A stretch of 25,310 nt of DNA, from positions 1 through 25,310 of the IMG/VR virus record IMGVR_UViG_3300000970_000007; one strand, given 5' to 3'. Of this stretch, positions 1 to 25,310 are shown piece after piece. A program made the translations under genes and the position numbers. Each line of letters opens with the position of its first letter. Within the stretch, counting starts at the first letter, position 1. The DNA comes from a virus. Under the pieces are notes generated by a model. That model was given only the letters and a program-made list of their open reading frames with translations. It had not been told where the DNA came from and searched no databases.

Positions 1-49
1 ATTCCCACTACTAGCGTTTTTAGAGTTATCCCCACTACTAGCGTTTTTA
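1..49. repeat. 27-bp coding tandem repeat (9-aa unit NASSGDNSK)
   Basis: CCCACTACTAGCGTTTTTA at 4-22 and 31-49; truncated by the window edge. Confidence 0.85.
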
Positions 50-822
50 AGAAGCCTTTGTATACCTATGTCTAAAAGAGCCATGTCTATTTTTATAAAG
101 CCTTTTTCATCTAACATATCTAACTTATTCAGTAAAGATAAATCAAAAAATAAATTATTGTCTTTAGTTATTAATTCAGAAGATATTGGTAAATAACCTT
201 TATATTGTAGTTTTAAAGTATTTTCACTTAACTCTTCCTTAAATTCTTTAATGTTAAAATAACCTAAATTTTTCATTTCGTTATCTGAAACATTCATCCC
301 TAAATACTCTAGAAATTCTACAACATACTTTATATATTTAGGACTAATACTACCATTACCTTTTCCCTTTATCTGTTGATTTTTTTCAATTGTGCAATGA
401 GGTTTGTTTTTAGAATCTCTTAAAGAATATATTTCTTTATCGTTGTAGTTACCTCCTCCTACACAATGATTCATCAGTTTCCCCTCTCTCTTAAAAGAGT
501 TAGAAGAAATTAACTTAACCCACCTAAATCCATTGTCTTGCTCTAAAACAACTTCAGTATCTCCTTCAACTTCTTCGTCTACTTTAACTTTACTAAGTTT
601 TATTAACCATTTTTTAGAACCTCCCAATGCTTGTTTATAAGAAACTCTTTGTAACTTCTTTGGAGCAGAATCAGAAGTTAAGAAATCCAAAATATGCTCT
701 ATATCATTCTGATTTTCTGTGTTTTTAGAAAGATAATTAGTTAGATTCTTATCAATCCATTCTGTAACTTGTTCAACGTTATTGCATTGAAAGTTGTTTA
801 TGTAATCTATATACTTTTTCAT
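1..822 (-). CDS. PcfJ-like domain protein with C-terminal NASSG repeats (runs off left edge)
   Basis: Not in ORF track. Hand translation from ATG at 822 (MKKYIDYINNF...) is open to position 1. Contains REGKLMNHCVG...IYSLRD...PHCTIE...QIKGKGN, the PcfJ-like motif set, and ends KNASSGDNSKNASSGN. Confidence 0.75.
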   Translation of the reverse strand, partial: MKKYIDYINNFQCNNVEQVTEWIDKNLTNYLSKNTENQNDIEHILDFLTSDSAPKKLQRVSYKQALGGSKKWLIKLSKVKVDEEVEGDTEVVLEQDNGFRWVKLISSNSFKREGKLMNHCVGGGNYNDKEIYSLRDSKNKPHCTIEKNQQIKGKGNGSISPKYIKYVVEFLEYLGMNVSDNEMKNLGYFNIKEFKEELSENTLKLQYKGYLPISSELITKDNNLFFDLSLLNKLDMLDEKGFIKIDMALLDIGIQRLLKNASSGDNSKNASSGN

Positions 823-832
823 AATTTTTATA

Positions 833-1081
833 TTATATCATTTCTTGTGAAACTCTTTCTTTAACTTTTGATAATAGGAACTCTTCCCAATCACAGTAAT
901 CTTCATCTAAAGAATCTAAATAACTTTCCCACTCACTAATTGAAGAGTGTTCTTCTTCAAATTCAATAGCAAAGTCTTTAATCCATTCATGGGTATCCAT
1001 TACTCCTAAATGTAGTTTATATCTAATATCTTCAAAACAATTATAAGATATTACTGATGCTGTAAATATTTCTGTTTTCAT
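833..1081 (-). CDS. small acidic hypothetical protein
   Basis: 82-aa ORF, co-oriented and tightly packed with neighbours; D/E-rich C-terminal half. Confidence 0.75.
   Translation of the reverse strand: MKTEIFTASVISYNCFEDIRYKLHLGVMDTHEWIKDFAIEFEEEHSSISEWESYLDSLDEDYCDWEEFLLSKVKERVSQEMI
965..1034. repeat. 70-bp dispersed duplication, copy 1 (copy 2 at 3339-3408)
   Basis: AATAGCAAAG...TAATATCTTCA; 4 mismatches between the copies. Confidence 0.9.
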
Positions 1082-1092
1082 ACTATTTTATT

Positions 1093-1317
1093 TTAAAAAG
1101 GTAATTTACTTCTAGGTATTTTTTCTAATTCTTTATTTAGTTTAGATTTAACTATAAATTCTTTTGAAATCCAAAAACCAATAGACCCTCCGTTCAGACT
1201 TGACTTTAACTGTCTATTTGTTTTACAATTAAATACTTTTTTACACTTTGTCACTTTGTAATTAGGAAACCTTTTAAATTGCCAAATCAAAGTGTAAGTT
1301 ATTGATATTGTGTCCAT
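1093..1317 (-). CDS. small basic hypothetical protein (possibly NUMOD4/HNH N-terminal-like)
   Basis: 74-aa ORF; the FPNYKVTK...VFN..T.RQLK pattern loosely resembles the region preceding phage HNH domains. Confidence 0.7.
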   Translation of the reverse strand: MDTISITYTLIWQFKRFPNYKVTKCKKVFNCKTNRQLKSSLNGGSIGFWISKEFIVKSKLNKELEKIPRSKLPF

Positions 1318-1320
1318 TGT
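1272..1320. repeat. 49-bp exact dispersed duplication, copy 1 (copy 2 at 7856-7904)
   Basis: TTTTAAATTGCCAAATCAAAGTGTAAGTTATTGATATTGTGTCCATTGT is identical at both places. Confidence 0.95.
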
Positions 1321-1472
1321 GTTTCTTTTCTATGCTCTATTTTTTGATGTTTACTACCAAATCCGTAGTACCATTTTTCTATATAAGAGTTCTTTATCCG
1401 TTTGGTAACTTTTACAATTTCATTACCAAACCTATATTCCGTATCTATTTTAACTTTTTTTACTGTTAGCAT
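1299..1472 (-). CDS. small hypothetical protein (57 aa)
   Basis: Hand translation MLTVKKVKIDTEYRFGNEIV...KETQWTQYQ*; fills the gap left of attC-like site A. Confidence 0.55.
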   Translation of the reverse strand: MLTVKKVKIDTEYRFGNEIVKVTKRIKNSYIEKWYYGFGSKHQKIEHRKETQWTQYQ

Positions 1473-1498
1473 TTTTATAATTTTTAGTGCTTAAAAAC

Positions 1499-1633
1499 GG
1501 CATATAACAACGTGTATAGCCTATTGCTACTTACTGCTATTTCAAAGGTTTGTTATTATTAATTTATTTTGTTTTTAATTCGATACTTTTTGTCTGTTTA
1601 CACGCAACATACCATACACAAAACGTTATGCAC
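1499..1633 (+). repeat. attC-like site A
   Basis: GGCATATAAC-AAC-GTGTATAG..TTGC ... GCAA..CCATACAC-AAAAC-GTTATGCAC: imperfect palindrome with AAC and GTT cores. Confidence 0.8.
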
Positions 1634-2219
1634 AACCTATCGACAACCACGTTTTACTGCAATATTTAATTTGATGATAACAGTCGGCTAATGCATTATG
1701 AGCTGTTCCGTTAAATTCTAGTTGTTTTTTGATTTCAGGTTTAAAACTTACTAAGGTTCTAACACACCTCTCTTTTCTAAAATCCCACGGTATATTAAAA
1801 TGAGTTTGAGCGTATGCATCTGCCATTATACCTAAATCAAAACTAGCTGAATTACCCCATATTTGATATTCTTTAGAGCAGAACTTACCGAAATCTAATA
1901 AAGCTTGTTTTATTGAAACAGGTTCTTCTTTGGTAAGGCTTTTACGAGCTTCATCGCTTTGTGACATCCACCACATAACAGTACTAGCATCTATATTTAA
2001 ACCTAAATCAACAGAAGACTTTAAAGATATGTTTCGATAGAACTCTCGACCTGTGTTTCCTGTATTAATATCGAACTCAACAGCACCAATACTTATTATA
2101 GCTGAATTAGACTTAGTTCCCATTGTTTCAATATCTACCATTAAGTGAGAAAATGGTGTGTGCATAACACGTTGTATAGCGCATTGCTTAGTTTCTGTAT
2201 TTTTATTTTCTGTATTCAT
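1626..2219 (-). CDS. 3'-5' exo(ribo)nuclease, DEDDh / Rv2179c-like
   Basis: Motifs HLMVDIETMG, WGNSASFD and HNALADCYHQ. Confidence 0.85.
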   Translation of the reverse strand: MNTENKNTETKQCAIQRVMHTPFSHLMVDIETMGTKSNSAIISIGAVEFDINTGNTGREFYRNISLKSSVDLGLNIDASTVMWWMSQSDEARKSLTKEEPVSIKQALLDFGKFCSKEYQIWGNSASFDLGIMADAYAQTHFNIPWDFRKERCVRTLVSFKPEIKKQLEFNGTAHNALADCYHQIKYCSKTWLSIGCA

Positions 2220-2297
2220 AATTTGAAAGTTGTTTAATATTTATTAAGTTCGTGCTGTAAGGTCGCAACGTCACCATACAAGTAGCCGTTATATGCC
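2159..2297 (+). repeat. attC-like site B
   Basis: TGTGCATAAC-ACG-TTGTATAG..TTGC ... GCAA..CCATACAA-GTAGCC-GTTATATGCC. Confidence 0.8.
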
Positions 2298-2528
2298 ATA
2301 ATCCTCAATTCCGAAGGTTATTCGCTGTTCAAAATCTTCTTGCACTATGCTTTCTATATTCTCAATCTTTTCCTCGTGAGTAAGTTCATTCCATTCTTCC
2401 TCGCCCATTAAATCGTTTTCAACGTCAATCACTGTTCGTTGTGGTCTGCTTTTACCCGCATAACCATCTTCTACCTCCCATACTACTGTTATTTTTTCCA
2501 TCTTATTAAAATTTACGGCATATAACAC
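2289..2528 (-). CDS. small acidic hypothetical protein (cassette cargo)
   Basis: 79-aa ORF bounded by sites B and C. The real start may be the internal MEKITV; motif WEVEDGYAGKSRPQ. Confidence 0.75.
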   Translation of the reverse strand: MLYAVNFNKMEKITVVWEVEDGYAGKSRPQRTVIDVENDLMGEEEWNELTHEEKIENIESIVQEDFEQRITFGIEDYGI

Positions 2529-2617
2529 AGTATATAGTGTATATCCTTGTTAAACATTTGGTCTTTAGCCGAAAGTTAGTGGTGTCGGCTACACACCATA
2601 CACAAACCGTTATCTAC
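2517..2617 (+). repeat. attC-like site C
   Basis: GGCATATAAC-ACA-GTATATAGTGTA ... TACACACCATACAC-AAACC-GTTATCTAC. Confidence 0.8.
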
Positions 2618-2907
2618 AATTCAGAAGCACCTACCTTTTCCATTAAGGTTAGTAGTTCTTCTTTGTAGTGTTGCTCATTCTCATAAATTTCTTCGTGAGT
2701 TATTTTACCTTGTGCGAACATTTCTTTGCACATTTTAAACCCGAGTAAAACACCTTCTATTCTTGATATTTCAATTATTTCTTCAACTGATTTTGGGTAA
2801 ATAACATCTACTCCCCAAGTGTCTTGGTGCTTTACTCTTTCGTAATATTCGTTTGCTTTTGACATAATAAATTTATTTAGTGAAGTGGAATGAACAGTAG
2901 ATAACAC
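2614..2907 (-). CDS. hypothetical protein (cassette cargo)
   Basis: 97-aa ORF bounded by sites C and D; the real start is probably the internal MSKANE. Confidence 0.75.
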   Translation of the reverse strand: MLSTVHSTSLNKFIMSKANEYYERVKHQDTWGVDVIYPKSVEEIIEISRIEGVLLGFKMCKEMFAQGKITHEEIYENEQHYKEELLTLMEKVGASEL

Positions 2908-2962
2908 GGTATATGACGTAACTCCACTTCGTTACGCTACGCATATACAAAACGTTGTGCTT
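2897..2962 (+). repeat. attC-like site D (short, 66 bp)
   Basis: GTAGATAAC-ACG-GTATATG-A-CGTAAC-TCCACTTC-GTTACG-CTACG-CATATAC-AAAAC-GTTGTGCTT: a clean hairpin of classical 59-base-element size. Confidence 0.85.
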
Positions 2963-2973
2963 CATTAAAACGA

Positions 2974-3237
2974 AAGCACTACATGGTATATAAAACATAC
3001 ACTCACTAAAAAGGTAGGTACTGAATATAGTACCTCAATCTTTGCCTAAATCCCCAAGTAATTTTGTGGGTTATCGTGTAAATTCCAAGCCATCCATGCT
3101 CTATACTAATCCACTTTTGTTCTTTATTAAATCTAATTTTCATAATTTAAATTTTATTAGTTTAAGTACTAAGCCTATTAACACCTCTACGTCAGCTTTT
3201 AATCGTTAGCCGAACGCATATATTAACCGTTAGCTAC
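2974..3237 (+). repeat. attC-like site E (long, left core mutated)
   Basis: Left arm AAGCACTAC-ATG-GTATATAAAAC and right arm GCATATAT-TAACC-GTTAGCTAC. Confidence 0.6.
3006..3143 (-). CDS. small hypothetical protein inside site E (45 aa)
   Basis: Hand translation MKIRFNKEQKWISIEHGWLG...YIQYLPF*, preceded by AAATTATG like other genes in the window. Confidence 0.45.
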   Translation of the reverse strand: MKIRFNKEQKWISIEHGWLGIYTITHKITWGFRQRLRYYIQYLPF

Positions 3238-3469
3238 AATAAGCTAAACTGCCGTTTCACCTCTTTCCAATACTTATGATTCAGCCTATCGCTATCATAG
3301 ATATTAGGCTTGTCATTTAGTATTTCATCTACGCAAATAATAGCAAAGGCTTTAATCCATTAATGAGCATCCATTACTCCTAAATGTAGTTTATATCTAA
3401 TATCTTCACTAGCTTCAATTCTTTGAATTAATCCTCCTTTAATTTCTATTCTTACTGTTTCCGTAACAT
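3234..3469 (-). pseudogene. chimeric pseudogene
   Basis: Frame reads ETVRIEIKGGLIQRIEAS-EDIRYKLHLGVMDAH*WIKAFA-IICVDEIL...YWKEVKRQFSLL*. Internal TAA at 3360-3362; the ATG at 3469 is out of frame. Confidence 0.7.
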
Positions 3470-3666
3470 TATTTTTCTATTAGATGTAAAACTTTTTCTA
3501 ACCAAACATCTCTATTCATATCTATTTTTAATTCTACATAAACATTTAGTTCCACAATTCTAAGTATTTGTTCAGAATTATAATTTCTTTCTTTCAAGTA
3601 TTTTATTGTATTGTCAAACTTAATACTATTCTCTTTAAAATACTCTTCTACTGAATTATTCTTCAT
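3469..3666 (-). CDS. hypothetical protein
   Basis: 65-aa ORF in a packed co-oriented run. Confidence 0.7.
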   Translation of the reverse strand: MKNNSVEEYFKENSIKFDNTIKYLKERNYNSEQILRIVELNVYVELKIDMNRDVWLEKVLHLIEK

Positions 3667-3668
3667 AA

Positions 3669-3890
3669 TTACTTTTCTTTAAAACCTGCTTGTTCTACAA
3701 ATTCATTTATTGAGAACTGTATTTGATCCATAGTAGCTTCATTATTTAATGATAAAGACAATATTGCTTGGGCTTGTTCTTCTGTACATTCACATCTATC
3801 AGTAACATCTTGAGTACACCATAAAGTTTCAGTATAATAACCTTTACTTTCTAAAAACTCTTTTGCTTGTTCTATTGTTAAATCTTTCAT
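3669..3890 (-). CDS. hypothetical protein
   Basis: 73-aa ORF; ATGA overlap with the upstream gene. Confidence 0.75.
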   Translation of the reverse strand: MKDLTIEQAKEFLESKGYYTETLWCTQDVTDRCECTEEQAQAILSLSLNNEATMDQIQFSINEFVEQAGFKEK

Positions 3891-4123
3891 ACTATTTCTA
3901 TTTTAGTGTTATTCTCTATTTCTAATAAATCTTCTTTAGTTAATTCAATAAATGTATCCCAACCTTCTAACATTTCTAATAACTCTCCTATACTGTCTTC
4001 TTCTTTGTTCCAAGCTATAATGTCACCATTGAAAGCATCTAGTATTATTTCATTTAAATCTTCCCACTCTCTATTATGGAAATTATTTACTGCTTGTTCT
4101 CCTACTAAAATATATGTTAACAT
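3887..4123 (-). CDS. small acidic hypothetical protein
   Basis: 78-aa D/E-rich ORF in the packed run. Confidence 0.75.
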   Translation of the reverse strand: MLTYILVGEQAVNNFHNREWEDLNEIILDAFNGDIIAWNKEEDSIGELLEMLEGWDTFIELTKEDLLEIENNTKIEIV

Positions 4124-4129
4124 AATATC

Positions 4130-4393
4130 TTATTTTTCTAATTTAATTAATAGTTCTTCATTCTCTGTTAATTCTCTAATAAGGTTTATATACATATCAG
4201 AATCTTTAGTTTCCTCTGGAAAACACTCTAACAAATTATCAGATGTTTCATCTATAACTGTATGACAAGAATTTAATCTATTATATAATTTACTTTGCAT
4301 TATTTCTAACTCTGAAATATACCTTAAAACACTTATAGGAGTTTTGTTATAGTCTTCTTCTGCATTTTCTTGCCAGTAGTTTAAATTTTTCAT
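4130..4393 (-). CDS. hypothetical protein
   Basis: 87-aa ORF with motif NAEEDYNKTPISVLRYISELE. Confidence 0.75.
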   Translation of the reverse strand: MKNLNYWQENAEEDYNKTPISVLRYISELEIMQSKLYNRLNSCHTVIDETSDNLLECFPEETKDSDMYINLIRELTENEELLIKLEK

Positions 4394-4404
4394 ATCAGTA
4401 AATT

Positions 4405-4650
4405 TTATAACTCTTCAAATATTATACTTTCATCATTATCTCCCCACATAACTTGTAAAACTTCATCCCAAGTATCTGTGTAATTAATAACTACTATATC
4501 ATCTTCTGTATAACGATATAGTGTAAAGTATTCATTTAGTTCTATTTCTTCTCCGTATTCTAAGTTGTTTAATACTTCAACTTTTACTTTATCCTGAGCA
4601 TCTTGTATAGATTCTTTCTTATCTTCTGTTAATTTTTCAAATACTGTCAT
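4405..4650 (-). CDS. small acidic hypothetical protein
   Basis: 81-aa strongly D/E-rich ORF. Confidence 0.75.
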   Translation of the reverse strand: MTVFEKLTEDKKESIQDAQDKVKVEVLNNLEYGEEIELNEYFTLYRYTEDDIVVINYTDTWDEVLQVMWGDNDESIIFEEL

Positions 4651-4661
4651 AGTTTTAGGAT

Positions 4662-4886
4662 TTAAAGGTTAAAGATTTTCTTATTTCCACTTGGTTGTGT
4701 ACTAATTTCAATATATTTTGCTCCATCTTTTTTACAAGGCTTATACTTGTTTAGTAATTCCTTTACAGTTGGTTTAATATCAAAAGTAGTACTATTTTGT
4801 AATAACCATTTTCTATTTTTATCAAATAGAACTACTGTTACGTCACACTTACCACTCTTTGTTGTTTTAATTCTGAATCTTGTCAT
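4662..4886 (-). CDS. small basic hypothetical protein
   Basis: 74-aa K-rich ORF in the packed run. Confidence 0.7.
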   Translation of the reverse strand: MTRFRIKTTKSGKCDVTVVLFDKNRKWLLQNSTTFDIKPTVKELLNKYKPCKKDGAKYIEISTQPSGNKKIFNL

Positions 4887-4889
4887 AGT

Positions 4890-5108
4890 CTAAATATTAA
4901 TTTCGTGGTCAATATAAACTCTTTCTATTCCCCACCTAAACAAATTCAAGTCAGCATTATTTGCATCTTCTTCAATCTCTTCAAAATATTCTTTTAATAC
5001 AATTTGTAGGTGGTCTAAAGGGCAATTATTACCTGTAATTCTAAATAAACCTATTTGTTCTCCTTGACTATCATAAGCTTGTATCAATTGGTTTGTTCTA
5101 TCATTCAT
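4890..5108 (-). CDS. hypothetical protein
   Basis: 72-aa ORF in the packed run. Confidence 0.75.
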   Translation of the reverse strand: MNDRTNQLIQAYDSQGEQIGLFRITGNNCPLDHLQIVLKEYFEEIEEDANNADLNLFRWGIERVYIDHEINI

Positions 5109-5114
5109 AATATT

Positions 5115-5486
5115 TTATTTAATAGACTTTATGTGTTTAATAAATTTAAGTACTGCATCATATACACTTAGTAGTTTAGTTTCTTTTTGCCCTATAATCT
5201 CTAATTCCTCTCCAAAAGAATCATATATTGTACAATATAATGTAGCTCCTATTGTTATATTTACAGCGTTTTCAGAGTCTAGGTAAAAGTCTGCATTTTC
5301 AATTTCTTCTACAACTTCCATTAACCAATTCCAATCACAATGGAATAATAAAGGTTCTTTTAAACTTCCACCTTTTCTTTCTCCATGAGAATTAAAGAAC
5401 TGTCCAAACCATCTTTCATTAGGGTCAGTCTGTTCTTTCCAACCTAAGAATAAAGCTATTTCTCTGTTATTTTCTTTATAGTTCAT
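5115..5486 (-). CDS. hypothetical phage protein
   Basis: 123-aa ORF with NREIALFLGW and FHCDWNWLMEVVEEIE motifs. Confidence 0.8.
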   Translation of the reverse strand: MNYKENNREIALFLGWKEQTDPNERWFGQFFNSHGERKGGSLKEPLLFHCDWNWLMEVVEEIENADFYLDSENAVNITIGATLYCTIYDSFGEELEIIGQKETKLLSVYDAVLKFIKHIKSIK

Positions 5487-5492
5487 AATATC

Positions 5493-5777
5493 TTATTTAA
5501 ACCTATTAATAAATTCTACCCACTCCATTGGATTAACCAATACTTCATTCATCTTTTTATTATCTTCAAATAATTCAAGTTGTCCGTAGTGAAGAGGAAC
5601 ACCATAATGCTCTTTAATTGCTCCAAAACTTGTTATATAAATTGTGTCTATTGTTTTGTATAAATGATTATAATGTAAAACAAGTTCATATACACCGCCA
5701 GTATTGTTTATAAATACACCAATGATAAAAGGTTTTAAATCGTTTAGGCTCTTTTGAGCTTTGTTTATGTTAATCAT
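5493..5777 (-). CDS. hypothetical protein
   Basis: 94-aa ORF in the packed run. Confidence 0.7.
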   Translation of the reverse strand: MININKAQKSLNDLKPFIIGVFINNTGGVYELVLHYNHLYKTIDTIYITSFGAIKEHYGVPLHYGQLELFEDNKKMNEVLVNPMEWVEFINRFK

Positions 5778-5779
5778 AT

Positions 5780-6094
5780 TTACAGTTTATTTTGTAAATA
5801 ATTCAATTTCCTAGAATATACATCTTCAAATCTTGAATCAAGTTCTCCTTTAGAAAATTCTATATAATGCCCTGTTTGTGTTAAATGGAAGCCATTGTCA
5901 TCTATCTCATAGAACGTATTCATACTATTTTCATCAAATATCCTAGATATTTCCATAGCACCTATTTTTAATTTAAGACTGTTTACTACTACAATATCTT
6001 TCTTTTTTAAATTGGTCTGCTCTAATTCTTTTGTAAAATAACTATCCAATTCTCCTAAAGTATGTTCTTCTGTATCTTCTATTAAATATTTCAT
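5780..6094 (-). CDS. hypothetical protein
   Basis: 104-aa ORF in the packed run. Confidence 0.75.
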   Translation of the reverse strand: MKYLIEDTEEHTLGELDSYFTKELEQTNLKKKDIVVVNSLKLKIGAMEISRIFDENSMNTFYEIDDNGFHLTQTGHYIEFSKGELDSRFEDVYSRKLNYLQNKL

Positions 6095-6125
6095 AATTCT
6101 ATTTTTTAAGTATTAAGGTTAGTAC

Positions 6126-6392
6126 TTACTTTGAAATTACTAACTCTGGTTCTTTCTCCATCTCTTTTTTAGTCAGCTTATTAAAACCATTTTGTAAAAG
6201 AAATTCGTTAATGTGCCTGCTAGTAGCAGAGCTATAATATCCGTTGACTTTCATTTTATTACCTTTTAGTTCAGCTACAACTGTCTCATAGCTTATTAAA
6301 CTAATTGTTTTAGGTTTTAATTCATCAGTCAATATTGCTTTGTTACCAAATGATTTTCTACTGTCGTATATTGTTGCTAAATATACTCTCAT
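6126..6392 (-). CDS. hypothetical phage protein
   Basis: Start moved to MRVYLAT (ATG at 6392) because 6397-6576 is a separate gene. Motifs SRKSFGNKA, LISYETVVA and GYYSSATSRHINEF. Confidence 0.8.
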   Translation of the reverse strand: MRVYLATIYDSRKSFGNKAILTDELKPKTISLISYETVVAELKGNKMKVNGYYSSATSRHINEFLLQNGFNKLTKKEMEKEPELVISK

Positions 6393-6396
6393 AATT

Positions 6397-6576
6397 TTAA
6401 ATATTACAAAAGAAGTCTTCTTTAACAAACTCATAACAAGCGTAATGTATTCTTACATCGTCATAAGTAAGTTTGTTTATAACTTCTTCGCTTTCTTCTC
6501 CTTCATCTCTTAATTGGTCTTTAAATCTTTCAGAAAGTTCTTCTAATTCATTTTCATTTAGTTCATCTACATTCAT
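6397..6576 (-). CDS. small acidic hypothetical protein (59 aa)
   Basis: Hand translation MNVDELNENELEELSERF...YEFVKEDFFCNI*; fills the gap exactly. Confidence 0.75.
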   Translation of the reverse strand: MNVDELNENELEELSERFKDQLRDEGEESEEVINKLTYDDVRIHYACYEFVKEDFFCNI

Positions 6577-6581
6577 ACTAT

Positions 6582-6845
6582 TTATTCTTTACCATTTTTA
6601 AATACTGTTTCTCCTAAATCATCTATAACTTCAATAGTAGACCGACCTCCGTTTTCTTCTAAAGTCATTAACTCATTACATTCAAACAATACATTACAAT
6701 CTATATTCCCATCTTCTTCCAATAAGTTGTAAACATCGTCAGCACTACTTATTTTATTACTTTTTAAGGCTTCTAATACTTTTTCTTCATTTTCTTTAGA
6801 AACAGTTACACGTTCCCAAGTTGTTATTTTAAAATCAAATTCCAT
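6582..6845 (-). CDS. small acidic hypothetical protein
   Basis: 87-aa ORF in the packed run. Confidence 0.75.
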   Translation of the reverse strand: MEFDFKITTWERVTVSKENEEKVLEALKSNKISSADDVYNLLEEDGNIDCNVLFECNELMTLEENGGRSTIEVIDDLGETVFKNGKE

Positions 6846-6863
6846 AGTTCAATATTTTAATTG

Positions 6864-7144
6864 TTAATATTCGTCACAATCACATTTTATAATTACTTCA
6901 TCATTGTCAGATAATGATACTATGAAACTGTTTACACTATCATATAGTTTTTCTTTTTCTGCTTCATCTCTTGGAATTTTTTTTGGTAAGTAATTAAGGC
7001 TTCTGTAATAGCATCTTCTGCCGTTTCTGCTTTCATAGCTAAATTATAACCCATTGTTTTGTCATATAACCAATAACCATCTGAACATTCAGATAATGTT
7101 AAACTATCTGTTATCTTTACATTTCTTATAGACTTACTTGCCAT
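6864..7144 (-). CDS. hypothetical phage protein, apparently frameshifted
   Basis: The track ORF stops at 6932. The -1 frame after the A8 run (6977-6984) continues IPRDEAEKEKLYDSVNSFIVSLS...DEY* to 6864. Confidence 0.6.
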
Positions 7145-7171
7145 TTCTTTAAGTATTTAATGTTATTATTT

Positions 7172-7801
7172 TTAGTGGAAATATAAATCTCCATTTTCTG
7201 TAAATTGTGTTTCGTCTGTATCAAATTGGTTTATAATAGCTTCATCTGAATAGTTATATTCAATATCTTGTTCAATATGTTTTAAAATATCTTCGCAATA
7301 TTCCTCAAATTTTTCAGTAGCTTTTTTTAGTATTTTATCTTGTTCACCTGAAAATTCAATATAAAAGTCATTTGTATCAAATTCAATAGTATTTTTAAGT
7401 ATATCAAATTCTAACATAAAGTAACCTTCATTATCTTTAAAATCTTTTTCTTCAATACCTAACCACTTTAAAAAGTAATAGTCATTTTGTATCTCAATAG
7501 CATTTGAAATATCAATGTATCTATTTCTATCTAAAGAGAAATAAACTTTTCTATTATTTTTTATTAAAGGTGTGTCTTTATATTTGTTATTAGTATTCAA
7601 TACTTCGTAAAAATTATCTCCAAATAAATTGGTTAATTCTTTGTGAGGTGGTTCTAGTAGGTAGCAATTATCAATAGCCCATTCAGCAAAATCATTGTTT
7701 CTGTATCTGTAATTACGTTCATACTCAATAGCTACTTGTTTAGCTTCTTCGCTTAATTCATCAAATGAATATACATTTACTGTTTTAGTTATAGTTTTCA
7801 T
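7172..7801 (-). CDS. hypothetical phage protein
   Basis: 209-aa ORF with VYSFDELSEEAKQVAIE N-terminus and YSDEAI...FTENG C-terminus. Confidence 0.85.
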   Translation of the reverse strand: MKTITKTVNVYSFDELSEEAKQVAIEYERNYRYRNNDFAEWAIDNCYLLEPPHKELTNLFGDNFYEVLNTNNKYKDTPLIKNNRKVYFSLDRNRYIDISNAIEIQNDYYFLKWLGIEEKDFKDNEGYFMLEFDILKNTIEFDTNDFYIEFSGEQDKILKKATEKFEEYCEDILKHIEQDIEYNYSDEAIINQFDTDETQFTENGDLYFH

Positions 7802-7826
7802 ATTTATTAGTTTGTAGTAAATATTT

Positions 7827-7901
7827 TCAAATATTCACTTTATAATTTGGTTTCTTTTTAAATTGCCAAATCAAAGTGTAAGTTATTGATATTGTGTCCA
7901 T
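7827..7901 (-). pseudogene. truncated paralogue of ORF 1093-1317
   Basis: MDTISITYTLIWQFKKKPNYKVNI* versus MDTISITYTLIWQFKRFPNYKVTK... Confidence 0.8.
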
Positions 7902-8011
7902 TGTATGGCTACTACAAAGAACACCCTAACAGTTACCAACAACACATATAAAACATTAAATAGCATTGTCTTTTTAAATGGTTTACCGTTTATTTCTAAA
8001 TTTAATTTCAT
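7883..8011 (-). CDS. small hydrophobic ORF starting inside site F (42 aa)
   Basis: MKLNLEINGKPFKKTMLFNVLYVLLVTVRVFFVVAIQWTQYQ*. Confidence 0.35.
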   Translation of the reverse strand: MKLNLEINGKPFKKTMLFNVLYVLLVTVRVFFVVAIQWTQYQ

Positions 8012-8068
8012 ATTTATTAATTTAAGTTATTATTCGTTTAACGTTTCATATCTGTAATCCGTTAATAC
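7932..8068 (+). repeat. attC-like site F (orphan)
   Basis: GTTACCAAC-AAC-ACATATAAAACATTAAA ... TTTAACGTTTCATATCTGT-AATCC-GTTAATAC. Confidence 0.65.
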
Positions 8069-8114
8069 TACCTTCATGATTTTTTAATAAGGTAGTCGAT
8101 ATAACCGATAATAT

Positions 8115-8711
8115 TTACTTTGTTAATTCTTCAAAGTTTGTTATTGTTATGTAGGTTTCTATATCTAAATAACTTTCATCTATTTCTTCATTTTCAGCAA
8201 TGAAGTTTAAAATAGAACCCAATTTATGTTTATGCTCTAAAGGTTCATCCCTCATAAATTCTGTAACACCATAATCATAAGATGATATAAACCCCTCTCT
8301 TGACTTATAATTTTCTTTTAAGTACTCCATAAATTGAATTTCATTATTTAGTAAATAGCTTATAATAGCTTCTTTTTTTGGTACTATAATACAATCAATA
8401 CTATCATTAGTATAATTATAATATTTTGGACTAACTAACTTTTCAAATGCAATACTTTCTACATAATCTGACAAATGCTTTTCAACTTGTTCTACTATTT
8501 CAATAGAAGTTTCTTTAAAATATGTTTCATAATCAACCTTTAAATCATCATAATCAACTTCTTTTAATCCTTTATCTTCTCTTAATTCATTTATATAATT
8601 AAGTTCAGACTTTTCTTTCCAATCACTATCGAAGTAAGGATTATTATAAAATCCAGTGAATATCGGTAAGAAAGTTTTTACTTTAGTTTGTGTAGGCGTA
8701 CTAGTTTTCAT
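8115..8711 (-). CDS. acidic hypothetical phage protein
   Basis: 198-aa ORF with LPIFTGFY and FEKLVSPKYYNYTNDSI motifs. Confidence 0.85.
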   Translation of the reverse strand: MKTSTPTQTKVKTFLPIFTGFYNNPYFDSDWKEKSELNYINELREDKGLKEVDYDDLKVDYETYFKETSIEIVEQVEKHLSDYVESIAFEKLVSPKYYNYTNDSIDCIIVPKKEAIISYLLNNEIQFMEYLKENYKSREGFISSYDYGVTEFMRDEPLEHKHKLGSILNFIAENEEIDESYLDIETYITITNFEELTK

Positions 8712-8828
8712 AATGTAGTTAATTTACTGTTTAGCTTATTTAAGCTATTACAAGGTTAATAATTGGTTGGTGGTACGAATATATCAAAATATATTTAAAG
8801 TCTCTTAAAGTTAAGATAAGTTAGTTTA

Positions 8829-9044
8829 TTATTTAACTACATAATAATCATCGGACTTTAGAAATTGTCTCCAATCATTTGTTGTATTATATAACTCGCT
8901 TTGGAACTCTTCTTTAGTTAATCTGTGAGTTCTATATTTATTAATCAAAGGTTTATTTTTATATAAATTGTTATAAGAGTAAACTCTTATTGTAAATGTT
9001 CTTTTAGAATAGTTTGGTTTTACTATTATTTCTTGGTTAGCCAT
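8829..9044 (-). CDS. hypothetical protein
   Basis: 71-aa ORF with KYRT...EEF...YNT.NDWRQFL pattern. Confidence 0.75.
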   Translation of the reverse strand: MANQEIIVKPNYSKRTFTIRVYSYNNLYKNKPLINKYRTHRLTKEEFQSELYNTTNDWRQFLKSDDYYVVK

Positions 9045-9052
9045 AAGATAAG

Positions 9053-9154
9053 TTATAGGTTTAAAAATGCGGCAGAAACTCCGTTGCGTATAGTGATACT
9101 AATTCTTTTAAAATACTTGTTACCCTTCTTTATATAAGAAGATAGAACAAACAT
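9053..9154 (-). CDS. possible 33-aa peptide
   Basis: MFVLSSYIKKGNKYFKRISITIRNGVSAAFLNL*; packed with neighbours. Confidence 0.3.
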   Translation of the reverse strand: MFVLSSYIKKGNKYFKRISITIRNGVSAAFLNL

Positions 9155-9172
9155 AATATTTAATTTTTACTT

Positions 9173-9286
9173 TTAGTACATTGACTTATTACAATTACAG
9201 TTAACACAAATAGAATCGTATTTACTTTTAACATAACCTTTACACTTAAAAGGCTTCTTAATAACAGGTTTCTTAATCTTAGTCAT
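9173..9286 (-). CDS. possible 37-aa Cys/Lys-rich peptide
   Basis: MTKIKKPVIKKPFKCKGYVKSKYDSICVNCNCNKSMY*. Confidence 0.4.
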   Translation of the reverse strand: MTKIKKPVIKKPFKCKGYVKSKYDSICVNCNCNKSMY

Positions 9287-9346
9287 AGTATTATAGTTTA
9301 TAGATTAGTTCAAAGGTAAATACAAACGTTGGATTAAAGGTATTTG

Positions 9347-9440
9347 AAAATTTACAGTTTTATTTTTTGATAAAGGTTAATATTGGTGGTAAGTTAAAAA
9401 TTTACAGTTTTATTAATTTTAAAAGGTAAATAATGGTGGT
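9347..9440. repeat. imperfect tandem repeat with 50-bp period
   Basis: AAAATTTACAGTTTTATT at 9347 and 9397; AAAGGTWAATAWTGGTGGT at 9372 and 9422. Confidence 0.85.
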
Positions 9441-9584
9441 GGTGTAATTTCCAAAAATTCTAATTAACCCACCAAACCCCTATTAACCTTACCTTTCAGA
9501 TACTTTTCAACCAGCTTTTAACTATCTTTCAGCTAAATAAAATACCTTACCACCTCTCTTATTTACCCTTTATAGCTTTATTCT

Positions 9585-9770
9585 TTAGAGTTTTTTAAAA
9601 GCTATGACGTTTGATGTTATTCCCTTAGGTTGTTTGTCTTTTAGTCTTTGTATTCTTATTCTTGGGCTTACTACTTCTGTTTTAAAAGAATGTTGATTTA
9701 GGCTTCTTTTATTATCATTTATTTTAGTTATCCACAATGGAGTTTTAGCCGCTTTTTTTGAATTTTGCAT
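9585..9770 (-). CDS. small basic hypothetical protein
   Basis: 61-aa ORF with an AT-rich leader, inside a repeat-rich region. Confidence 0.55.
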   Translation of the reverse strand: MQNSKKAAKTPLWITKINDNKRSLNQHSFKTEVVSPRIRIQRLKDKQPKGITSNVIAFKKL

Positions 9771-9831
9771 AATATTATAGTGTTTTTAGGGTATAGTTAA
9801 CCCTTTTTAGTTAAATTTTAGTTTTTGTAAG

Positions 9832-10079
9832 TACTTGATTATCAAGTAAAGTTGTTATGTTTTACACGGTGCAGACTAAACTACATATTTTAGTAGTTCA
9901 GAATATAGTTAACCCCCTACAAAGCCCATTTTACCGTTCAAATTGATATTTTACCACCAACAAATTAACTTATACCCTATTAAAAGGCTCTATTTAGGTT
10001 GAAAATATGCAATTTTAGGGTATTTTGTTAAGTTTTGATAATCAATAAGTTAGTTTAAGTTCTACACGGTGCAGACTAA
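9832..10079. repeat. two composite repeats exactly 200 bp apart
   Basis: Palindrome TTGATWATCAA centred at 9840 and 10040; TACACGGTGCAGACTAA at 9863 and 10063. Confidence 0.9.
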
Positions 10080-10165
10080 CTTTTCTTAGCTTATATAAGT
10101 GAGGTTAAAATAAGAGCAATTTAATTGAGCAAATCCCACTCTAAATTAAATTAACCCTTGACACT

Positions 10166-10318
10166 TTAGTATTTATTTGTTAGAAAGGTTAATATTTTGG
10201 AGGTGGAATTAGATTTTATTCCCTTGTTACCTTTTATAGCGTAATAGTAACTACCTATCGAATTGACTTTATATCCTAATGCTTCTATTTGTTGTATTAC
10301 TGTTTGTGCGTTGTTCAT
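10166..10318 (-). CDS. small hypothetical protein (50 aa)
   Basis: Hand translation MNNAQTVIQQIEALGYKV...FLTNKY*, immediately after the stop of 10320-10739. Confidence 0.55.
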   Translation of the reverse strand: MNNAQTVIQQIEALGYKVNSIGSYYYAIKGNKGIKSNSTSKILTFLTNKY

Positions 10319-10319
10319 C

Positions 10320-10739
10320 TTAAAGGTCGTTTAAATCTGTTTGTATTGCTTCTCTCAATTCGTTTAATGTTTCTAGGCTCATTAAATTATCCCAGTCTTT
10401 ATCTAGTATAGTATAATAGTTGCTCAATATTTCTTCGCCTAGAATATAGATGTACATATTTAAAACCTTTTCGGAACTACTAAAATCGGTGTTTACTTCT
10501 CCAAAGTTATCGTTTTCGTATTCCTTAATGGTTTCAATAGCATTAAAGATACCTCCACCACTATTAATTAGCCATTGCTCACATTGATAATAGCCTATTA
10601 AATAATAACCGCTATTGAATAGTAAATTGTGTAAATCACAACCATACACAGAATCGCTTTGCACCTCTTGAAGTTGGTCTAATGTATGTTGTAGTAATTC
10701 TTTTTTTGTTTCTGTTGTTAAATTGTTATCTAAAGTCAT
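10320..10739 (-). CDS. acidic phage early protein
   Basis: Likely start MTLDNN (ATG at 10739); motif DLHNLLFNSGYYLIGYYQCEQWL...EYENDNFGE...EKVLNMYIYILGEEIL. Confidence 0.8.
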   Translation of the reverse strand: MTLDNNLTTETKKELLQHTLDQLQEVQSDSVYGCDLHNLLFNSGYYLIGYYQCEQWLINSGGGIFNAIETIKEYENDNFGEVNTDFSSSEKVLNMYIYILGEEILSNYYTILDKDWDNLMSLETLNELREAIQTDLNDL

Positions 10740-10841
10740 ATTTCTAATTTTTAAAGGTTTACCACCTACCAAGATTAACCGCTTTGATTAATATGGTAAA
10801 TGGTTTTAAGTGGTCGAATAAATTAAAATTTACTCTTCTTG

Positions 10842-10902
10842 TGGCAAATAAGAGGTTCGAACTCTCCACTCCTATTATTTCAGAATGCTACCTAGTTTGC
10901 CA
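10842..10902 (-). ncRNA. tRNA-like mini element (acceptor stem and T-arm, no D-arm)
   Basis: Minus strand TGGCAAA...GAGAG-TTCGAAC-CTCTT-ATTTGCCA; only 28 nt between the acceptor 5' strand and the T-arm. Confidence 0.5.
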
Positions 10903-10909
10903 AAATAAA

Positions 10910-10945
10910 AAAGTGCCTACCGTAAATAAATACAATAGGCACTTT
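10910..10945 (-). terminator. hairpin followed by a U-tract (terminator or processing site)
   Basis: AAAGTGCCTA / TAGGCACTTT 10-bp stem with an adjacent A-run on the + strand. Confidence 0.55.
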
Positions 10946-11259
10946 AGTAATGTTTATTCTATCCGCTTCTTTCAACTATAAAGATAGATACTTATAGTTA
11001 TGTTTCAGAACTTAATTCTTTAGGCGATTAAGTTCCTTTTTATTGTGCCTTTTGTCTCCACAAACATTGACAATTTTTAGATGGTTTTTTAGTTGTTTCC
11101 TAACTAATGCTATTTTAATCCAATTTGCTAACTTATAGTTAGTCTTTCAAAGAACGCATTTACACTATCCTTTATTATTTGCGTGTTTTCGCTCAATACT
11201 TTAGGCTTTGCGACCCTTTTTTAGTGTTGGTACACTTTTGTAACTCTTTTGCTACACTT

Positions 11260-11291
11260 CAAAGGTAAGAATTATATTTGAATAATCCAAA
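11260..11291 (-). promoter_or_regulatory. Bacteroidota primary-sigma promoter
   Basis: Minus strand TTTG-N20-TACCTTTG, matching the -33/-7 consensus. Confidence 0.75.
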
Positions 11292-11338
11292 TCTTTTTTT
11301 TTGCTTTATTTTAGAACCGTTGTTCTAATTGCTTTATG

Positions 11339-11370
11339 TAAAGATAAGAATGTTTTTTGTTTATTCCTAA
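11339..11370 (-). promoter_or_regulatory. promoter variant
   Basis: Minus strand TTAG-N20-TATCTTTA; shares the ATTCTTA context with the 11260 promoter. Confidence 0.6.
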
Positions 11371-11428
11371 TAATTACCAATATTTATTTTTAAACTGCCT
11401 TTCACTAAAGGACTTGTTTTTGTTACTA

Positions 11429-11460
11429 TAAAGATAAGAATAATAGTTGAATAAATCTAA
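11429..11460 (-). promoter_or_regulatory. promoter variant
   Basis: Minus strand TTAG-N20-TATCTTTA. Confidence 0.6.
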
Positions 11461-11726
11461 TTTTTAAAGCTTAATTTTCGTTTTTTATCATTTAATCCAC
11501 CTATCTATATCGACCGTATGAATTATACTAAACTTACTAATAAAGAGCCACCTAAATAATTTAACTAATTTAATAGTATTAAAAAGGCTATTATCTCAAT
11601 TATTAATCGTTACCTCTGTAACACATTGTAAAGATAAGCATAATTTTTAAATAAAAAAGTAAAAAACTAAATTAATTTAAAATATTTCTGTTATCTAATG
11701 GTTGACGTTTCAACCTTACAACAATA

Positions 11727-11757
11727 CAAATATAAGTATAAATAAACGAACTACAAA
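11727..11757 (-). promoter_or_regulatory. Bacteroidota primary-sigma promoter
   Basis: Minus strand TTTG-N19-TATATTTG. Confidence 0.7.
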
Positions 11758-12012
11758 CAAATTGGCTATTATTTTTAAAAAAATTACTATTAAAACTATT
11801 AAGCTATTTAAAGCTATTATATAGATTATAACAAGTTAAGTGGTACAAAGATATAGATTAATAGTTTAGGTGGCTTAGATGTAATATAAATAAGGTTAAA
11901 GTAAGTATCACTAAGTTAATAAGGTAGTAACAAGTAATAACAAAAATAATAATCCCTAAAAGTTTTTGAAAAACTAAACCAAGTTGTAAAAAAATAAAAG
12001 GTAAGTTTTAAA

Positions 12013-12133
12013 TAGGGGGTAGTATATGGAAAACCTATTGAGAGGGGGAAGTGGAAATGTAGTACCCCCTACCCACTCACCCGATTGACCTTTTTTTGAC
12101 CTTTTTGAGTATTGACCACTCACCCGATTGACC
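12013..12133. repeat. GC-rich inverted and direct repeat cluster
   Basis: TAGGGGGTA (12013) and TACCCCCTA (12063) are inverted; CCACTCACCCGATTGACC is a direct repeat at 12073 and 12116. Confidence 0.85.
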
Positions 12134-12148
12134 AATTTTCAAAATAAA

Positions 12149-12310
12149 CTATTTCCACTTGTCTTTTTTTAAAATATTATCTTTAGCCCACAGAGGTTGT
12201 AAATTACATAAAGCATTGCATATATTAGGTGGTGTACCTTCCTTAAAAGCTGATAATGGTTTAATACCGTCTATATACCAATAACCATATTTTTCATATG
12301 TAAGAACCTT
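12149..12310 (-). pseudogene. degenerate HNH endonuclease C-terminal fragment
   Basis: KVLTYEKYGYWYIDGIKPLSAF...NALCNLQPLWAKDNILKKDKWK*, matching the WHIDHIKP...NLQPLWAxDN family pattern with His residues lost and no in-frame start. Confidence 0.7.
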
Positions 12311-12473
12311 TCATTAAAGATATTATTTGTTCTTCACCGTTTAATTTATAAGATACTGTTATATAACCATTGTGTATCTTTAGGACTTCTCCATGAAAAG
12401 CGTGTGTTATAGGTTGTTCTCCAATAACGTCAAGTTTCTTAATTTCAAAGTATACTCTTTTTCCTATGTACAT
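12294..12473 (-). CDS. small hypothetical protein (59 aa)
   Basis: Hand translation MYIGKRVYFEIKKLDV...LMKGSYI*. Confidence 0.55.
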   Translation of the reverse strand: MYIGKRVYFEIKKLDVIGEQPITHAFHGEVLKIHNGYITVSYKLNGEEQIISLMKGSYI

Positions 12474-12648
12474 ATGTTTTCTTATTAGTAGGGTTTATCA
12501 TTATTTTTATTCAATTGAGTTTATGCCGCTATTTATAATCTTGGTCTTTTATCCCACCTTACACAATGTACCTATCGCAGTAATCGCACCAGGAATTTTT
12601 CTTTCATAGTCAACTAAGATTAATTAACCAATCCTATCTAAATTAAAC

Positions 12649-12891
12649 TTACATTTTTAAATAAAGGTTCTTCAACATTGTTTGAAGAGATAACTCTTGG
12701 TTGAACTGTTGAAAGCTTTCTTCTATTTCATCTATTTTTATAACAAAAGGATTGTTGTTTATTTTTATTATTGTTTCTCCCTGTAAGTTTTGTTTTATAG
12801 TAGATCCTAGTCTTATTAATAGGTCATATTGACTCTGATTGATAGTTATTACTTTATGAGGACTTCTCTTTGATTCTAAAATGTATTTCAT
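12649..12891 (-). CDS. hypothetical protein
   Basis: 80-aa ORF in a co-oriented run. Confidence 0.7.
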   Translation of the reverse strand: MKYILESKRSPHKVITINQSQYDLLIRLGSTIKQNLQGETIIKINNNPFVIKIDEIEESFQQFNQELSLQTMLKNLYLKM

Positions 12892-12908
12892 AATTATTTT
12901 TGTTTTTA

Positions 12909-13106
12909 TTAATTTAAATTATTATTGTTCTTATTCAACTGAGTTTCTACCGCTTCTTTAGACTCTAAGTACTCTTCGAAAGCTTTAATAAGATAGTCAG
13001 CGTATCCTTCTACAAATTCTTTTTCTTTATCAACTTCTGGTTCTAATATATGGCTGACTATCTGTTCTATATTCGACCTTAATTCTTCCCAACTCATATA
13101 TTGCAT
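12909..13106 (-). CDS. small acidic hypothetical protein
   Basis: 65-aa ORF. Confidence 0.7.
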   Translation of the reverse strand: MQYMSWEELRSNIEQIVSHILEPEVDKEKEFVEGYADYLIKAFEEYLESKEAVETQLNKNNNNLN

Positions 13107-13136
13107 ATTTTAATAATCGGCAACTTATTGCCTATT

Positions 13137-13583
13137 TTACAATTGATCTATATTTACATTAATAGGATAATCCTCTTCTCTACATACAATTGTCATATAA
13201 TTTATATCATAATCGAATATAAAATGTAAATCTCTTACCCTTGATTTATCCCAATTAAAAGTAACATACGGTTTTATAACAGTACTATCTATTCTTACTC
13301 TTATATTTCCTACTTCTATTTCACTAATTGCATATTCTCCAGTATTCATTTTCCAACTAAAAGAAACTTTTGTTTCTTTATATGTTTTACCGCTTGCACT
13401 TCCAGCGAATAGAAAATATCCTGCACTCCATTCACTTTTCTCATTAGAAGAAACTTTTAATCTTCTCAATTCATGTTTACCTCTTAGAATTTCACTATTA
13501 TTATCTTTTCTCTCTAAAGGAACACAAGATTGTAGTGTTGAAAATAACACTAAGCATGATGCTAACTTTTTTAATAATTTCAT
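13137..13583 (-). CDS. putative lipoprotein
   Basis: Basic N-terminus, hydrophobic stretch and lipobox-like LQSC at Cys20. Confidence 0.7.
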   Translation of the reverse strand: MKLLKKLASCLVLFSTLQSCVPLERKDNNSEILRGKHELRRLKVSSNEKSEWSAGYFLFAGSASGKTYKETKVSFSWKMNTGEYAISEIEVGNIRVRIDSTVIKPYVTFNWDKSRVRDLHFIFDYDINYMTIVCREEDYPINVNIDQL

Positions 13584-13596
13584 AATTTTATTTTTA

Positions 13597-14082
13597 TCAA
13601 TCCCACCACCTCTCTAAATTAAACTTTAAAAAAGACCACATGATTCTTTTAGCCTTTTTTTCTTTAAGTTGTGATTCTTTGAACATTTTGTCAGAATATT
13701 CTTTAATCTCTTTAGAATTTGGTAAATTATCGTATTTTCTAAGTAACCTAGAATAGCCTGGTTGATCTTCTAAAGGTTCAAAATGAAAGTCTCTAACACC
13801 TTTACCATATTTTTGATCTACCTTATCTTGATATTCACAACTATAATCACAATCTTGTATTTTCTTGTGTAATTTTAAGAATGTTCTAATTTTCTGAGCA
13901 TTTACTTTAGCGTCAACAGTATTTGCTTTATCTGATTCTAAGTACTCAGCAGTTTTTTGTAGCTGGAAATTAAATACCTTAACAGCATAGTCATAATCAA
14001 AGTCATATTGACTCCATATTATTGGTAACCACCTAAAAATATTGCGTATTTGCCAAAGCTTTCTTTTTATCCAGTGTTTCAT
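13597..14082 (-). CDS. hypothetical phage protein
   Basis: 161-aa ORF with RWLPIIW..YDFDY N-terminal and ERWWD C-terminal motifs. Confidence 0.85.
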   Translation of the reverse strand: MKHWIKRKLWQIRNIFRWLPIIWSQYDFDYDYAVKVFNFQLQKTAEYLESDKANTVDAKVNAQKIRTFLKLHKKIQDCDYSCEYQDKVDQKYGKGVRDFHFEPLEDQPGYSRLLRKYDNLPNSKEIKEYSDKMFKESQLKEKKAKRIMWSFLKFNLERWWD

Positions 14083-14085
14083 AAT

Positions 14086-14316
14086 TTAATCTACTGCTCT
14101 TATGTCTACAATTCTAACATTTACATCTGAACCTGAAGAATCACTATATTCTTTTAACCATAATTCTGGATCTGATTTTAAGTCTTGTATTACTTCAAAA
14201 AGTTCTAAAGTTTGTTCTCCAGGAGACTTGTTTTCATATCCAGGGTTTACATGATCTTCTAAGTTTACTTCAAATCGTATAGACTCTTCTTTTTTTATTT
14301 CTACAAATATTTTCAT
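14086..14316 (-). CDS. hypothetical protein
   Basis: 76-aa ORF. Confidence 0.7.
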   Translation of the reverse strand: MKIFVEIKKEESIRFEVNLEDHVNPGYENKSPGEQTLELFEVIQDLKSDPELWLKEYSDSSGSDVNVRIVDIRAVD

Positions 14317-14356
14317 ATTTCAAATATAATACTTTTATGTTAATAATGATTATAAA

Positions 14357-14593
14357 TCAAAAAGTTTTTAGTAATTTTTCGTAAATAGGTTCTTCACTAT
14401 TTACAAACTCACCTTTTACTAACTTTTCCCAAGATTTAGAACCTTCTTTCTTCCAGTTAGTTTTTATTCCAAACCAAATAACAGTATTGTTTTCCTCTCT
14501 ACGCTCAATAGAGTAACTGTCTTCGTTAAATACTACATCGTCTTCTAATGGTTTATCTAAAACAAACCACTCTGATTTACACGTTCTTTTCAT
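14357..14593 (-). CDS. hypothetical protein
   Basis: 78-aa ORF. Confidence 0.7.
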   Translation of the reverse strand: MKRTCKSEWFVLDKPLEDDVVFNEDSYSIERREENNTVIWFGIKTNWKKEGSKSWEKLVKGEFVNSEEPIYEKLLKTF

Positions 14594-14611
14594 TTCTTAA
14601 ATTTAAAAATA

Positions 14612-14760
14612 CCTCACGACTTTAGCTCTGAGGATTAATACAAACGCATTTGGATAATACTTTGTATAGCTATCAAGAATTAGTGTCGACTCCTATCTTG
14701 AGAACTCGTTTACGTATCACTGAGCCGAAGCTTTTTCAGGAGAGGTTTTAACGGTACTGT
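14612..14760. mobile_element. possible IS200/IS605-family end remnant (structured non-coding element)
   Basis: Hairpin CCTCACGACTTTAGCTCTGAGG resembles the CTTTAG-loop subterminal palindromes of IS200/IS605 elements. Two further hairpins follow; no transposase is present. Confidence 0.4.
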
Positions 14761-15448
14761 TCTTTTCAAAAGTAACTTCTTCCATCACTTTTATGGTTTC
14801 CTTAAATGGATTACCTGGTATATTTTTAACTAACTCTAACATCTCTGAGGCAACTTCTCTTATCTCTTTTTGAGCGTGTTCAGAGTTTCTCAACTTTATA
14901 AAATTAGCAAAGCTTCTCATGTTAAAAGAAACATCCCCTTCTATCTGAGAGTTGTAAGTTTTAAAAAATCTAGCTGATTCTTTAGCTCTTTTTCTACCTA
15001 AAGGTACTTGCAACTCCTCTAAAGCCTTATGGTATAACTCGTTACCTAACGATGTGTACTTTTCTAATATAGTGGTCCAAGAAATCTCAGCACCTTGTTT
15101 ATAACCTCCTATTATTTCAGCACCATCTAAAGATTTAATTCCCTGCCAATCTTGAGGTATATACATTTTATCTTCCTTTAATTCTTTATATCTAGCAGAT
15201 TCTGCATTTAAAGAAGATATTCTATGTTTTAATAGGTGTATATGAGAAGCTATTTCAGTATCTACAAGAAAATGAACCATTCCTTTTTCAAAAGGTGTTT
15301 CATGTCCTGCTGACCATAACATATTGATTAATTTAGGTATTCTACCTTTTTTATCTTCAGTTAAATTTCTAGAAGTGGATGTCCAAGCAGAACATGCTAT
15401 AACTTCATCTGAACCATAATAACCTAGTAGTTCTACTTTATTTTTCAT
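14717..15448 (-). CDS. thyX: flavin-dependent thymidylate synthase
   Basis: GHETPFE, the ThyX signature KHRISSLNAESARY, and NMRS..NF..LR..HAQ.EIR. Confidence 0.92.
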   Translation of the reverse strand: MKNKVELLGYYGSDEVIACSAWTSTSRNLTEDKKGRIPKLINMLWSAGHETPFEKGMVHFLVDTEIASHIHLLKHRISSLNAESARYKELKEDKMYIPQDWQGIKSLDGAEIIGGYKQGAEISWTTILEKYTSLGNELYHKALEELQVPLGRKRAKESARFFKTYNSQIEGDVSFNMRSFANFIKLRNSEHAQKEIREVASEMLELVKNIPGNPFKETIKVMEEVTFEKNSTVKTSPEKASAQ

Positions 15449-15502
15449 TTTTATAATTTTTATTTTACGTTAAATATAAATGTATTTTATATTAATTCAA
15501 AA

Positions 15503-15679
15503 CTATTTCATTAAAAAATCAAATATATCTGCAATATTTTCTATTAAAACTACTGACCACCCTAATATTGCACTATGAATATAGTTTAAAGTTATTTTAT
15601 TTGAAGTTTTACGTTTACCTATAAATAGCATAACTAGTATTGAAATAACTATTATTGCTTGTATTGAATCTAATATCAT
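15503..15679 (-). CDS. small membrane protein (58 aa)
   Basis: Hand translation MILDSIQAIIVISILVMLFIGKRK...; ATGA overlap with the ATPase stop codon. Confidence 0.6.
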   Translation of the reverse strand: MILDSIQAIIVISILVMLFIGKRKTSNKITLNYIHSAILGWSVVLIENIADIFDFLMK

Positions 15680-16668
15680 TTTATTTTGTTTAAGTTGTTT
15701 ATACCACTTACATTATTGTTAAGAGGCGTGTAAGTAATTGAATTTCCTAATCTATCTTCAAAATGAATACTATCTGATATGTGAGATATGTTCATTTTTG
15801 CTGTTTTACATTCGTAATCTATTCCATTACCGTTCCAGTCTTTGTAGAACCTTATAGTGGTTAAACTCATTGGACTTTTATTTACAACACCTTCCACTCT
15901 TATCTTTTTCTGGTATTCATCTTTGATATGCGCTACGTACTTAAACTTACTTTTTTCTAACCTTACGTTTAAGTTATCTAGAACCTTGATAGGGTTTTCA
16001 TCAAATATGTTAACCTCTTCTATTAGAGATATAACTAGGTCTACTCCAACATTACCTAATGTTTTTATAACTTTAATCAACTCTTCCTCATGTTCTTTAT
16101 TTTCAAGGAGATCGTCTATGATTAGTCTTAATGTCTCATTATTTATAGAATCAAATTTGAAATTATATCTTATTCTAGAAGGTCTATTAAATAAGAAATC
16201 ATTTAACTCAACAGAGTTTGTAGTAAATATAAAAAGGATTTTGTTTTTATATACTCCGTCCATAAGAGTTAATAAAGACTCTTGATGTTTTGGATCACTA
16301 TATGTTTTTTCAAACTCATCAAAAAATAAAACAACTTCCTGCTTAATACTATCTATGAAAGAATTAAAAACATCTCCATAGAAAGGTTGGTTTATTATTA
16401 ATACAGGAAGTTTGCTTTTAATACAAATGTCTTTTGCTAGGATTGTTTTACCAGTACCTTTGTGTCCAGATATTAAAACCCCTTGATTTTTATTTAACTT
16501 GTCAAAAGTAGTTAGGACTTTATCAGATTTTGAATTAAAATCGTGATACAAATTACTAGGTAATGAAAAAGTATCAGTTTCTTCTAAATAAAAAGACTCA
16601 TTAGACTTGTTAAAGTTTAATATATAGTTATTAGGTTCTAGTCTATTAATCTTCTTTTGTACTATCAT
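15676..16668 (-). CDS. AAA+ ATPase
   Basis: Walker A GHKGTGKT, Walker B VLFFDEFEK, sensor TTN and NRPSR arginine finger. Confidence 0.9.
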   Translation of the reverse strand: MIVQKKINRLEPNNYILNFNKSNESFYLEETDTFSLPSNLYHDFNSKSDKVLTTFDKLNKNQGVLISGHKGTGKTILAKDICIKSKLPVLIINQPFYGDVFNSFIDSIKQEVVLFFDEFEKTYSDPKHQESLLTLMDGVYKNKILFIFTTNSVELNDFLFNRPSRIRYNFKFDSINNETLRLIIDDLLENKEHEEELIKVIKTLGNVGVDLVISLIEEVNIFDENPIKVLDNLNVRLEKSKFKYVAHIKDEYQKKIRVEGVVNKSPMSLTTIRFYKDWNGNGIDYECKTAKMNISHISDSIHFEDRLGNSITYTPLNNNVSGINNLNKIK

Positions 16669-17632
16669 TAAATGTTCTTTCTTTTATTTCTTCTAATAAC
16701 TCAACGTTGTCTTTAAGAAAGTTCTTCACATTAGATGCTCCGTTACCTAATTTAATTTCACCATAAGAATGGTGACCCCCTCTTTTACTAACCACTTCAG
16801 CTTCTATAGCAGCACCTAAAATTTCTCCAACTCTGTCTATACCTGTTCCAAACTCAATCATGTACTCACACTCCCTAAAAGGAGGACAAGTTTTATTTTT
16901 AATACACTTAGCTCTTACTTTTTTAGCTGTTTTTTCACCTTCTTTATTGGTTTCCGTTTTAGAGTTGTAACCTGTTAGTTCTATTCTGATAGATGAATAA
17001 AATTTTAATGCATTTCCTCCACTTGTAACAGTTGGGTTACCGAAAATTACTCCAATTTTTTCCCTGAACTGATTCACAAAAATAGCGCATGTATTATTTT
17101 TGTTTAAAGCTGGAGAAAGCATTCTCATTGCTTTTGACATCATTCTAGCTTGTAAACCCATTTGATTGTCTCCAACTTCTCCTTCTAACTCAGCTTTTGG
17201 TATCAAAGTTGCTACTGAGTCTATTATTAATAAGTCTATACCTCCTGTGTCTACAGCTATTCTTGCTGTCTCTAAAGCGTGTTCACCACTTTCGGGTTGT
17301 ATCAGTATTAACTTAGAAAGGTCTACTCCTAAACACTCTGCATAATAAGCGTCGAATGCTTGCTCTGCATCAATAAACATACAAACTCCGCCTGTTTTTT
17401 GACATTCTGCTATAGCATGTAGGCAGCAAGAACTTTTTCCTGAACTTTCCCAGCCAGCCAATTCTATTACCCTGCCTTTAGGATAGCCACCACCTGTTAT
17501 GTAATCTAAACCTATTGAACCTGTTGGTATTCTATCATACTTTCCTATAGTAGAGTCATCACCAAGCAACATTGCTGTACCTTTACCTTGAGTACTATTT
17601 ATTTTTTCTAATATACCTTTTAAGTCTGCCAT
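16646..17632 (-). CDS. recA: RecA recombinase
   Basis: IPTGSIGLD, GWESSGKS, FIDAE, IIDSVA, GLQARMMSKAMR, NQFREKIGV and GGNALKFYSSIR. Start set at MADLKG. Confidence 0.96.
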   Translation of the reverse strand: MADLKGILEKINSTQGKGTAMLLGDDSTIGKYDRIPTGSIGLDYITGGGYPKGRVIELAGWESSGKSSCCLHAIAECQKTGGVCMFIDAEQAFDAYYAECLGVDLSKLILIQPESGEHALETARIAVDTGGIDLLIIDSVATLIPKAELEGEVGDNQMGLQARMMSKAMRMLSPALNKNNTCAIFVNQFREKIGVIFGNPTVTSGGNALKFYSSIRIELTGYNSKTETNKEGEKTAKKVRAKCIKNKTCPPFRECEYMIEFGTGIDRVGEILGAAIEAEVVSKRGGHHSYGEIKLGNGASNVKNFLKDNVELLEEIKERTFNDSTKED

Positions 17633-17633
17633 T

Positions 17634-18098
17634 TTAATTTTTTTGTATAAGTAAATCAACTGATTTTCTAAATTCTAACTCCTCTAACATTAACCTTTGT
17701 ATAAATCCAGAAGTGTAGTTATCAACTAGTGTTTCAATATGATCTGTTTCTAAATCTTTTAATTTTCTGTAAATAGTTTTTTCAAAGAAAATACCATTTT
17801 TATCAAAGTTACTACCCCATTCAAATTCTTCTCTAGCTTGAGAAAAACAATCGTCTAAATCGCATTCTTTTAAATAAGGGAAATAGTTTATTTTCTTAAT
17901 CTTCAACTTATCTAAAACTTTTTCAAAAAATGTCGGGTTATAATCTGGTCCAGAACATCTAACATAACCATCTTGACCACCATCAATTGAATAGTAGTCA
18001 CTCCCTACAGTCTTTGCTTTATAATCTCGTCTGTGATAACTTATTAATTTTTCACCATCAGGTAATTCTAAATAGGTTACTTTACATTTTCCGATCAT
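17634..18098 (-). CDS. conserved hypothetical phage protein
   Basis: 154-aa ORF with S.HR.DY, IDGGQ.GYVR and LKDLETDHI motifs. Confidence 0.8.
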   Translation of the reverse strand: MIGKCKVTYLELPDGEKLISYHRRDYKAKTVGSDYYSIDGGQDGYVRCSGPDYNPTFFEKVLDKLKIKKINYFPYLKECDLDDCFSQAREEFEWGSNFDKNGIFFEKTIYRKLKDLETDHIETLVDNYTSGFIQRLMLEELEFRKSVDLLIQKN

Positions 18099-18448
18099 GA
18101 TTTACTATTTATCTGTTTCAAGAAATCTTCGTCTAAACCTTTTAAGTCAGTTTCTTTTTTAGTCTCTTTTTTAGAAGTGTAATAAGCTAATATATCAACT
18201 TCTGGTTTTAATAATGTATAAGTAATTCCTTCATATTCAAAATCTAAGCCTCTGTGAGTACCATACATGACTACATCACCAACCTTGAAAGGAAATTCTC
18301 CTTGACCTAATTGTACTACAGTTCCTTCTACATGTTTTTTCTCAACTGTTTTCTGTGTTTCTATAATTAATCCAGAATCAGTTATTTCTTCTTTTTCTAC
18401 TACATGCATTTCTACAAGAACTTTATGTCCTACTACTTTTAAACTCAT
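18095..18448 (-). CDS. groES: co-chaperonin GroES-like protein
   Basis: KVLV...TDSGLII...GTVVQLG...KVGDVVMY...EYEG..Y.LL...DILA. Confidence 0.85.
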   Translation of the reverse strand: MSLKVVGHKVLVEMHVVEKEEITDSGLIIETQKTVEKKHVEGTVVQLGQGEFPFKVGDVVMYGTHRGLDFEYEGITYTLLKPEVDILAYYTSKKETKKETDLKGLDEDFLKQINSKS

Positions 18449-18454
18449 ATCTAT

Positions 18455-19000
18455 TTATCTATTTAACATTTTTAAACTCTTCTCTGATAATTTTCTCAAC
18501 TTTTTATCATCATAAATCAACCACTCATTTAGATTAGCCTCTAGCTTTTTCCTTTTAGCGTTAGTTATGTCCAATAACTCTTGAAAGAAATCAGCGTTAT
18601 ATGCTTCTTTTTGCATAATTATTTCATCTATCTTAGAGTGATAATGCAAAGTCTTATCGTGGTTTAAAACTTGGTTCCTATAATAAGGAAAATGGAAAGC
18701 TCCTGTTGTTCCAGGTAATATTTCTTTCTCTACATTAGTATACATATAAAGTATAAAACCAGCACTTAATAAGTGAGAATATCCTGTTATACTAAAATCA
18801 CCTTTTTCAAGTATTCTTTTCATAGGTTCAACTAGAAATAAATTACCTCCATTACTAGATAAAAATAAATCCCTGAAAGGTTGGTCTATACTATCATTAA
18901 CTTGTCTAACAAAGTTTTCATAATTTTCTTGTTCAAAATCTTCAAACTCTATTATGAATTTTCTTTCACTTGTGAACATTTGTACGCCTTCTTCTTCCAT
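18455..19000 (-). CDS. ClpP/crotonase-like serine protease
   Basis: LFLSSNGG, LSAGFIL (putative catalytic Ser) and AFHFP (putative catalytic His), spaced as in ClpP. Confidence 0.6.
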   Translation of the reverse strand: MEEEGVQMFTSERKFIIEFEDFEQENYENFVRQVNDSIDQPFRDLFLSSNGGNLFLVEPMKRILEKGDFSITGYSHLLSAGFILYMYTNVEKEILPGTTGAFHFPYYRNQVLNHDKTLHYHSKIDEIIMQKEAYNADFFQELLDITNAKRKKLEANLNEWLIYDDKKLRKLSEKSLKMLNR

Positions 19001-19017
19001 AATGCTAAATTAAGTTT

Positions 19018-19479
19018 TTATTTGTTATTAAGCAATGTTTTTCTATAAAACTTTCCTAATATATTATCATTTAGATAATTTTTGCTTTCTAGCACTTCAT
19101 TTATAAAAAGATATTTAGTCTCTAAATAGGTTAAACTTGCTTTAGAATAAGCTATTTGTAGTATCTCTTTTTTAAATTTAACTCCTTCAGATATAAGTCT
19201 ATTTATTTCTTTATTTGAAGATGTATAAGATAACCAATTAGATTCTTTTACTACATACTCATAAGTTTTCTTTCTCTTATCAGTAACTTGAGCTAATTTC
19301 TTTTTACCAAAATGTTTTTTTCTTTTTGAAAAGAAATTCTTTTTACCTATGTACTCATAACCATCTTCTAGCGTTATAAGGTAAATAAATCCTTCTGGTT
19401 TCATAGAAGATAAATTAAGGTCCTCCATAGATTTAACTTCTTTTCCTTTGTATACCCAATTAGACACAAGCATATCCAA
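19018..19479 (-). CDS. GIY-YIG endonuclease (T4 endonuclease II-like)
   Basis: GFIYLIT...YIGKK, ESNW..Y.SS, YLE and YLNDNI.GKF. Confidence 0.8.
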   Translation of the reverse strand: MDMLVSNWVYKGKEVKSMEDLNLSSMKPEGFIYLITLEDGYEYIGKKNFFSKRKKHFGKKKLAQVTDKRKKTYEYVVKESNWLSYTSSNKEINRLISEGVKFKKEILQIAYSKASLTYLETKYLFINEVLESKNYLNDNILGKFYRKTLLNNK

Positions 19480-19714
19480 ACTTTATTAAAGATGTTAAAA
19501 GACTTTCTAGTAATCTAGATGCTCGCATAGGTGTCATTTCTGTGGTAAGGAAACCATCTTTTATATCACAAGTCTTCTTATATACTTCGTAAAAAGTATG
19601 TATGAAATCCCAAATAACATCTATGTTTTCTTCATAGTACTCATCTGTTATACAAGATTCTGAAAAATGTTCCCAAACTTCTGAAAAGAACTGTTCGTAT
19701 GTTAGTATTATCAT
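19460..19714 (-). CDS. hypothetical protein
   Basis: 84-aa ORF between the tRNA and the GIY-YIG gene. Confidence 0.7.
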   Translation of the reverse strand: MIILTYEQFFSEVWEHFSESCITDEYYEENIDVIWDFIHTFYEVYKKTCDIKDGFLTTEMTPMRASRLLESLLTSLIKFGYACV

Positions 19715-19729
19715 TTTTGTTTTTATTAG

Positions 19730-19802
19730 AGTAGGTAGTCAGATTCGAACTGACGATAACGGTTTTGCAGACCGTCCCCTTAGACCACTTGGGTATACCT
19801 AC
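19730..19802 (-). tRNA. tRNA-Cys(GCA)
   Basis: Acceptor GTAGGTA/TACCTAC, D-arm CCCAAGTGGTCTAAGGG, anticodon arm ACGGT-CTGCAAA-ACCGT, T-arm GTCAG-TTCGAAT-CTGAC and U discriminator; CCA is not encoded. Confidence 0.95.
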
Positions 19803-19809
19803 TAAGTAA

Positions 19810-21372
19810 TTACATTAAACTAGTAAATTGATTATTATCAGTATACATCATGTGTTGGAATTTTGCAAACTCGTTTATCACGCCTATTGACTTTTGCCAA
19901 CTTGAAATTCCTGCATTATAGCCGTGTTCTTCATGACAAGTTATACCTACTACATAAACACCGTCTAACGTTTTTATTGAATGAGTATGTGCTACAACAA
20001 CCTTGGTGTTTAATTTTCTAAAACCATTTGCACTTCCTTTTGAGCCATTACTAGAAAGGTGTCCATGCAATGCTAACTCAAATCCTTTTCTTTTAAAACT
20101 GTCGTTTAAACCTAATGTTATAATTTTATCTTTATAAAATTTTTCAATTTCATAAGGTATCAAGCCTTTAGGTGCTCTTTCTTCTAATAAAACTTGTCTA
20201 TATTCGTTTATTTTAAATGCATTTTTAGTGTCTTTAATAGAGCTGAAACTTCTAACATAGCGATCAAACCTGTCGTCATGATTTGACCTAACTATCACTG
20301 GATTAAAAGGTATCCATTGTTCTAACCACCTTAACATATAATTCACCTCTTGGTAAATACTATTTAGTCCTTTTTTTTCTAATATTGCTTGGTGGATATA
20401 GTCATCTTTTATATGATTATTAACAGAGTGACCGTCTATTAAATCATGGAACACAATATGTTTCGTATTAGTTAAAGTAGCTATTTCTTTAACTTCGTCT
20501 AACATATCTTGGTCCTCATATCCTAAATGAGTGTCGCCTAGCACTATAGTGTCGAATTTACCTTTTGAAATCTTACCACCTACTACTTTATTATTCAAAT
20601 CCATAAAAGAACCATCTTCTTTTGCAGACACATGTCTTGCTACAAAGTTATGTTTATCTAGTATCTCTACTACTAAGAAACCCGTCTGATGATTGAACTC
20701 AGCTTTCTTACCTACACGAGCTTGTCTGTAATTAGGTTTAGTTATAGAACCTGTTGTAAATAAAAACTTATTCTTTTGACCTGGAAGTGTTGGCACACTG
20801 TCCATATGTTGTCTAGGATGTCCTATAATAGAGCTTTCCTCACCAGTTATACCTTCAAAACCTCTTAAAGGCAAGGAAGCAGTAGGAAGTACATTAGCAT
20901 CTGTTATGATTCTTAAATACTTATGTAACTTCTGATCATTAGATGTTAAATAAGGAATTAATCTTTTATGCCAAGTTGTTGAATAATCTTTATTGTTAGA
21001 AGAATTAGGATTACTATAAACACCTGCATTAACAAGTATTTCAGCACCGTAATGTTCTGCCAACACTTCCATATTATCTAACAAATTCTTATCAATAACA
21101 GTGTTATTTTGAGCATATGTTACAAAAAATACTTTATTCTTCTTACTAACTTTCCTCTTCTTAGCTTCTGATAATTCTTTAGATTCTAAAGCATTTGATA
21201 ACTTTTTATTAACCCCGCTTTTTTTAAGTATATTAGACACACCTCTTCTAATAGAATCATTGTGATCTATTTCTTTAACTTGGCAATACTTATTAGATAA
21301 CTCTGTTATATTACCTTTAAATCCTTTACTTAAAGCAAGTACAAGATTTTTATCTATATTTAACTTTCCCAT
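19810..21372 (-). CDS. calcineurin-like metallophosphoesterase domain protein
   Basis: LGDTH, HDLIDG, SNHD, HGH and AHTH metal-binding motifs in order. Confidence 0.8.
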   Translation of the reverse strand: MGKLNIDKNLVLALSKGFKGNITELSNKYCQVKEIDHNDSIRRGVSNILKKSGVNKKLSNALESKELSEAKKRKVSKKNKVFFVTYAQNNTVIDKNLLDNMEVLAEHYGAEILVNAGVYSNPNSSNNKDYSTTWHKRLIPYLTSNDQKLHKYLRIITDANVLPTASLPLRGFEGITGEESSIIGHPRQHMDSVPTLPGQKNKFLFTTGSITKPNYRQARVGKKAEFNHQTGFLVVEILDKHNFVARHVSAKEDGSFMDLNNKVVGGKISKGKFDTIVLGDTHLGYEDQDMLDEVKEIATLTNTKHIVFHDLIDGHSVNNHIKDDYIHQAILEKKGLNSIYQEVNYMLRWLEQWIPFNPVIVRSNHDDRFDRYVRSFSSIKDTKNAFKINEYRQVLLEERAPKGLIPYEIEKFYKDKIITLGLNDSFKRKGFELALHGHLSSNGSKGSANGFRKLNTKVVVAHTHSIKTLDGVYVVGITCHEEHGYNAGISSWQKSIGVINEFAKFQHMMYTDNNQFTSLM

Positions 21373-21373
21373 A

Positions 21374-21562
21374 TTAATCTATATAATCATCAAACCCTAA
21401 ATCATCTGTTCCTTCAATAAATTCTTGAGTTACATCATAGTGTTGCATAAATGTTTTTTTATCTTTTAACCAATCTCCTGTCATATCTGGAAACATAGCT
21501 TTTAAGTCACCATCTTTTAACATTGATTCATAAATAAGTTTTGCTTCTTTCTTACTCATCAC
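21374..21562 (-). CDS. hypothetical protein
   Basis: 62-aa ORF with MTGDWLKDKK.F motif. Confidence 0.75.
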   Translation of the reverse strand: MMSKKEAKLIYESMLKDGDLKAMFPDMTGDWLKDKKTFMQHYDVTQEFIEGTDDLGFDDYID

Positions 21563-21812
21563 ATTTTGATTTAATTAGTTCTTTTAAGTAATCGTAATCA
21601 CTGTTTTTAATCTGTCCTAAATCATAAGGTACTTCAAAAAGGTGTTCTTGTTTCTTAACAACTGCTCTTACGAACCTAGACCCTTTAGAGTCAATATAGT
21701 TTGATACAAAGGTACATTCTTTGCCTAAATCTTCTTTTATCTCTTTTAATTTAGAGTTATATAAATTACTTTGTAATAACTTTAAGTAATCTTCTTCTTT
21801 ATTTTTTGTCAT
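21552..21812 (-). CDS. hypothetical protein
   Basis: 86-aa ORF. Confidence 0.7.
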   Translation of the reverse strand: MTKNKEEDYLKLLQSNLYNSKLKEIKEDLGKECTFVSNYIDSKGSRFVRAVVKKQEHLFEVPYDLGQIKNSDYDYLKELIKSKCDE

Positions 21813-21827
21813 ATTTTTTAAAATAAA

Positions 21828-21851
21828 AGCTCCTAGAATTAACTAGGAGCT
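21828..21851 (-). terminator. intrinsic terminator after the putative SSB gene
   Basis: AGCTCCTAG-AATTAA-CTAGGAGCT 9-bp stem followed by a T-rich run on the minus strand. Confidence 0.75.
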
Positions 21852-21875
21852 ATGTTGTTGGTTTTCAGTTACTTA

Positions 21876-22580
21876 TTAGAAGGGGAGGTCGTCTTCTTCA
21901 ATATCGCTCATTGCAGGAGTTAAAGCTCCTTTCTTGTTTTCAGACTTCTCTTCTGCAACTTTAGGTGAAGTAGCTTCATTAATATTTCCAGCTTTTGCTT
22001 CTTTCAACTTGTTTTGAAGATTTTGTAATACTTCGTAATAAAAATTAACTTCGTCATCTACAACTTGTTGTTTCTTACCTGCAACTGTCTTATATTGACG
22101 CTCAGGTTTATCAGCTTTCATTATCTTAGGAACCCATGTATTTTTACCATCTTCTGTTCTTTCTTGTGTATAGAAAGCAGACATATTTTGATACTCATTA
22201 TCTTCAACAACTTTTGTATAAATAGAAACTTGGATTTCTTTTTCAGGGTCTACCTTAGATAAAGTATCCAAAATCATTCTTGCTCCATAAGAGTAATTAT
22301 TGTTCTTAGCATATAGGGGTACAGTAACGCTATAAGCTTCTCCTGCGTCAACCATTACAAAATTTAAATACTCACCACCATAAGGAGGAGTTGTTACTCT
22401 TAAAGAAGTTAATTTACCTATTAGAGCGTTTACGTACCTATGATATGTTGTGTTTTCATTGTTTGTTCCATACTTTACTTCAACAAACCCTTCTTTCGGA
22501 GTCTTACTTGATTCATAAAGTCCTCTTTTGTTTACACTATAATTAATGTACTTTAACGATGTCGATGTTACTTCTGCCAT
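21876..22580 (-). CDS. putative single-stranded DNA-binding protein
   Basis: Aromatic, beta-rich body with a flexible tail ending DIEEDDLPF (SSB-type C-terminus); has its own promoter and terminator. Confidence 0.6.
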   Translation of the reverse strand: MAEVTSTSLKYINYSVNKRGLYESSKTPKEGFVEVKYGTNNENTTYHRYVNALIGKLTSLRVTTPPYGGEYLNFVMVDAGEAYSVTVPLYAKNNNYSYGARMILDTLSKVDPEKEIQVSIYTKVVEDNEYQNMSAFYTQERTEDGKNTWVPKIMKADKPERQYKTVAGKKQQVVDDEVNFYYEVLQNLQNKLKEAKAGNINEATSPKVAEEKSENKKGALTPAMSDIEEDDLPF

Positions 22581-22611
22581 GTTTAATTATTTATTTGGTT
22601 TTTAATTTTTA

Positions 22612-22619
22612 CAAATATA
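22612..22619 (-). promoter_or_regulatory. -7 element for the putative SSB gene
   Basis: TATATTTG on the minus strand, about 30 nt upstream of the ATG. Confidence 0.55.
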
Positions 22620-22720
22620 ATAAAATTAATTAATTATGTAAGCAATTTTAACATATTTTATATTATTAAATATTTATTTATTTATTTTAATATTTAAAAA
22701 GGTGTAATTATATTTGCTGC

Positions 22721-22823
22721 TTCGAGACACATTTCATAAATTTACATACGTAACTTTTTTATTAAAGCTCAAGTTGTAAATTTAAGTGTCTCGAAACCTT
22801 ATTTTGAAATCTTGGGCTTTTTT
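22721..22823 (+). ncRNA. putative small structured RNA or attenuator
   Basis: Follows TATATTTG (22709-22716); has interleaved inverted repeats and ends in a U-run. Confidence 0.5.
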
Positions 22824-22861
22824 CATGCCTAAATTTTAAAATGTTAAAAAGTTTAAAAATG

Positions 22862-22892
22862 TTTGTTTTATAAATAAATGTTTTTATTTTTG
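22862..22892 (+). promoter_or_regulatory. Bacteroidota primary-sigma promoter facing non-coding DNA
   Basis: TTTG-N19-TATTTTTG. Confidence 0.65.
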
Positions 22893-23508
22893 CGATAAAT
22901 AAGACACAACTTGTTATTATAATTACAAGGAGTTAGAGATGAATACTTTCTCATGTGTAAAGGGAATATTGCGTCCTGCTGAGAGGCTTAAGGCATTAGT
23001 GACTAACAACTGAAAAGTGGATGGTGTCTAAGGTCACTTCTATACCATATTCTGAAAAAACCAATTAAAAACTTCCTATGCATTTTATTAGGGGGTAAGG
23101 GGGTTAATTTTTAAACTCACGTTTACACCTTGTCGTGTTTTAAATGAGGTACGAATTTAAAATATGACGTATCAACCCGTATTCACTATTAAAATACTTT
23201 ATACTACTTTTAATAGCAGCTACTTTAAATAGTCGATACCTGTAAAACAGCTATAAAAAACAAACATTTTTAAACACATAACAATTTTAAATAGATATTG
23301 TTTCTTAATAGTTGATTGAAGTAGCACTGTGGTGCTACGCACATTATCACATTTGCATTGTTACTCCCACTTCCAGAATTAAAAATTTATACAGTTAACA
23401 AGAGCGCAGCGAATGTTAACCGACTGTCGGGCGTACCGACGTACAGTGCTTGAGTATCGTTTGTTAAAAATAACTTTTAAAACCTTTTATTTATTAAATT
23501 TATTTTTT

Positions 23509-23516
23509 TACATTTG
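23509..23516 (+). promoter_or_regulatory. -7 element for the RNase H gene
   Basis: TACATTTG, 17 nt upstream of the ATG at 23534. Confidence 0.5.
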
Positions 23517-23533
23517 ATTAAAATAAAATAACT

Positions 23534-24196
23534 ATGAAAAATATTCAGAGAAAAAGTAATAGAGTAAGTAAAAATCCTAAGTTAAACATACCTGATCCTT
23601 CAGATTTAAATAAATCAAAGTATTATACTGTATGGAAAGGTAGAAAAGTAGGTGTTTTTAGTAGTTGGAAAGAGTGTAAAGAATCTGTTGATGGTTTTAA
23701 AGATGCTAAATATAAATCTTTTAAAAGTTATGATAGTGCTATAGATGCTTTATTAAAAAATAACCAAAGGATAAATAACTCAAAGAAAAATAAACCTGTT
23801 AAAGGTCTTTCTGTAGATGCTTCTTGTTTAGGTAATCCTGGTCTAATGGAATATCAAGGTGTAGATGTTAAGACGAAAAAAGTAATTTTCAGAGTCAGCG
23901 GTTTTGACCACTCAACAAATAACATAGGAGAGTTTTTAGCATTAGTTCATGGTTTATCACATTTAAAAAATATTAAAAGCAACCAAGTGCTTTACACAGA
24001 TAGTGTGACCGCAATATCTTGGGTTAAAAATAAAAAGTGTAATACTTCTTTGAATAATAACAATTTAAATTCTAGAACCTTTGAGTTAATAACTAGAGCT
24101 GAAAAATGGCTTAGGGAGAATAAATACGAAAATGAAATATTAAAATGGGAGACAAAAAGTTGGGGAGAAATACCAGCAGACTTTGGTAGAAAGTAG
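23534..24196 (+). CDS. rnhA: ribonuclease HI with N-terminal viroplasmin (hybrid-binding) domain
   Basis: KYYTVWKGRKVGVFSSW.EC...V.GF..AKYKSF; catalytic SVDAS..GNPG, NNIGEFLA, YTDS and WGEIPADFGRK. Confidence 0.93.
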   Translation: MKNIQRKSNRVSKNPKLNIPDPSDLNKSKYYTVWKGRKVGVFSSWKECKESVDGFKDAKYKSFKSYDSAIDALLKNNQRINNSKKNKPVKGLSVDASCLGNPGLMEYQGVDVKTKKVIFRVSGFDHSTNNIGEFLALVHGLSHLKNIKSNQVLYTDSVTAISWVKNKKCNTSLNNNNLNSRTFELITRAEKWLRENKYENEILKWETKSWGEIPADFGRK

Positions 24197-24268
24197 TTAA
24201 CACTAATTAACAGATATTATTTTTTATATCAGATTGTTTTCCTTATATTTACAGGATAGTTTATAGTA

Positions 24269-24670
24269 ATGGGTAAAGAAGCATACGTAACAAAATTAAC
24301 ATCTAAGACGGATCTTGGAACTTTAAAATCAATACTTAAAGTTTACATAACTGCTTATGAGATTAACTTTGGAGTTAGAGTTAGACCTAAACTAATTGAT
24401 ACTCTTGTTTTTTATATGTTAGAAGGTATAAACAGAGAAAGTGACACAATGTTATCCGAAATGTTTAATGTACCTATGACCAACATTAGAGTACATAAAA
24501 ATGAATTAAAGAAGCTAGGTCTTTTAAAGAAAACTAAATATAAAGGGACAACTTCTGAATTAAATGTAGAATTAGAAAGATTAGTAGAATTGTTCAAGTC
24601 TAAAAAAGACACTAATGATTTCATTTATTGTTTAACCTTTAACAATGTTAACAGTGGTGAATCAGAGTAA
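24269..24670 (+). CDS. hypothetical protein, possible winged HTH
   Basis: LSEMFNVPMTNIRVHKNELKKLGLL resembles a helix-turn-helix. Confidence 0.65.
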   Translation: MGKEAYVTKLTSKTDLGTLKSILKVYITAYEINFGVRVRPKLIDTLVFYMLEGINRESDTMLSEMFNVPMTNIRVHKNELKKLGLLKKTKYKGTTSELNVELERLVELFKSKKDTNDFIYCLTFNNVNSGESE

Positions 24671-25082
24671 TGTGTCAACTAAGAAAGAAATAGTCTTAGA
24701 AGTTAGTAAAAGACTTAATTTAGATATAAAAAAAGTGGACTATGTTTTTGATTTTATTTTCAATAGATATTTAAAGTTATTAATAGAAAAAAAGGGAGTT
24801 TGTACTGTTATAATACCACATCTAGGGCAGTTACATATGAAGTATGGTTTTTTTAGGAACTACTATAAGTCTTTGATTAAAAACTTTGATAAATATTCTA
24901 AATTAACAAAGATAAGGTTATTAAGAATAAAAGATAAAATATTGATGATGGAAGAAGGTTTTAAAGAAAACAATTCAACTTGTAAATCCCATATGAAGAA
25001 TTATAAAATCAGAAATAAATATTTTACATTAGGTAAAAATTTTGAAGAAATACAAAAGTGGCAAAATGGAGAAGAAAAGTAA
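24645..25082 (+). CDS. basic protein with HU/IHF-like N-terminus
   Basis: TKKEIVLEVSKRLNLDIKKVDYV...VIIPHLGQL pattern. Confidence 0.6.
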   Translation: MLTVVNQSNVSTKKEIVLEVSKRLNLDIKKVDYVFDFIFNRYLKLLIEKKGVCTVIIPHLGQLHMKYGFFRNYYKSLIKNFDKYSKLTKIRLLRIKDKILMMEEGFKENNSTCKSHMKNYKIRNKYFTLGKNFEEIQKWQNGEEK

Positions 25083-25310
25083 ATTAAAAACAATTGTAGA
25101 TGCTTTTTCAAAAGGCGATGATTTACCTAGAGGTGAAAAGTGGTTTGACGATAGAATATCGGCTTGTGGCTCTTGTGAGTTCAATACTAAGAATATTGAA
25201 GAGGACAAGTTAAAAGTACAAGATAAAGTAAAGATTGCTACTGGGATATGTACAGATAAAGAACACTGTACACTATGTGGTTGCTGTGTGTATCAGAAGG
25301 CTAGTGAAAA
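25066..25310 (+). CDS. Cys-rich putative Zn-binding protein (runs off right edge)
   Basis: Hand translation MEKKSKLKTIV...RISACGSCEFN...HCTLCGCCVYQKASE. Confidence 0.75.
   Translation, partial: MEKKSKLKTIVDAFSKGDDLPRGEKWFDDRISACGSCEFNTKNIEEDKLKVQDKVKIATGICTDKEHCTLCGCCVYQKASE

Follow-up and report, generated by a model that had tools for sequence, protein, structure and literature searches.

Five palindromes alternate with small genes between positions 1499 and 3237 of a stretch that we call the window, which consists of bases 1-25,310 of a virus record of 121,014 bases (IMGVR_UViG_3300000970_000007; completeness 80% by CheckV). The question raised by this locus is whether these genes are mobile cassettes of an integron-like system carried by a phage and, if so, which enzyme moves them. 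A preliminary description, made from the letters of the window, had read the palindromes as attC sites served by an IntI-type integrase of the host or of a distant part of the phage genome. The large terminase of the record shares about 35% identity with the terminases of Cellulophaga phages phi17:2 and phi4:1 and has weaker matches among crAss-like phages, and because of this resemblance the host is probably a member of the Bacteroidota. The array itself is embedded among small minus-strand genes.

All ten cores of the five sites were found at the positions claimed for them, on the plus strand. Site A spans 1499-1634 (cores 1499-1508 and 1625-1634, G/TT crossover at 1625/1626), so that its start stood and its end moved one base beyond the 1633 given before. 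Site B spans 2159-2297 (cores 2159-2168 and 2288-2297, G/TT at 2288/2289), site C 2517-2617 (cores 2517-2526 and 2609-2617, G/TT at 2609/2610), and the short site D 2897-2962 (cores 2897-2905 and 2954-2962, G/TT at 2954/2955). Site E, at 2974-3237 (cores 2974-2982 and 3229-3237), is degenerate, and its left core is mutated (TAC). The shared ends are palindromic as described, but their spacers are better given as AAC-N5-RTAWR...YWTAY-N7/8-GTT than as AAC-N3-GTRTAT...CATAYAC-N5/6-GTT. The central observation of the preliminary description, that each right core matches the left core of the next site, was confirmed at 10/10, 10/10, 9/9 and 8/9 positions, while a sixth site (F) to which it referred does not exist, and a partner core for site E is absent from the whole record. 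The right-arm motif has seven plus-strand matches in the 121,014 bases, five of which are sites A to E, and perfect 9-nt core pairs flanked by the motif occur three times, all within the array. None of 100 dinucleotide shuffles reached three such pairs (84 had none, 13 had one and 3 had two), a favourable control in that the motif was derived from the window sites and Freya sites. Relatives of single sites are found in other phages: sites of Tenacibaculum phage JQ and of an integrase-linked array (L171) are related to site A at 73-76%, and site B matches a site of a Polaribacter phage, Freya, at 76.8% over about 137 nt.

Site structure was assessed by a direct count of paired positions between the two arms. 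Sites A to E pair at 10, 8, 10, 7 and 6 of 14 positions against a non-cognate mean of 5.8; pairing is clear for A to C and moderate for D, and site E does not rise above background. Folded alone under a minimum-energy model, only B and D form end-to-end hairpins. The modelled circle junction of site D has a minus-strand fold with a z of -5.85, and at all three intact window junctions the minus (gene) strand folds better. The imperfect hairpin with one favoured strand that characterizes attC sites is thus present here, weakly for site E, and AAC and GTT are retained, although none of the five sites fits the attC consensus cores RYYYAAC/GTTRRRY. As the hairpins separate co-oriented genes and have their best folds on the strand with the sense of the mRNA, they could also be terminators or regulatory RNA between early genes, exchanged by homologous recombination of look-alike repeats. 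We regard this as very improbable, as Rfam has no match to the window hairpins, the sole terminator-like match lies inside site E, and the complementarity links neighbouring sites across a gene. It is also contradicted by the breakpoints in Freya isolates, which have only three to four shared letters, and by the recurrence of the second cassette in other contigs, both described below.

The crossovers divide the array into four cassettes, and the first three gaps between sites each hold one ORF, as had been noted, on the minus strand. Cassette 1 (1626-2288) combines site B with a 197-aa gene (1626-2219, minus) predicted to encode an Rv2179c-like 3'-5' exoribonuclease (PF16473, E 3.9e-58; phrog_255). 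The ATG of this gene lies within the loop of site B, which codes for residues 1-17 of the ORF, and its stop codon lies within a core of site A. It is the sole annotated cargo of the array, with a putative role in infection, and a relative is held by another integrase-linked array (L056). Cassette 2 (2289-2609) combines site C with an acidic 70-aa ORF (2289-2501, minus; stop codon in the core, weak match to phrog_7018), and cassette 3 (2610-2954), a predicted unit with a core match of 9/9, would combine site D with an 83-aa gene (2614-2865, minus). Cassette 4 (2955-3229) consists of the degenerate site E and a gene-less body of 28 nt, the gap between D and E, which contains the family loop CATTAAAACG (2963-2972, plus); gene-less mini-cassettes with this loop are present at several other loci. 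A candidate ORF of 45 aa lies in the loop of site E (3006-3143, minus). A fifth cassette gene (3234-3467, minus) is broken by an internal stop and is without a partner core.

Cross-complementary cores fit two different units, the gene with the site at its 5' end or the gene with the site at its 3' end, and since both are possible we sought the same DNA elsewhere. The stretches 1626-2288 and 2289-2609 were both found in other DNA at 88-98% identity, with new neighbours beginning at G/TT. In a contig of run X4, cassette 1 matches over 1626-2290 with 34 differing letters and is followed by foreign sequence right after GTT, and in run X2, from another study, two contigs cease to match at 1622 and 2292, beyond which they run on into different site-like sequence. 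Cassette 2 is present in two metagenome contigs, L249 (87.9%) and L250 (90.1%), both matching from 2288 and both with different neighbours on the two sides; the match stops at 2611 in L250, and in L249 the BLAST alignment runs to 2641 although by eye the sequences part after 2612. Pairs of cassettes from viral loci were compared as well, after removal of 35 of the 41 pairs as duplicates of one DNA. All four remaining pairs with bodies at least 88% identical, three of which stem from three loci, keep the 5' site (0.92-1.0) and have a changed 3' site (0.48-0.57). In the two pairs with bodies at 70-73% both sites are near background, as is the 5' site wherever bodies are 70-77% identical (0.52-0.62). 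An earlier shuffling test had yielded two sharing pairs among 118 units, too few to be of use.

Cassettes 1 and 2 therefore recur elsewhere as exactly the units that had been predicted, in agreement with the proposed cassette recombination at plus-strand G/TT. Because the matches in X4 and X2, those in L249 and L250, and the body pairs all keep the 5' site, the unit is the gene with the site at its 5' end, or TT...gene...site...G on the plus strand. A unit of gene and 3' site is ruled out by the same three sets of data and by the Freya isolates. The crossover at G/TT with cassettes as units is that of integrons, whereas the site goes with the 5' end of the gene and not, as in attC, with its 3' end. 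For cassette 3, the only close homologue of the gene (86.6%) is in a DNA that is filed twice (L235/L236) and has no sites there; at 2460-2760 of L235 the gene is without flanking sites yet accompanied by core-like remnants, and this copy is either a decayed cassette or a source gene. The distant homologues of the second gene were judged by eye, and five of five are without sites.

Exact gain and loss among relatives, which the preliminary description had put forward as a way of checking it, is seen among cultured phages. Compared with Freya_10, six of six Freya isolates break at AAC: AAC-bounded stretches of Freya_10 are missing from Freya_1, 2, 5, 8 and 9, and Freya_6 has a new 472-nt insert at the half-site. 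The junctions in Freya_5, 6 and 9 are interior, and those in Freya_1, 2 and 8 lie 0-4 nt from the record origin and are weaker. Taken as a whole, the Freya_1-10 records (L050, L052, L228 and L240-L248) constitute a natural series, with exact losses of cassettes and a single insertion, at the half-site beside the recombinase. The paper on the isolation of these phages reports genome sizes of 44.0-48.9 kb, and the words "integron", "cassette" and "insertion" are each absent from its main text (PMC8776804). Danklef_1 and Danklef_5 have the same annotation over 6-kb recombinase flanks, without gain or loss between them. The recombinase region of Danklef_1 (L226, 5689-6453) is annotated as short pieces, so the gene looks broken, and a cassette-like unit lies just before it. 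In phages P12002L (L237, 29237-30952) and JQ (L051, 5056-7213), DNA methyltransferase genes are located in or between cassettes of the family.

The Freya_10 array closes with a half-site, after which comes the gene of a 271-aa tyrosine recombinase. Among viral loci of this recombinase family with 1.5 kb of upstream sequence, a set in which distant integrases and one or more duplicate DNAs are included, 38 of 59 have a chain of at least two cassettes ending within 400 nt of the gene, compared with 1 of 65 bacterial loci; the chain finder also yields spurious chains (L124, L169). A conserved half-site lies 40-110 nt before the gene. Judged from this linkage rather than from catalysis, the recombinase likely drives the cassette arrays. 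The phage enzymes fall mostly into one clade of 57 tips (53 viral and 4 from genome-bin contigs; support 0.89) in a midpoint-rooted tree without an outgroup. By its sequence, the enzyme is predicted to be a recombinase of the Xer type, about 270 aa long, without the insert specific to IntI. The family profile aligns to archaeal Xer proteins in a single piece, and its alignment to IntI4 is split in two by a stretch where 30 profile positions face 78 residues of IntI4. Its best matches are NF040815 and the structures 4a8e and 5hxy, with archaeal XerA nearest, all at scores below the curated cut-offs. The spacing within the catalytic domain has a median of 86 residues for the viral enzymes (61 proteins) and of 91 for the host enzymes (74 proteins, range 86-96).

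These results bear directly on the first proposal, that the sites are ordinary attC sites on which a classical IntI integron integrase from the host acts. The G/TT crossover and the strand asymmetry are as in attC, and the integron-integrase model TIGR02249 recognizes each of the 14 members of alignment A2 (E below 1e-10). It does so at 156 bits against a cut-off of 265, and the IntI insert is missing from the enzyme linked to such arrays. Nor do the cores fit canonical attC, as a full GTTRRRY is present in 11% of 179 family cores. Experiments with sites of the Polaribacter phage P12002L, as far as the accessible text of that study describes them, can be read both ways: P12002L_attC2, which in our analysis ends at the G/TT of a family cassette, recombined with IntI1 on the bottom strand only, and P12002L_attC1, an intact family site, was the only one among six sites that was not verified with IntI1 (PMC9892861). 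We assign the two forward oligonucleotides to opposite strands, and P12002L_attC1 may thus have been delivered on its non-recombining strand. On balance, we consider service by a classical IntI enzyme improbable, and we favour the short Xer-type recombinase.

Relatives of this recombinase are also found in bacteria. The best 80 bacterial matches are mostly from Bacteroidota and have a sister layout in which the arrays lie downstream of the recombinase gene and the cassette genes are on the top strand. Where enough flank is available, a chain of at least two cassettes is present at 16 of 26 loci and of at least three at 8 of 26, some of them spurious, and 31 bacterial contigs end within 600 nt downstream of the gene compared with 6 upstream. 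The sites of these sister elements have the same geometry as the phage sites, on the strand opposite their genes (14/15; 19/26). In several loci on Bacteroidota chromosomes a half-site lies about 100-130 nt past the recombinase, and at L071, L083, L108, L109, L119 and L120 sister arrays with normally oriented genes stand downstream, after a tandem recombinase gene.

Across the family, 174 of 179 bodies, chosen for a minimum of 9 nt, have cassette ends complementary over 9-10 nt, and over 129 sites cognate arms pair at 9.87 of 14 positions against 5.79 for non-cognate arms. The asymmetry of the strands is consistent: the gene strand pairs G with T 222 times against 64 for A with C, it is the better fold in 114 of 147 sites, and in 103 of 118 scored sites the longer spacer, with 2-5 extra bases beside the crossover, is on its 5' side. 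The loop CATTAAAACG stands opposite the recombinase strand 47 to 1 and is on the plus strand in the window. As this loop marks the top strand, the plus strand of the window is the top strand, and the genes of the phage array are inverted relative to it, which the preliminary description had missed. The same constant loop closes short sites and gene-less cassette bodies with differing stems.

The inversion has consequences for how the genes are read. In 135 of 147 cassettes the recombinase strand carries the longest ORF, which in 47 of these 135 starts inside the site, and GTT is read as valine in 34 of the 47 read-through ORFs. Eight of 2,538 compared pairs of sites are related, and seven of the eight precede unrelated genes; in four of those seven, including site B and its Freya counterpart, homologous leaders are joined in frame to differing domains. 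Site B has more in common with the Freya site (0.77) than with the sites of relatives of its own gene (0.57-0.61). A tentative reading, which we rate as possible though less likely than not, is that of a phage integron-like platform without the IntI domain, whose sites double as translation-start and N-terminal leader modules kept in a single frame and in which crossover at the other core builds cassettes and in-frame fusions. A rare crossover of this kind would move a gene with intact ends to a new site. Fast arm divergence, or the reuse of site families in cassette creation, are alternatives to such swapping. If it is true, leader swapping exposes a route to the creation of cassettes, of which the constant CATTAAAACG loop would be a trace. 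To our knowledge the origin of integron cassettes is an unsolved question, and leader swapping may bear on it.

The state of the array in this particular phage is a separate matter. The absence of an integrase noted in the preliminary description holds for the entire 121,014-base record, in which searches with PF00589, the Freya protein and the family profile over six frames gave no match. No docking half-site was found in the record, and a half-site-like motif at genome position 114,493 was rejected as it is inside an ORF; the adjacent tyrosine recombinase and attI-like half-site of integrons are thus missing from this record and present in its relatives. The gene after site A (1299-1472, minus) encodes 57 aa, whereas its homologues have 69-81 aa in 11 of 11 cases; it is truncated at its 3' end, where ORF 1093-1317 starts, and appears to have been cut by that ORF. 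The 5' part of this 74-aa ORF (phrog_35066) is repeated 6.6 kb away at 7824-7904. Two copies of an 85-nt direct repeat, 87% identical, lie left of the array (950-1034) and within the broken fifth cassette gene (3324-3408), and the block looks as if it had been acquired from another phage. Elsewhere in the window, short AT-rich direct repeats at 11256-11655 and 9344-9440 are in gene-poor sequence near a switch of coding strand and are possibly early promoters, and the very start of the record (1-50) has a short tandem duplication. A promoter scan, with 8 matches against 15.5 expected, was uninformative, and two scans for exact patterns gave no match. The check for circles that had been suggested came out negative: contigs of four runs, from which rare variants are dropped, contain no circle or deletion joints, and the best-matching run, at a depth of about 4, has no joint or circle for the array.

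Because the record is without a recombinase and both end cassettes are broken, we call the array an orphan. The block may have the same origin and yet be an inert relic, which arrived from another phage through homologous or illegitimate recombination and has ceased to be shuffled in this lineage; the direct repeats on both sides of it, the broken end cassettes, the mutated core of site E, the missing recombinase and half-site and the lack of joints all fit such a history. Three junctions nevertheless retain perfect complementarity over 9-10 nt, the genes are open, Bacteroidota genomes hold the sister recombinase with sites of the same geometry, and the record is just 80% complete. We take the relic to be a serious possibility, if a little short of an even chance, and present-day activity in this phage to be about an even bet. 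With considerably more confidence, we believe that the row of gene cassettes is an orphaned part of an integron-like system that Bacteroidota phages run with a short Xer-type tyrosine recombinase. In such a system, the single-stranded minus (gene-coding) strand of a site would fold into a hairpin, and the recombinase would cut it at AA/C on the gene strand. The excised circle would carry a self-complementary site and would insert at the half-site or at another site, leaving cross-matching cores. With the genes inverted, the site loop would supply the translation start, and often an N-terminal leader through GTT read as valine. The enzyme for this array would act in trans, from a sister element of the host, a prophage or a co-infecting phage, or would be encoded in the unsequenced part of the genome.

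The window array is itself a small orphan example, and the meaning of the system lies beyond it. A cassette system without the IntI-specific domain would widen the definition of integrons, and its recombinase would escape any search in which an IntI profile is demanded. It would give phages, crAss-like ones included, a site-specific means of trading accessory genes, and the common geometry of the sites suggests that hosts take part in this trade as well. Exact cassette differences already exist among the cultured Freya isolates, in which the mechanism is open to direct test. We found no description of such a system in the open literature of PubMed Central and bioRxiv, a scope outside which most subscription papers fall.

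The closest known systems are the integrons. As in integrons, a recombinase gene stands beside a half-site and a tandem row of one-gene cassettes, the crossover is at G/TT, cassette ends are complementary, one strand folds better and insertion occurs beside the recombinase gene, as in Freya_6. In contrast to integrons, the recombinase of the phage family is about 270 aa long, is without the IntI-specific domain and is nearest to archaeal XerA, the cores are not GTTRRRY, the spacers are 5 and 7-8, and the phage genes are inverted, being read towards the recombinase gene and often starting inside the site. Sites of the attC type also have extrahelical bases and L boxes, in canonical positions. 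The IntI-specific additional domain is treated as defining and as necessary for integron recombination in the part of the literature available to us (10.1101/2022.02.06.479319), where integrons of Spirochaetota in reverse orientation are also mentioned, with enzymes classed as IntI. Our Bacteroidota sister elements are like these in having recombinase and cassette genes on one strand, and differ in that the 74 host enzymes are all short-spaced; the phage form has the opposite layout. The nearest likeness among phages is with the attC-like clusters without integrase (CALINs) described in virulent phages, P12002L among them (Qi et al. 2023; PMC9892861). The window array fits the layout of a CALIN, and P12002L_attC1, which adjoins a cross-matching cassette, contains the family loop. 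Those clusters were treated as substrates of IntI, with one family site called by HattCI, and the accessible text of that study describes no dedicated short recombinase, inverted genes or variation of the Freya type. XerA, XerC and XerD provide the best profile and structure-sequence matches of the family recombinase, which differs from them in its scores below curated cut-offs and in a gene that is tied to cassette arrays. By the tests of IntI and attC the system is not a member of the integrons, but it works like one.

Follow-up and report, generated by a model that had tools for sequence, protein, structure and literature searches.

An orphan array of antisense gene cassettes in a viral record, likely a fragment of a phage-adapted integron-like system

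The window, that is, the whole stretch of DNA analysed here (positions 1 to 25,310 of the viral record IMGVR_UViG_3300000970_000007), contains a row of cassettes in which the genes lie antisense to the sites (Table 1): three are intact and carry genes, one is empty, and a truncated cassette stands at either end. Every cargo ORF is on the minus strand, as a preliminary description had stated. The minus-strand orientation alone is unremarkable, because positions 1-23000 carry 38 minus-strand ORFs outside the array versus three plus-strand ORFs; the unusual feature is that the sites point opposite to the genes. At the left end, the best GTT match to the core expected upstream of c0 is 7/10 and distant, while at the right end the broken gene of c5 is fused to a partial duplicate of the gene at 833-1081. 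Empty bodies of 28-29 bp, similar to that of c4, are present in two other loci (L050 and L051).

Table 1. Cassettes, cargo ORFs and sites of the array in the window
Feature	Positions	Strand	Remarks
c0 ORF, 57 aa, truncated left-end cassette	1299..1472	-	5' partner core missing; end runs into next gene
Cassette c1 (GTT to base before next GTT)	1625..2287	+	exonuclease and site B; cores 9/9
3'-5' exonuclease, 197 aa	1626..2219	-	PF16473, phrog_255
Cassette c2	2288..2608	+	small ORF and site C; cores 9/9; chained detection
c2 ORF, 70 aa (MEKITVVWEV...)	2289..2501	-	weak phrog_7018 match; stop TAA inside core
Cassette c3	2609..2953	+	small ORF and site D; cores 9/9
c3 ORF, 83 aa (MSKANEYY...)	2614..2865	-	80%-identical site-less homologues in L309, L310
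Cassette c4	2954..3228	+	gene-less 29-bp body (2954-2982), then degenerate/composite site E
45-aa ORF in site E loop	3006-3143	-	stops inside the loop of E
c5 remnant, right end	3229..3362	-	core GTTAGCTAC and 3' part of broken gene; own site absent
Site A	1500..1627	+	left core GCATATAAC at 1500-1508; 16-bp interrupted stem, no bulge; right GTT at 1625
Site B	2160..2290	+	long-loop type; carries minus-strand translation start
Site C	2518..2611	+	
Site D	2897..2956	+	short type; sole left-arm bulge among window sites

Sites were called with scored and chained detectors with shuffle controls, which replaced a first, generic detector that was dropped for false pairs in AT-rich DNA. Left arms (TAACA-N2-GTRTATA) occur at 1505, 2165, 2523 and 2902, and right arms ending in CGTT at 1613, 2597, 2942 and 3217; all are on the plus strand, confirming the TAACA...CGTT polarity described earlier. 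The right-arm pattern has five matches versus 0.18 expected by chance, and the left-arm pattern six versus 1.24. The right arm of site B (GTT at 2288) has a longer spacer and was picked up by separate site searches rather than by the right-arm pattern. Inverted RYYYAAC and GTTRRRY cores surround an imperfect palindrome; the purine-pyrimidine pattern after the GTT is loose, and the pairing is near perfect. Taken as its reverse complement, the right core of a site matches the left core of the next at 9/9 positions for A-B, B-C and C-D and at 8/9 for D-E. Sites A-D are real, and each cassette is bounded by matching 9-bp inverted cores. Site E is degenerate, with the left core CTAC and unpaired arms. 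One candidate site of opposite polarity, at 8040-8125, was judged a chance match on inspection.

The left spacer is indeed the shorter one, with stem offsets of +2 in A, C and D and +3 in B. The extra base reported in the left arm, in contrast, is usually an A·C mismatch: in the best alignments A and C are bulge-free, B has a bulge on the right arm, D alone (one of the four window sites) has one on the left, and position 10 is the A·C mismatch. Across loci, a left-arm bulge at positions 8-11 is present in 8/146 viral and 41/195 chromosomal sites, compared with 3/3 class 1 controls. Because the conserved extrahelical base is missing and the spacer offset differs, the sites are not classical attC. 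An Rfam search returned a tRNA as its sole match and nothing at the sites, hence no match to a Flavo-1-type RNA.

The exonuclease gene overlaps its flanking sites. Its ATG (2219) falls within the site B loop, its TAA stop lies inside the upstream GTTA core, and its residues about 11-20 are encoded by site arm and core, the QCAIQRV-MH segment being the translated left arm plus core, as had been noticed. A second ATG, in the core at 2165, could also start the protein. A VMH-type leader of 23-26 aa is present in 6 of 112 scored exonuclease homologues, the remainder having a median of 9 aa, and the leader stays open, at similar length, across differing arm sequences. In two further loci (L297 and L298) the same cores flank a 73%-identical exonuclease gene amid other neighbours, and there the cassette bears a different site subtype; the gene and its site are therefore not permanently linked.

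For the two small ORFs, the proposed site-derived N-termini MLYAV and MLSTV are in-frame GTG extensions, probably products of gene calling that are not translated. The likely starts are ATG 2501 rather than GTG 2528 in c2 and ATG 2865 rather than GTG 2907 in c3, to judge from homologues that begin level with these ATGs; all five viral homologues of the c2 ORF are ordinary genes without a site, and the 20 nt preceding ATG 2865 are conserved in a non-cassette homologue. The TAG stop of the c3 ORF is supplied by the core, two residues past the stop of the homologue. Because GTTA and TAAC flank the L309 homologue at similar places, it may be a cassette in decay rather than a precursor. The earlier placement of stops in right cores stands for TAA at 1626 and 2289, inside GTTA, and for TAG at 2614, which overlaps the core, but not for TAG at 3234, which ends a frame broken by an upstream TAA. 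A stop inside GTTA is found in 0/38 other minus-strand ORFs in 1-23000.

Evidence for polarity and mobility comes from relatives of the array. Seven isolates of Polaribacter phage Freya, with 0-4 mismatches over a 42.9 kb backbone, differ by units of 842, 902, 472, 3198 and 307 bp, exact from GTT to GTT, beside a gene for a 271-aa recombinase. The units all open with GTT at one fixed point, some 50 bp short of the recombinase gene, and close with a right arm; each has its genes antisense and its site at the far end. In one pair of isolates there is an additional difference, an internal unit of 902 bp. At the end of the 842-bp unit stands a site with 77% identity to site B, and in Freya this end site starts an unrelated ORF. 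Most of the units may reflect losses from a larger ancestor; the longest isolate lacks the 472-bp unit alone. Furthermore, in one Bacteroidota chromosome (G005), duplicated cassettes are bounded GTT to GTT with the same site polarity as in the phages, and the first cassette beyond the recombinase is 100% identical to another that lies at a distance of 107 kb. In both the Freya indels and the G005 duplicates, crossover falls at the right-core GTT, to which it is resolved, and the site is attI-distal. The Freya junctions, rather than site shape alone, thus bear out the earlier assignment of the plus strand as the top strand, with the ORFs antisense. These comparisons show that a unit opens with GTT, stops one base short of the following GTT and has its site at the recombinase-distal end. 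The recombinase gene of the phages lies downstream of the array on the gene strand, the gain or loss of units takes place at a fixed site directly ahead of that gene, and Bacteroidota chromosomes use the same sites with sense genes.

A survey of loci chosen by a window-derived pattern or by a profile seeded on a phage enzyme gave 129 antisense, 10 sense and 10 ORF-less units among 149 viral chained cassettes (3/3 antisense in the window), and 203 sense, 27 antisense and 4 ORF-less units among 234 chromosomal ones, of which G005 alone contributes 104. On inspection by eye, most of the 27 antisense calls in chromosomes and of the 10 sense calls in viruses are shadow frames in units without a gene; all are kept in the counts. 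By locus, the majority is antisense in 40 of 43 viral and sense in 19 of 24 chromosomal cases; shuffled controls gave no chained cassettes, and in an independent sample, selected through the recombinase, 25 cassettes were sense, 3 antisense and 3 without ORF. The notion of a distinct, phage-suited cassette class is upheld by this tally as far as phage association goes, but "leftward" is merely the orientation of the contig. Core positions 5-9 match within a cassette in 92% of viral and 97% of chromosomal cases, versus 32% with shuffled pairings. The loop ATG of long viral sites is open into the gene in 43/80 main frames versus 17/160 other frames, and the stop is the TAA in GTTA in 38/129 cassettes. 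DNA methyltransferases make up 8 of the 112 viral cargo genes scanned. An origin of phage cassettes by simple inversion of host cassette bodies was rejected, since the two classes agree in the polarity of their asymmetric flanks (an A at position 11 of the 5' end and a C at the corresponding 3' position) and the gene sets share one blastp pair (28%).

The bottom strand folds better at 121/129 viral and 200/203 chromosomal sites, and on the top strand of viral sites A·C or C·A mismatches number 277 versus 29 for G·T or T·G; both asymmetries favour the bottom strand as the folded substrate. In the circular-junction form, the bottom strands of C (z -4.5) and D (z -5.3) fold well and that of B gives just z -1.6; as integrated, sites A and B fold no better than shuffles (bottom strand z +1.4 and +0.1), and the minimum-energy fold of A differs from the site stem.

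The recombinase associated with such arrays combines PF13495 and PF00589. Its TIGR02249 score is 96.5 bits versus the integron-integrase cut-off of 265, and it is about 44 aa shorter than VchIntI4 over the insertion stretch; 59-67 residues separate two catalytic motifs, compared with 106 in IntI1 (37/37 family rows with both motifs). Its best NCBIfam score is to XerA-like recombinases (NF040815, 146 bits, under the cut-off of 220), and the best PDB sequence matches are archaeal XerA proteins. Of 81 Bacteroidota genomes sampled, 28 encode a related recombinase; separate, more distant XerC/D-like proteins are also encoded in the host genomes examined. A plasmid search matched related recombinases, with no IntI1 among the 40 matches listed. 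The system appears to work like an integron but to fall outside the integrons as defined, because its recombinases lack the insertion specific to IntI and a single clade (support 100/98) takes in 14 of the 15 viral ones. In the accessible text of Smyshlyaev et al. (2021, PMC8138268) the insertion is described as essential for integron function, which counts against an integron-like function of an insertion-less enzyme; the same text notes subgroup members without the full insertion.

In comparison with classical integrons (IntI, attI, attC; class 1 and sedentary chromosomal), the likenesses are RYYYAAC...GTTRRRY-type cores with crossover at the right-core GTT, an attI-distal site, insertion next to the recombinase gene, a core pairing of 9-11 nt (as given in the available part of PMC2727003), a better-folding bottom strand, empty cassettes and chromosomal arrays of about 100 cassettes. 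The differences, besides the recombinase and the extrahelical base, are a stem offset of +2 to +4 versus 0 to +1 and phage genes that are antisense, face the recombinase and often start inside the site; the classical sense ORF with attC at its 3' end is the rule in chromosomal arrays, the exception in viral cassettes and absent from the chained cassettes of the window. A further comparison is with the phage CALINs of Qi et al. (2023, PMC9892861), integrase-less attC-like clusters in lytic phages, often with DNA methyltransferases. Their P12002L attC1 has the arms and loop of the array family, in the same polarity to the genes as the window sites; of the six sites, it alone gave no verified IntI1 recombinant. 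What they call attC2 seems to be the opposite-strand reading of the core at the 5' end of the gp35 cassette. Neither a class of antisense cargo nor a recombinase other than IntI is described in the accessible text of that paper. The inverted-integrase integrons of the Treponema group (Cury et al. 2016, PMC4889954) resemble many chromosomal members here, in which the recombinase lies upstream of the array and is co-oriented with it; there, however, the integrase is flipped, whereas in the phage class the genes are flipped relative to the sites and the integrase, as usual, faces away from the top strand. The 'integron-like' simple tyrosine recombinases (XerA-like, NF040815; PMC8138268) share the best scores, but the present enzymes sit at attI-like sites beside cassette arrays. 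The literature searched held no description of a mirror-image phage cassette system.

We consider it probable that the locus is an orphan array of antisense genes belonging to a system whose recombinase, Xer-like and lacking the IntI insertion, is predicted to act at GTT on the folded bottom strand. The bottom strand would be the folded substrate and the neighbouring recombinase the catalyst, and the reversed layout may let phage transcription, running towards the recombinase, read the cassettes. Because the site stands at the 5' end of the gene, long-loop sites likely act as portable translation starts, with cores often supplying the stop. The cargo is likely derived from phage genes. Reads of three runs, all of one low-depth sample that is perhaps the source, show no rearranged junction, which counts against this reading, as do the absence of such a recombinase from the record, the truncated and degenerate parts of the array and the weak folding of sites A and B as integrated. 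A broader proposal, which we put forward tentatively and hold somewhat short of an even chance, is that Bacteroidota and their phages run a second, unrecognised integron, with an insertion-less recombinase, hairpins without an extrahelical-base code, and a phage clade with mirror-image cassettes of phage genes in which the site is the translation start. If so, host and phage cassette pools would be chemically compatible yet mutually silent, and near-identical pairs of cassette and non-cassette genes would expose cassette making.

The alternative that deserves most attention is that the system is real elsewhere and this array is a dead relic, kept for its genes, with a tolerated, non-functional site-derived leader; we think this unlikely, though far from negligible, and at the system level it is compatible with the orphan-array reading. 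In its favour, family searches and tblastn detected no recombinase of the array-associated kind in the 121-kb record (about 80% complete), PF00589 has no match anywhere in it, and neither array end has an attI-like site of the sort present in Freya and other phage loci; both ends are truncated, E is degenerate, and the core ATG at 2165 could start the exonuclease. With four same-strand sites in 1.5 kb and no integrase in the record, the array is a CALIN (two or more sites within 4 kb). Backbone-gene searches found no empty-site relatives. On the other hand, three consecutive cassettes keep 9/9 cores, the leader has stayed open through different arm sequences, a further intact cassette lies at the opposite end of the contig, and related recombinases occur in 28 of the 81 Bacteroidota genomes in the sample. 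We favour a likely orphan fragment of a phage-adapted integron-like system, judged by sequence comparison, that likely arrived as a block and that could move only with a recombinase supplied by the host, by another phage or by the unassembled part of the genome.

It is improbable that exchange is instead double-stranded, by a Xer-like enzyme at GTT-containing half sites, or that the units arise as by-products when prophages integrate and excise, with hairpins that are incidental or act as RNA. The archaeal XerA relatives, the missing insertion and the weak folding of the window sites as integrated fit this reading, as does the Freya paper, which took the recombinase as a marker of a temperate lifestyle. 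The partners here, however, have just GTT in common, which is too little for classical double-strand exchange by tyrosine recombinases (accessible part of PMC2727003). An RNA role is argued against by the bottom strand folding better in both classes, being the coding strand in phages and the template in chromosomes. The Freya units, moreover, are antisense, unlike host cassettes. That the polarity is the reverse, making the ORFs ordinary sense cassettes of a classical IntI integron, is very unlikely. The window alone cannot fix polarity because the cores are symmetric, and the extrahelical base used earlier is not conserved, but Freya units hold the site at the 5' end of the gene and break at the right-core GTT, the exonuclease starts inside site B, duplicated cassettes in a chromosome have sense genes on sites of unchanged polarity, and P12002L attC1 gave no verified IntI1 recombinant (PMC9892861). 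Least credible of all are MITE-like elements or transcription signals between genes instead of cassette borders. MITEs common to Bacteroidota and their viruses are reported (accessible text of PMC11602168), but here complementarity joins the ends of gene units across the gene, not across the repeat, whole gene-plus-site units are gained and lost, and Rfam gave no site match. Promoter and terminator motifs are not in excess, no Pc-type promoter, from which the cassettes were predicted to be silent, was located, and neither a sigma-70 scan nor a Bacteroidetes -7 motif showed enrichment in the window or on the gene strand of the sites.

Integron surveys list few integrons in Bacteroidetes, according to the accessible text on IntegronFinder 2.0, yet the recombinase family occurs in over a third of the genomes sampled here, one of them with a chained array of about 100 cassettes. 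Freya on Polaribacter is a cultured phage-host pair with natural cassette variants, which makes several questions testable: hairpin recombination without the IntI insertion and extrahelical bases, the shuffling of accessory genes by a phage with its own enzyme, and cassette creation. For annotation, Q-C-x-I-x-x-V leaders and MLYAV-type starts in Bacteroidota phage proteins would point to site read-through. The suggestion that the translated arm could serve as a marker held up, in that 14 of 17 peptide matches among 2230 viral ORFs sit on a site and 1396 chromosomal ORFs gave one match, site-less, a performance that is optimistic because the pattern was derived from overlapping data. Site-encoded leaders recur in unrelated proteins.

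The array in the window comprises four attC-like sites (A–D; see table) and a degenerate fifth, E, all on the + strand, and the frequency of these site patterns in the window is well above chance. At each site, the core, i.e. the nine bases starting from GTT, is the reverse complement of the nine bases ending at the next AAC (9/9 in three cases and 8/9 in one). The sites and the antisense cargo are real, mostly as the preliminary description had them. Partner cores are absent at both array ends, which adjoin the local duplications D1 and D2, suggesting that the array arrived as a block; in D1, the right copy is interrupted by a premature stop and forms a fusion with the right-end cassette remnant. 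The cassette of a sixth site, F, which carries an 87-aa antisense ORF, is located ~70 bp from the far end of the record and may connect to the start of the window through the assembly gap.

Features of the array and its source record
Feature	Coordinates	Strand	Remark
Site A	1500-1627	+	
Site B	2160-2290	+	
Site C	2518-2611	+	
Site D	2897-2956	+	
D1, local duplication	950-1034 / 3324-3408		flanks array
D2, local duplication	1240-1320 / 7824-7904		flanks array
Site F cassette	120,547-120,954 of the source record, G000:C1 (L335:1547-1954)		sixth site
tRNA gene	19730-19802	-	Rfam RF00005

Matches to an exact 16-base right-arm pattern are estimated at 230 viral and 1300 genomic stretches; the genomic matches that were listed are largely from Bacteroidota. 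A left arm is present upstream in 69 of 129 viral right-arm matches. A chained detector, which accepts a site only if its arms pair and its core matches the preceding site, identified 408 cassettes (383 without duplicates) and none after shuffling of three sets. The variable core positions agree within a cassette in 92–97%, versus 32% for shuffled pairings. Empty cassette bodies (window 2954-2982, and two other stretches, L050 and L051) consist of two cores around CATTAAAACG, a motif also found as the loop in the shortest sites; gene bodies and long loops share similar flanking ends (CATT/AATT and AC). The motif or these ends may mark a point of DNA insertion during cassette making.

The polarity of the units can be read from natural junctions. 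A blastn search of cultured phages returned 13 records, nine of which, all isolates of the Polaribacter phage Freya, contain a site sharing 77% identity with B. In seven Freya records, one per distinct length, the backbones differ by 0–4 bases over 42.9 kb, and variable units of 842, 902, 472, 3198 and 307 bp start with GTT at a single point ~50 bp before the gene of a 271-aa tyrosine recombinase and carry the right arm at the other end. The site thus lies at the far end of the unit, as in integrons, and the genes of the units read back towards the recombinase. Duplicated cassettes of G005, a chromosome with a large sense-gene array, have the same GTT-to-GTT bounds, with genes in the sense orientation. 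These comparisons establish the unit boundaries, their polarity and the recombinase association. The opposite polarity, under which the window ORFs would be conventionally oriented, is answered by the Freya and G005 junctions, which at the sequence level support the earlier proposal that + is the top strand and the ORFs are antisense. In Freya (L249:4098-4240), there is an attI-like right half, with a possible partner arm within the 5′ end of the recombinase gene. The Freya paper takes the integrase as a sign of a temperate lifestyle (PMC8776804), and the words 'integron' and 'cassette' are absent from its main text.

Tabulated between phages and chromosomes, as the preliminary description had proposed, ORF orientation is split. 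Among 149 viral cassettes (43 loci), 129 are antisense, 10 sense and 10 without an ORF, whereas among 234 chromosomal cassettes (24 loci), 203 are sense, 27 antisense and 4 without an ORF; a stricter, site-only count gives the same split. Of 81 genomes sampled across the phylum, 28 were recombinase-positive, and 20 of the 32 matching chromosomal recombinases served as an independent orientation sample, in which chained cassettes at 7 of the 20 comprise 25 sense, 3 antisense and 3 without an ORF. Chromosomal arrays are positioned either downstream of the recombinase, where the enzymes are mostly longer, or upstream of and divergent from enzymes of 273–306 aa. At viral enzyme loci, upstream sites of opposite polarity are present in 10/15 and of the same polarity in 0/15 (three of the remaining five have <400 bases upstream). 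The reversed layout would most simply mean that the cassettes are expressed by phage transcription through the array towards the recombinase. The cargo also differs: 21 of 112 scanned viral genes match PHROGs, 8 as DNA methyltransferases, versus 14 of 100 scanned (of 203) chromosomal genes, with DNA methyltransferase as best match in none, and only one cross-pair (28%) links the two sets. Repeated gene-less cassette families of ~370 bp and ~430 bp are found inside chromosomal arrays (G005, L281-L287; L191).

Translation signals derived from the sites, another earlier claim, hold in part. Stop codons at 1626, 2289 and 2614 fall within or overlap cores, but the frame that ends at TAG 3234 is already interrupted upstream. 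Among viral antisense genes (129 in total), the stop lies at the TAA in GTTA in 38 and at the conserved AATT just inside in 26. In 80 long sites, translation from a loop ATG would run uninterrupted into the gene in 43 main frames, versus 17 of 160 other frames, and GTT is read as valine in 29 of 39 such loop starts, yielding the Q-x-x-I-x-x-V leader in unrelated proteins. Likewise, an unrelated ORF begins in the B-like site that ends the 842-bp Freya unit, and its leader is similar. The exonuclease start at 2219 falls, as described, in the loop of site B; the ATG at 2165, in the core and so also inside site B, is a possible alternative. Of 120 exonuclease homologues listed, 112 were scored (8 without the anchor motif were left out), and six have a VMH leader of 23–26 aa; in several others the leader runs through other cores, and for the remainder the median is 9 aa. 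In two phage contigs (L297 and L298, ~2900-3600), the exonuclease gene lies between the same cores with other neighbours, and the site there is of another subtype, with a stem offset of +4, which points to exchange of site interiors. MLYAV and MLSTV, proposed as site-derived N-termini, are probably GTG extensions: the position of the next ATG corresponds to the start of the homologues (5/5 for the 70-aa ORF, both for the 83-aa ORF), and the 20 bases preceding ATG 2865 are conserved in the stretch L309. L309:1960-2260 encodes a non-cassette homologue of the 83-aa ORF (80% aa), with GTTA 35 nt before the start, TAAC just past the stop and arms absent; it is either a precursor or a decayed cassette.

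The 'extra base' reported in the left arm is better explained by an A·C mismatch within a continuous stem: there is no bulge in A or C, one in the right arm in B, and one in the left arm only in D. Most top-strand mismatches are A·C pairs, equivalent to G·T wobbles on the bottom strand, and the bottom strand folds better in 121/129 viral and 200/203 chromosomal sites. In phages this is the coding strand and in chromosomes the template, so the bias tracks the DNA rather than the transcript. Single-stranded bottom-strand DNA would be the recombination substrate. Against this, the folding of window sites A and B in their integrated form is no stronger than that of shuffles; restoring each site's own cores gives strong folding for C and D and weak folding for B. 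The recombinase contains PF13495 and PF00589, scores far under the integron-integrase cut-off and lacks ~40 residues where IntI has its insertion. Sites without an extrahelical base would match an enzyme without the insertion. A 46-row tree, for which ten rows (redundant, partial or distant) had been set aside, places 14 of 15 viral enzymes in one clade (100/98). It joins IntI1 to the family, apart from XerC/D, but the IntI1 branch is long and its position unsure.

Phage CALINs were reported by Qi et al. 2023 (PMC9892861). Site attC1 of phage P12002L in that study has the same layout as the present family, and among the six sites described there it is the only one lacking a verified IntI1 recombinant. 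We detected six sites in P12002L, all on +, with genes on minus. Perfectly matching cores flank its gp35 methyltransferase (L251:29,236-30,066), and the published attC2 appears to be the 5′ core of the gp35 cassette on the other strand. Strand choice is described as directed by the first extrahelical base (PMC2727003), orientation for Pc as ensured by bottom-strand choice (PMC8946536), and an inverted-integrase integron group has been described (PMC4889954); further comparison literature comprised PMC8138268, the IntegronFinder 2.0 preprint, PMC11602168, PMC8618304, PMC8876359, PMC2426708 and preprint 2023.11.21.568050. A literature search that covered a minority of subscription papers and preprint supplements found no published description of antisense phage cassettes or of the recombinase as a cassette enzyme. 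The system works like an integron, yet departs from one in three features that define membership: extrahelical base, IntI insertion and sense ORF. The window array is best read as an orphan array of the phage-type, mirror-image variant of this integron-like system.

The window spans bases 1 to 25,310 of a 121,014-base, ~80%-complete virus record, and no tyrosine recombinase was detected anywhere in that record. The closest relatives of its terminase-like protein are from Cellulophaga phages phi17:2 and phi4:1 and crAss-like phages (35–36%), from which we infer a Bacteroidota host. In 1-23000, 38 genes outside the array are on minus versus 3 on plus. A 22-bp tandem repeat at 1-60, the first bases of the record, lies within a truncated PcfJ-like ORF and is possibly an assembly-end effect. 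The ORF-poor region 9283-12656 contains several short direct repeats (D5, D7, D11, D16 and D17), possibly early promoters or an origin.
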